Source: Acidobacteriota bacterium
Lineage (GTDB): Bacteria; Acidobacteriota; UBA890; WLXD01
Assembly (NCBI GenBank): GCA_965248695.1
Contig: CBDFKD010000002.1
Span: 5,344,001 to 5,408,000 of the forward strand
Direction of reading: 5' to 3'
DNA length: 64,000 nt
The notes below the pieces were generated by a model. It ran no database searches, had not been told where the DNA came from, and saw nothing but the letters and a program-made list of their open reading frames with translations. Position 1 is the stretch's first letter, and every line of letters begins with the position of its first letter. Shown here one piece after another: positions 1 to 64,000 of this stretch. The position numbers and the translations under genes were made by a program.

Positions 1-453
1 GGGGAACGCATCCGCGCCGACGATCTCGAGGGCTTACTTGGCCGCAGCCGCGAGCATTCCGTCTTCGAGCTCACCGACGCTCTGGTTCGTGCCGATCCGG
101 CCGCCGCGCTCAGGGTGCTCAATATGCTCCTGGATGACGGGGAAGAACCCGTGAGGGTACTGGCGATGATCGCCTGGATCACGCGGCAGCTCGTGATCGC
201 GCACGATGTCACGGCTTCCGGACGGTCGCGGCGCGAAAGCATGGAGTCCATTGGCGGGCGCTGGCAACAACGCGGTGCGGTGCTGGACAGGGCCCGCCGG
301 GCGCAGCGCACCGAGCTGGCGGGCGCCATCTCCGCTTGTGCCGAGACCGACCTGTTTATCAAGCGGCTGCGAGACATGCGATCGGGCGCAGATCGACTCA
401 GACCCGCCCGAGGGAAGCTGGAGGCCCTTTGCCGTCAGATCTGTGCCGCGTAG
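1..453 (+). CDS. holA: DNA polymerase III delta subunit, C-terminal part (5' truncated by window edge)
   Basis: Frame 1 is open from base 1 and reads GERIRADDLEGLLGRSREHSVFELTDALVRADPAAALRVLNMLLDDGEEP, typical of the HolA C-terminus; convergent with rpsT, a conserved neighbourhood. Confidence 0.8.
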   Translation, partial: GERIRADDLEGLLGRSREHSVFELTDALVRADPAAALRVLNMLLDDGEEPVRVLAMIAWITRQLVIAHDVTASGRSRRESMESIGGRWQQRGAVLDRARRAQRTELAGAISACAETDLFIKRLRDMRSGADRLRPARGKLEALCRQICAA

Positions 454-491
454 TCGCGCCGGCAGCGTCGAACGGTGTCCGGATGCGCGAT

Positions 492-758
492 CTACGTGCT
501 GACCGCGCGGACTCGCCGCGCCAGACGCGATTTCTTCCGCGCCGCGAGGTTGCGATGTATGACACCTCGCTGCGCATTGCGATCGAGCAGAGCTTGCGCC
601 TGCATCCAGCAATCGCGGACGCGTTCGAGGTCGCCTGCTTCGATGGCCTCGTCGAGCAGACGCAACGCCGAGCGCAGCCGTGAACGACGTGCCCGGTTGC
701 GACCCCTCCGGACTTCGTTCTGGCGCATGCGCTTCTTGGCAGATGCGATGTTCGGCAT
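492..758 (-). CDS. rpsT: 30S ribosomal protein S20
   Basis: MPNIASAKKRMRQNEVRR...GVIHRNLAARKKSRL; start set at the MPN ATG rather than the ORF-track start at 794. Confidence 0.97.
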   Translation of the reverse strand: MPNIASAKKRMRQNEVRRGRNRARRSRLRSALRLLDEAIEAGDLERVRDCWMQAQALLDRNAQRGVIHRNLAARKKSRLARRVRAVST

Positions 759-792
759 TTTCGGAAAACTCCTTGAATCGGTCGCGTGAAGC

Positions 793-2451
793 ATGAAGGT
801 TAGGACGCCCGAAGCCGAGGGTCAAACACCTTCCGGCGCGTCGGAAAGGGGCGCTCTGCTGCGCTCTGCCGGCGCTGTCGGCGCCTTGACTTTCGTTTCG
901 CGCCTATTCGGTCTGCTGCGCATGGCGGTACTGACCGCATTGCTCGGGACGGGGACTGCGGCCGACGCCTGGGCGATCGCATTCATGTTGCCGAACTCGC
1001 TGCGGCGTCTGGTCGGCGAGGGCAACATCTCGGCCGCCTTCGTCCCGGTATTTACCCGTCTGGCGCGTGACCGCGACGAACCCAGCACCTGGGTGCTCGC
1101 ACAACGATTCCACACGGCGGTGGCAGTCGCCGCCTTGGGCCTAGCTGCTGCTGGGGTAATTGCGGCACCGATGCTGGTGCGTGGCTTCGCCTCCGGGTTT
1201 GCCGAAGTGGCCGGCAAGATTGAGCTCACGGTCCGACTCACACGGTTCGTGTTCGCGTATCTGGTCTTCATCTCGCTGGCAGCCGTCCTGGTGGCCGTTC
1301 TCAACGCTCGCGACCGCTTTGCCGCCGCCGCTTTCGCTCCGGTGTTGCTCAACGTCAGCATCGTCGGTGCGGGGCTGGCGGCTTGGTGGTCCGGCATCGT
1401 CGATCCTCAACGGGCAGTCTGGGTGGTCGCCGGCGCCGCCGTCCTGGGCGGTGCCGCGCAGTACGCCTTCCTGATCCCGTATGCCAGACGGTTGGGTATG
1501 CGGGTGTGGCCGCGTTGGCCGGCCGGCGACCCGGCGCTACCTCAGATTGGTCGCCTGATGATCCCTGGCCTCTTCGGCGTTGGGGTCATCCAAATAAATA
1601 TCATTGTCGGGCGGACGCTCGCGAGTCGGCTCAGCGAGGGGGCCGTGGCGTCGCTCGACTACGCTGCCCGCATCAACGAGCTCACGTTGGGTGTGTTCGC
1701 CATTTCCGTTGCGACCGTCGTATTGCCGCTCATGTCCCGCCAGGGGGCGGCGGGGGACATGACGGCGCTACGTAACACACTGGTGTTCGCGCTCCGACAG
1801 ATCAGCCTGGTGACCATACCTGCGGCTGTGGGCATGATCCTGCTGCGCCACGAGATTGTCAGCGTGCTCTACGAGCGCGGACAGTTTGATGCCGATTCCA
1901 CCCTACTGACCGGGGCGGCGCTCTGGGGCTACGCCGTCGGGTTGGTCTCGATTGCCGCCGTGCGGGTTGTGGCCCCGGCGTTCTTCGCACTCCGCGATAC
2001 GGCGACGCCGGTCCGGGCGGCAGCCGTCGCGATGCTGGTCAACATCGTGTTCTGTCTCGCCCTGAGGGAGCCGCTCGGCAATGCCGGCATAGCGCTCGCC
2101 AACTCGATAGCCGCAACGGTGAACTCGGCACTGCTGCTGCTTCTGTTTCGCCGACGGGCCGGTACCTTGGGCCTGCGTCGTCTCGCTCCCAGCATGCTGC
2201 GACTCGCCGCGTCGGCCGCGGTGATGGGCTGGGTCGTCGAAGCGCTGCGGCGGGTCTGGTGGCCGACCGGGGCGGGCAGCGCGGTGATCGAATTGACCCT
2301 GCTGCTCGCCATCATCGGCGTCGGCGTTCTGACCTACCTGGCCGCTCTGGCGGTCATGGGTGCTCCGGAGATCTGGGAGCTGCGCTTGATCACCAGGGGC
2401 GGGCTACCTGATACCCTCACCAGTGGTGGGGAGGCCCCCGGGGAGGACTAA
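793..2451 (+). CDS. murJ: Lipid II flippase MurJ (MviN)
   Basis: SRLFGLLR, AFMLPNSLRRLVGEGNISAAFVP, FFALRDTATP motifs; multiple TM segments. Confidence 0.95.
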   Translation: MKVRTPEAEGQTPSGASERGALLRSAGAVGALTFVSRLFGLLRMAVLTALLGTGTAADAWAIAFMLPNSLRRLVGEGNISAAFVPVFTRLARDRDEPSTWVLAQRFHTAVAVAALGLAAAGVIAAPMLVRGFASGFAEVAGKIELTVRLTRFVFAYLVFISLAAVLVAVLNARDRFAAAAFAPVLLNVSIVGAGLAAWWSGIVDPQRAVWVVAGAAVLGGAAQYAFLIPYARRLGMRVWPRWPAGDPALPQIGRLMIPGLFGVGVIQINIIVGRTLASRLSEGAVASLDYAARINELTLGVFAISVATVVLPLMSRQGAAGDMTALRNTLVFALRQISLVTIPAAVGMILLRHEIVSVLYERGQFDADSTLLTGAALWGYAVGLVSIAAVRVVAPAFFALRDTATPVRAAAVAMLVNIVFCLALREPLGNAGIALANSIAATVNSALLLLLFRRRAGTLGLRRLAPSMLRLAASAAVMGWVVEALRRVWWPTGAGSAVIELTLLLAIIGVGVLTYLAALAVMGAPEIWELRLITRGGLPDTLTSGGEAPGED

Positions 2452-2534
2452 CGCAGATCCCTAGCGGTGGGGGAACAACGCATGTTCCGGTCGGGTGGGA
2501 CGGACTCATGTCCCGGGCTGAGCGCTGACTACTC

Positions 2535-3020
2535 GTGATCGCTGTCGTACAGCGGGTCCGTTCGGCTCACGTCGTGGTCGACGCCCAGGAGGTTGGCCGC
2601 ATTGGCCGCGGCCTCCTGGCGCTGGTCGGCGCGGTCCGAGGCGATAGCCAACACGATGTGGACTACCTCGCAGGGCGCCTCGCTTCCCTGCGTATCTTTC
2701 CCGACGATCGGGGCCGCATGAACCGGTCGTTGGAAGATGTCGCTGGTGCGGTGCTGGTGGTATCGCAGTTCACGCTGGCCGCCGAAACGGACAGTGGACG
2801 GCGACCGTCCTTCGGACGAACGCTGCCGCCGGATGCAGCACGGGCGCTGATTAGCGAGCTTGTACAACGCCTTCGCGCCGGTGGCACCGAGGTTCAGACC
2901 GGTGTTTTCGGGGCGGCAATGCAGGTGCACCAGGTCAACGATGGACCGGTCACCTTCATACTCGATTCCACCCGGCCGCCGGGCCGGAACGGGGAGCCAG
3001 GAGGGGGGCGCGATGACTGA
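2535..3020 (+). CDS. dtd: D-aminoacyl-tRNA deacylase
   Basis: AVVQRV, VSQFTL, GRRPSF and NDGPVT motifs. Confidence 0.96.
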   Translation: MIAVVQRVRSAHVVVDAQEVGRIGRGLLALVGAVRGDSQHDVDYLAGRLASLRIFPDDRGRMNRSLEDVAGAVLVVSQFTLAAETDSGRRPSFGRTLPPDAARALISELVQRLRAGGTEVQTGVFGAAMQVHQVNDGPVTFILDSTRPPGRNGEPGGGRDD

Positions 3021-3927
3021 CGCCGGATCGACAGGCCTCGGCGGCTGGGAGCTCGACTACCTGGAACGACTCCGGGTCGAGCGCGGCCGTTCGCCACGAA
3101 CGGTGGAAGCGTACGCATCCGATCTCAGCCAGTTTGGCGACTGGTGCAAGAAACAGCGAATCGATGCCCTCTCCATCGACGTCCGTGCCTTGCGTGAGTG
3201 GCTAAGAGGTCTCGAGGCCAGTGGGGTGGGAGCGCGATCGCGGGCCCGGAAGCTGTCGGCACTACGAGGGCTGTATCGGCATCTGCTCGAGGCGGGACGC
3301 ATCGAGAGCGATCCGAGCGAGTTGCTGCGCGCGCGTGAACGCCGTCGCTCGCTGCCCCGCACCCTCGAGTCCACCGAGATTGAGTGTTTGTTGGCGCAGC
3401 CCCAGACGGAGACTCCCGCAGGGCTGCGCGACCGCGCCATGCTCGAGATCGCCTACGGATCCGGGTTGCGAGTATCGGAGCTCGTCGGTCTGCAGGTGGT
3501 TGATGTCGACCTCGAGGAGGGGGTGTTGCGCTGTCGAGGCAAGGGCGGCAAGGAGCGCCTGGTCCCCATCGGCGACGAGGCGGCTCACTGGTTGGGGCGC
3601 TATCTCGAGGAGGCGCGAGCGCGGTCTGCCCAAGCAGGGGCCAGCGGAGCGCTTTTCCTTACCCGACGCGGTGGGCCGCTGTCGAGGCAGTGGTTCGCCA
3701 AACTTTTGAAGCGCTACGCGGTCATGGCGGGAATCGCCGCGCAACGGGTCAGCCCGCACGTCCTGCGGCACAGCTTCGCTACCCATCTGCTCGAGGCAGA
3801 TGCCGATTTGCGCGCCGTGCAGGCGATGCTCGGACACGCCCGGATCTCGACCACCGAGGTCTACACGCATGTGAACCGGCGGCGCCTGCGGACCGTGTAC
3901 GACCGCCACCATCCCCGCGCACGATGA
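3013..3927 (+). CDS. xerD: Site-specific tyrosine recombinase XerD
   Basis: GLRVSEL, GKGGKERLVP, HVLRHSFATHLL, LGHARISTTEVYTH; catalytic R/H-x-x-R/Y intact; ATG at 3013 overlaps the dtd end. Confidence 0.9.
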   Translation: MTDAGSTGLGGWELDYLERLRVERGRSPRTVEAYASDLSQFGDWCKKQRIDALSIDVRALREWLRGLEASGVGARSRARKLSALRGLYRHLLEAGRIESDPSELLRARERRRSLPRTLESTEIECLLAQPQTETPAGLRDRAMLEIAYGSGLRVSELVGLQVVDVDLEEGVLRCRGKGGKERLVPIGDEAAHWLGRYLEEARARSAQAGASGALFLTRRGGPLSRQWFAKLLKRYAVMAGIAAQRVSPHVLRHSFATHLLEADADLRAVQAMLGHARISTTEVYTHVNRRRLRTVYDRHHPRAR

Positions 3928-5195
3928 CCATCGCTGACGACCCGCTGGCGCGCCTCGACGATCGCACGCGCGACCTGTTGCGCCTCTGCGGTCAGTTCGC
4001 GGTCGAACGCGGTGAGCAGGCCTACCTGGTAGGCGGGCGAGTGCGCGACCTGCTGCTCGGTCGCGACTCCCACGATATCGACGTCGTGGTGGTCGGCGAC
4101 GGGATGGCTGTAGCGCAATCGCTGGCCCGGCACGCGGGGGCCGGGTTGACTCGCTATCACAGTTTCGGAACGGCACGCGTCGACCTCGACGACGGACGTT
4201 GGGTCGACTTCGCCACCAGCCGACGGGAGAGCTACGGACGTCCAGGCAAGCTGCCCGAGGTGCGCGGAGGCACCCTGCACGAAGACCTCGGGCGTCGTGA
4301 TTTCTCGATCAACGCTCTGGCTGTGTCGATCAATCCCGACCGCGCTGGCGAGCTGATCGACGAGTTCGGCGGCGCCGACGACCTCGCCGCCGGCCTCATA
4401 CGCATCCTTCACGAGGGCTCGTTTTCCGACGACGCGACGCGCATGCTGCGCGCTGTCCGTTTCTCGCAGCGCCTCGACTACGAGCTAGAAGAGGGGACCG
4501 CGCGGGCGCTCGAGGCGGGTGTGCGCGGCGGCTATCTCGATTCGATCTCGGGCGATCGTCTCCGGCGCGAGTTGCGCAAGCTGTATACCGAGGCGCCTGT
4601 CGATGGACCGCTTGCCCTCGACGCGACCGGTCTGTTGAGCGCCATACTGCCCGAGCTGGAAGCGGAGCGCGATGCACTCGAAGCGCTGGTCGCCGAGATC
4701 GAGCGCACGCCGACCGATGCGCCGGAAGAAGAAGGCTGGGCCCTTGTGCTAGCGGTCACCGCCGCGGGGTTGAATCCCCAGCAACGCTGGACTCTGGCAG
4801 ATCGACTCCGCCTGTCGCGGTCACGCCGACAGCCGCTGCTCGAGGCGGGAGTGGCGTGGAGGCGGGCGCGCCGGGCGTTGGCGGAATTGTCGAGCCCCGG
4901 CGCCCGCGCCACTGTCCTGGATGCGCTGAACCCCGAGACGCTCCGGGTAGCGATCGCGACGAACGCGGCGGGGGATGCGCCCCTAGTCGCTGCCATTCGA
5001 CGCTACCTGGATGTCGATCGAGCAGTGACCACGGTACTCGACGGCGCACGGCTGCGATCCATGGGTTGCCCACAGGGTCCGAGGGTCGGTGAGATCCTCC
5101 GATCGCTACGCGTAGCGCGGATCGACGAGCTGATCTCCGATCGAGCGGGCGAGGAGGCGCTGGTGCTCGAGCTGCTCGAGGAACGTCCAAATTGA
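3924..5195 (+). CDS. Class II tRNA nucleotidyltransferase (CCA/A-adding family)
   Basis: VGGRVRDLL, DIDVV, EDLGRRDFSINALA, DDATRMLRAVRF; ATG 3924 overlaps the xerD stop. Confidence 0.88.
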   Translation: MTIADDPLARLDDRTRDLLRLCGQFAVERGEQAYLVGGRVRDLLLGRDSHDIDVVVVGDGMAVAQSLARHAGAGLTRYHSFGTARVDLDDGRWVDFATSRRESYGRPGKLPEVRGGTLHEDLGRRDFSINALAVSINPDRAGELIDEFGGADDLAAGLIRILHEGSFSDDATRMLRAVRFSQRLDYELEEGTARALEAGVRGGYLDSISGDRLRRELRKLYTEAPVDGPLALDATGLLSAILPELEAERDALEALVAEIERTPTDAPEEEGWALVLAVTAAGLNPQQRWTLADRLRLSRSRRQPLLEAGVAWRRARRALAELSSPGARATVLDALNPETLRVAIATNAAGDAPLVAAIRRYLDVDRAVTTVLDGARLRSMGCPQGPRVGEILRSLRVARIDELISDRAGEEALVLELLEERPN

Positions 5196-5357
5196 CCACC
5201 TTTGGGACCCGTGTTAGCGTCCGGAAGATCTCTTCAAATTCTCGAAGACGGCCTGTAGCTCGCCCTGCCGCGGTGCTCATCGTGGCCGAAGCCGCGTCCT
5301 GCGACCTCGCGTAACCACTCTCGACGCCTGTTCCGCGGCAGCGATCAGGGGAATCCA

Positions 5358-6512
5358 ATGGAAGACGGACGACACTATCTCCTTACCTCGGAATCGGTGA
5401 CTGAAGGACATCCCGACAAGGTCGCGGACCAGATTTCGGACGCGGTACTCGACCAGATCATGAGCAACGATCCGACCGGTCGGGTGGCTTGCGAGACCAT
5501 GGTGACGACCGGATTGGCGATCGTGGCCGGTGAGATCACGACGAACTCGTACGTCGAGATTCCGCGGATCGTGCGCCGCACAATTCGCGACATCGGGTAT
5601 ACGAGCGCCAACTACGGGTTCGACTACGCCACCTGCGGCGTGATCACCAGCATCGACGAGCAGTCACCGGACATCGCCATGGGTGTCGACCCCGGCGGCG
5701 CCGGCGATCAAGGCATGATGTTCGGCTACGCCTCCACCGAAACCCCCGAGCTCATGCCGATGCCGATCACGCTGGCGCACAAGCTTTGCCGGCGGCTTGC
5801 GGAAGTTCGCAAAGACGAGACGCTCGACTACCTGCGACCCGACGGGAAGTCGCAGGTCACCGTCGAGTACGTCGACGGCCGACCGGCCCGTGTCGACACC
5901 GTCGTCATCTCGACGCAGCATGCTGCCGATGTCGAGACGGAAGTCCTGCGCGCAGAAGTTATGGAACAGGTCATCTACCCGGTTGTTCCAGAGGAATGGC
6001 GCGACGACAAGACCGTCTACCACATCAACCCCACAGGCCGGTTCGTGACCGGCGGTCCGCAAGGTGATTGTGGCCTTACCGGGCGCAAGATCATCGTCGA
6101 TACCTATGGCGGCGTGGGCAGCCACGGTGGCGGCGCGTTCTCGGGCAAGGATTGCACCAAGGTCGATCGGACGGCCTCATATATGGCGCGCTACATTGCC
6201 AAGAATCTCGTTGCCGCCGGCGCTGCCGAACGTATCGAGCTGCAGCTCGCCTATGCGATCGGCGTCGCCGATCCGGTCTCCATCATGGTGGATGCACGCG
6301 GCACCGAGCACGTTCCCGAGGGGCGCATCGTCGAGGCGGTGCGAGCGGTGTTCCCGCTGACGCCCAAAGGGATGATCGAGCATCTGGATCTGCGACGACC
6401 GATCTACCGCAATACCGCCGCTTATGGGCATTTCGGCCGTGAAGAGATGCCCTGGGAGTCAACGGCTCTCAGCAGCGATGTGCGCGCCTTCCTCGGCCTG
6501 ACGTCAGCCTGA
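5358..6512 (+). CDS. metK: S-adenosylmethionine synthetase
   Basis: [27 protein letters not shown] signatures. Confidence 0.98.
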
Positions 6513-6566
6513 GCTTCAAGAGCAACGCGCGCGGCGGATCGGTTAGGCCCTGGCGAGGGCTCTCGC

Positions 6567-8942
6567 CTACGTCCGCACGCCCATGGCCTGGTAACCACCG
6601 AGCGACAGGAACATCAAGTGTGGTGCCCACGCAGCCAGGGTCGGCGGAAGCTGGCCGGCGTACCCGAGGGCGCGAAACACACCGAAGGCGATCCAGTAGA
6701 CAGCCACCAGGCCGATGGCGATCGCCACGCCGGTAAGGGCCCCCTGTCGCCCCATCCGGAAAGCGAACGGGATTCCCACGATCGTCATGACAAAGACGAT
6801 CGCCGGAGTGGCCGCCTTCATGTTGAGATCAACCAGGGCACGATGCGTTTCGTAGCCTCGCTGACGGAGTAACTCGACGTGTTGCTGGAGCTCTAGCGTG
6901 GACATCTGCTCCGGCTGACGCGGGCTCTCGCCGAAGTAAGACGGGTCGAGCTCGATGGGCAATATCGAGAAACGGAACTCCTCGAGCTCGGTAGGGGAGA
7001 GCTTGCCGAGCTCGTCCTCGGCCACGAAGTAACGTCGCCAGCCGTCGTGGCCCTCCCAGCGACCGTTGATGTATTCGGCCCGATCGGCGAACTCCATCCG
7101 CGCCAGACCACCTGGTCCGTCGTTGAGGTAGTAGACGCGCAATCCGAGGAATTGCGGTGGATCCGCAACGTAGTCGGCGAAATGGAACACGCGGCCACCA
7201 GGCGAGAAGACCCAGGTCTGATCTTGCTGCAGGCTCACCGTTCCGGTGGGGTGCATTTCCTCTTCCACGATGGCTGCCTGCTGAGCCGCCTGCGGCAGCA
7301 CGTAGTCCTGCACGCCGTATTGAGCCACCGTGAGAGCCACCGCCGGCAGCATGATCGGCAGCATCAGGCGGTACAGGCTCACGCCGCCGGCAAGCGCCGC
7401 AACCACTTCATTACGCTTCGCCATCAAGCTGAAGGTCGCCAGCACGGTGACCACCGCCGTCATCGGCAGCACGTTGAAGATGATCTCCCAGATCTGGAAC
7501 TTCATGTAGGTGGCGATCAACTCCGGGTGGGTGACGTACGAGGCTTTGTCGATCCACGTCGTGGTGGCGAATATGGTCACGAAAGCGGCGAACGTGAGCG
7601 CCCAGATGCCGGCGTAGCTGCGTAACACGTAACGGTCGAGCAGACGTGGGAACCCGGCGCCTCGACGGCGTCCGGCGCGTCGAGCAGGTCGCTTCAACAG
7701 CTGGCGCAGGCGCGGGAGCAACCGTCCACGACGCTCGATCACCGGTTGCAACCGCCGGGTGATGCCGAAATCGACCTCGCGGGTCTTCTTCCACAGCAGC
7801 AAGAGTGCCGCGAGACCCATGATCACGTTGCCGCCCCACATTCCGATCCACGGCTCGATGTTGCCGATGTCGCCCTGCTGCTCTCCGTTCTGGAGAAAGA
7901 AGTAGTAAACGACGATGACCGCGGTGCCGATCCCGAAGCCGACCGCCGTCGTCTGCCGCTGGGTGGAGATCCCGAGAGGAAGCGAGATGAGACCGAGAAT
8001 GATGCAGGCAAACGGAAAGGCATATTTCTTGTGGACCTCGACCTGTAGGTCATACGCCGGGTCACCCACCTGCTGACGTTGGTCGATCGCGAGACGAAGC
8101 TCTTCGAGCGTCATTGACCGGCCATCCTTGCCGAGCTCGCCGATCACCGAAGAGTCATCCTCCTCGGAGTAGATGAGCATCGTCTGCCGATCAAAGCGCG
8201 TCACCGTCGCCTCGAGTGGATCCTTGGCCGATCCGATCAACGTGCCGTTCTCCAGCAAGAGATACGTCTCGCGCGTCGCGTCGTCGATGCGGGGGAACCC
8301 CCGCTCGGCGCGCACGATGTTGGGGGGATCGCTGTCGGTCCGTGCGGCGAACACGCCGCGCCACTCGCGTCCGTCGTCGACGATATCCTCGATGTAGAGA
8401 ACCAGCCCGGGGAAGTCCTCGATGAACACACGCGGCTTGAACTCGCCCGAGAACGCGCGCTGGGTGATCGTTTCCCAGTTCATCTCCCGCAGGCTCGTGT
8501 TACCCCACGGAAGCGACACCATGAAGACGTAGCTCGTCAGGGCCCAGGCGATGCCGGCAAGAATCAACACCGGTGGCATCAGATGTAGGAGGCTGACCCC
8601 CGACGCCCTGAGAGCCACGATCTCGAAATCCGACGACATACGCCCGAAGGCGATAAGCCCACCGACGAGCAAACCCATCGGCAGCGTCAGCACGACGATA
8701 AACGGCAAGCTGTAGACAATCGCCCACAGCACGGTTGTGAGCTCGGCGCCGTACTGGATCCAAATCTGCGAGATGCGCAGCAAGAAGCGCATCAGCATCA
8801 GGAACGTGAACACGCCGAATCCGAGCAGCGTCGGAGGGATCATCTCCTTAATCACGTGTCGCCAGAGAATGTACGCCGGCCTCAACCGCGCCGCCGCGCG
8901 CCTCGTACCGCTGACCGGGTCCTCGCGTGCCAGCGTGTTCAT
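6567..8942 (-). CDS. Fused LPS export permease LptF/LptG
   Basis: Two tandem YjgP/YjgQ units (EIVALRASGVSL; NEVVAALAGGVSL; C-terminal LAAWAPH), 791 aa. Confidence 0.88.
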   Translation of the reverse strand: MNTLAREDPVSGTRRAAARLRPAYILWRHVIKEMIPPTLLGFGVFTFLMLMRFLLRISQIWIQYGAELTTVLWAIVYSLPFIVVLTLPMGLLVGGLIAFGRMSSDFEIVALRASGVSLLHLMPPVLILAGIAWALTSYVFMVSLPWGNTSLREMNWETITQRAFSGEFKPRVFIEDFPGLVLYIEDIVDDGREWRGVFAARTDSDPPNIVRAERGFPRIDDATRETYLLLENGTLIGSAKDPLEATVTRFDRQTMLIYSEEDDSSVIGELGKDGRSMTLEELRLAIDQRQQVGDPAYDLQVEVHKKYAFPFACIILGLISLPLGISTQRQTTAVGFGIGTAVIVVYYFFLQNGEQQGDIGNIEPWIGMWGGNVIMGLAALLLLWKKTREVDFGITRRLQPVIERRGRLLPRLRQLLKRPARRAGRRRGAGFPRLLDRYVLRSYAGIWALTFAAFVTIFATTTWIDKASYVTHPELIATYMKFQIWEIIFNVLPMTAVVTVLATFSLMAKRNEVVAALAGGVSLYRLMLPIMLPAVALTVAQYGVQDYVLPQAAQQAAIVEEEMHPTGTVSLQQDQTWVFSPGGRVFHFADYVADPPQFLGLRVYYLNDGPGGLARMEFADRAEYINGRWEGHDGWRRYFVAEDELGKLSPTELEEFRFSILPIELDPSYFGESPRQPEQMSTLELQQHVELLRQRGYETHRALVDLNMKAATPAIVFVMTIVGIPFAFRMGRQGALTGVAIAIGLVAVYWIAFGVFRALGYAGQLPPTLAAWAPHLMFLSLGGYQAMGVRT

Positions 8943-9661
8943 CGCGCGATCTCGTAGTACCGCGCCAGTCGGTCAACGCGCACGCCGAGCGCGTACATGG
9001 CTCGCAGGACCCACATGCGTAGAATCGTGCGCCAGGGGCCCAACCGTTCCCATCGACGCGCCGAGGTCACGACGGTTGCCGGCAGGTACGCCAGCGTTCC
9101 GTGCCGCTTCAGCCGCTGCGTCAGCTCGACGTCCTCGAACAGTGGCAGGGGCGCGTAGCCACCGGCGGACTCGAACGCCTCCCGGGTGACGAACAACCCC
9201 TGATCGCCGGTTGCCACCCCGGTCAGCCTACTGCGCCAGGTGATCAGGTTTCCGACGACCCGTAGGATCCAACGCCGCGAGTCCAGACGCAGGCGAAAAA
9301 AACCGCCGATGTGTCCCGCGCTCAGCGCCTCACCGATGGCTGTTTGCCAACCGGGCGGCAGGTCGGTGTCCGCATGCAAGAACAAGAGAACCTCTCCGCC
9401 GGTGGCGGCGGCGCCAGCGTTCATCTGCATGCCGCGACCGCGCCCGGCAGCAATCCAGGGGACGTCCGCTTGGCGCAGCACCGCTCCGGTACCATCGGTG
9501 CTTTCGCCGTCGACGATCAGCAGCTCACAGTCCGGCGCGCCACACTGCGCCCTCAGGTGCCTCAACAGGTGGGGCAGGGCAGCCTCCTCGTTCCAGACCG
9601 GCACGACGACACTGAGACGCACTTGAGCTCTTGCAACGAGGGGTTTTGGTGGTCGCCTCAT
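8939..9661 (-). CDS. Family 2 glycosyltransferase (TIGR04283-like)
   Basis: SVVVPVWNEE, VDGESTDGT, GRGMQMNAGA, FLHADT, GDQGLF, FEDVEL, TSARRW. Confidence 0.88.
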   Translation of the reverse strand: MRRPPKPLVARAQVRLSVVVPVWNEEAALPHLLRHLRAQCGAPDCELLIVDGESTDGTGAVLRQADVPWIAAGRGRGMQMNAGAAATGGEVLLFLHADTDLPPGWQTAIGEALSAGHIGGFFRLRLDSRRWILRVVGNLITWRSRLTGVATGDQGLFVTREAFESAGGYAPLPLFEDVELTQRLKRHGTLAYLPATVVTSARRWERLGPWRTILRMWVLRAMYALGVRVDRLARYYEIAR

Positions 9662-9816
9662 CGAGCCGACCGCAGGCTGCGACAGGGAATCAACAACAAG
9701 TCTAACTCAGCCGGTACGGGAGCCGCGCCGCCAGCGGTCCTGGTCGGCCGCTACCGATGGCGGCAGACGCTTGAATCATTAGCGGCCGTCGGGGGGCTGG
9801 GGTACCATCCGCTTCC

Positions 9817-10719
9817 ATGTTCCGCGTCGTGATCCTTGGGAGCGGTGCGTCGCTTCCTACCCTCTATCGGCAGCCCGCAGCGGTAGCTGTGCAGTTCGAG
9901 GGCGACGTCTACTTGTTCGATTGCGGCGAGGGCACTCAGCTGCAGTGGCGTCGCGCCAGCCTGCGCTTCGGACGGCTGCGGGGGATCTTCATCTCGCATC
10001 TGCATGGCGACCATTTGAACGGTCTGGTGGGTCTCCTACAGACGCTCTCCCTGAACGATCGCACAGAACCGTTGCGACTGTTCGGACCGTCAGGCATCGC
10101 CGACTACTGGGGGGCCCTGGGCCGTTTCCAAGGGGTACGCCTGGGTTACCCACTGGAGATCGTCGAGTCCGATGGCGGTGATCTGCTCGACCGCGGCAGC
10201 CACCGGATCGAGGCAGCCAGTCTGGATCACGGGCCGCCGACGCTGGGCTTCGCGCTGATCGAGGCTGACAAGCCCGGGCGCTTCGACGTGGATGCTGCCA
10301 CCGCTTTGGGAGTGGAGGCCGGGCCCTTGTTCGGTCGTCTGCAAAGCGGTCACCAGGTGCAGCTGACCGACGGCCGGCTGGTGATGCCTGACGACGTCCT
10401 GGGTCCGCCGCGTGCAGGTAGACGGGTTGCCTACTGTGTGGACACGAGACCGTGTCGGTCGGCGGTCGACCTGGCCCGCGATGCGACGTTGTTCCTCTGC
10501 GACTCGACCTTCGGCGACGAGCTCGAGGACGAAGCACGCGGGCGCGGGCACTGCACCGCTGCGCAGGCGGCGCAAATGGCCGTCGAGGCCGGTGCGCAGC
10601 GTCTGGTGCTGACCCATGTGTCCGCGCGCTATCACGATGCGCGACCACTGCTGGCGGAGGCGGAGGCCGTATTCGCGCAAACGGCGATTGCCTCCGATCT
10701 CATGGAGATCCACTTGTGA
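9817..10719 (+). CDS. rnz: Ribonuclease Z
   Basis: FDCGEGTQ, SHLHGDH (HxHxDH), flexible-arm GPLFGRLQ, LTHVSARY. Confidence 0.95.
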   Translation: MFRVVILGSGASLPTLYRQPAAVAVQFEGDVYLFDCGEGTQLQWRRASLRFGRLRGIFISHLHGDHLNGLVGLLQTLSLNDRTEPLRLFGPSGIADYWGALGRFQGVRLGYPLEIVESDGGDLLDRGSHRIEAASLDHGPPTLGFALIEADKPGRFDVDAATALGVEAGPLFGRLQSGHQVQLTDGRLVMPDDVLGPPRAGRRVAYCVDTRPCRSAVDLARDATLFLCDSTFGDELEDEARGRGHCTAAQAAQMAVEAGAQRLVLTHVSARYHDARPLLAEAEAVFAQTAIASDLMEIHL

Positions 10720-11234
10720 CCGACGAATCTGAGGGGACGGGGACGGCTCTATCCGGGCACGAGCCACAGACGGGCACCATGGCGGCAACGGCGGTGCACA
10801 TGACCGAGATCGTGATGCCCAACGACACCAACCCGCACGGCACCGTCAGCGGCGGTCGCGTCATGCAGCTGATCGATATCTGTGGCGCGGTCGCCGCCGT
10901 CCGGCACGCACGCCGCCAGGTAGTTACGGCGTCGTTTGACGACGTGGCCTTCGTCGCGCCGGTACCCCTGGGACATATTCTGCTTCTCGACGGGCGGGTG
11001 ACCTGTATCGGCGAGACGTCGATGGAGGTGCGCGTCGTGGTTCGTGGCGAGAACCCGATCACCGCGGCTGTGCGCCATACGACCACCGCCTATCTGACCT
11101 TCGTTGCCCTCGACGAGAACGGCACGCCGACGGAGGTTCCGGAGCTCGTTGCCGAAACCGACGAGGAACGTGCCCTGATGCTCGAGGCGACTCGGCGACG
11201 CCACGCCAGGCTGGCACGATACGATATTCCGTAG
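10716..11234 (+). CDS. Acyl-CoA thioesterase (hotdog fold, YciA-like)
   Basis: VMPNDTNPHGTVSGGRVM, TSMEV, YLTFVALD; GTG start overlaps the rnz stop (an ATG at about 10779 is an alternative). Confidence 0.9.
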   Translation: MTDESEGTGTALSGHEPQTGTMAATAVHMTEIVMPNDTNPHGTVSGGRVMQLIDICGAVAAVRHARRQVVTASFDDVAFVAPVPLGHILLLDGRVTCIGETSMEVRVVVRGENPITAAVRHTTTAYLTFVALDENGTPTEVPELVAETDEERALMLEATRRRHARLARYDIP

Positions 11235-11365
11235 CTGCGCCGACCCGATTCAAAGGCACTCGTGGCCTACCGGAGCCTGCTAGACTGACGCCTACTTTCG
11301 CCGCCCGGCGCCGTATCACGGCGCAACGGCGCGGCCTCCGCAACCACATTTGGAGGAGGACTGCG

Positions 11366-12142
11366 GTGCGCATCGCGGTGTGCATGAAGTCAGTGGTCGA
11401 TTCACAAGCTCGCATCGAGCTCGACGCCGACGGACGGCTCCGCAGCGAGCATCTGCGGTACGAGGTCAACGAGTACGACCTGTACGCAGTGGAGGAAGCT
11501 ATCCGGCTGGCCGAGGCAGCCGACGGTGATGTGACGGTGATCACGGTTGGCGTCGAGGCGGCGGTCCAGGGCCTTCGCAAGGGACTCGCCATGGGCGCTG
11601 CGGCCGCGATCCAGGTAGACCATGACGTGGAGCGCTTGGACGCTCACGGAACCGCGACCCTGCTGGCAGCAGCGCTGGCACCGGGAGGCTTCGACCTCGT
11701 GCTCGCCGGGGTTGAATCGGACGATCTCGGCGTTTCTCAGGTCGGTGTGCTGGTGGCCGAGAACCTCGGCTTCGCGGCCACGACGCTGGTGGTGGGGACT
11801 TCGGCCGGCGCCAGCGGAAAGATGACGGTGACACGCGAGCTCGAGGGCGGCGACCACGCGCAGGTAGAGATCGACCTGCCGGCGGTGCTCACCATCCAGA
11901 CCGGAATCAACGCGCCCCGTTATCCGAGCCTGAAGGGAATCATGGCCGCCAAGCGCAAGGAGCTACGGACGGTGACCGCCGATGATCTCGGGATAACCGC
12001 CGAGGCGTTGGCGCCACGCGTCGAGACTTTGAGCATGTCTCCTCCACCAGCCAGGGAGCACGCCCGTGTCATCGAGGGTGCCGCGGCAGAGGCAGCAACC
12101 GAGCTGGTGCGCATCTTGCGAGTCGAGGAGAAGGTGCTGTGA
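11366..12142 (+). CDS. etfB: Electron transfer flavoprotein beta subunit (EtfB/FixA)
   Basis: NEYDLYAVEEA, LAMGA, RELEGG, PRYPSLKGIMAAK; SD GGAGG upstream. Confidence 0.95.
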   Translation: MRIAVCMKSVVDSQARIELDADGRLRSEHLRYEVNEYDLYAVEEAIRLAEAADGDVTVITVGVEAAVQGLRKGLAMGAAAAIQVDHDVERLDAHGTATLLAAALAPGGFDLVLAGVESDDLGVSQVGVLVAENLGFAATTLVVGTSAGASGKMTVTRELEGGDHAQVEIDLPAVLTIQTGINAPRYPSLKGIMAAKRKELRTVTADDLGITAEALAPRVETLSMSPPPAREHARVIEGAAAEAATELVRILRVEEKVL

Positions 12143-13098
12143 GCCGAAGCGTCTGGATCATCGCCGAACATCAGGAAGGCACGCTCCACCGTGGCGCCGC
12201 GGAGCTGGCAGCGGCTGGTCGCAGCGTGGCTGACGAGGTCGTGGCCGTCGTGTGCGCCGGTCCCGAGGGCGGCGTCGCCGAGCAAATAGCGCCCTTCGTC
12301 GATCGTGTGTTGCTGATCGAGAGCACCGCGCTTGTCGACTATACGGCGGGCGGCTACGCGCAGGCCATCGTGCCTCTGGTGACGACGCACTCACCGGCTG
12401 CGATTCTGCTGCCGCACGCACCGCTCGGGCGCGACCTCGGGCCGATACTGGCCGCCCGCTTGTCGACCGGGATGATCAGCGATTGTCTCGCTTTGGAGTG
12501 GGATGAAGGCCTGGTGGGAACCCGATCCGTATACCGCCGGAAGCTGGTAGCACGGGAACGGGTCACAACGGCCGGCACGGCCATCGCCACGGTGCAGCGC
12601 GGAGCATTCATGCCCGCACCGGCCGGCGACGCGGCGGCCGTGGAGCGCATCGAAGCAACCGTCGACTCCTCGGCAGTGCGTACCCGCTTGGTGTCGCTTG
12701 AACACGCACCACCCAGCGAGGAGGACATTGCCGACGCCAAGATCGTTGTAGCCGGTGGCCGCGGCCTCGGAGATGCGGAGAAGTTCGGTTTGGTCCAGGA
12801 GCTGGCGAACGCCATCGGCGGGGTAATGGCCGCTTCCCGCCCGGTGGTGGATCAGGGCTGGGTCCCCCACGATCGGCAAGTGGGGTCGTCCGGTAGAACC
12901 GTGCGGCCACAGCTGTACATCGCTGTGGGGATCTCCGGCGCCATTCAACACATCGTCGGTATGCGCGAGAGCGATGTAATCGTGGCAATCAACAAGGACG
13001 CCCAGGCGCCGATCTTCGAGTACGCCAACTACGGTATCGTCGATGATCTCTTCAAGGTGGTACCGGCTTTGATCGATGCGCTGCAGACTGGCGAGTAG
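12139..13098 (+). CDS. etfA: Electron transfer flavoprotein alpha subunit (EtfA/FixB)
   Basis: [38 protein letters not shown]. Confidence 0.96.
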
Positions 13099-13105
13099 CC
13101 GGTAG

Positions 13106-14728
13106 TCAACTCTGGCTGTCGCTGCGCCGTTGGCCGCAATGCTGCTCGAGATCTTCGACCGTGCTGACGTCATCAGCTGTCAGATCGACGCGATGCCTGA
13201 CGATGCGCGGGAAACGCAGAGCAAAGCCGCTCGGGTGCCGTCGACTCGGGCGGATCTCATCGAACGCAATCTGGAGCACCACCTCCGGGGCAACACGCCG
13301 CACCGGGCCATCGCTCGATAGCGTCTGCCCGTGGAAGCGGCGCGTCAGCTCGCGGATCGCATCGTCGGTCAGGCCGCTGTAGGCCCGCCCCGAATCGACC
13401 AGCCCGTCCGGGCTGCGAACCGCGAAGATGAGATCCGATAGCATCCCGGCGCGCTTGCCGCGACCCCACTCGGCGCCCGTTACAACCACATCGATCGTGC
13501 CGAGCGGTCGCTTGAGCTTGGCCCATGAGCGACCGCGCGTGCCCGGCACGTAGAGGCTCTCGGGATCCTTGAAGACAGCCCCCTCGTTGTTGCGTTTCAC
13601 CGCAGCGGCAAACCACCGATCGATCTCGATCTCCGTGCGCAGCAGCTCCCACGGCGCGCGCCTTACACGCCCGTCGAGCGGCAGCGTGGCGAGCGCTTCC
13701 TTGCGGCGCATCAACGGGGCATCGATGAGGTCCTCGCTGGCGGCACGGAGAACGTCGAACGCGAGGAATACCACCGGGGCGTCGAGCAACAGCGTCAGCG
13801 GCACCTGCTTGCGGCCGAGCCGACGCTGCAGCGTAGCGAACGACAGACAGCGATCGTCGAGCCATGCAACGACCTCGCCGTCGAGGATCCACTCGCCGGT
13901 GAGACCGACGGTCCCGTCGCGCAGCTCTGGAAAGAAGTGCGTGAAATCCTCCAGAGCACGCGAGTACAGGCGCTGGTCTCCGCCAGAGACATGTAGCTGA
14001 GCGCGGATGCCGTCGAACTTGTCCTCGGCGACCACCGGTGGATGGAGGATCTCGAGCACCGCAGCAGCGCTGTCACACGGGTGCGCCAACATCACCCGTA
14101 CCGGACGCTGTGCCTGCAAGGAGACGCCTTCCAGCGTTTCGGCCGCGGCATGCTCGGCGGCAGCACCGATATCCCCCAGCAGCATGTGCGCCCGTCGTAC
14201 CAGCGACGTGGGCTGGTTGAACGCCAGGGCGATGGCCTCCTCCACACGTGCCGCTTGCACGCCGGTGCGCAGCGACCCGAGGAGTAACTTGACGAGGTAC
14301 TTGGCCTCCAGCGGAGTCACGCGCGCCAGCAAGGCCCGCAGGAGCTGCATGCGCCGCGTAGCGCCGACTTCGCCGAGCTGACGTAGCGACTCGGCGACCT
14401 CCGGTAGCGTCAGCCGTGGCCCCGGCGTGTGCGGATGTTCCTCGAGGAGCAAGGAGACGGCGATGCCGAGATCGCCCAGCGCGGTTGCTCGTTGCAGCAA
14501 CGCCAGTCGATCTTCGCCGGTGAACGCCGCGACCAGGTCGATGAGCGTCGAGCGCCCCACGCGCGTCGCGGGAGTGCGCGGGGGCAGGGGAGCGCCAGCC
14601 AGGAACCGTGCCGCTGTTGCAGCCCGCGGTCCGTCCTGGCTCGCCAAGTAAGCAGCCGCAGACCGCACCTTGGCATCGGTCGAGGCGTGGCCGGAGATCG
14701 TCTCCAGCGTCAGAGCCAGAGCACGCAT
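13106..14728 (-). CDS. ATP-dependent DNA ligase (LigB-like)
   Basis: Motif I EDKFDGIR, LDGEV, FDVL, EGAVFK, WAKLK, C-terminal ALRFPR. Confidence 0.93.
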   Translation of the reverse strand: MRALALTLETISGHASTDAKVRSAAAYLASQDGPRAATAARFLAGAPLPPRTPATRVGRSTLIDLVAAFTGEDRLALLQRATALGDLGIAVSLLLEEHPHTPGPRLTLPEVAESLRQLGEVGATRRMQLLRALLARVTPLEAKYLVKLLLGSLRTGVQAARVEEAIALAFNQPTSLVRRAHMLLGDIGAAAEHAAAETLEGVSLQAQRPVRVMLAHPCDSAAAVLEILHPPVVAEDKFDGIRAQLHVSGGDQRLYSRALEDFTHFFPELRDGTVGLTGEWILDGEVVAWLDDRCLSFATLQRRLGRKQVPLTLLLDAPVVFLAFDVLRAASEDLIDAPLMRRKEALATLPLDGRVRRAPWELLRTEIEIDRWFAAAVKRNNEGAVFKDPESLYVPGTRGRSWAKLKRPLGTIDVVVTGAEWGRGKRAGMLSDLIFAVRSPDGLVDSGRAYSGLTDDAIRELTRRFHGQTLSSDGPVRRVAPEVVLQIAFDEIRPSRRHPSGFALRFPRIVRHRVDLTADDVSTVEDLEQHCGQRRSDSQS

Positions 14729-14779
14729 GGGCGCGCACTCTATCCAACCGCGGAGAACGTCGCAACGGAGAGTGTGGGG

Positions 14780-16222
14780 CTATGGGCCCCCAGCTACGAC
14801 GGCGGTGCGCGACGCCTGCCCGGCACGCAGCTTGTCAAGCCAGCGATCACGCTGCTCGGCGAACCCGTCCCAATGCGTTGCCGCTACAGGATCGGCGGGC
14901 GGCAACTGCAGTCTTACCGGGTCAACGTAGCGATCACCCTGCTCGAGCCCGTAGTGCAGATGGTAGCCGGTGGCGTTGCCGCTCCTGCCGACATAGCCGA
15001 TCGTCTGCCCCTGGCGCACCTCGACACCCTTCTTGATGCCCTCGTGGATGCGCGACATGTGCATGTAGATCGAGCTGTACGAGCCACCATGCCGGATCTT
15101 CACGTAGCGGCCGGGCTCCCGTCCGTAGCCGGCCTCCATGATCACTCCATCAGCCGTGGCCAGAATCTCGGCGCCCGGATCGGCGGCGTAGTCCACACCA
15201 CGATGAGCGCGCGCCACGCCGGTCACCGGATGCACTCGCCGCGAGCTGAAGCGCGAGCTGATGCGCGTGAATCGTACCGGCGAACGGAGGAACGCTCGGC
15301 GCAGGGAAGCGCCTTCCGGGGTGAAGTACTGGCTCACGCCCTCGGCGTCCAGATAGCGCACTACCGGCAGGGTACGCCCGCCGACCTTGAACTCGGCCGC
15401 GAGCACCTGTCCGTAACCCAGGAATTGCCCCTCGACGAAGCGCTCCTCGACCATGAGGTCAAGTCGGTCGCCGACCCGCAGGTCGTAGTTGAAATCGACG
15501 TCCCAGGCATACAGGTCGCCGATCTTGAGCAACAAGTCGTTGATCGAGCGCCCGGGTGGCGCGTTGTGGGCCAGCGCCGAGTGCAGGCTGTTGGCGATTT
15601 CCGCGGTGACGAATGCGGGGCGAACCCGCACCGGGATGACCACCTTGCTGGTGGTCCACACCTGCTCCTCACGGGCCACGAACCAGGCGGTCTGACGATC
15701 GACCTGGTAGCGCATGGCTGCCAGCCCGCCGTCCGCGGCAAAATACAGGTAGTACTCCTGACCCGGCCGGATACGGCGCAGGTTGATCGAATCGGCCGCC
15801 GCACGGACAACCTCCGCCGACGTGTTGCCGTCGACGCCGGCGCGCCGCAGCTCACCATCCAGCGTGTTGCCGCTGACGAACCGCTCGTGTACGACTCGTT
15901 GCGCCGTCAAGGCAATCGACTGCGGCCAGGGGCGCGGGACCTCGGGAGCCTGGAAGGTGGCGCTGACCACCTCGGCGTACGGAGACGAGATCGGCTTGCC
16001 GGGCAGCAGCAACAGCACCGTCCAGCCCAGCAGCACTGCCGCCAAGGTCGCCCCCGGCCACCGCAGTGGCAAGCTGTTGGCGGTCTCGTACGTCAGACGC
16101 AGGCGCACGTTGCGGAAAGGTTCGATCGTCAGGCGCAGTTTCAGGCTCTGGCGCTGAGGTGAAGTCAAAATGAACGCACCCGAATCAGGCGGTGAGCGTT
16201 GCGGTAGAAATCGCGGCGTCAA
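14780..16222 (-). CDS. M23 family peptidoglycan DD-endopeptidase (MepM/OapA-like); start uncertain
   Basis: HRGVDY, YMHMS, ATGYHLHY metal-binding motifs; N-terminal TM segment. Confidence 0.9.
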   Translation of the reverse strand: MTPRFLPQRSPPDSGAFILTSPQRQSLKLRLTIEPFRNVRLRLTYETANSLPLRWPGATLAAVLLGWTVLLLLPGKPISSPYAEVVSATFQAPEVPRPWPQSIALTAQRVVHERFVSGNTLDGELRRAGVDGNTSAEVVRAAADSINLRRIRPGQEYYLYFAADGGLAAMRYQVDRQTAWFVAREEQVWTTSKVVIPVRVRPAFVTAEIANSLHSALAHNAPPGRSINDLLLKIGDLYAWDVDFNYDLRVGDRLDLMVEERFVEGQFLGYGQVLAAEFKVGGRTLPVVRYLDAEGVSQYFTPEGASLRRAFLRSPVRFTRISSRFSSRRVHPVTGVARAHRGVDYAADPGAEILATADGVIMEAGYGREPGRYVKIRHGGSYSSIYMHMSRIHEGIKKGVEVRQGQTIGYVGRSGNATGYHLHYGLEQGDRYVDPVRLQLPPADPVAATHWDGFAEQRDRWLDKLRAGQASRTAVVAGGP

Positions 16223-16398
16223 TTATACGGTGACAACACGGACACGCAACTCTGAGCGCCGGCACGACGGCCGAAGGCATCGCCTGACATGCAGACGATG
16301 GAACGATTGCCCTGGTGGGTATTGCGTGTCCGCCGCTGCAGTTGCTTCAATGGGAGTGTAGACGAGGAGCACGTTCCTGGGAGCGAGAGGTTCGAGAC

Positions 16399-17610
16399 GT
16401 GTCACTATGGGCAATTGCGCTGGGGGTTGCCGCGCTCATGGGTGTCGGCGCGACTCCAGACGTCGCGCTGGCGATGACCCCGGAGATACAGGACGGCGGT
16501 ACCCGTTTCGAGGACCTGTTGCCGGTCGACGACTTCTCGCCAGCAATCCTCGGCATCTACCGGAAGATGATGGAGATCGAGGAGGTGATCCGCGGCCATT
16601 CCGAGCGCTACGGAGTGGACTTCGAGCTCGCACGTGCGACCTGCATGTACGAATCCGGCGGCAACGCGAACCTGACGTCCTGGGCCGGCGCCAAGGGTTA
16701 CTTCCAGGTCATGCCGGCGACCTTCCGCTCGCTGCGAGTTGAAACCAACATCGAAGCGGGGATCAAGTACATCGGCCAGCTAGTGGACCGGTTCGACCGC
16801 GAGGACTACGCCCTGGCTGCATACAACGGTGGACCGACCACGGTCGGGCGCAATCGGCCGATGCGGCTGGAATCCCTCCAGTACGTGCTCGGTGTGGGCT
16901 ACTACCGCACGATGTTGAAGCTGCACGAGCGCTCGATCCGGCATCACGCCTCAGCGCTCCGACTCACAACGGTCGGGGAGGGGGAGGACTGGTGGAAGCT
17001 CTCCGAACGGCTCGGCCTCACCCTCCTGCAGCTGCGGCTACACAATCCCTACCTGGCGCGGCGAAGTCTTCGCGAGGGCCAGTTGATCGCCTACCCGGTC
17101 GCGCCCCGCAACGACCTCTACCGCGTTGCAGGCACCTTCCTGGAGTATCGCTCGCGGCTGGGCGACAACTACTTCAACATCGCGTTCACGCTCGACGTCG
17201 ACCTCGACGAGCTGCGCGGTGAGAACTCTCTTTGGCATCTGCAGACGCTTTCGGCCGGAATGCTGCTCAAAATCCCTCTCAGCTGGGAGGGCGATCACGT
17301 CGTTCACCAGGTCAAACCCGGCGACACGATCTTCAAGATCGCCGAGGCGACGAAATCGAACCCCTGGCGCTTGATACGCGACAACGGACTGTGGAACCAG
17401 ACCGTGGCCGCGGGCAAGCTGCTGCGGGTGCGCACCGTGCCGGCGCGGCCCACCCACGTGGTCCACCGCGTGACCCGCGGTGAGAACCTGACGACGATAT
17501 CGCGCCGCTACGGCGCCTCGATCTCGGCGATCCAGACGGCCAACAACATGGGGCGGCGTACCGTCATCCGCATCGGCCAGCAGCTGCGAATCCCTCAGAA
17601 CGCCAAGTAG
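16399..17610 (+). CDS. Lytic transglycosylase (SLT domain) with LysM repeats; start uncertain
   Basis: YESGGN, GAKGYFQVMP, ALAAYNGG; C-terminal LysM (HRVTRGENLTTISRRYG); signal-like N-terminus from GTG 16399. Confidence 0.85.
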   Translation: MSLWAIALGVAALMGVGATPDVALAMTPEIQDGGTRFEDLLPVDDFSPAILGIYRKMMEIEEVIRGHSERYGVDFELARATCMYESGGNANLTSWAGAKGYFQVMPATFRSLRVETNIEAGIKYIGQLVDRFDREDYALAAYNGGPTTVGRNRPMRLESLQYVLGVGYYRTMLKLHERSIRHHASALRLTTVGEGEDWWKLSERLGLTLLQLRLHNPYLARRSLREGQLIAYPVAPRNDLYRVAGTFLEYRSRLGDNYFNIAFTLDVDLDELRGENSLWHLQTLSAGMLLKIPLSWEGDHVVHQVKPGDTIFKIAEATKSNPWRLIRDNGLWNQTVAAGKLLRVRTVPARPTHVVHRVTRGENLTTISRRYGASISAIQTANNMGRRTVIRIGQQLRIPQNAK

Positions 17611-17672
17611 GGGCCGGCCGGCAAAAGACTCTGGCTGGCGTTCGTCTGGACGAATTCGGATCATGCGTTTCG

Positions 17673-19181
17673 TTGATAAGGACTCTTATGGAAACTAGGA
17701 GATCCGCATCTGTCACGGGACGTTATCGTCCGGTGCGAACGTGTTCCCTCACGCTCCTGGGCGTCCTCTTGATGGCCGTCACGGAGCCTGTGGTGGCGCA
17801 AGACGGCCCGCCGACCTTCTTCGGCGGCATCCAGGTCAACGAGCCAGACCACGACCGCTGGGCCGCAGCCCTGGTCGACGCCGGCTTCGATTCCGTCCAA
17901 GTCACCCTCTACGCTCGCCAACAGCGCTGGGATCAAGCGGAGCTGTACTGGAATCACGAAGCGCCGTGGCTGATTTCCGAGATTCGCGCCGCCAAGCGCG
18001 CCGGGCTACGCGTGATCCTGGTGATGCGAGTCGCCCTAGAACACGCCCTCGAGGCCAATCGGCATCTATGGCACGGCATGATCTGGCCGCGGCCGGATCA
18101 ACTGCAGCCCTGGTTCGACCGCTACGGGGACTTCGTGCTCTGGGGAGCAGAGATCGCCGCACGGGAGAACGTCGAGTCGTTTGTCATCGGCAACGAGCTC
18201 AGCTCGCTGTCCTCGACGACGAGGCTCGACGCCCTCCCCCACCTGTACGCCTACTATCTCGACCCCGCGGCCGTTCAGGCGGTGCGCGAAGACCTCGTCC
18301 GTTGTGCTGCCAGCGCCGAGCAAACCCCCGGCGCGGACGCCCTCTCCTATCTCGATGGCGGGCGCTCGACGGACCTGGAGACGATGTTGCGCGACGAGGA
18401 GCGCGTGCGACGCGCCTGGACGCAGCAGGCGCTCGGCGGTGACGCAACACGGCTACGCCACCTCAACGGTCGTCGGGCGCGCTATGAGACCTTCTGGCGC
18501 ACGCTCGTGCGCCGTGTACGCGAGCGCTACACCGGCCTGCTGAGCTACGGAGCCAACTTCGACCAGTTCGAGGAGGTCGGCTTTTGGGACGCGCTGGATT
18601 TCGTTGCCGTCAACGCCTACTTCCCGCTGAGCATCTACGGACTCGAACCCGGGGCGCTGGAAGAGCGCATGGCAGACTCCTGGCGGCGCATCGCCAGCGC
18701 CCTGCAGCGGGCTAGCGGCGGCCACCCGGTCATGCTGCTGGAGTTGGGCTGGACCCGACGGCTGGGGAGCACCGTACGGCCACACTCCTACGATCGCGTC
18801 GAGGTGCTCGAAACCGCGGGAGCGGGCGGGCGGCGGACATGCGTACACTGGGAGTCACAGCCGCAAGATCCGCGCGAGCGGGTGGCGGCATTGCAAGCCC
18901 TGGCCGACGTGGTGCGCGATGGCGACTTCGCGGCGCTTGTGGGCTTCACGCTGTGGAAGCTGACCACACGCGCAGAGCATCGGGCCATCGAGCCTTTCGC
19001 CGCCGTCCTCCAACCCGGCTCCGGCTACCCGTACGAAACCTGGCGAACCCTCGGCGCCGCGCAGCATGACGAGCTCGACAGGGCTTACGTCGGCCTCGCC
19101 GGTGCCATCGCACGCGAGGTGCAGGAGCGGTCGGCGCGCTGGCATAATGACGGCGTCCATTCGCGCAATCGTCAGGAGTAG
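17673..19181 (+). CDS. Secreted TIM-barrel glycoside hydrolase (GH113/GTA-TIM-like)
   Basis: IGNEL, YGANFD, FWDALDFVAVNAYFPL, PVMLLELG match GH113-type motifs; signal peptide. Confidence 0.7.
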   Translation: MIRTLMETRRSASVTGRYRPVRTCSLTLLGVLLMAVTEPVVAQDGPPTFFGGIQVNEPDHDRWAAALVDAGFDSVQVTLYARQQRWDQAELYWNHEAPWLISEIRAAKRAGLRVILVMRVALEHALEANRHLWHGMIWPRPDQLQPWFDRYGDFVLWGAEIAARENVESFVIGNELSSLSSTTRLDALPHLYAYYLDPAAVQAVREDLVRCAASAEQTPGADALSYLDGGRSTDLETMLRDEERVRRAWTQQALGGDATRLRHLNGRRARYETFWRTLVRRVRERYTGLLSYGANFDQFEEVGFWDALDFVAVNAYFPLSIYGLEPGALEERMADSWRRIASALQRASGGHPVMLLELGWTRRLGSTVRPHSYDRVEVLETAGAGGRRTCVHWESQPQDPRERVAALQALADVVRDGDFAALVGFTLWKLTTRAEHRAIEPFAAVLQPGSGYPYETWRTLGAAQHDELDRAYVGLAGAIAREVQERSARWHNDGVHSRNRQE

Positions 19182-19186
19182 AGCCC

Positions 19187-19603
19187 TTGCACAGAGTTCG
19201 AGGACCATGGTCAACCGTCGGTGGGTTCCTCCTGCTGGCCGTTTCCACACAGCTGCTCGGTTCGGCGAGCGCGCCGGCGGCGCTCCCGCTGGCGGCCCAT
19301 CCTGAGGTGGTGGAAGTGATCGCGCAGGATCTCGAGCTCGGCAGAGAGCTCTACAGCGATCAGTGCGGCCCCTGCCACGGCGATGACGGCAAGGGCGGTG
19401 GTCCGGCGGCGCGCTTTCTCGCCACGCCGCCACGAGATCTCACGGATGGCAGCTGGACGCTGGAAGGCATGATCGCGGCGATCACGGATGGCGTTCCGGA
19501 TACCGACATGGAGGCCTTCGAAGAGCTGCTCACCGAGGACGAGATATCGGCGGTAGCCGCCTACGTGCTCGAGAACTTCGCCGCCGAGGAAGACTCTCGC
19601 TAG
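19187..19603 (+). CDS. Monoheme c-type cytochrome
   Basis: CGPCH heme motif, PPRDLTDG, distal Met (TDMEAF), signal peptide. Confidence 0.88.
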   Translation: MHRVRGPWSTVGGFLLLAVSTQLLGSASAPAALPLAAHPEVVEVIAQDLELGRELYSDQCGPCHGDDGKGGGPAARFLATPPRDLTDGSWTLEGMIAAITDGVPDTDMEAFEELLTEDEISAVAAYVLENFAAEEDSR

Positions 19604-19789
19604 GACGCCCTTCAGCACCGCCATACGATCCGGTCTTGACAGTCGCGCATTGTGGCGAACACAATGGCCTCGATTGGCCAGGCGCCCAGGTTTCACAACA
19701 CTGTCGGCGCCGGCCCTCCCGAGTAACACCTCGCCCGGATCGTGTGTGTCCGAGCGCCATCGGGTCGCTTAGATTTCCGCGCGTCATGA

Positions 19790-21235
19790 ATGGAGCGCGA
19801 CCCGACTTTCTCCCAACTGGGGCTTCCCTTCATGACAGAGCAGCAACAAAGGCAGCGCCGGCGACGGGGTCGCCGCCGGTCCCGCGGCGGACGAGGCCGA
19901 CGTCGCGGTCAGCCAAACCAGCCACAGGATTTCACCCCGCCGCGCGACGAAGACACCGCGCTGTTGCTGCAGGACGCGCACAGCGTCGACGATCTGATGG
20001 AGGCGCGGCCCGCGGAGCTGCTCGAGATTGCCGCCGAGCTCAAGGTGGAAAACGCCACCGAGCTTGAAGCCGAGGCGCTCATCGACGCGTGTCTCCGAGC
20101 GCAGGCAAAAGAACATGGGCTAGTCTACAAGCAGGGCGTGCTAGAGCGCCTTCCCGACGGCTATGGTTTCATTCGCTCCGCCGAACACTCGTACCTGCCT
20201 GGGCCGGAGGACGTCTACGTCTCCCCTACCCAGATCCGGCGCTTCAACCTGCTCACCGGCGATACGCTTGCCGGCAGCATCCGACCGCCGAAGCAGGGTG
20301 AGAAGTACTTCGCCCTCGTTCAGATCGATGCCATCAACTATGACGCACCTGGCAAGGCGCTCGATCGCACCCTGTTCAAGGACCTGACGCCGTATCACCC
20401 CGAACGACAGATCGAGGCGGAGATTCCAGGCGATGACCTCATCGGTCGGGTCGTCGATCTGTTGTGTCCGTTGGGTTTCGGCCAGCGGGCCCTGATCGTC
20501 TCGCCGCCGCGGGCGGGCAAGACCATACTGCTGCAGGCAATCGCCAAGGCGTTGGCCGCCAACCACCCGGACGTCAAGCTCATCGTGCTGTTGCTCGACG
20601 AGCGGCCCGAAGAGGTCACCGACATGAAGCGGTCGGTGCGCGGCGAGGTCGTCTACTCGACGTTCGACGAACCGGCGAGTCGCCATACTGCCGTCGGCGA
20701 GATCGTGCTCGAAAAGGCTCGACGGATGGTGGAGAGCGGCCACGACGTCGTCATCCTGCTCGACTCACTGACCCGTTTGGCGCGGGCGCACAACACCGTT
20801 ACGCCATCTTCCGGCCGCGTGCTGACCGGTGGGGTCGACGCCAACGCCCTGGAGAAGCCCAAGAAGTTCTTCGGTTCGGCGCGCGCAGTCGAGGAGGGCG
20901 GGTCGCTGACGATCGTCGCAACCGCCCTGATCGAGACCGGCAGTCGCATGGACGAGGTGATCTTCGAGGAGTTCAAGGGCACTGGCAACTCCGAGATCGT
21001 CCTGGAGCGCAAGCTCGCCGACAAGCGCATCTTCCCCGCCATCGAGATCAACAAGTCGGGTACCCGCAAGGAAGAGCTCCTGCTCGGAGCCGAGGACCTA
21101 CAGCGCATCTGGATGCTCCGCAAGGCGCTGGCGGCGGTACCGGCAGACGAGGCCATGGAGCTCTTGCTCAAGCGGCTGCGTCAGACCGCGAACAATCGCG
21201 AGTTTCTCGAAACGCTGACCAACGGGATGGCCTGA
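19790..21235 (+). CDS. rho: Transcription termination factor Rho (alternative start 19832)
   Basis: [43 protein letters not shown]. Confidence 0.98.
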
Positions 21236-21298
21236 GCAACCCCGCGCTGTGGAAAGGTTCCTCACGCCCGCGTTGATCACTCCGGAGGGAACGGATTC

Positions 21299-21862
21299 GT
21301 GCTGTGGGGGTTCGGTCTGATCGTCGCTGTGCTGGGCACGGCAATCCTCCTGTACAACCGGCTCGTCGGGCTGCAGAAACGCGCCGAGGGAGCTTGGGCA
21401 GACATCGACGCCCAGCTCAAGCGCCGACACGACGTCATCCCGTCGCTGGTCGAGGTCGTCAAGGGCTACGCCGCCCACGAGCGCGAGACCCTGGAATCGG
21501 TGGTCGCGATGCGGAGCGCCGCCCAGCAGGCCGAGGGGCTACGCCTTCCGGATGCCGGCACGGCGCAGCTCGAGAACGGCCTCGTGGGAGCGCTACGCGG
21601 CCTGTTCGCGCTCGCGGAGGCTTATCCCGAGATTCGGGCCAGTGAGCGCTACGGAACGCTGCAGAGCCAGCTGTCGGAGATCGAGGACGACCTCCAGGCG
21701 GCGCGACGCTACTACAATGCCGTAGTTCGCGACCACAACACCGCGGTCGCGAGCTTTCCGGCGGTCATGATCGCGGCACCGATGGGATTCGTGCCGCGCG
21801 AGTTCTTCGAGGTCGACAACCCACTGGAGCGACAGGCGGTGAGGGTGGATCTGGATGCGTAG
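21299..21862 (+). CDS. lemA: LemA family protein
   Basis: YNRLV, IDAQLKRRHD, LAEAYP, ARRYYN. Confidence 0.93.
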   Translation: MLWGFGLIVAVLGTAILLYNRLVGLQKRAEGAWADIDAQLKRRHDVIPSLVEVVKGYAAHERETLESVVAMRSAAQQAEGLRLPDAGTAQLENGLVGALRGLFALAEAYPEIRASERYGTLQSQLSEIEDDLQAARRYYNAVVRDHNTAVASFPAVMIAAPMGFVPREFFEVDNPLERQAVRVDLDA

Positions 21863-23585
21863 GCTGAGCACTGTAGCGTCGGCGCTGCTCGTGGCAATCA
21901 CGTTTCACGTCGCACCGACCACCGCGCAAGCGCAGGACCGGCGCTACTGGGTGGAGGCCTTCGATGCCGACATCCACGTTTTGGAGAGTGGCGAGATCGA
22001 GGTCACCGAGCACCTCACCTTCCGTTTCGATGGCTCGTTCAACGGCATCTACCGAGACATTCCGGTGGAGTACGAGACTCCCTGGGGGCTCGACTACGGT
22101 TTGCGCCTCGACCCTGTCGCGGTCACCACCGAGGACGGCGCCGCGCTGCGCCACGAAACCGACCGCAGGGGCGACGACTTTCGCTTCAAGGTCTGGGTTC
22201 CAGATGCCAACAACGCCTCTCGAACGGTCGTATTGCGGTATCGCGTCGGTCGCGCCCTCCGTTTTCCGGACACCGAGGAGGGCTTCGAGGCCCACGATCA
22301 GCTCTACTGGAACGTGACCGGCACCGGCTGGAGCGTGCCGATCGAATCGGCATCGGCACGGATCACGTTGCCGGAGGGTCTCCGTCAGCCGCCGTGGACC
22401 CTGGCGTACACCGGACCCCGGGGCAGCCGCGTCCAGGAGGCCGATATCGACAACATAGCCATCAATGTGGTGCGCATCAGCACCCGCAACCAACTCGCTC
22501 CCGGAGAGGGGCTGACGGTGGTCGTCGGCTGGCCTCCAGGTCTGGTCTACCGACCCACCGCATCCGATCAGATCCGTGATCTGTTCGCAGACAACTGGCC
22601 GCTCGGACTGCCGTTCCTGGCCTTCATCGGGATGTTCCTGCTGCACCGATCCCGGGGCCGTGATCCACAGATCGATCGATCGGTGATGGTGCGCTACGAG
22701 CCACCGGAAGACTTTCGACCGGCCGAGCTCGGCACTCTGATCGACGAGAAGGTCGACCTTCGCGATATCGTCGCGACGGTCATCGATCTGGCCGTGCGCG
22801 GCTATCTGAAGATCGAGGAAACCACCGAGGCCGGGTGGCTGAGCGAAACCACCAAGACCACGTTCCAGCGCATGAAGCCAGCCGACGACGCGCTGCGTTC
22901 CTACGAGAGGTCGGTGCTCGACGGACTGTTCGAGGGCGGCGACCGGGTGGAGATGGACGATCTGAAGAGCAAGTTCTACACCCGCGTCAGCGACATCAAG
23001 AGCGACCTCTACGGCAGCATGACGAAGCGCGGGCTCTTCCGAGCGCGACCCGACCGATCGCGCACCACGTGGGTCGTGCTGGCTCTGCTTTCCCTGCTAC
23101 CGATGGTTCTGCTAGGGGTGCTGCTACAGAAACCGGCCATGTTGATCGCCGCCCCGTTCACCGCGCTCGCCATCGGCGTCTTTGCCCCCTTCATGCCCGC
23201 GCGCACTGCGGCCGGCCGTCGGACATTTGTCGATCTGAAGGGCTTCGAGGAGTTCCTCGGGCGTACCGAAGCCGAGCGCTTCAAGGCGCTCGGTATTTCG
23301 GAAACCGCCTTCGAGCGCTATCTGCCGTACGCGATGGCTTTCGGAGTTGCGGATCACTGGGCGAAGCTCTTCGAGGGAATGCTGACCCAGCCGCCGACCT
23401 GGTACGCCGGTCCGACACCGCATTTCAGTCCGTCGTTGTTCGGCACACGCATGGGGAGCATGGGAACGTCGCTGGGAACGGCGATGGCCACACAGCCTCG
23501 TAGCACCAGCGGCAGCTCGGGGTTCTCCGGCGGCGGCGGTTTCTCGGGCGGAGGCTTCGGCGGCGGCGGCGGCGGCGCCTTCTAG
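21855..23585 (+). CDS. DUF2207 family membrane protein
   Basis: LYWNVTG, FERYLPYAMAFGV, Gly-rich C-terminus GGGFGGGGGGAF; usual lemA partner. Confidence 0.88.
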   Translation: MRRLSTVASALLVAITFHVAPTTAQAQDRRYWVEAFDADIHVLESGEIEVTEHLTFRFDGSFNGIYRDIPVEYETPWGLDYGLRLDPVAVTTEDGAALRHETDRRGDDFRFKVWVPDANNASRTVVLRYRVGRALRFPDTEEGFEAHDQLYWNVTGTGWSVPIESASARITLPEGLRQPPWTLAYTGPRGSRVQEADIDNIAINVVRISTRNQLAPGEGLTVVVGWPPGLVYRPTASDQIRDLFADNWPLGLPFLAFIGMFLLHRSRGRDPQIDRSVMVRYEPPEDFRPAELGTLIDEKVDLRDIVATVIDLAVRGYLKIEETTEAGWLSETTKTTFQRMKPADDALRSYERSVLDGLFEGGDRVEMDDLKSKFYTRVSDIKSDLYGSMTKRGLFRARPDRSRTTWVVLALLSLLPMVLLGVLLQKPAMLIAAPFTALAIGVFAPFMPARTAAGRRTFVDLKGFEEFLGRTEAERFKALGISETAFERYLPYAMAFGVADHWAKLFEGMLTQPPTWYAGPTPHFSPSLFGTRMGSMGTSLGTAMATQPRSTSGSSGFSGGGGFSGGGFGGGGGGAF

Positions 23586-23660
23586 CGGCCTGTAACAGAT
23601 GAAGCGATTTCGCCGCCATCCTGCAAACAGATAGGCAGTTTAGTTCTAAGCAGGTCTCGC

Positions 23661-24749
23661 CTAGCTCAGCTCGAACGGCAGTCGCGCCGCCACCGAGGCA
23701 CCGGCTCGCGTCCGGCCCTGCCCCGGGAAGTGATACAGATCGAGGTAGAGCTGCAGGTCCGAGACCGTACGTAGCCCATGACTCGCCTGCGTGTCGAAGA
23801 ACACTGCGTGACGGTAGGCCGGCTTCACCAGAAAGCAGTTGGCGCCGTGCCCCGCCGGTCGTAGACCCAGGACGCGCCTCCACGTCTCCAGCGTCTGCTC
23901 CAGATCCTTATTGAGATCCGGCACATACACGTGCAGGTCGAACGGCAGTCGCCGCTGACCGGGTCTGAGCTGCAGCGCGTGGACGGCAGAATCGAGCGTC
24001 AGCGCATATCGATCCGACAGCTTCGAGTCCACGGTCCGCAGCCGTTGCAACGCCGCTTCGGGGTCCTTGTCCCGTAGTTGATACGAGAATACTTCGTTGG
24101 TCTCGAAGGCGTATTCGTCCAGCCAGTCCGCCAGCAGACGCTGCGGGCGCACGAGCCTCGACCCGCCGCCCCGTTGCCGCTCGACGTAGCCATCGGCTGC
24201 CATCTGCTGGAGTATCTGCGATACCCAGCCGAGGCTGAGTCCACCATGCTCGGCGATCTGTCGTGTGGTCAGCCACTCGCCCGGCCGTTGCATCATGACC
24301 CGCAGAGCAATCGTCGCCTTGTCGTGGAAGAGCGTCCGGATCTGCTTGCGCTCCGTGAAGCGGTTGCGGTTGCCGCTGACCTGCACCAGGACGTTGTTGA
24401 AGCGCAGATAAGCGTTGCCGGAGCAGTCCATGTAGCCGATGCCGGCCTCACGACACAGGCGTGCGCCGGCCGCTCCCATGTGCGGCACGATGATGCCCGC
24501 CGCGTTGCCCGGAGCCGCCGCGATACGCCGCAATCGCGGCAGGAGCCCGCGTAGCTGGCGAGGCTCACCGGAGGCGAGTGGAAGGTAGAGCAGGCGGCGG
24601 ATTGCGCCGGCGTGGCCGAGGAGCTCCACTTCGATCATGCTGGCGTCTTCGGTCGGAGTACCCACCCGCACTCCGGTGACCAAAATCTCGGGGACAACCT
24701 CTCGCCAGTTGGTCAGGAAGTAGGAGCGTACCTCGCTTGCGTTCCTCAT
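23661..24749 (-). CDS. AbiEi-type (type IV TA antitoxin-like) wHTH protein
   Basis: CREAGIGYMDCSGNAYL, central HTH (TTRQIAEHGGLSLGWVSQIL), LLADW, C-terminal VSDLQLYLDL. Confidence 0.7.
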   Translation of the reverse strand: MRNASEVRSYFLTNWREVVPEILVTGVRVGTPTEDASMIEVELLGHAGAIRRLLYLPLASGEPRQLRGLLPRLRRIAAAPGNAAGIIVPHMGAAGARLCREAGIGYMDCSGNAYLRFNNVLVQVSGNRNRFTERKQIRTLFHDKATIALRVMMQRPGEWLTTRQIAEHGGLSLGWVSQILQQMAADGYVERQRGGGSRLVRPQRLLADWLDEYAFETNEVFSYQLRDKDPEAALQRLRTVDSKLSDRYALTLDSAVHALQLRPGQRRLPFDLHVYVPDLNKDLEQTLETWRRVLGLRPAGHGANCFLVKPAYRHAVFFDTQASHGLRTVSDLQLYLDLYHFPGQGRTRAGASVAARLPFELS

Positions 24750-24913
24750 CAGGCGACGGGTCCGGGAGCAGAGCGGCCGTTAAGGCAGCGAGAGCGGCGT
24801 GCCGACATAGAGGCGCGTTTATAGCAAGAAGCGTCATCGGCCGCCAGCCGCCTGGGCGCTCCGCCGACGGTTCTGGGTCATACGAGGTCGAATTTCGCGT
24901 TTTGTTCCGTTCG

Positions 24914-25357
24914 TCAGCGAGACGCGGGCGGGCTCGGCACGAGTCGGAAACGGAAGGAGACCACATCGGTGGCGCGATCGAAGGGCATCGAGCCCTCCTG
25001 CTCGAGCCTCATGGTCTCGCCCGTCGGCACCGTCACCGAGCCCGTATCCGTATGCAGAACTCGGTCATAATCATCGAGCAAATCGATCGCCACTTCGACG
25101 TCGAAGGACCGCGTCGTGTCGTTGACTACCTCGGCCGACCAGCGGAAGTGGGCACGTTCCTGCTCGACGGTGCTCCAATCGAAATCATGCTCGCCGAGAC
25201 GCAGCTCTGCCGCTGCCTGCAGGGGATCGCCGAGTGGCGACAGTACGAGCGCTAGCGTCAGACCGATCAGGGACCACGCTGATGTCGGCAACGCGGGCCG
25301 GCGGCTTCCCCACCATGCCTCATCATCAGCACCGAACAGACCATCGCTCACCCCCAT
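24914..25357 (-). CDS. Hypothetical secreted beta-sandwich protein (FxLYD-like)
   Basis: Hydrophobic signal segment, then AEVVNDT...IDLLDDYDRVL; co-oriented with the helicase gene string. Confidence 0.55.
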   Translation of the reverse strand: MGVSDGLFGADDEAWWGSRRPALPTSAWSLIGLTLALVLSPLGDPLQAAAELRLGEHDFDWSTVEQERAHFRWSAEVVNDTTRSFDVEVAIDLLDDYDRVLHTDTGSVTVPTGETMRLEQEGSMPFDRATDVVSFRFRLVPSPPASR

Positions 25358-25445
25358 GAGTTGAAGCTAGCATGGTGGTCGTTGGAGGGTCAAAGCAACG
25401 GTGCAGCACCGAACGAGTCGTTCCGGAAACGAGCTCCGAAGCGAC

Positions 25446-27584
25446 TCATTGAGGGTACTCCTCGTCGTTCCACAGCGGATCGACGTTGGGGTCGAACGTG
25501 TCGTCGGAATCCTGTAGCGCGACGGACTCGTGGCCAGCAACGGTGCCAGCGTCGGGGTGGGGTCCGACGTTTGACGGGCTCTGGTCGCCAGGCTCGTCGA
25601 ACAGCTCCCACGGCTCGACCAGATCGCGTGGCAGCTCCTGCAGGAACCTGGAAGGCTGCTGCAGCAGTGCACCGCCCATCCCTCCCGGGCGCACGATCGG
25701 GTAACTCAAGTAGAGTTCGTCCCGCGCCCGAGTCATGGCGACATAGAAGATCCTACGTTCCTCCTCTTCGCCGCCCGGCTCGTCGAGTGCCCTGGGACTC
25801 GGTAGCGCGCCTTCGACCAGATGAATGGCGAACACCACATTCCATTCGAGTCCCTTCGCCTGGTGGACGGTCGACAACACCACCCGTTCGTCGTCCGGGT
25901 CACCGCCGCCGCGTACGTCCTGACCATAGAGCTCTCCGAGCAGCACCAGCTCCTCCAGGAACGTGCGGATCGACTCGTACTGGGCGGCGAACACCGCCAG
26001 CTGCTCGAGATCCTCGACGCGTGACTCGTAGTTGGTGAACTGGGTCGCGGCAACATCGTCGTAGCCGCCCTCGAGGACTGCGCGGATCGCCGCTTCGGGC
26101 TCCGCGGCGCAGGCGACGACGGATTCCAGAAGTGTGGCAAAGGCATCCCATGCGGTCCGCGCGCGGCGCTGTAAGAGAGCTCTGATGGGCTCCGAACCCA
26201 ACTGGGCCAACAGCTCGCCGGCGGTGGACGCCGAGGCCAGCGCCTCCCAGAGCCGCCGAGCCGTGACGTTGCCGATGCCTCGCTGCAGCATGAGGGCGCG
26301 ACGAAAGGCGACTTCGTCGCGTGGATTATCGGCCAGGCGCAGGTAGGCGGTCACGTCCTTGACATGCGCTTGCTCGAAAAATCGGAGACCACCGCGGATG
26401 TCGTACGGGATGTCGTAGCGCAGCAACGTGGTTTCCACGGAGAGCCTGTGGGAGTGGGCGCGGTAGAGCACCGCCATCTCGTTCAGCGGCGTGCCCTCGT
26501 CGCGCAGCTGCAGGATGCGTTCGGCAACGAAGGCGGCCTCCTGCGCCGGGTAGTTGGCGGGGACCAGCGCCGGTTGCTGACCGGGGTCGCGTCGCGCCTG
26601 CAACTCCTTTTGGTACTGGCCGGTGTTGCAGCGGATGCTGGCGTTGGTCAGCGCCATGATCTCCGGCGTGGAGCGGTAGTTGATCTCGAGCTTGAAGACC
26701 TGAGCTCGGGGATGACGGTCCGCGAACCCGAGGATGTTGTCGTAATGGGCGCCGCGAAAGGAGTAGATGCTCTGACAGTCGTCACCGACGACCATCAGGT
26801 TGCCGCCGTTCTCGCGTGCCAGCGTCTCGACAATCTCCCCTTGGATCAGGTTGGTGTCCTGGTACTCGTCGACGAGCACGTAGCGGAGTTGCTCACCGTA
26901 CCGTCGACGCACCTCGGGCACTTCGCGCAGCAATCGCAACCACATCGTCAGCAGGTCGTCGTAGTCCATCGCGTTCGCCGCCAGCTTGCGCTCCGCGTAG
27001 CGTCGAGCCACCGCTTCAATCTGCTCTTCCCAGTCGACGAAGCGTGGAAACCGTTCCGCGACCACATCGGCCATCTCGGTGCGCGAGTTGACCTGCAACG
27101 AGATCAGCGACCCGAGGACTTTCGGCGAGGGAAAGCGTCGGCGCTCGACTTCGACACCAACATCGGTGATGCACAGCCGGATGAGGTCGCGCTGATCGCT
27201 GTCGTCGAGAATCGAGAAGGAATCCGTGAAGCCGAGGACCGCTCCGTGTCGTCTCAGGGTTCTCGCGCCGACGGAGTGGAACGTTCCTCCCCAGAGCCTG
27301 TCGGTGTCCAGATTCGTCAGCTGGCGCACACGGCCGACCATCTCGCGGGCGGCCTTGTTGGTGAACGTCACCAGCAAGATGGCGTCGGCGGGGATACCGC
27401 GGCTGAGGAGCCAGGCGACGCGGTAGGTCAGCGTGCGGGTCTTGCCCGTTCCGGCACCCGCGATAACCAGCTTTTCGCCATCGCCACAGGTGACCGCGGC
27501 GTACTGCTGCTCGTTGAGATCGGCCTCGAAATCGACGTCCAGCTCGGGTCCGGCGCGGCGCTGGATGACGAACTTGCGGGCCAT
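25446..27584 (-). CDS. UvrD/PcrA family ATP-dependent DNA helicase
   Basis: AGAGTGKT, TFTNKAA, DEYQDTN, VGDDCQSIYSFRGA, NYRST, STVHQAKGLE, YVAMTRA. Confidence 0.95.
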   Translation of the reverse strand: MARKFVIQRRAGPELDVDFEADLNEQQYAAVTCGDGEKLVIAGAGTGKTRTLTYRVAWLLSRGIPADAILLVTFTNKAAREMVGRVRQLTNLDTDRLWGGTFHSVGARTLRRHGAVLGFTDSFSILDDSDQRDLIRLCITDVGVEVERRRFPSPKVLGSLISLQVNSRTEMADVVAERFPRFVDWEEQIEAVARRYAERKLAANAMDYDDLLTMWLRLLREVPEVRRRYGEQLRYVLVDEYQDTNLIQGEIVETLARENGGNLMVVGDDCQSIYSFRGAHYDNILGFADRHPRAQVFKLEINYRSTPEIMALTNASIRCNTGQYQKELQARRDPGQQPALVPANYPAQEAAFVAERILQLRDEGTPLNEMAVLYRAHSHRLSVETTLLRYDIPYDIRGGLRFFEQAHVKDVTAYLRLADNPRDEVAFRRALMLQRGIGNVTARRLWEALASASTAGELLAQLGSEPIRALLQRRARTAWDAFATLLESVVACAAEPEAAIRAVLEGGYDDVAATQFTNYESRVEDLEQLAVFAAQYESIRTFLEELVLLGELYGQDVRGGGDPDDERVVLSTVHQAKGLEWNVVFAIHLVEGALPSPRALDEPGGEEEERRIFYVAMTRARDELYLSYPIVRPGGMGGALLQQPSRFLQELPRDLVEPWELFDEPGDQSPSNVGPHPDAGTVAGHESVALQDSDDTFDPNVDPLWNDEEYPQ

Positions 27585-27589
27585 TGGGG

Positions 27590-29356
27590 TCAGCGGAGCG
27601 GCGCCGGAACCGGGCCTTCGATCAGGGCCCACCCGCCGCCGGCAGAGCCGACGAGGCGCAGCAGCTCGACCTTGCGAGCCAGAGCCGCCGGATCCGGAAT
27701 GCCACCCAGCACATCGTCGCTTCGCCAGATGGGTCGTGAAGCAGCCTGCGCGCCGACCAGCAGTCCGTTGAGCTGTTCGAGCATCGTGCGCTGGCGTGGA
27801 TACAGCAGCACCTCGACCTCGGTGCGGGCGTCGATACCGGCGGAGCGTCGTGCGACGCTGAGCGCCGCGCGCAGGCCGCCGATCTCATCGACCAGGCCGA
27901 CTTCCAGTGCCTGCTCTCCGGTCCACACTCTGCCGGCAGCCAACCGCTCGACTTCCTCCAGTCCCAGATTGCGGGCATCAGCTACCTTCTGGAGAAACGC
28001 ACGGTAGGTCTCATCGATCGACTCCGCGATGACCACTCGCTGCTCCGCTGACAGGCGCTGCGAATCGAGGAACAGGCCGGCGTTGCGGCCGCGGGTAACC
28101 GCATCGTTCGCGATACCGAGCTTCTCGTACGCGCCCACCAGGTTGTAGCGACCCATGGTCACGCCGATCGAACCCGTGTACGTGGCGCCGTCAGCGAGGA
28201 CGCGGGTTCCCGCGGTAGCGATCCAGTAGCCGCCCGAGGCGGCGACATCGGACATGCTGACGATCACCGGCATCGACTCGGCCGCCAGCGCCGCCTCTCT
28301 CCAGATAACGTCCGATGCGGTGACCGCCCCGCCTGGACTGTCTACCCGCAGGACGATCGCCTGCACAGAGTCATTTCGACGCGCGCGGCGGATAGCGCGC
28401 GCAATCGTTTCGCCGCCCGCCACCGCGCCCCCGAAGGCATCGTCGGTGACGTCCCCGGGCAGGATCAGGCCGTCGATATGGACCAGAGCGATCCCCGGCC
28501 GTCCAAGGCTCCATCCTCCGGGCGCCGCAAGCTCCCAGTATTCGCGCACGCCCACGCGCTGGGCGTCGTTGATGTCCAGAACATCGGCTACGTGGTCGTG
28601 GAATCCGAGCTCGTCCACTAGGCCGGCTTGCTGCGCCGCGACAGCGCCGAGCAGACCTTGATCGACGGCCGCCGCGACGGCTCCGCGATCGAGGCCGCGA
28701 TCGTCGGCAATGGCGTCGAGAACCTGGTCATAAATGCTATCGAGCAGGCTGTCCAGCACGGTGCGTTCCTCGTCACTCATGCCCGTTTCGGTGTACGGAT
28801 TCATCGCCGACTTGTAGGGACCGGTAGCAAACGTCTCGAACTCGACGCCGAGCTTGTCGAGCAGCTCACGGTAGTACTGACTGCGCGCAGCCAACCCCAG
28901 GATCAAGGTCCCAGTAGGTATCTGGATCACTGTGTCAGCGGCCGAGGCAACATAGAGATCGATCAGCGAGCCGAGCTCCAGGACCGCCACCACGGGCTTG
29001 CCCGATTCGCGGAACGCATGCACGGCGGAGCGGATCTCCTGCGCTTTGGCAAAGCCGCCGAGCATCGGACCGACGCGCATCACCACAGCCGAGACTCGCG
29101 CGTCGTCGGCGGCGGTGCGCAGCGCGCTGTCGATTTCTCGCACCGACAGCGGGCCGACAGATCGGTTGCCCCAGAGATACGCCGGTCGCTCGACGATCTC
29201 CCCTACCAGGGACACCTCTAGGACGTTGTCGGTGCCCAGGCTGCCGCGGTCGCCGAGCACGACCCGGTTGAGGAACTGGGTCGTCCACCAGAAGAGCATT
29301 ACAAGCAACACGAACCCCAGGATCACCCAGGTCCAGGAACTCCTTCGTCGTGCCAT
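27590..29356 (-). CDS. sppA: Signal peptide peptidase SppA (67K type)
   Basis: GPYKSA, LRVDSPGG, AASGGYWIA, TGSIGV, GRVWTG. Confidence 0.95.
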   Translation of the reverse strand: MARRRSSWTWVILGFVLLVMLFWWTTQFLNRVVLGDRGSLGTDNVLEVSLVGEIVERPAYLWGNRSVGPLSVREIDSALRTAADDARVSAVVMRVGPMLGGFAKAQEIRSAVHAFRESGKPVVAVLELGSLIDLYVASAADTVIQIPTGTLILGLAARSQYYRELLDKLGVEFETFATGPYKSAMNPYTETGMSDEERTVLDSLLDSIYDQVLDAIADDRGLDRGAVAAAVDQGLLGAVAAQQAGLVDELGFHDHVADVLDINDAQRVGVREYWELAAPGGWSLGRPGIALVHIDGLILPGDVTDDAFGGAVAGGETIARAIRRARRNDSVQAIVLRVDSPGGAVTASDVIWREAALAAESMPVIVSMSDVAASGGYWIATAGTRVLADGATYTGSIGVTMGRYNLVGAYEKLGIANDAVTRGRNAGLFLDSQRLSAEQRVVIAESIDETYRAFLQKVADARNLGLEEVERLAAGRVWTGEQALEVGLVDEIGGLRAALSVARRSAGIDARTEVEVLLYPRQRTMLEQLNGLLVGAQAASRPIWRSDDVLGGIPDPAALARKVELLRLVGSAGGGWALIEGPVPAPLR

Positions 29357-29385
29357 CCACCGCCCCCGATCTGTTCGTCTAGCGC

Positions 29386-29670
29386 TCAGGTTGCAACGTC
29401 GAAACTACCCGTGAGCGCGGCGTCGGTGCCCTCGTCGCTCACCTCGAGCCGATCCACACGCGCCGCCGGCGAGCCCCGATGGCACCACGCAATGAAGTCG
29501 TCCACCGGCGCCGCCGGCCCCTCCACGACCGCCTCGACAGTGCCGTCGTCGCGGTTGCGTACCCATCCTCGGAGACCGAGCTTCGTTGCCGCCCTGCGAG
29601 CGTGGGCGCGGTAGAACACTCCCTGTACCCGACCTCGGATTCGCAGGCGAACGCGTCGAACCGTGCTCAT
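29386..29670 (-). CDS. acyP: Acylphosphatase
   Basis: [21 protein letters not shown]. Confidence 0.94.
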
Positions 29671-29738
29671 CGGGCACCATTCTACCGACAACGCCGCGCC
29701 GACGGCGGTAATATCTGGCCTCATCAGGAGGTACAGCC

Positions 29739-31046
29739 ATCCGACTACCCGCCTTTGCCAGCTCACGAACCGGTCGCGATCCGTGGGGCCAGATCTTTCT
29801 TGGCGTAGCCCTCCTGTGGGCGCTTACGATTCCGCTGTCGATTGCGGTCGCGGAAACGGCGCTCTGGGTGTCGCTGCTGTTGTGGGGCGCGAACTGGCTG
29901 CGCCTCGAACTGGCGAGCACCGGCTCGGTTCCCGATTCACCTGCGCGCGGCCCGGCGGGAGACGTGTTCTCCCTGATCGGCACGCCCCTCATGGCATTCT
30001 GGGGTGTCTCGGTGGCGTCGGCGATTGCGTCACGCGCTCCGGTGGAGAGCCTCTGGTCCCTACGCGAGGTGTTCCTGTTCGCCGCTCCGCTGGTCACCTA
30101 CCTCGCCTATCGACATCCGTCGATGCGGCGCCTGGGATTGCGCGCTCTCGGTATCGGCGTGCTGATAGCCGTCGGGGCGGGCCTGGCGGGAACCGTGATG
30201 GCGGTCCAGCGCGGCGAGTTCCCCGGTCTGTATCGACCGGACGGAACGTTGGGACATTACATGACCTACGCCGGCGCGCTCATGGTGGCCATTCCGACCC
30301 TGATGGTCGTGCGCGACGGCTGGGTCGGTCTGCTGCATCGGGTCATCGCCCTCGGCGCCCTTGTGGTGGTGGGTCTGACGATGACGCGCTCGGCCTGGAT
30401 CGGTTGCGTCGTCGGCCTCGCGCTCTGGTTCGGCCTGCGGTTCGTCCCCGGTCGTTCCACCGACGATGAGCCGCCGCCACGACGCTGGGCGGCCTACGCG
30501 GTGGTCGTCCTCATCGCCCTCGTCGTAGGAGGCATCGTGCTGATGACGCTTGCCGGACCGGAGGCGCTGTATGAGCGCGGTGCGAGCATCTTCTCGCTCG
30601 AAAACCCCACCAACGTCGACCGGCTGGCGATGGCGGCAACCGGACTGCGGATGATCCAGGCGCATCCGCTGTTGGGAGTCGGTCCGGGCCTCATGCCGCG
30701 CGTGTACCCCGCCTGGCGCGTCGACTGGGCGGTGAAGGAAACCAACCCACACCTCCACAACGACGCCCTCCACCTGGCCGCCGAACGCGGCTTGCTGGGG
30801 CTGGCAACCTGGTTGTGGCTGGTGGCCGCTTTTGCGGTCGGAGCCTGGCGAGTGTTGCGACATACCGGGCCGTTCGCCGAGGGCGGGCCCGAAGCACGCG
30901 CGGCATTGTCGGCGCTCGGTGCGTTCCTAACCATGGGACTGTTCGAGTACAACTTCTCGGACTCGGAAGTCCTCATGGTTCTGCTGTTCGCCGCCACGTT
31001 GCCGTTCGCCGCCAGCGCTGGGCTCATGCTGGGCAAAGACGAGTAG
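29739..31046 (+). CDS. O-antigen ligase (WaaL/Wzy_C) family membrane protein; frame is open upstream of the track start 29868
   Basis: [35 protein letters not shown]; upstream in-frame TM segment [21 protein letters not shown]. Confidence 0.8.
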
Positions 31047-31052
31047 CGGCAC

Positions 31053-31613
31053 CTACTCCAGGCCGAGCTCCGGCGCGATCGTCTTCAGGGACTCGACGAT
31101 GCGGGCAACATGTTCCTTCAACTCGACGTTGAGGTCCGCAGCACCGGCGCGCAGATGGTCGCGATCGATGGCCCGGCAGAATGCCTTGTCCTTGAACTTC
31201 TTGATGATCGACTTGACCGGGAGATCGACGACAGACTTGCCGGGCCGGACGAGGGCAACAGCAACGATAAACCCGACTAGCTCGTCCACTGCGTAGAGCG
31301 TCTTGTCCAGCCGGCTCTTCCGTTCGACTCCGGTATGGTCGGCGTGGCCGAGGATCGCGTGCACGATCGCGTCGTCATATCCGAGCTGTCGCAGGATCTC
31401 GGCGCCGGCGAAGGGATGTTCTTCCAGCGACGGGTGCTCCTCGTAGTCGAAGTCGTGGAGCAGTCCGACGATTCCCCAGAGATCGGCGTCGGCGTCGAAG
31501 TGCCGCGCGTAGCCGCGCATTGCGGCCTCGACGCCGAGGGCGTGCTTGAGCAGGTTCGGATTCTGCGTGTGCTCGGTGAGCAGGGCCCAGGCCTGCTCCC
31601 GGGTCGGGACCAT
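31053..31613 (-). CDS. HD (HDIG) domain protein
   Basis: KHALGVE, GLLHDFDYE, AILGH, DELVGF. Confidence 0.88.
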   Translation of the reverse strand: MVPTREQAWALLTEHTQNPNLLKHALGVEAAMRGYARHFDADADLWGIVGLLHDFDYEEHPSLEEHPFAGAEILRQLGYDDAIVHAILGHADHTGVERKSRLDKTLYAVDELVGFIVAVALVRPGKSVVDLPVKSIIKKFKDKAFCRAIDRDHLRAGAADLNVELKEHVARIVESLKTIAPELGLE

Positions 31614-31632
31614 CGCTCCGGCCTCTGGCTGC

Positions 31633-32721
31633 CTACTGCCCGGTGCCGAAACCGCCGAGAGGGTTCTCCAGGCTCACAACCGTGGTGCCGTCGCGCGACA
31701 GAAGAGCGTAGCCGTCCATGACGATCTGGACGTTGTCCTGCGATTCCAGGTTCCGCAGGTCACTCGGCGTGAACGCGCGCAGGGTACCGCGCGCCACGAC
31801 GTCCTGTCCGCCAAGCCGATCGAGCGCCCAGTACCATTCCGAAAGCAGTCGTGAGTTGAAGAACACCTGCGCCCGCCGACCCTCTGCGTCCTCGACGACG
31901 AAATACGGGGCGCGCTCGACGAACCGCTTCTCAGTCAGCCGCCCGTCGTATAGATCCACGGTGCCGCCGGCAAGGCGTTGAACCGTCTGGATGTACGTCG
32001 TGTCGTTGGCAAGCTCTTCGAGGGTCGCCGGCATTCCTAGCGGGTGCACGCTGGCGGCGAGACGAAGCTCGTCCGCGGGAATGTACGGCACCTGAATCTC
32101 GTTGCCGTCGACCATCAGCCGCATGAGCTCCAGGGCGTCGAGCTCCTCCTTGTTGAACAGCTCCTCCGCATTGCGGTCCAACGTCGGATTTTGCGGCACC
32201 CATCCGAGCGGGCTCTCGTAGAGACCGTGAACCTGGAGGTCGACCGTCTGACCGACCGTCACGGCGAGCAGATCGAGGTTGTCGCCCGGGATCATGATCT
32301 GGCCGCTGGGAGGCGGTCCTTCTTGCTGGAAGCTGAGGGCTGGCTCGTCGGCCGCCTCATCCTGCCCTTCGGCCGTGTCCTCCCCGCCCGCGTCGTCGGG
32401 CGCGGTCGACACCGGTGGCGGCGCGGTGGTCGCCGGAGCGGCGGTTCCGTCGACGAGCAGAATCGAGTCCTGGTCGATATGGACCACCTGCAGCCCGGTA
32501 ACCACGACCTCGATGCTCGAGGGCGGGACGCTAAGCGCGTGCAGCATGAAGGGTCGCGGATGGCTCGGGCTGGCGAGGTACTCGGCCATCGTCAACTGCT
32601 GCGGCGACTTCAGGTAGAAGTCGGTGAAATACGGCACCGCGAAGATGTAGTAAACGAAGGCCGCTGCCAGCAACAGTAGGAGCCAGTTCAGCGGATCTGT
32701 CAGGGTCTTTTTGAGCGCCAT
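31633..32721 (-). CDS. Hypothetical membrane-anchored protein
   Basis: Single N-terminal TM segment, acidic Pro/Ala linker, coding-like codon usage; no family recognised. Confidence 0.7.
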   Translation of the reverse strand: MALKKTLTDPLNWLLLLLAAAFVYYIFAVPYFTDFYLKSPQQLTMAEYLASPSHPRPFMLHALSVPPSSIEVVVTGLQVVHIDQDSILLVDGTAAPATTAPPPVSTAPDDAGGEDTAEGQDEAADEPALSFQQEGPPPSGQIMIPGDNLDLLAVTVGQTVDLQVHGLYESPLGWVPQNPTLDRNAEELFNKEELDALELMRLMVDGNEIQVPYIPADELRLAASVHPLGMPATLEELANDTTYIQTVQRLAGGTVDLYDGRLTEKRFVERAPYFVVEDAEGRRAQVFFNSRLLSEWYWALDRLGGQDVVARGTLRAFTPSDLRNLESQDNVQIVMDGYALLSRDGTTVVSLENPLGGFGTGQ

Positions 32722-32865
32722 CGGGCCGCTCCCGCGGGACGTGATTCGGGGTTCGTGGGATTGCTTGTGTTGGGCAAGCTTGGCAGAGATGCCAGCGGGG
32801 TATTTCGAGGCTGGCGCATTATATGCGCCCAAACCGAGACATGTCGAGTTGCGTTGAAAAACACC

Positions 32866-33849
32866 TTATCCGGAGCGTGCGAAGCGTGTCACGTCGTCCC
32901 GCTTGCCCAGGACGATCAATATCGAGTCGGCCTCCAGCTGGTAGCCCGGTGCCGGATTGAACTTCATTTCACCACCGGTACCCATGACACCGACGACGAT
33001 CAGTCCGAAGTCACGCCGGATGTTGCACTGCTCGATCGACTTGCCAATGAGGGACGAACCGGCAGGAACGCTGAACTCGTCGAGTTGTAGGTCGAGCCCC
33101 TGACTGGTCGTCACCGTGTCGGTGAAATCGACCGTGTGCGGCCGGGTGACGGAGTTCGACATGGATCGTGCCCCGATGCGCTCGGGAGAAACGACCCGGT
33201 CTGCGCTGGCCGCGAGGAGTCGGCGGTCACCCTGCTCCGTGACGCTGCGAGCGATGATCTGCAACCCGGTGCAGATATCGCGCGCCAGCAATGTCACGTA
33301 CAGGTTATCGGCCTCGTGCGACAACGTCAGCAGCAGGCCCCGAGCTCGCTCGATACCCGCCGCCCGCAGCACACTTTCCTCCACCGCGTTGCCGTGCAGG
33401 TACGGTATGCCCGCGGCAGCCGGATCGCCAAGCGCCTCTGCGTCGTTGTCGACCACGAGCACCGCCACGCCGTCCGCGACCAGGTGCCGACAGGCCTCCC
33501 TACCCACGCGACCGTAGCCACAGATGATGTAGTGCGCGGTGAGATTGGAGATCTCCTTGTCCATTCTTCTTCTCCCGACGACTCGTCGGAGGTCGCCCTC
33601 GATCGCCAGACGCGAGAGCATCGCCGCTACATAGAGAAATGCGCTCGCTCCAGTGAGAATCAAGGTCATCGTCAGGAACCTGCCGCCGGTCCCCAACGGT
33701 CGGACCTCCTGAAAACCTACGGTGCTCAGGGTCAAGATGACCATGTACAGACTATCGACCAGTGTCCAGCGTTCGACGATCATGTAGCCGGCCGTGCCGG
33801 CCGTCAGGATCAAGGCGATCGCTACCACGCCCAGGCGAGTCGATTGCAT
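32866..33849 (-). CDS. Potassium channel protein (ion-transport pore plus TrkA-N/TrkA-C RCK domains); start uncertain
   Basis: TLSTVGFQEV selectivity filter, ICGYGRVG Rossmann motif, FNPAP TrkA-C. Confidence 0.9.
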   Translation of the reverse strand: MQSTRLGVVAIALILTAGTAGYMIVERWTLVDSLYMVILTLSTVGFQEVRPLGTGGRFLTMTLILTGASAFLYVAAMLSRLAIEGDLRRVVGRRRMDKEISNLTAHYIICGYGRVGREACRHLVADGVAVLVVDNDAEALGDPAAAGIPYLHGNAVEESVLRAAGIERARGLLLTLSHEADNLYVTLLARDICTGLQIIARSVTEQGDRRLLAASADRVVSPERIGARSMSNSVTRPHTVDFTDTVTTSQGLDLQLDEFSVPAGSSLIGKSIEQCNIRRDFGLIVVGVMGTGGEMKFNPAPGYQLEADSILIVLGKRDDVTRFARSG

Positions 33850-33913
33850 GCGCCGGCGATGTTCGACGTCGTTGACCGCGTACAGGGGTGCCGTCGGTAT
33901 CGACGTCAACGGT

Positions 33914-34396
33914 TCAGCCGAGCTCACCGTCGTGGATCGTGCGGAAGCTAAGAACCTCGTAGTTGCGGTCTCCGCGCGGTGTCTGAACCGTGATCTCGTC
34001 GCCGTCGGCTCTCCCTGACAGGGCCCGGCCGATCGGCGAGGTAACCGAGATACGGCCCGCTTTCGGATCCGTGTCATCGGCGGAAACGAGCCGGTAGGAG
34101 ATCTCCTCGTCATTGTCGAGGTCGAGCAGCTCCACTGTTGATCCGAAGCCGATCGAGTCGCGCGGGATCATCGCGGTGTTCATGCCCGATATGGCCTGTC
34201 GCTTTTGGTACAGGCGCAAGAGCAGCGCGGTGACCGTGTCCTTGCGGTCCTTGGCCGCCTCGTGCTCGGCGTTCTCACTGAGATCGCCGTGGGCGGCAGC
34301 TTCCGCCAGCTGGCGTGGGAGCTCCACTTTGAGCTCACGCTCCAGAACGCTGACTTCGGCCTCGAGCCGCTTCAGGAGGTCTTCACGAATACCCAT
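33914..34396 (-). CDS. greA: Transcription elongation factor GreA
   Basis: HGDLSENAE, ISVTSPIGRAL, TPRG. Confidence 0.93.
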   Translation of the reverse strand: MGIREDLLKRLEAEVSVLERELKVELPRQLAEAAAHGDLSENAEHEAAKDRKDTVTALLLRLYQKRQAISGMNTAMIPRDSIGFGSTVELLDLDNDEEISYRLVSADDTDPKAGRISVTSPIGRALSGRADGDEITVQTPRGDRNYEVLSFRTIHDGELG

Positions 34397-34477
34397 CGGC
34401 GGGATCCTGTTTGGCTGGACGATTTGTGGGTTCTCGGCGACGACGTGCGAGCTGCCTCGTCTAGTCGATTGGAGCGC

Positions 34478-35533
34478 TCAACGTCGGACGCGTGCCAGGG
34501 CAACTACTGCTGCCTCCGACGTGTTGTCGAGATGGAGGGACTGCCTGTAAGCGCGTTCCGCCTCGGTCAGCTGATGCTGCATTTCCAGTGACAGACCGAG
34601 GTTATACCAAGCGCCAGCGTCCCGAGAGCGCCGCTCGATCACGTGACGAAACGCCCTCTCCGCAGGGCCGTAGTCCTGCAGCAGGAGTGCTGCGGTGCCC
34701 CTGGTCATCCAGGCGTCAAGATCCTCGGGCACACGGCTCAAATGGTCCGCTAGCACCTCGACGGCGGCCGCTGGCTGGTCGTTGGCGATCAGCGCACGCG
34801 CCAGATCGTAGCGCGCATATCGGTAGTCAGGCGACAGATCCAGCGCCTTCTCGAAGTCGTCGATAGCGTCGGCGTAACGCTCGTCCAGGTAGGCCGTTAT
34901 GCCCCGATAGGTCCAATACGCGGGATTGTCGGGTAGCGGCGCCCCGACGCGCACCGTGGTGCCCGAAACCGACCCGTGGTGCGGCTCGTCCTCTGGCAAG
35001 GATTCGGGCGGCATCTCTGTGTACAGGGTCTCGATGCCGTCAATGAGCGCCGGGTCGAGCACGCGCACGAAGATCTCGGTCAGGTAGATCTGGAAGTCGT
35101 CAACCCGCACCGCGCCCAGACCTACGTGGGTGAAGGCCGGGTCCATCCGATTCAGCCGATGCCCCTCGCTGACCTGCAACGCCGCGTGCAGCGCCTCGGC
35201 GCCGCGATTCCGGGCAACGTTCTCACCGAACTGCATCACGCGCGGGAACGCGAGCTTGAGACGCGTCTCGGTGCCTACACCGTGGAGAAACGAATGATGG
35301 GTCACGACGCCCCTGGCGGCCATCTCTCGACTGTGCTGGTAGGCCAGCAGGTCCAGATCCGCGTGCCCTTCGAGCTCCCCCATCCCGGCCTCGGCGCGCG
35401 CCGCGTTCAGCATGCCGAGCACGGCGCCGCCGACCCCGGCTTCCATCTCCGTCGGATACGCGACCGGGTCCGTTTGCCCATCGGCGACGCCGCAGAAGCA
35501 AACGAAGATGGCAGCGGTCGCGAGACGGCTCAT
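34478..35533 (-). CDS. Secreted CAP (SCP) domain protein with C-terminal TPR repeats
   Basis: LNAARAEAG, HSREMA, GENVA, SEGHRLN, FTHVGLG, followed by TPRs (AWYNLGLSL). Confidence 0.8.
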   Translation of the reverse strand: MSRLATAAIFVCFCGVADGQTDPVAYPTEMEAGVGGAVLGMLNAARAEAGMGELEGHADLDLLAYQHSREMAARGVVTHHSFLHGVGTETRLKLAFPRVMQFGENVARNRGAEALHAALQVSEGHRLNRMDPAFTHVGLGAVRVDDFQIYLTEIFVRVLDPALIDGIETLYTEMPPESLPEDEPHHGSVSGTTVRVGAPLPDNPAYWTYRGITAYLDERYADAIDDFEKALDLSPDYRYARYDLARALIANDQPAAAVEVLADHLSRVPEDLDAWMTRGTAALLLQDYGPAERAFRHVIERRSRDAGAWYNLGLSLEMQHQLTEAERAYRQSLHLDNTSEAAVVALARVRR

Positions 35534-35982
35534 GAGAACAGCAGCGCCAAGGCTCCGCATGCCAGGTTGAACTGCATGCTCAGGACAGAGGCTCGATGCA
35601 GTTGATCGAATTGCGCGTCGCCGGAAGTTCGCCCCTCGGCGCGCAGCCGCCGCAGGCGCGGCGCGACCACGCGGGCGGAGTAGATCGCGCTGGCGCTCAT
35701 CATGGCGATGCATACGTACTCGATGGCATACCAGGGGGACAGCCGACCGAACCAGGCCACCAATAGGGGGCTCGTGATCCACAGGAACAGTATGCACCCC
35801 ATGACCACCGCATCGAAACGACGCAGGATCGCCGACATGATGCGGCCGGCCTCCTGCCGGCTGGATGCGGTGCGAAAGACCGCCGGCGCGGCAACGATCC
35901 CGACGGCAACCATGCCGCCGATCCAGATCCCGAGCGCGGCCGTATGCAGGAAATGGAGCGTCAAGTAGGTCCAGTTCGGCAT
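35530..35982 (-). CDS. DUF4149-like membrane protein
   Basis: WIGGMVAVGIVAAPAVF, FDQLHRASV; SD GGAGG upstream of ATG 35982. Confidence 0.75.
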   Translation of the reverse strand: MPNWTYLTLHFLHTAALGIWIGGMVAVGIVAAPAVFRTASSRQEAGRIMSAILRRFDAVVMGCILFLWITSPLLVAWFGRLSPWYAIEYVCIAMMSASAIYSARVVAPRLRRLRAEGRTSGDAQFDQLHRASVLSMQFNLACGALALLFS

Positions 35983-36032
35983 CGACTCGTTCCTCCGGTC
36001 ATCGAATGCGAGCCCCGTCATGCTGCCCGACC

Positions 36033-37730
36033 TCACCCATCCGAGCCTATCAGCGCCAAGAAGTCACCTGCACTCCGAGTGTTCGCCACCTGCTCCGGGC
36101 CGAGCCCGGCACGCCGTGCCATCGCCACCCCGAGCCGCATGTGATCGAGGCCGACGACGTCGTGAGCATCCGTCGAAATCACCACTTGGGCACCCACCTC
36201 GGCCGCCAAGCGCAGGTTTGTCGCGCCCAGGTCGAGGCGCTGCGGGTGGGCGTTGCATTCGAGCAGGACGCCGCGATCACGAGCGGCGCTGAAGACGCGC
36301 TCCAGCTCCAGCGAAGACGACTCGCGGCGGTTCAGCCGCCGGCCCGTGGGATGCGCCAGCACGTGCACGTTGGGGTTGTCGAGCGCCCGTAGCAGGCGAA
36401 GGGTCATCACGTCGCGTGCCTGGTCCATTTGAGAGTGAACCGCGGCAACGACGCACTCGGCGTCCGCCAGGCAGGCGTCGTCGAGATCCAGTCTGCCGTC
36501 CTCGAGTATGTCGACCTCAACGCCACGGAGTAGACGAAAACCGTTGAGGCGGCTGTTGAGCGCTTCGATCTCGGCCCACTGGCGTGCCAGACGGCGGGCG
36601 TCGAGCCCCCCGGGCATTCGTTTCGAGTGATCGGTGATCACGGCGTAGTCATAACGCCGTGCCGCCGCCGTGGCCATGACATCGATCTCGGCGCGTCCGT
36701 CGCTGGCGGTGGTGTGCATCTGGCAGTCGCCACGAATTTCGTCGAGCTGCACCAGTTTTGGCAAGCTCCCGAGAGCCGCCGCTTCGACGCTGCCGTGGTG
36801 CGCTCTGAGCTCGGGAGGGACGACCGGCAGTCCGGCGGCAGCATAGACCTGCCGCTCAGTTGCCAGGTTGTCGAATGCGACCGGTGCTCCGCCAGCCGAT
36901 CTGTCCGCACGATCCTGCACCCGTCGGCGAACGGCGCTCGTATGCTCATCGGGGCCGGTACTCGCACACCAGACACTTCCAAAGGACTGTCGAGCGGTCA
37001 CCTGAAGCTCGACGATGGCACCGTCGGCCAATCGCACACGCGCGCGACTGTCCTCATGGATCAGCAGCTGCTCGACGTCGTCGCGGACAACGAAACGATC
37101 CACCGGATCGACTGCACGCTTGCAGGCGGCCAGCAGATCGATGCGGTCCACAGTTGCCTCGCGTCGCCGAACCGCACCGGCAATCTCGACACGCTCGACA
37201 CCGTCGTGCTCACGGAGCTGTGCGACAAGAGCCTCAGCACGCGGAAGCGCGTCTCCGAGGAGCATCCGCACTCCCTCGGTTCGCCGTCGGTGCAGAGCGC
37301 GCAATATGCGCGCCTGCGTCTTCGTGCCGAGGCCGGGTACCTGCTGCAGCGCTCCGTCTGCCGCCGCCCTGGCGAGATCCTCGATCGATCCGATGCCCAG
37401 TGTCTGGGCCATGGCGCGAGCCCTTTTGGGGCCGATACCCGGCAATCGAACGACCTCCAACAAGCCGCCCGCATTCCCGGCGAGCAACTCGGCGTGCTCG
37501 CGACAAGCGCCGGTATCGAGCAGCTCCTCGAGCTTGGCGGCAATCGCTTTTCCGACGTGCTGCAGATCGCCCAGCTGCTGGGTCCGTCGTATCTCGGCTA
37601 GCGGTTGGCCGAGGCCACGGAGCGACTCGGCTGCCAGCCGATAGGCGCGCACGCGGAAGACGCTCTCGCCCTGAATCTCGCGAACGTCGGCGATTTCATC
37701 GAGGACGCGTGCGATGTCCGCGTTGCGCAC
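36033..37730 (-). CDS. polX: PolX family protein with PHP domain (non-canonical polymerase site)
   Basis: FRVRAYR, HhH GIGPK; PHP motifs QMHTTASDG, ITDHS, AHPTGR, STDAH. Confidence 0.9.
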   Translation of the reverse strand: MRNADIARVLDEIADVREIQGESVFRVRAYRLAAESLRGLGQPLAEIRRTQQLGDLQHVGKAIAAKLEELLDTGACREHAELLAGNAGGLLEVVRLPGIGPKRARAMAQTLGIGSIEDLARAAADGALQQVPGLGTKTQARILRALHRRRTEGVRMLLGDALPRAEALVAQLREHDGVERVEIAGAVRRREATVDRIDLLAACKRAVDPVDRFVVRDDVEQLLIHEDSRARVRLADGAIVELQVTARQSFGSVWCASTGPDEHTSAVRRRVQDRADRSAGGAPVAFDNLATERQVYAAAGLPVVPPELRAHHGSVEAAALGSLPKLVQLDEIRGDCQMHTTASDGRAEIDVMATAAARRYDYAVITDHSKRMPGGLDARRLARQWAEIEALNSRLNGFRLLRGVEVDILEDGRLDLDDACLADAECVVAAVHSQMDQARDVMTLRLLRALDNPNVHVLAHPTGRRLNRRESSSLELERVFSAARDRGVLLECNAHPQRLDLGATNLRLAAEVGAQVVISTDAHDVVGLDHMRLGVAMARRAGLGPEQVANTRSAGDFLALIGSDG

Positions 37731-37743
37731 GGTGAACCACCGG

Positions 37744-40530
37744 TCACTGCGCGTCGGGCGCGACGCCGTAGTAACCCTCGCGTACCTGAACCCAGGCCCC
37801 CGGCTTTCCCTTCACCTCGACGCGTAGCTGGCGCCAGGTACCGTCGTAGCGCACATTGCGCGGGTAATACGACAACGCGTACTGGCTGTTGAGCTCGTCA
37901 GCGATGAGGCCGTAGATCTCCTCCAGCTCTTCGAGGCCGATGGGGAAATAGGGCGCTCCACCGGTGGCATCGGCGATCGATCGCAGCTGCTCGACGCCAC
38001 GTTTGACGGCACCGCTGGCATCACCGTACTCGGTGCCCTCCTGCATCAGCTGCAGACCGATCGTGTACACCAGCACGTCCGACTGGCGGAGATATTCCAG
38101 AACGTCTGCAAAGGCCATCTGGCTGTTGGTGTCGAGCCCGTCCGACAGCACAACCAAGGCGCGCTTCCCGGTGCGCCGGTTGAGCTTACGAATCGTCTCG
38201 GCGAGCGTATCGAAGAGCGCCGTGCTGCCGTCCGGATCGATTGCGTCCAGCGCCGCCTTCAGCGCCTCCTTGTCGTGGCTGAAATCGGAGTAGAGCCAGA
38301 CGCGATTGTTGAAGCCGAGGATCATTGCCTGGTTGATATCGCTCACCAGGGCATCGACAAGCCGCACCCCTCCGGCACGCTCGGCGCGAATGCCCCCGCC
38401 GAGCATGCTGCTGCTCTGATCCAGCGAGAGTGCGGCCGAAACCGGAACTTCGCCGAAGTCGAACTGCACGATCTCCTGCTCGGCACCATCCTCGGTAAGA
38501 CGGAAGTCTTCCGGCGTGAGGTCGCGCACCAGACGGCCTTGAGCGTCGCGCACGGTAGCGTGCACGGTTACCAGGTTGACGGTCGCGCCGAAGGAGATCG
38601 AGGCGCGATCAAGCACGATGTCATCGCTGGCGACCCGATCACCGGCCACTGCGACGGCGCGAATCACGAAAACTTCCTCGTCGTCCGGGAAGCTCCAGGC
38701 CATTTGGAATGGCTCCGTGTCGGCGGAGCCGATACGGCGGTCGTTGACGTAGAAATCGACGCGCTCGGCCGATTGGGACCCCATCACATTGGCGATCAGC
38801 TCGACGTCGCCGATCGGCAAGGTGTTGGGCGACGGGGATCCGATCCGCACTCGGAAGCTCGGCTCGATTGAGGACTCGGCTGCGCTCCCGTTGTCCCCCG
38901 CATCGTCGTCGTCCGGCTGGGCTGCGGTGGAGTACCGCGTCACCGCAGCCGTCGATCGCTCTTCGGGCTCGGCGGTGACCGTTCCTTCGGCTTCCGCAAT
39001 GCTCGGTGGACTACGGTAGATGCCACGGCGCGCACGTCGGGGTGCCTCGGGCGCATCGCGCACGACAATGTAGGCGTTGACCACCCCGGGCGGCTGCGCC
39101 ACGATCTTGTCCGTCAGATCCTCGACCGTTCCGGCCTCCCAGAACCGCGCCTCCACTCGCGCGTGACCGGTGCCGCGATTCGGGTACCCGAGCGCTTCTT
39201 CGATCAGGCGCGTCTCGCGCGGACCGATGCTGACGAAGTAGGCCCGCTGCACCCGCTCAGGGCGATCGAACCATTCGGCACTGATCAGGACTCCGACTCC
39301 GGTGACCCGGTCGGTCCTGTTCGTAAGCCGCAGCTGAAACGGCTCGACTCGTTGCTGCGACTCGTCCAGCGTCATCGAATCTGAGAGCAGCAACTCCCCC
39401 ACCGAGAAGCGCTCGTCGAACGCGAAGAATCGGCGCACGTTGTCGGCGTCGCCAAAGCCATGGCTATTGTTGGAGCGGTTCACGTCCGGGATCAGCCCGT
39501 TCGGATCCACGCTGACGCTGACAGGGTTGCAGGAGAGCTCCATCTCGATGGATTCGTCGTCGACGCCAGGGGCGACCGACTCCGTGGTGACCTGTCCATC
39601 AGGGCAGCGCGCCTGGACCGTCACCGGTACCGGGAAGGGCACGTCGCGGAGCACCCGGGCTCGCAGGCGAGTGGTCCCCTCACGAAGGCTGACGCGATCG
39701 ATGCCGACGTCGAGTGTCACTGTCGGCTTCAGCCAATCACGCACGACAGCATCGGGGTCGGGCTGCCGGGCGCGGCCGATGGCGTCGATGATCGCCGCCA
39801 GTTCCACGGATGGACGGGCCACCATCTGCCCGATCGCCGAGGTGACGACGTCGGCGCCGTACAGCCCTTCGAGTAGCTTGAACGTGGCATAGGCTTTACC
39901 ACGCGCCGCATCGGTGAGCGGTACCGCCGTCAGGTCCACCGGGCGCCGACTCTGTGCCGCGCGAGTGAAGTTGGCCTCGATCCCGTAGAGCACCGGCGTC
40001 GTCGACTTGAGATCACGGTAGATCCGATCGGTAAGGTAAAGAGCGGCGCCTTCCGTCCACCAGGGCGCGTCGCCGCCGGGTGCTCCGAGCGCGACTCGGC
40101 CGACCACGTAGGCACCCAGCCAGCGGGCGTACCCGAGGGCGTGAGCTGCTCCGAAGTCCTGCAATAGCAGCGGTACGTTCGTATGCATGACGACGACCGC
40201 CTGGCGGCCTTCACCGCGAACCTCGACGACTCCGTCGGCGCCGCTACCGGGTCCCGAAGCGACAGGCTCCCAACGGATCGTCCCGGCGGGCACCTCGACG
40301 CCGGTCAAACTGGAGATGCGGGTCGCCGCCACATCGGCGAACGACGCGAGGTTGATCGCCCAGTCGCGCCACGGTTCCGGATACTCGAGCCGAATGGGGG
40401 CATTCGACAACCTCAGAGTCGCTACCTGAGTTGCAGATGAGGCCACCGCACGGGAGGCAGCCGGCACCGACAACGCCACCAGTACGGCGCACGCGAGAGC
40501 GCGGCAAAACTGCTTGCGGGCATCTATCAT
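37744..40530 (-). CDS. Secreted multidomain protein: degenerate M1 peptidase-like region, Ig-like domain and VWA domain
   Basis: Signal peptide; WWTEGAALY; VDPNGLIPDVNRSNN; VDFYVNDRRIG; VWA MIDAS DQSSSM, GSTALFD, SDGLD. Confidence 0.8.
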   Translation of the reverse strand: MIDARKQFCRALACAVLVALSVPAASRAVASSATQVATLRLSNAPIRLEYPEPWRDWAINLASFADVAATRISSLTGVEVPAGTIRWEPVASGPGSGADGVVEVRGEGRQAVVVMHTNVPLLLQDFGAAHALGYARWLGAYVVGRVALGAPGGDAPWWTEGAALYLTDRIYRDLKSTTPVLYGIEANFTRAAQSRRPVDLTAVPLTDAARGKAYATFKLLEGLYGADVVTSAIGQMVARPSVELAAIIDAIGRARQPDPDAVVRDWLKPTVTLDVGIDRVSLREGTTRLRARVLRDVPFPVPVTVQARCPDGQVTTESVAPGVDDESIEMELSCNPVSVSVDPNGLIPDVNRSNNSHGFGDADNVRRFFAFDERFSVGELLLSDSMTLDESQQRVEPFQLRLTNRTDRVTGVGVLISAEWFDRPERVQRAYFVSIGPRETRLIEEALGYPNRGTGHARVEARFWEAGTVEDLTDKIVAQPPGVVNAYIVVRDAPEAPRRARRGIYRSPPSIAEAEGTVTAEPEERSTAAVTRYSTAAQPDDDDAGDNGSAAESSIEPSFRVRIGSPSPNTLPIGDVELIANVMGSQSAERVDFYVNDRRIGSADTEPFQMAWSFPDDEEVFVIRAVAVAGDRVASDDIVLDRASISFGATVNLVTVHATVRDAQGRLVRDLTPEDFRLTEDGAEQEIVQFDFGEVPVSAALSLDQSSSMLGGGIRAERAGGVRLVDALVSDINQAMILGFNNRVWLYSDFSHDKEALKAALDAIDPDGSTALFDTLAETIRKLNRRTGKRALVVLSDGLDTNSQMAFADVLEYLRQSDVLVYTIGLQLMQEGTEYGDASGAVKRGVEQLRSIADATGGAPYFPIGLEELEEIYGLIADELNSQYALSYYPRNVRYDGTWRQLRVEVKGKPGAWVQVREGYYGVAPDAQ

Positions 40531-40603
40531 GCGTTCGAGTATAGCATCGGGCCTTGCTCGAAAATCCTGCTACCGGGCTCGGATCCCATCCCTGACCGGA
40601 CCC

Positions 40604-40634
40604 TGAGTAATTATCGTAACTCACTGAATATACT
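40604..40634 (+). promoter_or_regulatory. Inverted repeat TGAGT-N10-ACTCA next to a TATACT -10-like hexamer upstream of fixC
   Basis: TGAGT 40604-40608, ACTCA 40619-40623, TATACT 40629-40634 in an AT-rich intergenic tract. Confidence 0.45.
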
Positions 40635-40736
40635 GGCGTTAAGGGAGTACGTGCGAGAGCCCCGATGGTTCTGCAAAGCGTCCTGACGACTCCCGTCTGA
40701 TGCATCGCCGCTAACAGCGACAACGAGAACTGAACG

Positions 40737-42041
40737 ATGTCAGATGAACGCTTCGAGGTGGTCATCGTCGGCGCTGGTCCGGCGGGCGCCGCTGCCGCGC
40801 TGACGCTGGCGCGCGCCGGGGTCGAGGTCCTCGTCCTGGAACGCGGCGACTATCCGGGTGCCAAGAACCTCTTTGGCGGCATCCTCTACACCGGCGTGCT
40901 CAACGAGCTCATTCCAGAGTTCTGGGACGAAGCGCCGATCGAGCGGCACATTGTGAACCGCCGCTGGCTGGCGCTGGATGACGACACGCAGATCGGGCTC
41001 GACCTAAAGAGCGCCAAGTTCGACGTCCCGCCGTTCAACAACACCTTCACGGCACTGCGATCCAAATTCGATCGATGGTTCGCCGAGCAGGCGGAAGAGG
41101 CCGGCGCGATGATCATCTGCGAGACCAACGTGGAGGAGCTGATCGTCGATCAGGGCAGTGTGCGAGGAGTCCGTACGGGTCGAGACGAGGGCGACGTCGA
41201 GGCCGATTGCATCATCCTCGCCGAGGGATCGAACGCCTTGCTCGCAGAGCGCGCCGGATTCAGGCCGATGATGAGTCCGACCAACCGCGTCAACGCCGTC
41301 AAGGAAGTGATCGCCCTTCCGCCGGAGATCATCGAAGATCGCTTCCATCTCGAAGGCCGGCAGGGAGCGGCGCTCGAGTACTTCGGCGGCGCCGTCAAGG
41401 GAACGGTCGGATCGGCATTCATCTACACCAACCACGACAGCCTCTCGGTTGGTGTCGGCAGCATCATCGCCGAATACCTACGCCTGCGCCTGGCTCCCCA
41501 CGAGATGCTCGACTGGTTCAAGGCCCATCCGATGGTGGCGCCCCTGCTGCGCGGCGGCGAGACCGTTGAGTACGCCACCAAGATGATTCCCGAGGACTCG
41601 TACGACCACCTCTCCGATCTGTACGAGGATGGTCTGCTGTTGATCGGCGATTGCGCCGGTCTGGTGAATCCCTCGATTCATCACGAGGGCACGAATCTGG
41701 CGATGGCCTCCGGCGTGGCGGCCGCCGAGGCAGTGCTCGAAGCACGCCAGAAGAACGATTTCTCCAAAGCAACCCTGGCGACGTACCGCGAGCGACTCGA
41801 GCAGTCCTGGGTCATGAAAGACCTGAAGCGATACCGCGACACGGTGCATTTCCTGCTCGAGAACCGCGAGTTCGTGAAGGACTATCCTGACCTCACCGTG
41901 CGCTTGATCCGCCGCTACTTCACCATCGACGACACGCCAAAGGATGACGTGATTCGAGATCTCTGGCGGCTCATTCGTGACGAGGTCAGTTTCTTCAAGG
42001 CGGCGCGCCAGATGTGGCGCGCCCGCAAGACCATGTTGTGA
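40737..42041 (+). CDS. fixC: FixC-like FAD-dependent ETF:quinone oxidoreductase
   Basis: VGAGPAG, ERGDYPGAKN, EYATKMIPE, GDCAG, GTNLAMASG. Confidence 0.92.
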   Translation: MSDERFEVVIVGAGPAGAAAALTLARAGVEVLVLERGDYPGAKNLFGGILYTGVLNELIPEFWDEAPIERHIVNRRWLALDDDTQIGLDLKSAKFDVPPFNNTFTALRSKFDRWFAEQAEEAGAMIICETNVEELIVDQGSVRGVRTGRDEGDVEADCIILAEGSNALLAERAGFRPMMSPTNRVNAVKEVIALPPEIIEDRFHLEGRQGAALEYFGGAVKGTVGSAFIYTNHDSLSVGVGSIIAEYLRLRLAPHEMLDWFKAHPMVAPLLRGGETVEYATKMIPEDSYDHLSDLYEDGLLLIGDCAGLVNPSIHHEGTNLAMASGVAAAEAVLEARQKNDFSKATLATYRERLEQSWVMKDLKRYRDTVHFLLENREFVKDYPDLTVRLIRRYFTIDDTPKDDVIRDLWRLIRDEVSFFKAARQMWRARKTML

Positions 42042-42048
42042 GGTGGTG

Positions 42049-42360
42049 ATGGCGATCGACGTTCGCGAATACCTGAAGCCCCACAAATCGCCCTCGATGG
42101 CCGAGCGACTCGACCTGGTCAAACGACGGTTCGCCGATGAAAGCCATATCCATGTGGACCAGGACGGTTTCCGCGCCGACCCAGACCAGGCCGTTCTGTT
42201 TATCTGTCCGGCGCAGGTGTTCAAGCTCAACACCGAGGATGGGGGCTGCATCGTCAACTACGAGGACTGCCTCGAGTGTGGTACCTGTCAGGTAGCGCGC
42301 CGCTACACCACCTGGAACAACCCGCAAGGCGGCTTTGGGGTGTCCTACCACTACGGCTGA
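42049..42360 (+). CDS. fixX: FixX-like ferredoxin
   Basis: ICPAQVF, CLECGTC, WNNPQGGFGVSYHYG. Confidence 0.9.
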   Translation: MAIDVREYLKPHKSPSMAERLDLVKRRFADESHIHVDQDGFRADPDQAVLFICPAQVFKLNTEDGGCIVNYEDCLECGTCQVARRYTTWNNPQGGFGVSYHYG

Positions 42361-42376
42361 TCCGAGGTACCGCCTG

Positions 42377-42619
42377 CTAGCTGCAGCGAACGAACACCCG
42401 CAGGAAGGTGTGCTCGCGCAGCACGCCGAGGTACTCGTTGCCGGTGCTCATGCACCACGCAGGCACATCGATCTCGACCCCGACGTCGTCGGCAAGCAGC
42501 ATCGCTGTCTGGCCGGCCCGCATCTGCTTGGCGGCGTTCTGGATACGGATCACGGGCTCCGGACAGAACGTGCCACGTGCGTCTACCGTCAACTCCGCGG
42601 AGTCCAGGAGCAGCCGCAT
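42377..42619 (-). CDS. TusA/SirA family sulfur carrier (start may be TTG at 42700)
   Basis: VDARGTFCPEP (CPxP), LLADD, DVPAWC..TGN. Confidence 0.85.
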   Translation of the reverse strand: MRLLLDSAELTVDARGTFCPEPVIRIQNAAKQMRAGQTAMLLADDVGVEIDVPAWCMSTGNEYLGVLREHTFLRVFVRCS

Positions 42620-42708
42620 TTGTTCCGCCGAGGCGCTGCCGTGGACCTGTTGACGGAAGGTTGCCCCCCGGCGATCTGACGGGCGGCGCGACGGCGTCAA
42701 TCCACGCC

Positions 42709-43755
42709 TCAGATGCGGATCTCGTCGAGGAGTCCGTCCTCGCGCACGGGCTCCACCACCAGCTGGCCCTCGTTCTCGTCGAGGTGCCAGTGCACCGGCA
42801 CCTCCGCCTCGCCGCGGCCGGCACAGTAGCGCGCCGTGATCTTGCACGCGAGCTCGAGCTGCTCGGCGGACGGGGCTCCCTCGATCAAGGTCAGCGGAGA
42901 GCTGAACTGCTCCACCCAAACCGCTCCCCGACCGATGCGGAATCGTTCGAGGAAGTCGTTCTCCGCCTCGTGCCGGCCGACGATGATCTTCACGCCGTCG
43001 CCGAGACGAAAATGGCGACCGACTTTCAACAACATCATGTCGTCGGGATCGACCTCGTTGCCGCGGTCGGTCAGCAGATCGCGGAGCTTGCGGGAGAAAT
43101 TCTCGTCGGGCAGGAAGCAGCATCCACCCGCAGGTTGCGGGTAGTCGATGAGGTCGAACTCGTCCGCCAGGCGCATTTGTTCGTGGCGCGAGCGGCCCGA
43201 GATGGCGTACAGGTCGTCGCGACGTACCCAGCCCTTCTTCTCGGGAATCGTCGGCTGCAGCAACTTGGCGGACAAGGGCCGCAGCAGGAGGCCTTCGAGC
43301 TCCGTCTCGCGCTCGATTGCCTGCATCGGTGGTCGCCGCTGGCTCATCGGCCGCTGCCCGAGCACCTCACCGGTAAAGATGAAGTCGTAACCCTGCTCTT
43401 CCAACATGGTCTTGGCGCGCTTGAGCATGAAGATGCGGCAATCAATACACGGGTTCATCCCCGAGCCGTAGCCGTGCTTGGGGTTCAGGACCACTTCCGA
43501 GAGGTAGTCGTCCTTGATATCGATGATCTCGACTGGAACCTGCAGCTGCGCCCCGGCGTGCAACGCGTCGTTGCGATAGGGCTTCTCGCGGTTGTTGGCG
43601 TTGCCCATGAGGCGATGCCGGTCGGCAACGCAGAACCCAGTAGAGAAATGCAGACCGAGAACCTCGACGCCGAGGCGCTGCAGGATGCTCGCGGCAAGCG
43701 TCGAGTCGAGACCTCCGGACATCAGGCCGAGTGCGCGAATAGGTCGCTGCGTCAT
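42709..43755 (-). CDS. PP-loop tRNA thiouridylase (MnmA/ThiI-like)
   Basis: SGGLDS PP-loop, NPCIDCR, TGEVLGQRPMSQ, PAGGCC, KVGRHFR. Confidence 0.8.
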   Translation of the reverse strand: MTQRPIRALGLMSGGLDSTLAASILQRLGVEVLGLHFSTGFCVADRHRLMGNANNREKPYRNDALHAGAQLQVPVEIIDIKDDYLSEVVLNPKHGYGSGMNPCIDCRIFMLKRAKTMLEEQGYDFIFTGEVLGQRPMSQRRPPMQAIERETELEGLLLRPLSAKLLQPTIPEKKGWVRRDDLYAISGRSRHEQMRLADEFDLIDYPQPAGGCCFLPDENFSRKLRDLLTDRGNEVDPDDMMLLKVGRHFRLGDGVKIIVGRHEAENDFLERFRIGRGAVWVEQFSSPLTLIEGAPSAEQLELACKITARYCAGRGEAEVPVHWHLDENEGQLVVEPVREDGLLDEIRI

Positions 43756-43907
43756 GTTCTCGTCAAGCCTGGTAGCACCGGATCGTGGGTACGGACTCGC
43801 AGCGTCTGAATCGCCTGGCGGCCGGCTGCAACCGCGCGTCTCGGCGGGCGACGGCGTGCGCCAAGCGTAGCATAGGGCAGGCGCGTCAGACGGGCGTCCG
43901 GCGCACC

Positions 43908-44507
43908 CTACCGGGCTGCCGAAGAGCTCCCTCGGCCCCAGCTCAGGAAGGGAACCCAGTCGTCGTGCGGATCGACCGTCGGCAGCAGCGAGGTGGCCGG
44001 ATGCCATGCCGGCTGCCGTGGCTCGCGCAGCAGCCGCATGCCGGCCTCTTCCGGGAGTCGATTCGCCTTGCGGGCGTTACACCGGAAACACGAGACAACG
44101 ATATTGACCCAGGTGGCGCGGCCGCCGCGCGAGCGCGGATGGACGTGATCCAGCGTCAGCTGCGAAGACCCCGCAACCCGGCCGCAGTACTGGCACTGAT
44201 GCTGGTCGCGCAGATAGACGTTGGCGCGGCTGAACTTCACGCGCGGTCGCGGAACTCGATCGTATTCGAGCAACTGGATAACGCGGGGCACCACGATCGA
44301 GCACGACGGCCCCGAGATCACGTCTACCGAGTCGAGCCTCGACCGGTTCGAGGCCTCGCTCCAGCTCTCCCAGCTGTAGGTCGCGAAGTCATCGGTGACG
44401 ACCTTTCCACGCCCGACGTAGAGCAACGTGAGCGCTCGGCGCACGTTGACCACGTTCACCGCCTGCCACAGGCGATTGAGAACGAGAACGCTAGCGTTGA
44501 GCCCCAT
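43908..44507 (-). CDS. HNH endonuclease (McrA-like, zinc-binding)
   Basis: VLVLN, RDQHQCQYCG, LTLDHVHPRSRGG, WVNIVVSCFRCNARK. Confidence 0.92.
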   Translation of the reverse strand: MGLNASVLVLNRLWQAVNVVNVRRALTLLYVGRGKVVTDDFATYSWESWSEASNRSRLDSVDVISGPSCSIVVPRVIQLLEYDRVPRPRVKFSRANVYLRDQHQCQYCGRVAGSSQLTLDHVHPRSRGGRATWVNIVVSCFRCNARKANRLPEEAGMRLLREPRQPAWHPATSLLPTVDPHDDWVPFLSWGRGSSSAAR

Positions 44508-44584
44508 TCGGTGCTTCCGTCCGAGTTGCATCCGTTCCAGGTTCGATGAGTCATTTTAGCAGTCGGGCTGCCACGACTACTCGG

Positions 44585-45772
44585 TCAGCGCTCGTCCACG
44601 ACCCCGTGTGCGCGAAGAATCTCGATCGTCCGCTGCAACGGCAACGCCTCGACCGTGCCACGCGCCCCGATCGTCGTGTGCGCCTGAAACAGGCTGTTAT
44701 AGATCGACTCCTCAGTGGCCTCGATGGCCGCCAGAAACAGAGGCGACAGTCGGTCAGTGGGCAACGGTGACGTCCGCGGCCGTGCCCCGCCGTCGGGTCC
44801 TGAGCGCAGACCGACATGGGTGGAAAAGGCAATCACGTAGTCGCCGCTGCCATTCGACCCGGAGGCGCCGGTGCGCGCCATGCCCATGAAGGCGCGCAGC
44901 GCCAGCCGCTCGAGACTGACCGCATCGAGCGGCGCGTCGGTGGCGACAATCATCATGCAGGACCCGTCGGCCTGCTCGCCCTCTCCGTCCGATCCGTCGA
45001 GCGCGTCACGCAAGTAGTATCGCCCGAGTTCCACGCCGACAGGCGCACCGGCGATGCTGAGCACACCGCCGAAGTTCGTCTGCACCAGTGCGCCGACCGT
45101 CCAACCCCCGAGTTGTTCCGGTAGCCGGCGTGAGGAGCTGCCGATGCCACCCTTGAAACCGAACGCGATCGTCCCGCTCCCGGCTCCTACTGCCCCTTCG
45201 GCCACGACCCCGGTGCTCGCCGACTCGATCGCCGTCCGCACGTGCTCGGGCAGGATCGGACGGGCGCGGATGTCGCTCAGGTAGCCGTCGTTGGTCTCGC
45301 CGACAATCGGGTTGATCGAACGCACGTCCTCGTTGCCAGGCAGATCGAGCATGTAAGAGATGAGCCCGTCCGCAGCACGCGGGACGCTCAGGGTGCCGGT
45401 CAGCAGCACCGGGGTCTCGATCGTCCCGAGCTCCCGGATCTGGCTGATGCCGGTCAGCTTGCCGAAGCCGTTGGCGACGAAGACCGCGCCTGGCACCTTG
45501 TCGCGGAAGAGGTTTCCGGAATGCGGCAGAATCGCCGTTATCCCCGTGTTCGTCCTTGGCGTGACGACCAGCGAGGTGTGACCGACGCGAACGCCGGCAA
45601 CATCAGTGATGGCGTTGAGCGGACCCGTAGGCAGCACACCGGACTCGACACCGAAGTCGCGCGCACGACCCCGTCCGTTCGGTTGCTGAGCGTCGGCCGG
45701 CCCCCCGGGCGCCGGTATCGAGATGAGGACAGCGGCGATCGTCGCCAGCCAGTAGCACCGCGTCCGCCTCAC
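44585..45772 (-). CDS. DmpA/P1 family aminopeptidase (S58), secreted
   Basis: NAITDVAGVRVGH, ETNDG, FKGGIG, GSCMM autocleavage site, NGSGD. Confidence 0.92.
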   Translation of the reverse strand: MRRTRCYWLATIAAVLISIPAPGGPADAQQPNGRGRARDFGVESGVLPTGPLNAITDVAGVRVGHTSLVVTPRTNTGITAILPHSGNLFRDKVPGAVFVANGFGKLTGISQIRELGTIETPVLLTGTLSVPRAADGLISYMLDLPGNEDVRSINPIVGETNDGYLSDIRARPILPEHVRTAIESASTGVVAEGAVGAGSGTIAFGFKGGIGSSSRRLPEQLGGWTVGALVQTNFGGVLSIAGAPVGVELGRYYLRDALDGSDGEGEQADGSCMMIVATDAPLDAVSLERLALRAFMGMARTGASGSNGSGDYVIAFSTHVGLRSGPDGGARPRTSPLPTDRLSPLFLAAIEATEESIYNSLFQAHTTIGARGTVEALPLQRTIEILRAHGVVDER

Positions 45773-46419
45773 CCGGTACCTCCTGCGTCGCCGAAGACGG
45801 CGCGTCGAAGATCATCGACGGCAAAGCTGGCCATACCTCGCCGCCTCCGCTCCTCCTCGACGCGCGCCATACGAGCCAACAGCTGTTCGACACGCTCTCG
45901 TTTCTCCGGGACCTGCCGCGCCTCGAGTGGGCTCATACCATCGAGCCGGGACTGGGGCTGGCGCGCCCACCGAGCCGCAAACGAGGCGTAGAACTCTGCC
46001 AGGACCTGCGCTTCGTAATCGGAGCTCCACGATTCAGGACGGTCGGCGACGTGGGATCGGCGGCCAGGAAGAAATCGCGCCAGGTCGTCGCGCGCGGCGA
46101 CCCGAGCCCTGGCATGCGGACGAAGCTGCTGATCGAGCGACCGCCAGCCGCGACCAACCGCCCCGGCGGTTGCTCCTTCCAGGACTAACCCGTTGTCCCG
46201 CAGCCGAAGAAGAAAGGCATCGCCAGATGCGCTACCCGGCTTCGCGTCGTCGTGCCACCAGTACCAGCGATGTGCCGAGCCGTCCCCGGCGGTGTCCGAC
46301 AGTTCCTGAGCGCCGAGCGCGAGCAACGCCTGGTGGGTTGCCACGGCATCGTCAACCTCGAAGAAAGCCTTGCAGAAAACGAGGCTCGAACGCTGCGGCG
46401 ACGTCAACGGCGCACTCAT
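45769..46419 (-). CDS. Hypothetical protein with C-terminal Xre/MbcA/ParS-like (DUF2384-like) segment
   Basis: WARQPQSRLDGMSPLEA resembles the W..P...L.G.TP motif; its stop overlaps the DmpA start. Confidence 0.6.
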   Translation of the reverse strand: MSAPLTSPQRSSLVFCKAFFEVDDAVATHQALLALGAQELSDTAGDGSAHRWYWWHDDAKPGSASGDAFLLRLRDNGLVLEGATAGAVGRGWRSLDQQLRPHARARVAARDDLARFLPGRRSHVADRPESWSSDYEAQVLAEFYASFAARWARQPQSRLDGMSPLEARQVPEKRERVEQLLARMARVEEERRRRGMASFAVDDLRRAVFGDAGGTG

Positions 46420-46707
46420 CCGGCGGATTATACGCACTCTCGAGCCATTCTTGATGATATAGTTATCATATTAAAATCGTATTACACTTATTTACAGTTT
46501 TTCCACAGGCCTGACGGCCCTGGCGAGCCTCGCCAGCACGCCGAAACCCCTTATATGTCGGTGATCCAGGTCCGGAACGGCGGAAATAGGATTCCGCCAC
46601 CACCGATTATCCACAGCGACTCTAGTGGCGAACGTGTGCACCGATGACATTCGTCGAAGGCGACCCCACAGACGGGATGGACACTCGAGGAGGGCCGGAT
46701 CTAGCGA
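46420..46707. other. Candidate replication origin / DnaA-box cluster with AT-rich element
   Basis: TTATACGCA 46428-46436, TTATTTACA 46488-46496, TTTTCCACA 46499-46507 followed by GGCC, perfect TTATCCACA 46607-46615; by eye the most AT-rich tract of the window (about 46445-46500). Confidence 0.6.
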
Positions 46708-47274
46708 ATGACTGAGACACGGGATCCGAGCCTCGAAAGCGACCCTGGCGACGATGCGTCCGAAGCCACCAACGGACCGGATGCCGGTGTCGACCTGACC
46801 GACGAGGTTGATTGCGCCCTCTCGTTAATCGCTGTCGTCGAGAGTCGCGTTCCGGAACCGTACCGGCTCGAGATTGTGCGCGCCCTCCTCCCCCAGGCCA
46901 TCGGCAGAGGGACCGGCGATGTCACGCCCTCGACGGTGACTCGACCGCGCGCTGCCTCCACCGGCTCACGACTGCAACTGGCGCCGTACGCATCGGTTCT
47001 ATCCACTCCCGGCAAGATGCTGTTGAAGGCCCTGGTGGCGCTCGAGGCCACTAGCCTTCAACTCGGTATCGAGTGGATGACCCCGAGCGAGATCGAACGC
47101 TTTCTCGCAGAGCGCGCCAGGGTGCCCTCGGTATACCGGACTAACCTGAGCAACGCGCTACGAGCGGCTCGCGATCTCGTCGATCGGCGACGACGCGGTA
47201 GGGCCTACGAGTACCGGATTACCCGCCGGGGCCGGGCCGCCCTTGAGCGCGACCTTGCCATCGGCGGCTCGTAA
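46708..47274 (+). CDS. Hypothetical protein with C-terminal winged helix
   Basis: SD-like GGAGG upstream; WMTPSEIERFL...NLSNALR...LVDRRRRGRAYEYRITRRG resembles a wHTH wing. Confidence 0.7.
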   Translation: MTETRDPSLESDPGDDASEATNGPDAGVDLTDEVDCALSLIAVVESRVPEPYRLEIVRALLPQAIGRGTGDVTPSTVTRPRAASTGSRLQLAPYASVLSTPGKMLLKALVALEATSLQLGIEWMTPSEIERFLAERARVPSVYRTNLSNALRAARDLVDRRRRGRAYEYRITRRGRAALERDLAIGGS

Positions 47275-48187
47275 CGTCGCCACTTTTGTCCTCAGGGCAC
47301 TTCGTCGTGGAGAACATCGCCACGGAGCTCAGTCTGTTCCGGTCGTTCTCGGCTCATCCGGCCGTGGCGCGATCTTGTCTGAAGGCTCGGCGGTCGCCCC
47401 GGAAGGGGATGGTCATCTGCAGCCAGGGTCCCGGCGACGATGTACGTAGCTCCCGCTCGGAGTGGCGCGACCTCGTAGCCTAGCGCTCCATCTCTAATTG
47501 GGCGCGGTGTTCAATCTGGCGCGAGGCGCATAGGCCGTCTCCGGCTCGCCGAGCCTCCCCGGAGGCGCGCCGCGGGTAGGGCCCTTCCCGGAAACGATGA
47601 ACGTGGCCGGCCGGCGATGCGGTGTGGTCACCGGACCATGCCGTCACGACGTCGAGTGCTCCTGCCGCCCGACGCCCATGGGCGTCGGTGGCTAGGGATC
47701 ACGACGCGCCGGCCGGCGCCTATTAGGCAACAAAACGCGGCGGGACGGTGGGTGACGGCATCTGCGCCCATCGAGCCCCTCTGAGCACCGAACAGATCAC
47801 GCTCGGTTCGAGGAGCGGGCGTCCGCGCCCTACCGTCAATAATCGTTTGAACCGTGACACTCGCCTGCAACACCGCCAGCGCTGGAGACCGGGGCGATCA
47901 ACTGCTGCGAGTGGCGACGTTCGTCACTAACTGAGTCTGGCTAGCCGCCGCTGGAACCGCTGGAAGGCCGCTTGAGCGAGGTCGAGACAAGGCGCGCAGA
48001 TGAGAGTCGATCCGGGTAGTTCCGGTATTCGAGCTCCAGTACTCTGCCTTACGCACCCGGTGTCCCTAGCGCTAGACATCCGCGCGTGTACCGCCCGCCT
48101 GGATCGGATAAATGGCTTCTACGGACATCTAGCCGCCGAGATCTCACGTCGCACCGCCCCGTGGAGCATGTCGCCCGCGCGTCGCCA

Positions 48188-48207
48188 AATGTCGGCGCGC
48201 CGACATT
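48188..48207. repeat. Perfect 20-bp palindrome AATGTCGGCGCGCCGACATT (candidate variant parS)
   Basis: 16-bp core TGTCGGCGCGCCGACA has parS length and TGT/ACA ends; lies about 140 bp downstream of parB. Confidence 0.5.
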
Positions 48208-48344
48208 CCCTGAAGCGTTACCTGAGTTTGTGAACTGGCGTGCGCGGGCGTGGCGCTCGGCGAATTGTGCCGACGACCACGGCGTCGCCCGGCCGGGACC
48301 CGTGTACGAACGGGTCATCGATGCGTGCCTGAAGGGTCCGCTAC

Positions 48345-49208
48345 TTAGTTGGCGGGAATGCCCTTGGATCGCAAGCTACGGATCGCCTCCAGCAGCGAGC
48401 GCTCGACATCCGCCAGGGAAACCTCTTCGTTCCCCAGGAAGACGGTCACGGTAACGCCCTCCTTCGACCGGAACGTCAGTCGACGCGGCGGGCGTCGCTT
48501 AGTCGTGTTGCCCGCCTCCGCCTGCGCCGCGGCCCTTTGCTCGGCACGCCGTATCTTTCGCAGATCATCACGAGTCAGTCCTTCGTCAACGACCCGTTGC
48601 GCCAGAGCCGCCATCTCCTCGGCGGTCTCGCGCCGGCAGATCTCGAGCATCAGGGACTTGCCGCGGATGCCGGCCGCCTCCAGCAGCGCGCGGACCTCAC
48701 GCGGCATGACCAACAAGTTGAGCGACTCGGTGACGCTGGTCCGCGACTTGCTGATGCGCTCGGCTACATCGTCGTGGGTGAAGCCAAACTGGTCGATCAA
48801 CGCTTGCAGGCCCTCCGCCTCCTCAAAAGCGGAGAGGTCCTGCCGCTGCAGATTCTCGATCAAAGCGATCTCGAGCGCGCGCGCGTCGTCTACGTCCAGG
48901 ACGATGCATGGCACCTCCTCGAGCTCAGCGGCGCGTGCCGCTCGGTAGCGACGCTCCCCCGACACGATCTGGTAGCCGCTCGCCGCACGGCGGACTAACA
49001 GGGGCTCGAGGATTCCTACGCGCTGGATCGAGGCTACTAGCTCTTCGAGGCGCTCAAAGGACTGGCGCGGCTGGTGAGGGTTGGGCCGCAACAATTCCAG
49101 CGGAAGGAACTGCCCGACGGCACTCGTGTGTTCCGTCGCCAGCTCTTCGACGAAATGGGCGTCGTGCCGCATACGTGTAGTCACCGGCAGGCCTCGTCGC
49201 TTAGACAC
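48345..49208 (-). CDS. parB: ParB/Spo0J partition protein
   Basis: PNPHQPR, GILEPLLVR, SGERRYRA (CTPase motif), ALIENLQRQDL. Confidence 0.93.
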   Translation of the reverse strand: MSKRRGLPVTTRMRHDAHFVEELATEHTSAVGQFLPLELLRPNPHQPRQSFERLEELVASIQRVGILEPLLVRRAASGYQIVSGERRYRAARAAELEEVPCIVLDVDDARALEIALIENLQRQDLSAFEEAEGLQALIDQFGFTHDDVAERISKSRTSVTESLNLLVMPREVRALLEAAGIRGKSLMLEICRRETAEEMAALAQRVVDEGLTRDDLRKIRRAEQRAAAQAEAGNTTKRRPPRRLTFRSKEGVTVTVFLGNEEVSLADVERSLLEAIRSLRSKGIPAN

Positions 49209-50004
49209 GCGCCAGTACCTCCTCTCCGAGCTTTGCGTACTGTTCCGCGCCAGTCGATGATGGCGCGTGGGTGAAAATCGCCTCTTTGTAAGCCGGACTT
49301 TCCTCCAGCCTCACGTTCCGGCTAATGACGGTGTCGAACACCTTGTCACCGAATACGCGCCGGACCTGCTCCACAACATCGCGCCCCAACACAGTTCGAC
49401 GGTCGAGCATTGTTATCAGCACTCCGAGGAGCTCCAGTTTCGGGTTCACTCGCTGACGCACCCGCTGCACGGTATCGAGCAGATCGTCGGTTCCCTCCAT
49501 CGCCAAATACGACGACTGAATCGGGATCAGCACGTGCGAAGCCGCTACAAGCGCGTTAACGGTGAGTAGTCCTAGTGTCGGCGGCGTATCAATAACTACG
49601 AAACGATACTTTTGCTCAACTGTGGCCAGTTGGTCGCGCAGCCGATAATGCCCGTCGAACTCGCCGGATAGCTTGATTTCGAGCTTCGCCAGCGCGATAC
49701 GGGCTGGGGCGACGTCGAGGCTTTCGAGCCGCGTGCGACAGATGATGCCGTCGAGCCCCAGGGTGGTCTCGACCAGCGCGTCGTAGATCGTGAGCTCGAA
49801 TTCGCTTGGATCGACAAAGGAGATCGTGCTGTGCGCCTGGGGGTCCAGATCAACGAGCAGCGTACGATGCCCCTTGAGCGCCAGTGCCGCTGCCAGATTC
49901 ACTGCGGTGGTCGTCTTGCCGACGCCGCCCTTCTGGTTCGTCACTGCGACGATCAGAGTCCGGCGATCGGCTTCGTCGGTCGTATAGCCGTTCCCAGAAT
50001 CCAC
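49201..50004 (-). CDS. parA: ParA/Soj ATPase
   Basis: NQKGGVGKTTT, DLDPQ, IDTPP, RLEESP; overlaps the parB start. Confidence 0.95.
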   Translation of the reverse strand: MDSGNGYTTDEADRRTLIVAVTNQKGGVGKTTTAVNLAAALALKGHRTLLVDLDPQAHSTISFVDPSEFELTIYDALVETTLGLDGIICRTRLESLDVAPARIALAKLEIKLSGEFDGHYRLRDQLATVEQKYRFVVIDTPPTLGLLTVNALVAASHVLIPIQSSYLAMEGTDDLLDTVQRVRQRVNPKLELLGVLITMLDRRTVLGRDVVEQVRRVFGDKVFDTVISRNVRLEESPAYKEAIFTHAPSSTGAEQYAKLGEEVLARV

Positions 50005-50238
50005 CCTGAGCGAGTCCTTCCGTACCGGCGCGCCGTCCCCGTGCCCGACGAGTCAAACCTACGGCGCCTGCTTGTTCCGGTTGCCCGGGTTCTATGGCCG
50101 CCACATTGCGCCTGCGCGCTCGCTTCATCCGCGCGCGGCGCGTCCCCCGAACCGGCTGCGAACCCTTCTTCGCTCGCGGGACGACCCATCATGCAGGAGG
50201 ACCCTGGAGAGCGCAACCGAATCGCCGGTCACGGAGCA

Positions 50239-50724
50239 CTACATCTCGTATTTCGAGAACTCGTCGGGGTCCAGATTCTCGAACCAGCGCCGTAGGCGCT
50301 CCGAGCTCGACAGATCGCGGTCGTCATCGACGGAGCGGGCCTGGTCTAGTACCGACTCTTCAACGAAGATCGGGGCCTCGGTGCGAAGTGCCAGAGCAAC
50401 GGCGTCGCTGGGGCGTGAGTCGACCGTGACCTCGCTACCGCCGACGTCCATATAAATCAGCGCGAAGTACGTGTTCTCCCGTAGATCGGTGACCACGATC
50501 TTGTCGACCCGAGCGCCGAACGCACCCACCATGCTGTGCAACAGGTCGTGCGTCATCGGACGTGGCGTATCAATCGCCTCGACCTTCAAGGCGATCGCGT
50601 TGGCCTCGAAAATCCCTACCCAAATCGGTAGCACATGGTTTTCCGATTCATCCTTGAGGATGACGATCGGCATGTTCGTCACAGGGTCAACCATCAGACC
50701 CTTGACCTTCATCTCGACCTGCAT
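50239..50724 (-). CDS. Bifunctional nuclease family protein (DUF151)
   Basis: LPIWVGIFEA, PRPMTHDL, DSRPSDAVALALR. Confidence 0.92.
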   Translation of the reverse strand: MQVEMKVKGLMVDPVTNMPIVILKDESENHVLPIWVGIFEANAIALKVEAIDTPRPMTHDLLHSMVGAFGARVDKIVVTDLRENTYFALIYMDVGGSEVTVDSRPSDAVALALRTEAPIFVEESVLDQARSVDDDRDLSSSERLRRWFENLDPDEFSKYEM

Positions 50725-50800
50725 GCGGCGCTCCTCGCTTGGAAACGACTATACGCGCGCTTCGAAGAACGGATCAAGCATCGTACACGCCTACTGATCT

Positions 50801-52222
50801 TCAGTGCGCTTCGCCCACGGCGCGGCCGTAGAGGCTATGCGCTGCGTGTGCGGTGATCTCCACATCGACCAATCGGCCGATGAGCCCCTGATCTCCAGGT
50901 ATGTTGACGATGTGATTCGAGGGGGTTCGCCCCGAGACGTCTTCCTCGGTTCGTTTGCTGATCGAGTCGACCAGAACCTCGACGCGCCGCCCGATCCAGG
51001 CGGCGTTGTGACGCTTCTGAATCTGGCGCCCGACCTCCTGGAGCTCGAGAAGTCGTTCGCGCTTGACCGCCGCGGGCACGTCGTCCTCATAGTTGAGCGC
51101 CGCTGTTTCCGGGCGCTGCGAATACTCGAACGAGTAGAACGAGTCGTACTCGACACTCCGAACCAGGCCGAGGGTGTCGCTGAAGTCGGTCTCCGTCTCG
51201 CCGGGAAAGCCGACGATCAGGTCGGTCGACAAGCCGACATCCGGTACCTGATCACGCAGCGCCTCGATCTGTCGCCGGTACGTATCGGTCGTGTAGTGCC
51301 GGTTCATCTGAAACAGGATCCGGTCGGAACCGGATTGCACCGGAAGGTGGATATGGTTCGCCACCGTAGGGCACGCGGCCATCGCCTCGATAAGGCGCGG
51401 TGACAGATCTTTGGGATGGGACGTCAGGAAACGAACGCGCTCGACCCCCGGGCTCGCGCCGGTTGTCGAAGCCAGTAGGTCGTCGATCGCCACCAGGAGC
51501 GCCGGGAAACCCATCCCGTTGTCGGGGTCAACCCATGAGTTCACGTTCTGTCCCAGCAGCGTCACCTCGCGATAGCCCCGTAGTCCAAGGCCGCGAATCT
51601 CGTCGAGGATCGCGTCGCCGCTACGATAGGTTTCGAGACCTCGAGTACTCGGGACGATGCAGAACGAGCAGTAGTTGTTGCAACCCTCCATGATGGTCAC
51701 AAACGCGCGTACGCGGTCCTCGCGGCGCGCCCCCGGAGCTTCGAACTGCACCTGATCCTCGGTGTTGACCTGTGGTCCGTGCCCCGACTGAACACGGCCG
51801 AGGACACCCTCCAGGCTGTGGATGGCGCGCGTACCGATAACGAAGTCCACACTGGGCTGGCGCTCGATGATCTCTGCACCGCGCTGCTGTGCGATGCAGC
51901 CGGTGACACCGACCAGCACTTCCCGGGGCTCGCTACCGCGGCCGCCCTCACGGCGCAGAACGTCCTTCATCTGTCGCAACCTGCCGAGCTGTGAGAACAG
52001 CTTGTCCTCGGCGCGCTCGCGTACGGAGCAGGTGTTTACCAGCACGACGTCGGCGTCCGACGCGTGCTCGGCGGCCTCGTATCCCATGCCTGCCAGGAGA
52101 CCGGCATAGATCTCGGAATCGTGAACGTTCATCTGGCAGCCGAACGTCTTGATCCAGTAGCGCGGCTTGCGGCTGGCGCTACCGCTCGCGTCGGGCATAC
52201 ACAGGCTCTGTTGATCGGTCAT
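50801..52222 (-). CDS. miaB: tRNA ms2i6A37 methylthiotransferase MiaB
   Basis: TFGCQMN, NTCSVRE, GCNNYCSFC radical-SAM motif, LLGQNVN, C-terminal TRAM domain. Confidence 0.96.
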   Translation of the reverse strand: MTDQQSLCMPDASGSASRKPRYWIKTFGCQMNVHDSEIYAGLLAGMGYEAAEHASDADVVLVNTCSVRERAEDKLFSQLGRLRQMKDVLRREGGRGSEPREVLVGVTGCIAQQRGAEIIERQPSVDFVIGTRAIHSLEGVLGRVQSGHGPQVNTEDQVQFEAPGARREDRVRAFVTIMEGCNNYCSFCIVPSTRGLETYRSGDAILDEIRGLGLRGYREVTLLGQNVNSWVDPDNGMGFPALLVAIDDLLASTTGASPGVERVRFLTSHPKDLSPRLIEAMAACPTVANHIHLPVQSGSDRILFQMNRHYTTDTYRRQIEALRDQVPDVGLSTDLIVGFPGETETDFSDTLGLVRSVEYDSFYSFEYSQRPETAALNYEDDVPAAVKRERLLELQEVGRQIQKRHNAAWIGRRVEVLVDSISKRTEEDVSGRTPSNHIVNIPGDQGLIGRLVDVEITAHAAHSLYGRAVGEAH

Positions 52223-52303
52223 TGGAGAGGCTTGCCCGGAGTGTGCGGATAGATGGGATCGCTCGGCGTCCGGAACGGCGCACGGCGTTCTGCGCGAGCC
52301 GGA

Positions 52304-52954
52304 TTATAGCAGCCGCGAACCCAGGAACTGGCGCAGATCGGTCTCGCTGACAGCCCCGTGTCGGAGGATCCGGGCCGGCTCTCGGGTGATGTCGACGAGT
52401 GTAGATGGACGATTCGCCCGCGTTGGCCCGACGTCGACGGTGCCCGCCAGGCCGCCGGGCTCGAGCTGCAGAGCATCGACCGTGGTTGCCGCGGGCTCGC
52501 CCGTACGGTTGGCAGACGTACCGGACAGCCCGCCGACGCGGCCGGCGATGCGCCGCGTCACTGCCGTACCGGGCACGCGCACGGCGACCAATCCTGTGGC
52601 GCTGACCAGTGGGGGCGCGAGATCAGCGGCGGCCGGCATCAGCAGCGTCAACGGTCCAGGCCAGAATCGCGCCGCGATCTGCTCCAGCAGCGAGCTCGCA
52701 GTCGGTGCCAGTTGACGCGCGGCCACCACCGTCGGGACCAGCGCCAACAGCGGCTTCTCCGGACCGCGGCCCTTGAGGCGTTGCACGCGCTCGAGTGCGT
52801 CCGCACAGCTGATATCCGCGGCCAGCGCGTACGAGCTTCCGGTAGGCACGGCGACGATTCCACCGTCCTGAATCATCGAAACTATGGCTTCAAGCTCGCA
52901 ACCGAGGTCCGCATTCGAGCGGATGACCCAACACTGCATCTCATCTCCGGCCAC
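52304..52954 (-). CDS. tsaC: Threonylcarbamoyl-AMP synthase (TsaC/YrdC)
   Basis: KGRGPEKPL, FWPGPLT, VAVRVP, TSANRTG, PSTLVD. Confidence 0.9.
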   Translation of the reverse strand: MAGDEMQCWVIRSNADLGCELEAIVSMIQDGGIVAVPTGSSYALAADISCADALERVQRLKGRGPEKPLLALVPTVVAARQLAPTASSLLEQIAARFWPGPLTLLMPAAADLAPPLVSATGLVAVRVPGTAVTRRIAGRVGGLSGTSANRTGEPAATTVDALQLEPGGLAGTVDVGPTRANRPSTLVDITREPARILRHGAVSETDLRQFLGSRLL

Positions 52955-53062
52955 TGACAGGCTCTTTCAGGTTAACCTGGGCGCTCCGGGCCGTTGGCCT
53001 GGCTCTCTCTCTCTCGCCCGTCGCGCCACGTCTCTGTTTCCCTGAGGTGCCCGAGCCGCCCG

Positions 53063-54451
53063 ATGCATGACGCCGCCTCAGGTGATCTGTTCGGTCCGCC
53101 GGACGGGCCTGCCAGTCCCGCCGAGATCGATCCCGGGGCACCGCTCGCCGAGCGCATGCGCCCACGGACCATCGAGGAGGTAGTCGGCCAGGAGCACCTG
53201 CTGGGCGATGGCAAGTTGCTGCATCAATTCGCCATCTCGGGGCGCCTGACTTCGCTGATCCTCTGGGGGCCCGCCGGCGTCGGCAAGACGACCCTGGCGC
53301 GCATCGTCGCAGTCGCCGGTGACAGCCGCCTCGTCGAGCTGTCGGCGACGACGGCAGGGGTCAAGCAGGTTCGTGAGACGGCGGAACAGGCAGCTCGGCA
53401 GCGGCGCCATTCCGGCGGCCGGACCGTCCTGTTCATCGATGAGATTCATCGCTTCCACAAGGGCCAGCAGGACGCCCTCCTCCCGTGGGTGGAGAATGGG
53501 TCGATCGTGCTCATCGGTGCTACTACCGAGAATCCCTCTTTCGAGGTGGTGCCCCCGTTGTTGTCACGATGCCGCGTCGTGCGGCTTGCGACGCTGACGA
53601 CGGACGACCTCGAGCAACTTCTCCGGCGCGCTCTCGCCACGCCCGGGCCGCGCGGTCTCGACGCATCGTCGGTCGAGTTTCCCCCGGCGCTCCTGAGCCA
53701 GATCGCCGCCCTGGCCGACGGTGACGCCCGCGCCGCGCTGACGGCGCTGGAGCTCGCCGTCGGTCTGGCTCGCCAGCGGGACCCGAAGGACGCGGTTGTG
53801 AACGGAGGCGACGTCAAGGAAGCGCTGCAGCGTCCGCACCTGCGCTACGACCGCGAAGAGCACTTCAACCAGATCTCGGCGTTACAGAAGAGCATCCGAA
53901 ACAGCGATCCCGATGCGGCCCTCTATTGGCTGGCCCGCATGCTCGAAGCAGGTGAAGCACCCCTGTACGTGGCTCGGCGGCTGGTGCGGATCGCCAGTGA
54001 AGACATCGGCCTCGCCGACCCAACGGCGCTTCCGGCCGCCGTCGCCGGCATGCAGGCGATGCACGCCATCGGCATGCCGGAGGGCGCGCTGGCGCTGGCA
54101 CAGGTGGCGATTCACCTGGCGTCGGCACCCAAGAGCAATAGCCTCGAGGCCGCATACATTGCTGTGGTGGACGAGATCCGCGCAAGCGGCAGCCTGGCCG
54201 TGCCGCTGCATCTGCGCAACGCTCCGACCCGCCTGATGAAGGAGGAAGGGTACGGTCAGGGTTATGTCTACGCGCACGACCTGGCAGATGGGGTCGCGGC
54301 GATGACCTGCCTGCCGGAAGAGATCCAGGACCGGCGCTTCTTTGTGCCCGGCGAGCGCGGGGCCGAGGTCGAGATTGCGAAACGAATGCGGGCGGCTGCC
54401 CGGGCCAATCGAACTCCCGCGAACCCGGATGCCGTCGACGACTCGGGCTAG
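53063..54451 (+). CDS. rarA: Replication-associated recombination protein RarA/MgsA
   Basis: [48 protein letters not shown]. Confidence 0.95.
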
Positions 54452-56943
54452 CTGATTCCGGGTGCCCGGCGCCGCGATACCTTCTTCTTGCGGCGCGGCG
54501 CCGAGCTGGCCGCGGCCTTGCGCGGAGCCGGAGGCAACGCCATCAGCGCGTGCTCGAGAGCCTCCTCAACCCGGTCTATGAACACGAAGTCCAGCCCCTT
54601 GCGCGCCGCTTCCGGTATCTCTTCGAGATCCTTCTCGTTCTTCCTCGGCATGAGGACCCGCTTGAGCCCGGCGCGGTGCGCCGCCAGGACCTTGTTCTTG
54701 ATGCCACCCACCGGAAGCGCCAGACCACGTAGGGTGAGCTCGCCGGTCATGCCCAGGTCGCTGGCGACCCGGCGACCGGTGAACAACGAGGCCAATGCCA
54801 CCAGCATCGCGACGCCCGCCGACGGTCCGTCCTTCGGGGTGGCGCCGGCAGGAACGTGAACGTGTACGTCGTAGGTCTTGAACGTGCCGTCGGCAATACC
54901 GAGCTCGCCAGCGTGGCCACGCAGGTACGACATCGCCGCCTGGGCGGACTCCTTCATGATCTCACCGAGCTGGCCGGTGAGACGCAGCTCCCCCTTCCCC
55001 TTCATGCGAGTCGCTTCGATGAAGAGAATGTCGCCACCGCTCACGGTCCAGGCGAGGCCGACCGCAACGCCGGGAACGGCTGTCCGCTCGGCGACGTCGG
55101 AAAAGAACTTGATGGGTCCGAGGAAACCATGCAGATCGCCAACGGTGACCTCGAGAGGCTCGGCGGGAGCCGCCTCGGGGTCGTCGATACGTTCCGCAAC
55201 CAAGCGCGCGCGGGCACGGCAGATCGCCGCCACCTCGCGTTCCAGGCCGCGCACTCCGGCTTCCTCCGTATAGTCGCGCACGATCGCCGCGATGGCGCCG
55301 TCGGCGAACCCGAGTTGCTCCGGCGTCAGGCCGTGATCATCAAGCTGACGCGGTACAAGGTAACGCTGAGCGATCTCCACCTTCTCTTCGGCCGTATAGC
55401 CCGGCAACTCGAGGATCTCCATCCGATCGCGCAACACAGCGGGTATGCCCTCGGGCATGTTGCCGGTGGCGATAAACAGCACCCGCGAGAGGTCGAAGTC
55501 GACCTCCAGATAGTGATCCGAAAACGTATCGTTCTGCTCCGGATCCAGCACCTCCAGCAGAGCAGAGGACGGATCGCCGCGGAAGTCCTGGCCGACCTTG
55601 TCGATCTCGTCGAGCATGAACACCGGGTTCATCGACGCGGCGCGCTTGATTCCCTGGATCACGCGGCCAGGCATCGCACCCACATAGGTGCGCCGATGGC
55701 CGCGGATCTCCGCTTCGTCGTGCACGCCCCCGAGTGAAAGCCGCACGAACTCACGCCCGAGAGCCGCCGCGATCGAGCGACCCAACGACGTCTTGCCCAC
55801 TCCGGGGGGGCCGATGAAGCAGAGGATGGGTCCGCGCTTGTCGGGCTTGAGCTTGCGCACGGCCAGGTACTCGATAATCCGCTTCTTCACCTTTTCCAGG
55901 TCGTAGTGATCCTGGTCGAGAAGCTCTGCGGCGGTCTTCAGATCGAGATTGTCCTCGGTGTACGTGCCCCACGGCATGTCGAGAATCCACTCGAGATAGG
56001 TTCGCAACACGTGGTGCTCGGCAGCGGCCGGCGACATCCGAGCCAGCCGATCGAGCTCCTGGGTTGCTACCTTGCGAACCTCATCGGTCATGACGGCTTC
56101 GTCGATACGGCGACCGAGCCGTTCGATCTCGGCGTCGTCCTCTTCCTCCCCGAGCTCCCGCTTGATGGCTCGCAAGCGCTCTCGCAGATAGATCTCGCGC
56201 TGGCCGCGATCGATCTCGCCTTGCACCTCCGATTCGATCTTCTGGGACAGCTCGAGCACCTGGACCTGATGCGTGAGCTGCCCGAGCAACACGGTGAGCC
56301 GGTCCGCTACGGAGACCGTTTCCAGCACCCGTTGCTTGTCGTCGACACTGGTGGCGATATGAGCTGCGATGATGTCGACCATGTCACCGGAGCGAGCCGC
56401 CGCCCTCGCCAACCCCTCGAGCTCCGACGGTAGGTTGGGCGACAGCTCGATGAGCTGACGCAAGAGACGCATGGCGCTGACGCGCTTCGCCTCCATCTCG
56501 ACGGTTAGGGATCCTGGCTTCTCCGGTACCTCGAGCCATGCGGCGTGCATGTACGGATCTGTCGAGGTGACCTCGGCGAGGCGCAGGCGTTGGACGCCCT
56601 GGACGATGACGTTGAGGTTGCCGTTCGGCAGCTTCAGAACCTTCACCAGGCGCGCCAGCGTCGCCACCTCGTGCAGATCATCCGCCAGCGGCTCCTCTAT
56701 CTGGGCGTCGCGCAAAGCGGTGACCGCCACCAGCCGATCGTTGTCGAGGGTCTCCGTGACCAGCTGCTGTGAGGGCTCCCTGCCGACGAGCACCGGCATG
56801 ACGACGCCCGGAAACAACACCGACCCACGTAGCGGCAACACGGGCAGCGTCGCCGGGAACTCGATGTCTGTTTCCGCCGGGTAACCGAGCTCCTGCTGGA
56901 TCTCGGCGTCCAGATTGCTGTCGAACGGATCGGAATCAGCCAT
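54448..56943 (-). CDS. lon: ATP-dependent protease La (Lon)
   Basis: [20 protein letters not shown] (Ser) and GGIKNK (Lys) dyad. Confidence 0.97.
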
Positions 56944-57056
56944 TTCTCGTTGTTCGCTCTCTCGATTGGGCGCCGGTAGCAGCTACCCTCGCGGATATCG
57001 TACCGCGCCCCATTCGTCCGTATAGCGCAGCGCCGCTCAGCCGCACGCTGCAGAGG

Positions 57057-57980
57057 TCATTCCTTCTCTCGGCGTGGATCGTACGGGTGCTCGTCGCGCA
57101 ATTGCCGCATCACCTGCAGCATCGACTCGTCGAGGGTGGTCGGCAGGGCAATCGACACCTTGGCCATGAGATCGCCCGCCCCACCGGTAGCGCGCGGCGC
57201 GCCCCTGCCACTCACACGAAATACCTGTCCGTTTACCGTCCCGGCGGGAAGATTGATCGCAGTGGTGCCATCGAGAGTCGGAACCTTGACGTGCCCACCG
57301 AGCGCGGCCTCGTAGATCGTGACCGGTAGATCGGTGTGCAGATCGTCGCCGACGAGACGAAACTGCGGGTGGCTGGCGATGCCGACCTCGACGTACAGGT
57401 CGCCACTCCCGCCGCCATTCGAGCCGGCCGCTCCCTTGCCTCGCACGCGCACTTTGGTCCCGGGGCGCACCCCGGCGGGAATACGCACCCGCGTGCGGCA
57501 AGCCTTGCCGTTGTCCGCCCGGTAGCTGATGACGCGCTCCGCGCCGTTGATCGCGTCCTCGAGACCGAGGTCGACACGCACCTGGACATCGCGCCCGCGG
57601 GAGGGAGGTGCTTGACGAGGGCGCGGGCCACCGAAGGGGCCACTCGAGCCCAGGCCACCGAGCAGGTCCTCGATGTTGAATCCACCGACCGAGAAACCTC
57701 CGCCGCCGAAGAACTGGCCGAACTGCTCCGAGAACCCCGAAGCGTCGAAGTCACGCGCGAACGCCTCGTGACCGACCTGGTCGTATTTCTTCCGCCGCTC
57801 AGCCTCCCCGACGACATGGTAGGCCTCCGAGATCTCCTTGAACCGATCCTCGGCCTTGGCATCGCCCGGGTTGACATCGGGGTGCCACTTGCGCGCCAGT
57901 TTCCGATAGGCGCGCTTGATCTCTTCGGCGGTTGCCGTCTTCGCGACGCCGAGAACAGCGTAGTAGTCCTTGCGAGCCAT
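57057..57980 (-). CDS. DnaJ class II chaperone (CbpA-like, no zinc finger)
   Basis: DYYAVLGV, HPD motif, G/F-rich region, DnaJ C-terminal domain; no CxxCxGxG repeats. Confidence 0.92.
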   Translation of the reverse strand: MARKDYYAVLGVAKTATAEEIKRAYRKLARKWHPDVNPGDAKAEDRFKEISEAYHVVGEAERRKKYDQVGHEAFARDFDASGFSEQFGQFFGGGGFSVGGFNIEDLLGGLGSSGPFGGPRPRQAPPSRGRDVQVRVDLGLEDAINGAERVISYRADNGKACRTRVRIPAGVRPGTKVRVRGKGAAGSNGGGSGDLYVEVGIASHPQFRLVGDDLHTDLPVTIYEAALGGHVKVPTLDGTTAINLPAGTVNGQVFRVSGRGAPRATGGAGDLMAKVSIALPTTLDESMLQVMRQLRDEHPYDPRREKE

Positions 57981-58032
57981 CTAGCAAGCCGTGGTGAAAG
58001 GGCGGTGGGTCATGAGGTCAGCCCTGCCCATT

Positions 58033-60654
58033 CTAGGCCGCTGCGTCAGCGGTGACAGCGTCGGCCACCTTGCGGAACGCGAGCACGGACGTCGTCGGGT
58101 CAGCATCCACCCGCACCCGATCACCTTCGGTGTATTCGCCCGACAGGATGGCCTGCGCCAGCGGGTTCTCGACGAGTTGTCGAATGACACGCTTGAGTGG
58201 ACGAGCCCCGTACGCCGGATCATAGCCCCGCTCCGCCAGCAGCGCTTCGGCGGCGGTGGTGAACTCGATGTCGAGATTGCGCTCCGCCACCCGCATCGCC
58301 AGCTGGTCGAGCTGAATGCGCACGATCTCCCGTAGATGCGCTGCCGATAGCACCGAGAAGACGATGGTCTCGTCGACGCGGTTGACGAATTCCGGGCGGA
58401 ACGTTTGCCGGACGGCGTCCATGACAGCCGCCTCGACCCTCTCGATCCCTATCTCGTCGACCCGTTGTAGGTGTTCGCTGCCGAGATTCGAGGTCATGAT
58501 GATGACGCTGTTCGAGAAGTCGACGGTGCGTCCCTTGCCGTCAGTCAACCGACCGTCATCGAGGATCTGGAGAAGGATGTTAAAGACGTCGGCATGTGCC
58601 TTCTCGATCTCGTCGAGCAGAATGACCGAGTACGGACGACGGCGAACCGCCTCGGTCAGGAAGCCACCCTCCTCGTGCCCGACATAGCCCGGCGGCGCCC
58701 CGATCATGCGTGCTACGGTGTGGCGCTCCATGTACTCCGTCATGTCGAGTCGAATCATGGCCTCGTCGCTATCGAACATGAACTCCGCCAGTGCCTTCGC
58801 CAACTCGGTCTTGCCGACGCCGGTCGGACCGAGGAACATGAAGGATCCGTACGGACGACCGGGCTCCTGCAATCCGGCGCGGGCGCGGCGGATAGCGTCC
58901 GATACGGCGGCTACAGCCGTCTCTTGTCCGACCACGCGTCGGTGAAGACGAGCCTCCATCTCGAGTAGCTTCTCGACCTCCCCTTCGATCAGCTTGCTGA
59001 CCGGAATGCCGGTCCACCGCGACACAACGCCGGCGACGTCCTCGGCGTCGACTTCCTCCTTGAGCATCGCGTTGCCGTCGCCGTGCAGTTCCTCCAGCCG
59101 ACGATGCGACGTCTCGAGCTCCGCCTCTGCATCGCGAACGACGCCGTAGCGCAGCTCCGCGGCGCGCGCCAGATCACCGTCGCGCTCGGCGCGATCCGCC
59201 TCGGTGCGCGCCTCCTCGATCCGCCGCTTGAGCTCCTGGATGCCACGCACGTGTCGGACCTCGTCGTCCCACCGCGCCCGCAGGTCTTCGTGCTCTGCCG
59301 CCAGGACGCCGAGATCTTCCTCGAGCACGCTCAGACGTTCACGGGAAGCATCGTCGTCTTCGTTGCGCAGCGCCTCACGCTCGATCTCCATCTGGCGGCG
59401 GCGGCGTTCGATCTCGTCCAACGGGGCCGGCATGCTATCGATCTCCACGCGCAGGAGCGCTCCGGCCTCATCCATCAAATCGATCGCCTTGTCCGGCAAG
59501 AATCGGTCGCTGATATAGCGATGAGAAAGCGTCGCCGCGGCGATCAGCGCGGCGTCACGAATCCGTACGCCGTGGTGAACCTCGTAACGTTCCTTCAGAC
59601 CTCGGAGGATCGAGATGGTTTCTGCTACGCCGGGCTCTTCGACCCGCACCGGCTGGAACCGCCGCTCGAGCGCCGGGTCTTTCTCGACGTGCTTTCGGTA
59701 CTCGTTCAACGTCGTGGCACCGATCGCGTGCAGCTCTCCCCGCGCCAGGGCCGGCTTCAACATGTTGGACGCATCAACGGATCCCTCAGAGGCACCGGCT
59801 CCGACCACGGTGTGCAGCTCATCGATGAACAGGATCACATCGGCGGCCTCGGTGACCTCCCGTAGGAACGCCTTGAGCCGATCCTCGAACTCGCCGCGGT
59901 ACTTGGCCCCAGCCAGCATTGCGCCGAGATCCAGGCTAATCATGCGTCGGTCTTTCAAGGTCTCCGGGACGTCTCCGTTGACGATGCGCTGCGCCAGACC
60001 TTCGACGATGGCCGTCTTGCCCACTCCGGGCTCGCCGATCAAGACCGGGTTGTTCTTGGTCCGTCGCGACAGCACCTGCACCGCACGGCGAATCTCCTCG
60101 TCACGACCGATCACAGGGTCGAGCTTGCCGCGGCGCGCGGAGGCGGTGAGATCCACGCCGTATTGACCGATGGCGTCGTACTTATCCTCGGGGTTGGGAT
60201 CGGTGACGCGCATCGATCCCCGCACTTTCTGCAGCGCCGTGAACAGCTCGTCGCGGCCGACGCCGCGCCCGGTGAGCAGATCGGCCGCCTTGCCCCCAGA
60301 CCCGAGGAGTCCCAGTAGCAAGTGCTCTGTGGAGACGAACCGATCCTCTAGCTGATCGGCTTCGGTGTGGGCCGCCTCGAAAGCCGCGCTGGTCGTTGGC
60401 TCGAGGTACGGCTCGACGTTGCCGCCGGTCACCCGTGGGCGGAGCTCGGCCTCCTGCAGGGCGGCGTGGTGCATTGCGTCCGGATCGCTTCCGAGCCGCT
60501 GCAGGACGGTACGCACGACGCTGTCCGTCGGCTCAAGCAAAGCCACCAGCAGATGCAGGCCGGCGATCCCCTGGTGCTCCATGGACTGCGCCAGCGTTCG
60601 GGCGCGTTGCGCAGCCTCCTGCGCCTTCACGGTAAACCTGTCGAAACGAATCAT
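58033..60654 (-). CDS. clpB: Chaperone/disaggregase ClpB
   Basis: Two AAA modules ([16 protein letters not shown]), coiled-coil M domain (AAELRYG), YGARPLKR. Confidence 0.97.
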
Positions 60655-60668
60655 GTCGAGGGTCCTCC

Positions 60669-61304
60669 TCAGCCGCGCCGATCTCGCCGCTCATGTGGCG
60701 ACGAGAAGGGCTCCCGGTTCAGATCACGCACCACCGATGCCACACGCCCGATCACCTCGATGTCGGCGCCAGCGTCGAAGCGGCCAATCAACGGCACCGC
60801 CGCTCGACGACCTCCTGCCATCTCCAGCAGAAGGACGCGGCGAGACTGGATGCCCAGCAAAAGGTCTCCTCGGCGATGCTCGGCGCCGCAGTCGACCACT
60901 AGCAGATCGCCTTGCAGGATCCCGCGGGAGACCAGCGAGTCGGCGCGCACCTGCACCGCCACCGCGTCAGGTCCTACCAGCCTGCCGTCCACATACAGCT
61001 CGCGTCCGCTACGCCGCGTGAGGCCGCCCTCAGACGGAACCTCGGCGACCACCGGAACCGCGACTGACCGGCGCCCAGCCGTCGGACGTGCGAGGCGCGC
61101 CAGTTCGATGCCGCGCGACGCGCCGGGACGGCGGCGTATGAACCCCTTGCGCTCGATCGCCTTGAGGTGATCGGAGATCCCGGCCGCCGATGTCAGGCCA
61201 AAAGCCCCGGCAATCTCCATCAGCGTTGGTGGGATGCCGTTCAGGCGCACCTGACCGACGATGAAGTCGTAGATCGCGCGCTGTCGTCGGGTGAGCGGCA
61301 TCAT
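60669..61304 (-). CDS. LexA-like transcriptional repressor with degenerate S24 peptidase domain
   Basis: Intact LexA DNA-binding domain (LTRRQRAIYDFI..GIPPTLMEIAGAFG..HLKAIERKGFIRR..SRGI); C-domain lacks the Ala-Gly site and the catalytic Lys. Confidence 0.85.
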   Translation of the reverse strand: MMPLTRRQRAIYDFIVGQVRLNGIPPTLMEIAGAFGLTSAAGISDHLKAIERKGFIRRRPGASRGIELARLARPTAGRRSVAVPVVAEVPSEGGLTRRSGRELYVDGRLVGPDAVAVQVRADSLVSRGILQGDLLVVDCGAEHRRGDLLLGIQSRRVLLLEMAGGRRAAVPLIGRFDAGADIEVIGRVASVVRDLNREPFSSPHERRDRRG

Positions 61305-61374
61305 CTGCCCGGTCCTCGCATCGAGATTCGGCCGTAGCTAACGGCCGGTTCAGGTGGGGGCTGGAAACGAGACC

Positions 61375-61419
61375 ATTATACCGAAATAACTTACGGTATA
61401 CAAGAAATTCTTTCGGTAT
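61375..61419 (-). promoter_or_regulatory. Sigma70-type promoter TTGTAT-N17-TATAAT overlapped by operator palindrome TATACCG-N10-CGGTATA
   Basis: On the minus strand, -35 at 61403-61398 and -10 at 61380-61375; palindrome 61377-61400; third half-site CGGTAT 61414-61419. Confidence 0.8.
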
Positions 61420-61486
61420 CCCTGGCAGACCGCAAAAGCGTCGCCGATTTGTCGGAGATGGGGCTCCCGCCCTCGTGTCCCGAGCT

Positions 61487-62146
61487 CTAGATGGCGGCCG
61501 ACTGATCCTGCGGCCAGGGACATACGTCGGCCAGCACACACCCCTCGCAGTCGGGCTTGCGCGCCTTGCAGGTGTAGCGGCCATGCCAGATGTAGAGACG
61601 CGAGATGTCGCGCCAGCGGTTCTCTGGATACAGCTCCCCGAGCCGTTGCTCGATCTTCACGGGATCCGACTCGGCGGTCAGGCCCAGTCGCTGGCTAACA
61701 CGCCGGCAATGCGTATCGACCGCTATCCCCGGGAGCCCGAAGGCACCGGCGCGCACGACGTTCGCCGTCTTGCGCCCTACGCCTGGCAGCGCCGTGAGCT
61801 CTTCCATCTCGCGGGGCACTTCGCCGCCGTGCAGCTCCACCAGCATGGCGCAGCAACCCTGGACGCTCTTGGTCTTCTGACGGAAGAAGCCCGTGCTGCG
61901 CAGCTCCTCCTCGAGGTCGTCGCGCGACGCCTCCGCCAGCGACGCGGCGTCCGGGTACTTGCGGAACAGTCCCGGCGTGACTTGATTGACGCGCTTGTCC
62001 GTCGATTGCGCCGACAGAATCGTCGCAATCAGCAGCTGTAGCGGGCCGTCGAAGTCGAGCTCGACGCGCGCCTCCGGGTACCGTTGCTCGAGTCGATCCA
62101 GGATTTCCGCGGCGCGAACCTGGCTCTCTCTTCGGCGCGCCGTCAC
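61487..62146 (-). CDS. nth: Endonuclease III
   Basis: ILSAQSTD, LPGVGRKTANV, VDTH, CKARKPDCEGCVLADVC [4Fe-4S] motif. Confidence 0.96.
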   Translation of the reverse strand: MTARRRESQVRAAEILDRLEQRYPEARVELDFDGPLQLLIATILSAQSTDKRVNQVTPGLFRKYPDAASLAEASRDDLEEELRSTGFFRQKTKSVQGCCAMLVELHGGEVPREMEELTALPGVGRKTANVVRAGAFGLPGIAVDTHCRRVSQRLGLTAESDPVKIEQRLGELYPENRWRDISRLYIWHGRYTCKARKPDCEGCVLADVCPWPQDQSAAI

Positions 62147-62943
62147 CCCGCCCCTCCTGCCGCCTCCTGCGCCGAGGTGCTGATCCGCACCGCGGTGGTA
62201 AGCAGTTGGGTGTGACCCACCATGCGATGAGCCGGACGCGTCTTCCCGGGCCGAGCGAGGATTTCTCGTACCAGGACCTCCACTGTTTCGACCATGCCGA
62301 AACCGTGCTCCGGCAGCGCCCCGGCGAGCCGCTCGACCTGGTTGAAGGTTGGTGTGCCGGCCGCGAACCTGCCGCTGCCGCGCAACGATGCGGCAATCGC
62401 AGCGAGCTCGACCCAGGGCTCGGGCACGTCTGTGAAAACGGCGTCGACGTCGGGCTCCAGCTCATCGCCCGCCTGTCGCAGACGGAAGTCGAGCCCCTCT
62501 TCGATACCAGCTGCCGTGGTGTTGTCGCGCGCGAGCTCCAGGAACTCAGGCCGGCGGTCGTAGGAGTACACCATTCCGCCGGGTGCCACCGCCTCTGACA
62601 GGGCAATGGTCATCGCCCCCGATCCCGAGCCGATCTCGATCACTCTGGCGCCGGCGCGCAGGTCGAGCGCTGCGACGAGGAACGCGACGTCCTTCGGATA
62701 CATGATGTTGGTGCGCCGGTGCACCTTCATCATGCGGTCGATCCACCGAGGTCGAAGAAGCAGGAGGCTCGCCCCGGTGTTGGTCAACAGCACGTCTCCC
62801 CACGCCCGCCCGATAACGTCATCGTGCTCCATGGCCCCCTTGTGCGTGGAGTGTCGCTGGCCGGTTTGCAGGCGCAACAGGAACGTCTTTCCGTCCTCGA
62901 GCGTGACGAGCACCTGATCGCCAGGACGGATCGTGTCGGTCAA
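62143..62943 (-). CDS. trmI: tRNA (adenine-N1) m1A58 methyltransferase (TrmI/GCD14 family)
   Basis: IMYPKD, EIGSGSG, DVPEPW, NQV, TRPAHRMVGHT. Confidence 0.9.
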   Translation of the reverse strand: MTDTIRPGDQVLVTLEDGKTFLLRLQTGQRHSTHKGAMEHDDVIGRAWGDVLLTNTGASLLLLRPRWIDRMMKVHRRTNIMYPKDVAFLVAALDLRAGARVIEIGSGSGAMTIALSEAVAPGGMVYSYDRRPEFLELARDNTTAAGIEEGLDFRLRQAGDELEPDVDAVFTDVPEPWVELAAIAASLRGSGRFAAGTPTFNQVERLAGALPEHGFGMVETVEVLVREILARPGKTRPAHRMVGHTQLLTTAVRISTSAQEAAGGAG

Positions 62944-63139
62944 AGCTGGAGGCTCCTGAGACGGTCGGTATCCCGTACGCGGGAGAAGCGGTCGCGGCGC
63001 GAGAAGGCCGCGGCGCGCGCACCGAGAAGGCGGTGCGGCGGCTACTGTAGCATGCAGGTTCGGCGCCCCAAGAGGCCCTCGCGATCGCGACGCCGAGTGC
63101 TATGCTCGAGTACCCTCGTCACCCGATCCGGAGATTGGC

Positions 63140-64000
63140 ATGCCCGACCTGGTCGCCCCCCTCGGCGGCCTGATTCTGCTGCTCGGCTTGTCCGGCTTCT
63201 TCTCCAGCGCCGAGACCGCGCTAATGGCCGTCAGCCGATATCGGTTGCGCTATCTCGAGCGGCGCGGGGTGCGGAACGCCGATGTCGTGCGGCGCCTGAT
63301 CGAGTCGCCCGAAGGGCTTCTCGCTGCCATCCTGCTGGGCAACAACTTCGTCAACATCGCCGCCTCGGCCCTGGCGACGGCGATCGCCATCCAGGCCGTC
63401 GGTGACAACGGCATCTGGGCCGCCACGGTTGTGATGACGGCGGCGATCCTCATCTTCTCGGAGATCGCACCGAAGACCATCGCGGCCCGCAATCCGGAAC
63501 GGTTGGCGTTGATCGTGGCGCGACCGATTCAACTGACGGTGCGACTCTTGCGTCCGTTCGCCAGCTCAGCGGCCGCCGTCGCTGGTCTGGTGATCCGCCC
63601 GTTGGTGGGCCCGGCGACCGGCGTTCCGGTGGTCTCCGAGGAGGACATCAAGGGCATGCTGGAGCTCGGCGAGGAAGAACGTGTCATTGCGCGCGAGAAA
63701 CGGCGCATGTTGTCGAGCATCTTCAGCCTTACGGAGACCACTATCGAAGACGTGCTGATTCCGCGCACGCAGGTGAAGTCGATAGCCATCGACGCTACGC
63801 CGGTGGAGGTGCTGGAGGCGATCCGTGAATCCGGGGCGACCCGCCTCCCCGTGTATCGCGGCAGCCTCGACGACGTGGTCGGCATGCTGCATTCGAAGGA
63901 TGTTTTTCAGTACTGGGAACGCATCGGTGACCTCGACATCGAAGCGATCATGCGCAAACCGGTCTACGTCCCGGAAACGGCAACTCTCGAGACGCTGCTG
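63140..64000 (+). CDS. CNNM/DUF21-CBS domain (hemolysin/CorC family) transporter, 3' truncated by window edge
   Basis: Manual translation: MPDLVAPLGGLILLLGLSGFFSSAETALMAVSRYRLR, ILLGNNFVNI, FSEIAPKT, TRLPVY; missing from the ORF track because there is no stop in the window. Confidence 0.9.
   Translation, partial: MPDLVAPLGGLILLLGLSGFFSSAETALMAVSRYRLRYLERRGVRNADVVRRLIESPEGLLAAILLGNNFVNIAASALATAIAIQAVGDNGIWAATVVMTAAILIFSEIAPKTIAARNPERLALIVARPIQLTVRLLRPFASSAAAVAGLVIRPLVGPATGVPVVSEEDIKGMLELGEEERVIAREKRRMLSSIFSLTETTIEDVLIPRTQVKSIAIDATPVEVLEAIRESGATRLPVYRGSLDDVVGMLHSKDVFQYWERIGDLDIEAIMRKPVYVPETATLETLL

Follow-up and report, generated by a model that had tools for sequence, protein, structure and literature searches.

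Among repressors that are inactivated by cutting themselves, LexA is the textbook case. A 64,000-nucleotide stretch of DNA from an Acidobacteriota bacterium (referred to here as the window) carries a LexA-like gene that appears to have lost the residues needed for this reaction and is followed by clpB, a dnaJ gene and lon, which raises the question of what such a protein regulates and how it could be released from its operator.

Gene string and conservation of the locus

All four open reading frames lie on the minus strand, with coordinates as first given, and family profile scores agree with the preliminary description, in which clpB, a class-II dnaJ and lon were placed downstream of the regulator gene on the same strand:

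60669..61304, minus strand: LexA-derived regulator, 211 aa; winged-helix DNA-binding domain (residues 1-65), linker (about 69-79) and S24-like domain, predicted to be catalytically dead (about 80-195)
58033..60654, minus strand: clpB, 873 aa; TIGR03346, 1294 bits (cut-off 1232)
57057..57980, minus strand: class-II (CbpA-like) dnaJ, 307 aa; PF00226, 90.6 bits, and PF01556, 145.3 bits
54448..56943, minus strand: lon, 831 aa; TIGR00763, 921.8 bits (cut-off 608)
54389..54402, minus strand: terminator-like hairpin from a consensus scan, 46 nt past the lon stop codon; stem of 5 G-C pairs, T tail weak

The clpB gene is the sole full ClpB found in the genome, the other tblastn matches being Clp-type ATPases of 35-51% identity. 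The dnaJ product is composed of a J domain, a Gly/Phe-rich stretch and DnaJ_C; a domain profile search gave no zinc-finger match in it, and it stays below cut-off with every DnaJ and CbpA equivalog model. A second lon copy is present in the genome (G000:C2:2159011-2161632). Between the regulator stop at 60669 and the clpB ATG at 60654 lies a 14-nt gap containing GGAGGA, exactly the spacing reported earlier, and the four genes probably form one transcript. The hairpin past lon is weak evidence, since the scan gave 6 such sites in the region against 3.2 in shuffles.

Among the 61 genomes searched, the regulator family is confined to one order of Acidobacteriota, with all members coming from metagenome-assembled genomes. 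It forms a single clade (SH-aLRT 100) on a long, separate branch of the LexA tree, and its inner split matches the two taxonomic families. The link between the lexA-like gene and clpB, proposed earlier as a feature to follow across relatives, holds throughout: the regulator gene is immediately followed by clpB, in the same orientation, in 20/20 loci, whereas none of the 10 canonical-LexA loci has clpB within 1.5 kb of lexA. Of 19 loci, 16 have a distance of -4 to +14 nt from regulator stop to clpB start; the remaining three have gaps of 58, 59 and 303 nt, which could hold extra promoters. Further downstream, 17 loci with long flanks have dnaJ next in 16 cases and lon in 14; contig ends explain the one dnaJ miss and two of the lon misses, and one locus (L045) continues for about 2 kb past dnaJ without lon. 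On the other side, nth directly precedes the regulator gene on the same strand in 18/20 loci, so that read-through into the operon is possible.

Loss of self-cleavage residues and the predicted dimer

That the LexA-type DNA-binding domain is intact, as had been stated, is borne out by a match to PF01726 (LexA_DNA_bind) of 78.2 bits against a cut-off of 23.7, covering profile positions 1-65 of 65. Peptidase_S24 (PF00717) reaches 17.5 bits, under its cut-off of 23.3, leaving the S24 domain not recognisable by sequence, and the whole-protein lexA model TIGR00498 reaches 102.9 bits, under 110.95, the match covering only positions 1-150 of its 203. A LexA-like fold is predicted all the same. The best Foldseek match of the AlphaFold2 model (pLDDT 85.0) is LexA 3jso (E 9.5e-13), the top matches are full-length LexA structures, and chains of the LexA C-terminal domain match with E-values of 2.6e-5 and weaker and TM-scores of about 0.6.

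The product contains VAVPVVAEVPSEGGL, VQVRADSLVS and SRRVLLLEMAG. In an alignment with canonical LexAs, P-S-E of the regulator falls on the E. coli-type A-A-G, with Ser-Glu at the position of the Ala-Gly bond, S124 at that of the catalytic Ser and L160 at that of the Lys, which upholds two earlier readings, namely that there is no Ala-Gly scissile bond and that the catalytic Lys is lost, the TVKR region reading RVLLLE. Neither an Ala-Gly in register nor the catalytic Lys occurs in any of the 18 family rows, and the Lys position is occupied by Leu, Met or Val in all of them. A third reading, that the Ser motif is partly kept, is correct for the regulator itself but not across the family, where the catalytic Ser is present in 6/18 rows; S124 is thus no conserved feature. 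No Ser, Lys, His or Cys is found among the family-wide invariant or near-invariant C-terminal residues. By these alignments, the regulator is built on the LexA scaffold but its S24 site is dead, so that it appears to have lost self-cleavage, and neither RecA-stimulated nor alkaline self-cleavage would be expected of it.

A role for the former protease domain in dimerisation is suggested by structure prediction. The two-copy model scores 0.74 against 0.00 for the best control (of 30 proteins with solved structures of two copies of one chain, 20 pass the two-copy mark; of 23 with single-chain structures, 1 does), although this score may mirror mere likeness to LexA, since LexA dimers have already been solved. 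The two-copy runs have at least 48% of contacts in common, with a partner pLDDT of at least 74, and the predicted interface comprises residues 103-109, 125-130, 144-148 and 188-197, among which are the family-invariant or near-invariant D106, G128, I129, L130, L148 and R193. Each conserved residue of the C-terminal domain has its place in the fold or in this interface, and none of them outlines a further patch for a sensor or partner; the sequence therefore favours no particular trigger.

The sub-threshold S24 domain and the missing catalytic residues would also be expected of a decaying, functionless LexA duplicate carried beside clpB, an explanation that is close to refuted. The reading frame is intact and free of internal stops in 19/19 orthologs, the fold is confidently predicted, and the operator described below and the gene order are kept down to 40% protein identity. 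A pseudogene-like dN/dS had been named at the outset as grounds for abandoning a regulatory role; the values for 11 pairs (0.04-0.18 in the N-terminal domain, 0.08-0.46 in the C-terminal domain) are far under 1 and indicate purifying selection on both domains, the C-terminal one evolving faster, yet constrained.

Operator, promoter and other regulators in the genome

In 20/20 orthologous loci, a 20-bp palindrome of the TACCGTAAAT-ATTTACGGTA type runs into the -10 hexamer in front of the regulator gene. In the window, the promoter region contains:

61379..61398, minus strand: predicted proximal operator O1, TACCGTAAGTTATTTCGGTA, an imperfect 20-bp palindrome
61399..61418, minus strand: predicted distal operator O2, TACCGAAAGAATTTCTTGTA, a degenerate copy exactly 20 nt upstream of O1 that overlaps the -35 hexamer
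61398..61403, minus strand: putative -35 hexamer, TTGTAT, 17 nt ahead of TATAAT
61375..61380, minus strand: putative -10 hexamer, TATAAT, whose first two bases are the last two of O1

The promoter hexamers were assigned by eye; TTGTAT was missed by a consensus scan because 3/6 positions match, but TTCTTGTA at -35 recurs in related loci, and a TAnnnT hexamer in the -10 register overlaps the operator end in 20/20. Conservation of the right arm of O1 may in part be plain -10 conservation.

With a position weight matrix (PWM) from the 20 loci, O1 scores 29.7 bits; with one built without its own genus it scores 27.5, against a best score of 17.0 away from the promoter in the 5.9-Mb genome. Genome-wide PWM scans gave nothing above 18 bits elsewhere, placing the site only at the regulator's own promoter: in this genome it is absent upstream of DNA-repair genes, with no sign of an SOS regulon, and from the promoters of both other LexA genes. 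O2 scores 23.9 bits with the 20-locus PWM, which took a distal-type copy as training site in 2/20 loci, and 16.3 bits (rank 4 in the genome) with a PWM from proximal sites of other genera. A second copy of at least 10 bits occurs at the same 20-nt offset in 7/20 loci, and the 252,671 bases surrounding 17 loci contain no further sites of at least 14 bits. In five relatives scanned with a degenerate pattern, exact matches occur solely at the regulator promoter, in three of the five, with the other two promoters one mismatch away; the remaining one-mismatch matches are about as common as for a control pattern. Within this scope (PWM scoring of one genome and degenerate-pattern matching in five more, either of which would miss weak sites), an operator at one promoter points to a local operon regulator and not to a general heat-shock repressor.

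The position of the sites bears on the direction of control. An activator or dual regulator that brings in RNA polymerase at a weak promoter during stress would be in keeping with the poor -35 hexamer, with O2 lying over and upstream of it, where activators can sit, and with LexA proteins reported as activators (PMC8565304). However, O1 occupies the whole spacer and reaches into the -10 in 20/20 loci, the classic position for steric repression, and O2 is found in only 7/20, making activation highly improbable; repression is most likely, as judged from operator placement.

The operator layout, C(C/T)GT-N8-AC(G/A)G, resembles the E. coli-type SOS box, the consensus of which is CTGT-N8-ACAG, and one locus (L015) has exactly CTGT-N8-ACAG. 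This likeness and the repair gene nth directly ahead of the regulator in 18/20 loci could place the locus in a branch of the SOS response, with activated RecA or some other SOS component disabling the regulator by a route other than Ser-Lys cleavage, or with the regulator forming mixed dimers with a cleavable LexA. RecA-independent or heat-responsive LexA-like regulators exist (IrvR, PMC7101444; HdiR, cited in PMC8565304). The genome encodes two other LexA genes (TIGR00498, 160.4 and 153.0 bits), and the second, canonical lexA that had been sought is indeed one of them: it is fully canonical and imuA-linked, while the other is without the catalytic Lys. Against an SOS branch stand the absence of Ala-Gly and Lys from 18/18 family rows, the lack of the operator at any other promoter in the genome, both other lexA genes included, a different palindrome, ACAGACATTTGTCTGT, upstream of the imuA-linked gene, the differing recognition helices of the three paralogs, and the long separate branch of the family. 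We consider such a branch very unlikely.

Dedicated heat-shock regulators are present elsewhere in the genome. HrcA (TIGR00331, 248.4 bits) has a CIRCE just upstream, 1 mismatch from consensus, and an HspR-like gene follows dnaK-dnaJ (G000:C2:4393462-4393875; NF047375, 98.6 bits against a cut-off of 105), which rules out that the genome is short of classic heat-shock regulators; a search of the genome (96.4% complete) for CtsR (PF05848) found nothing. The locus itself, as described before, shows neither CIRCE nor HAIR: the window contains no CIRCE-like site with up to 4 mismatches and no HAIR-like site (TTGAGY-N7-ACTCAA) with up to 2, including near clpB and lon. The earlier statement that no hspR gene lies here also stands, since the window holds no MerR_1 gene, the HspR-like gene being elsewhere, and a domain profile search gave no MerR domain in the regulator. 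With HrcA and its CIRCE, the HspR-like gene and two other LexAs present, the regulator would be an extra local circuit and no replacement for the classic heat-shock regulators; given HrcA with CIRCE and the HspR-like gene, nothing compels a stress role for a third regulator.

A probable dedicated autorepressor and its possible trigger

We consider it probable that the regulator is a dimeric, non-cleavable LexA-derived autorepressor dedicated to the lexA-like-clpB-dnaJ-lon operon. In the proposed model, the dimer would bind O1, overlapping the -10 ahead of its own gene, via its LexA-type winged helix and, in some family members, also the neighbouring O2 over the -35; it would thereby repress a single transcript encoding the regulator, ClpB, Lon and the class-II DnaJ. 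What was once the S24 protease domain would remain as a dimerisation module.

Such a repressor might have no signal input at all. A plain negative autoregulator would buffer the ClpB-DnaJ-Lon transcript, giving less noise and a fast rise to the set point, with any stress induction coming from elsewhere. It would be consistent with the operator being only at its own promoter, with conserved C-terminal residues that are all explained by fold and dimer interface, and with the other heat-shock regulators in the genome. ClpB, DnaJ and Lon are stress-induced where studied, for example as HspR targets (PMC2687793), and the C-terminal domain is still constrained, though evolving faster than the N-terminal one; both points speak for an input but are compatible with its absence, which we regard as unlikely.

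As a tentative preference, proteotoxic or heat stress would instead act on the autorepressor, through unfolding of its dimerisation domain or clearance of that domain by Lon, with refolding by DnaJ/ClpB restoring repression, a homeostatic logic shared with HspR-DnaK, HrcA-GroEL and CtsR-ClpC. The broader proposal is possible but doubtful: a further class of heat-shock repressor derived from LexA, to be placed beside HrcA, HspR and CtsR/RheA, in which the dead S24 domain serves as a stress-labile dimerisation switch, cleared by Lon and restored by DnaJ/ClpB, so that the operon measures its own spare capacity. The original idea of a LexA scaffold repurposed as a proteotoxic or heat-shock repressor is thus retained in part: the dead S24 domain, the clpB-dnaJ-lon link and the conserved operator fit it, but the operator at one promoter does not fit a general repressor.

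With canonical LexA, the regulator shares the N-terminal winged helix, the two-domain fold, a predicted C-terminal dimer and a palindrome at its own promoter (autoregulation) with a CTGT-N8-ACAG-like layout. It differs in having neither Ala-Gly nor Lys and no conserved Ser, in scoring under the TIGR00498 and PF00717 cut-offs, and in an operator found at a chaperone/protease operon only and not at repair genes; the imuA-linked canonical LexA coexists with it in the same genome. The LexA-related protein of Synechocystis sp. PCC 6803 (sll1626) is that organism's only LexA, keeps the Lys and acts on unlinked genes, whereas the regulator is an extra paralog that has also lost the Lys, is dedicated to the operon it heads and belongs to a separate clade in one Acidobacteriota order. 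The ctsR-mcsA-mcsB-clpC operon of Firmicutes likewise begins with a dimeric repressor and co-encodes an AAA+ chaperone and the means of inactivating and degrading the repressor. This repressor-first architecture is similar, but CtsR has an unrelated fold, and no McsA/McsB-type modulators are encoded here. In Streptomyces and related bacteria, dnaK, clpB and lon are under repression by HspR, whose own gene belongs to a chaperone operon that feeds back on it (PMC2687793); the HspR target set overlaps in clpB and lon, but its protein family and operator are unrelated. IrvR of Streptococcus mutans and HdiR of Lactococcus are S24-superfamily repressors inactivated by heat or other non-SOS stress via Clp proteolysis or RecA-independent processing (PMC7101444 and, citing HdiR, PMC8565304). 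They keep self-cleavage and have phage-repressor-type N-terminal domains, in contrast to the regulator, with its true LexA N-terminal domain and no cleavage residues.

In the literature searched, no paper was found describing a LexA-derived regulator that heads clpB-dnaJ-lon. Here, a LexA scaffold has apparently retained DNA binding and dimerisation, given up its chemistry and become linked to an operon for a disaggregase, a co-chaperone and a protease. Confirmation would make it a LexA-derived addition to the short list of protein quality control regulators, would show a global stress regulator turned local after duplication, and would offer a small repressor/operator pair, its 20-bp site unique in the genome, testable in vitro or in E. 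coli despite uncultured hosts. As a side observation from one family, two of the three LexA paralogs are without the catalytic Lys, which flags a possible wider rewiring of LexA in this lineage.

Fold and catalytic positions of the regulator

The LexA-derived regulator heads four genes on one strand, at exactly the coordinates of the preliminary description, and the LexA-like peptide stretches quoted there are present in the translation of its 211-aa ORF.

Genes of the operon and its neighbours (window coordinates)
60669-61304, minus strand: lexA-like, the ORF as previously described
58033-60654, minus strand: clpB, passes the ClpB equivalog cut-off
57057-57980, minus strand: dnaJ, J domain and DnaJ_C, no zinc finger
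54448-56943, minus strand: lon, passes the Lon equivalog cut-off
61487-62146, minus strand: nth (Endonuclease III), directly upstream of the LexA-derived gene
62143-62943, minus strand: TrmI/GCD14-type tRNA methyltransferase, upstream of nth
52994-54451, plus strand: RarA/MgsA-type AAA+ ATPase, convergent with lon

The stop codon of the regulator lies 14 nt from the clpB ATG, as had been reported, and the gap contains GGAGGA. Judged by its domains, with both J domain and DnaJ_C present and the zinc finger missing, the dnaJ product is class II. The clpB gene is the only full ClpB gene found in its genome, which holds a second lon besides that of the operon, and no Rfam family matched across 54000-62000 at E up to 1.

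The Pfam DNA-binding domain LexA_DNA_bind is matched over its full length (78.2 bits), and Peptidase_S24, whose cut-off is 23.3, reaches 17.5 bits. Against the NCBIfam lexA equivalog the protein attains 102.9 bits, short of the cut-off of 110.95, with positions 1-150 of 203 covered, and matches to solved LexA chains end at residue 152. About 50 relatives with 38-81% identity came up in a protein search, each labelled PF01726 only, followed by canonical two-domain LexAs at no more than 41%. The loss of the Ala-Gly cleavage site and of the catalytic Lys, claimed earlier from the single protein, holds across the family: when 18 family members were aligned with six canonical LexAs, none had Ala-Gly in register (Ser-Glu in the protein studied here), all 18 had Leu, Met or Val at the Lys position, and just six kept Ser at the Ser position. 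Among 48 members, the invariant or nearly invariant C-terminal residues are P84, P90, D106, A116, G128, I129, L130, D133, L135, L148, G186 and R193, none of them able to act as nucleophile or general base. In the AlphaFold2 model (pLDDT 85.0, pTM 0.58), the C-terminal domain is rich in beta structure; the model's top Foldseek matches are full-length LexA structures (3jso, E 9.5e-13), with the C-terminal domains of LexA, UmuD and lambda below. By alignment and model, the LexA fold is retained and the protease chemistry is lost across the family. The protein fails four LexA-defining features as read from sequence, namely the whole-protein cut-off, the Ala-Gly site, the Lys and an SOS regulon, and we therefore call it LexA-derived rather than LexA.

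It is not a relic, to judge from its coding sequence. The 19 full orthologs from related genomes each have an open frame with no internal stops, and dN/dS over 11 pairs, in several of which dS is near saturation, is 0.04-0.18 in the N-terminal part (residues 1-68) and 0.08-0.46 in the C-terminal part (residues 80-195), so that the pseudogene-like decay considered in the preliminary description was not seen. A two-copy model scored 0.74 (best control 0.00), passing a mark that 20 of 30 same-chain pair structures and one of 23 single-chain structures reach; at least 48% of contacts were common between runs, and partner pLDDT was at least 74. The predicted interface comprises residues 103-109, 125-130, 144-148 and 188-197, and the conserved D106, G128-L130, L148 and R193 fall within it. 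Since LexA dimers have already been solved, this pass indicates likeness to them and is not proof of a dimer.

Gene order, distribution and descent

The linkage to clpB that was proposed from one locus is conserved among relatives. In all 20 lexA-like loci, clpB lies directly downstream on the same strand; none of 10 ordinary-LexA loci has it within 1.5 kb. In 16 of 19 loci the clpB start is -4 to +14 nt from the lexA-like stop; the distances in the remaining three are 58, 59 and 303 nt. When flanks of 10 kb were examined, clpB was followed by dnaJ in 16 of 17 loci, the single miss being a contig end, and lon is present downstream in 14 of 17; two of the misses are contig ends, and in the third, L045, a stretch of about 2 kb lacks it. 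Directly upstream of the lexA-like gene, nth occupies the same strand in 18 of 20 loci, giving a conserved block of nth, lexA-like, clpB, dnaJ and lon; this adjacency may reflect a DNA-repair origin of the regulator or, as nth shares its strand, a source of read-through transcription.

We surveyed 61 genomes of the phylum including its own, accepting orthologs at E 4e-38 or better; all family members derive from metagenome-assembled genomes. Orthologs occur in eight of 10 relatives from its own family (f1) and in a ninth, G005, with none found in G001 (92% complete). The sister family of the same order (f2) has them in 10 of 15 genomes, with none found in G015, G016, G017, G021 and G025 (55-88% complete). 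All 35 genomes of other families (including the unpublished G047) lack an ortholog at this threshold, their best matches being at most 77 bits, the level of ordinary LexAs. The G005 ortholog (L023:958-1911, minus strand, contig C2 of G005; a 257-aa form, P0054) has about 40 extra residues inserted in the linker, and its C-terminal domain has diverged strongly; it retains the operator, and clpB lies 4 nt beyond its stop codon. Titles of the named-collection records are all Acidobacteriota, Acidobacteria or uncultured bacterium, and the 17 loci from that collection come largely from the surveyed genomes and are not independent of them. Outside the order, one upstream ORF was examined at each of 26 clpB loci (one from G047): it was DnaJ in three, Hsp20 in three, Lon in one, unrelated or unassigned in 19 and of LexA type in none, and in the 23 of these genomes also in the ortholog survey no LexA-type match was found within 10 kb of clpB. 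In a tree built by a quick method, with a midpoint root only and no bootstrap, the family forms a single clade with SH-aLRT 100, set on a long stem, and its inner split follows f1 and f2. On this evidence, the arrangement looks like one invention that was vertically inherited within the order.

Operator, promoter and a possible mechanism

A 20-bp palindrome is present in all 20 upstream regions and is perfect in one relative's locus, L016 (TACCGTAAAT|ATTTACGGTA). Its layout, C(C/T)GT-N8-AC(G/A)G, is similar to that of the E. coli SOS box.

Predicted operator and promoter elements (window coordinates)
61379-61398, minus strand: O1, proximal operator, own-genome sequence TACCGTAAGTTATTTCGGTA
61399-61418, minus strand: O2, weaker distal copy
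Putative -10 TATAAT, 17 nt after a putative -35 TTGTAT, by eye

At all 20 loci, a TAnnnT hexamer begins at the final two bases of the palindrome, and a site placed in this way, filling the spacer and covering the -10, is where a repressor classically binds. In seven of the 20 loci, this one among them, a second and weaker copy covers the -35, offset upstream by exactly 20 nt. The promoter was assigned by eye and was not called by a consensus scan of 54000-61700, which returned one promoter-like site, inside the end of clpB (1.1 in shuffles). Of the four read sets matching 57900-61500, which come from one study and have no stated type, none is identified as RNA. An RNA thermometer in the leader was rejected: the 84 nt that run from the presumed start of transcription into the ORF fold no better than shuffles (z -0.48), and leader lengths of 11 to 113 nt across loci also count against it.

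With a PWM from other genera, O1 scores 27.5 bits, O2 16.3 and the best site elsewhere in the 5.9-Mb genome 17.0; with a 20-locus PWM the values are 29.7, 23.9 and 17.8, O2 being raised because distal-type copies served as training sites for two loci (L005 and L008). In 252,671 bases around 17 loci nothing else reached 14 bits, and no such site lies before clpB, dnaJ or lon there. The regulon scan covered six genomes, this one by PWM and five relatives by a degenerate pattern, whose exact matches fell only at the lexA-like promoter (in three of the five); the lexA-like promoters of the other two have one mismatch, and other one-mismatch matches are as common as for a control pattern. Identical 20-mers at 703831 and 3842689 of contig C2 in the same genome (G000) were rejected as targets; they lie in inverted orientation, and their identical flanks of at least 60 nt mark them as parts of a repeated element. 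The related genome G007 has a different 18-mer at seven places. In a genome of the same genus (G002, contig C8, near 1102706; L131:1500-1565), ACCGAAAAATATTTCTGT precedes an AHSA1/SRPBCC-domain gene whose promoter region also has TACCG-N14-CGGTA around TTGACA; it has one mismatch to the operator pattern, matches of this kind being equally frequent for the control pattern, and could be a second target or chance.

From a non-cleavable LexA-fold protein, a palindrome over the promoter that is conserved and unique in the genome, and genes that nearly abut or overlap, we infer that the protein, as a dimer, would autorepress the lexA-like-clpB-dnaJ-lon transcript. The preliminary description saw in it a RecA-independent heat-shock or proteotoxic-stress repressor. 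As to the trigger, we tentatively favour, as a possibility rather than an expectation, that stress acts on the folding or stability of the repressor itself, with Lon clearing the affected repressor and DnaJ and ClpB restoring it, because the operon encodes these activities and because the known bacterial heat-shock repressor circuits are, to our knowledge, all built in this way. A step of stress unfolding would be needed, as under constitutive degradation by Lon alone the titration of Lon would stabilise the repressor, giving the wrong sign. All conserved C-terminal residues are accounted for by the fold and the predicted dimer contacts, so that no ligand or partner patch is visible, which fits the main rival, an autoregulator that responds to no signal; we rate that rival as unlikely. 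By operon layout, the closest functional likeness is to CtsR, and by targets it is to HspR.

Other LexA genes and heat-shock regulators

The genome has two further LexA genes, one of them the canonical lexA that had been suggested as a check; the operator was not found at the promoter of either. The canonical protein (L001:1465-2181, plus strand) has PAG, GDSM and VK intact, and its gene overlaps the start of an imuA-like gene (L001:2178-2861, plus strand; RecA domain 27.5 bits). The pair, at 697328-698724 of contig C2, has its own near-palindrome, ACAGACATTTGTCTGT, between TTGACG and the start codon, which differs from the lexA-like operator, and probably constitutes an SOS mutagenesis cassette with the sole cleavable LexA of the genome. 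The other gene (L002:1447-2094, minus strand; 5336520-5337167 of C2, about 7 kb before the window start) keeps Ala-Gly-Gly and GSSL and has Gly at the catalytic Lys (TAVGRF); in the tree it falls among the ordinary LexAs of the phylum and, on this placement, is of the ordinary, vertically inherited type. The Lys of the ordinary LexA is lost (Gly or Ala) in 8/8 f1 genomes examined and kept in 3/3 of f2 (MKK or LKK, with VAAG and GSSM or GNSM), so that two of the three paralogs of f1 look non-cleavable. Among LexAs that do not self-cleave and act outside the SOS response, the closest precedent is the Synechocystis protein, which is that organism's only LexA and acts on unlinked genes (PMC1524924). 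Full-text literature, with subscription journals outside the search, yielded no description of the lexA-like family, nor of clpB or lon being regulated by a protein of LexA type.

Among classic heat-shock regulators, HrcA is present (248 bits); a CIRCE that differs from consensus at one position lies just before its gene, and the genome has another CIRCE-like site elsewhere. An HspR-like MerR gene directly follows dnaK-dnaJ (NF047375 98.6 bits, cut-off 105; next-best family 45 bits). RpoH was not found in the genome (best match 137 bits against a cut-off of 323), nor was CtsR. The HspR regulon of Streptomyces and its relatives includes clpB and lon (PMC2687793), whereas here no HAIR-like site was found at clpB or lon, which are placed behind the LexA-derived gene instead. 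Two classic operons stand side by side at 4388700-4397400 of C2 (L190), and the dnaK promoter region there is AT-rich, with repeated ACTAAG words that are not consensus HAIR.

Heat-shock operons at L190
Operon 1, plus strand: hrcA, grpE-sized ORF, dnaJ; CIRCE before hrcA
Operon 2, minus strand: dnaK, dnaJ, HspR-like MerR gene

In another acidobacterial family (L186, positions 32203-37767 of contig C112 in genome G062), TTGAGT-N7-ACTCAA, which agrees with the HspR operator consensus, lies no more than 300 nt before clpB, and this suggests that HspR controls the gene in that family.
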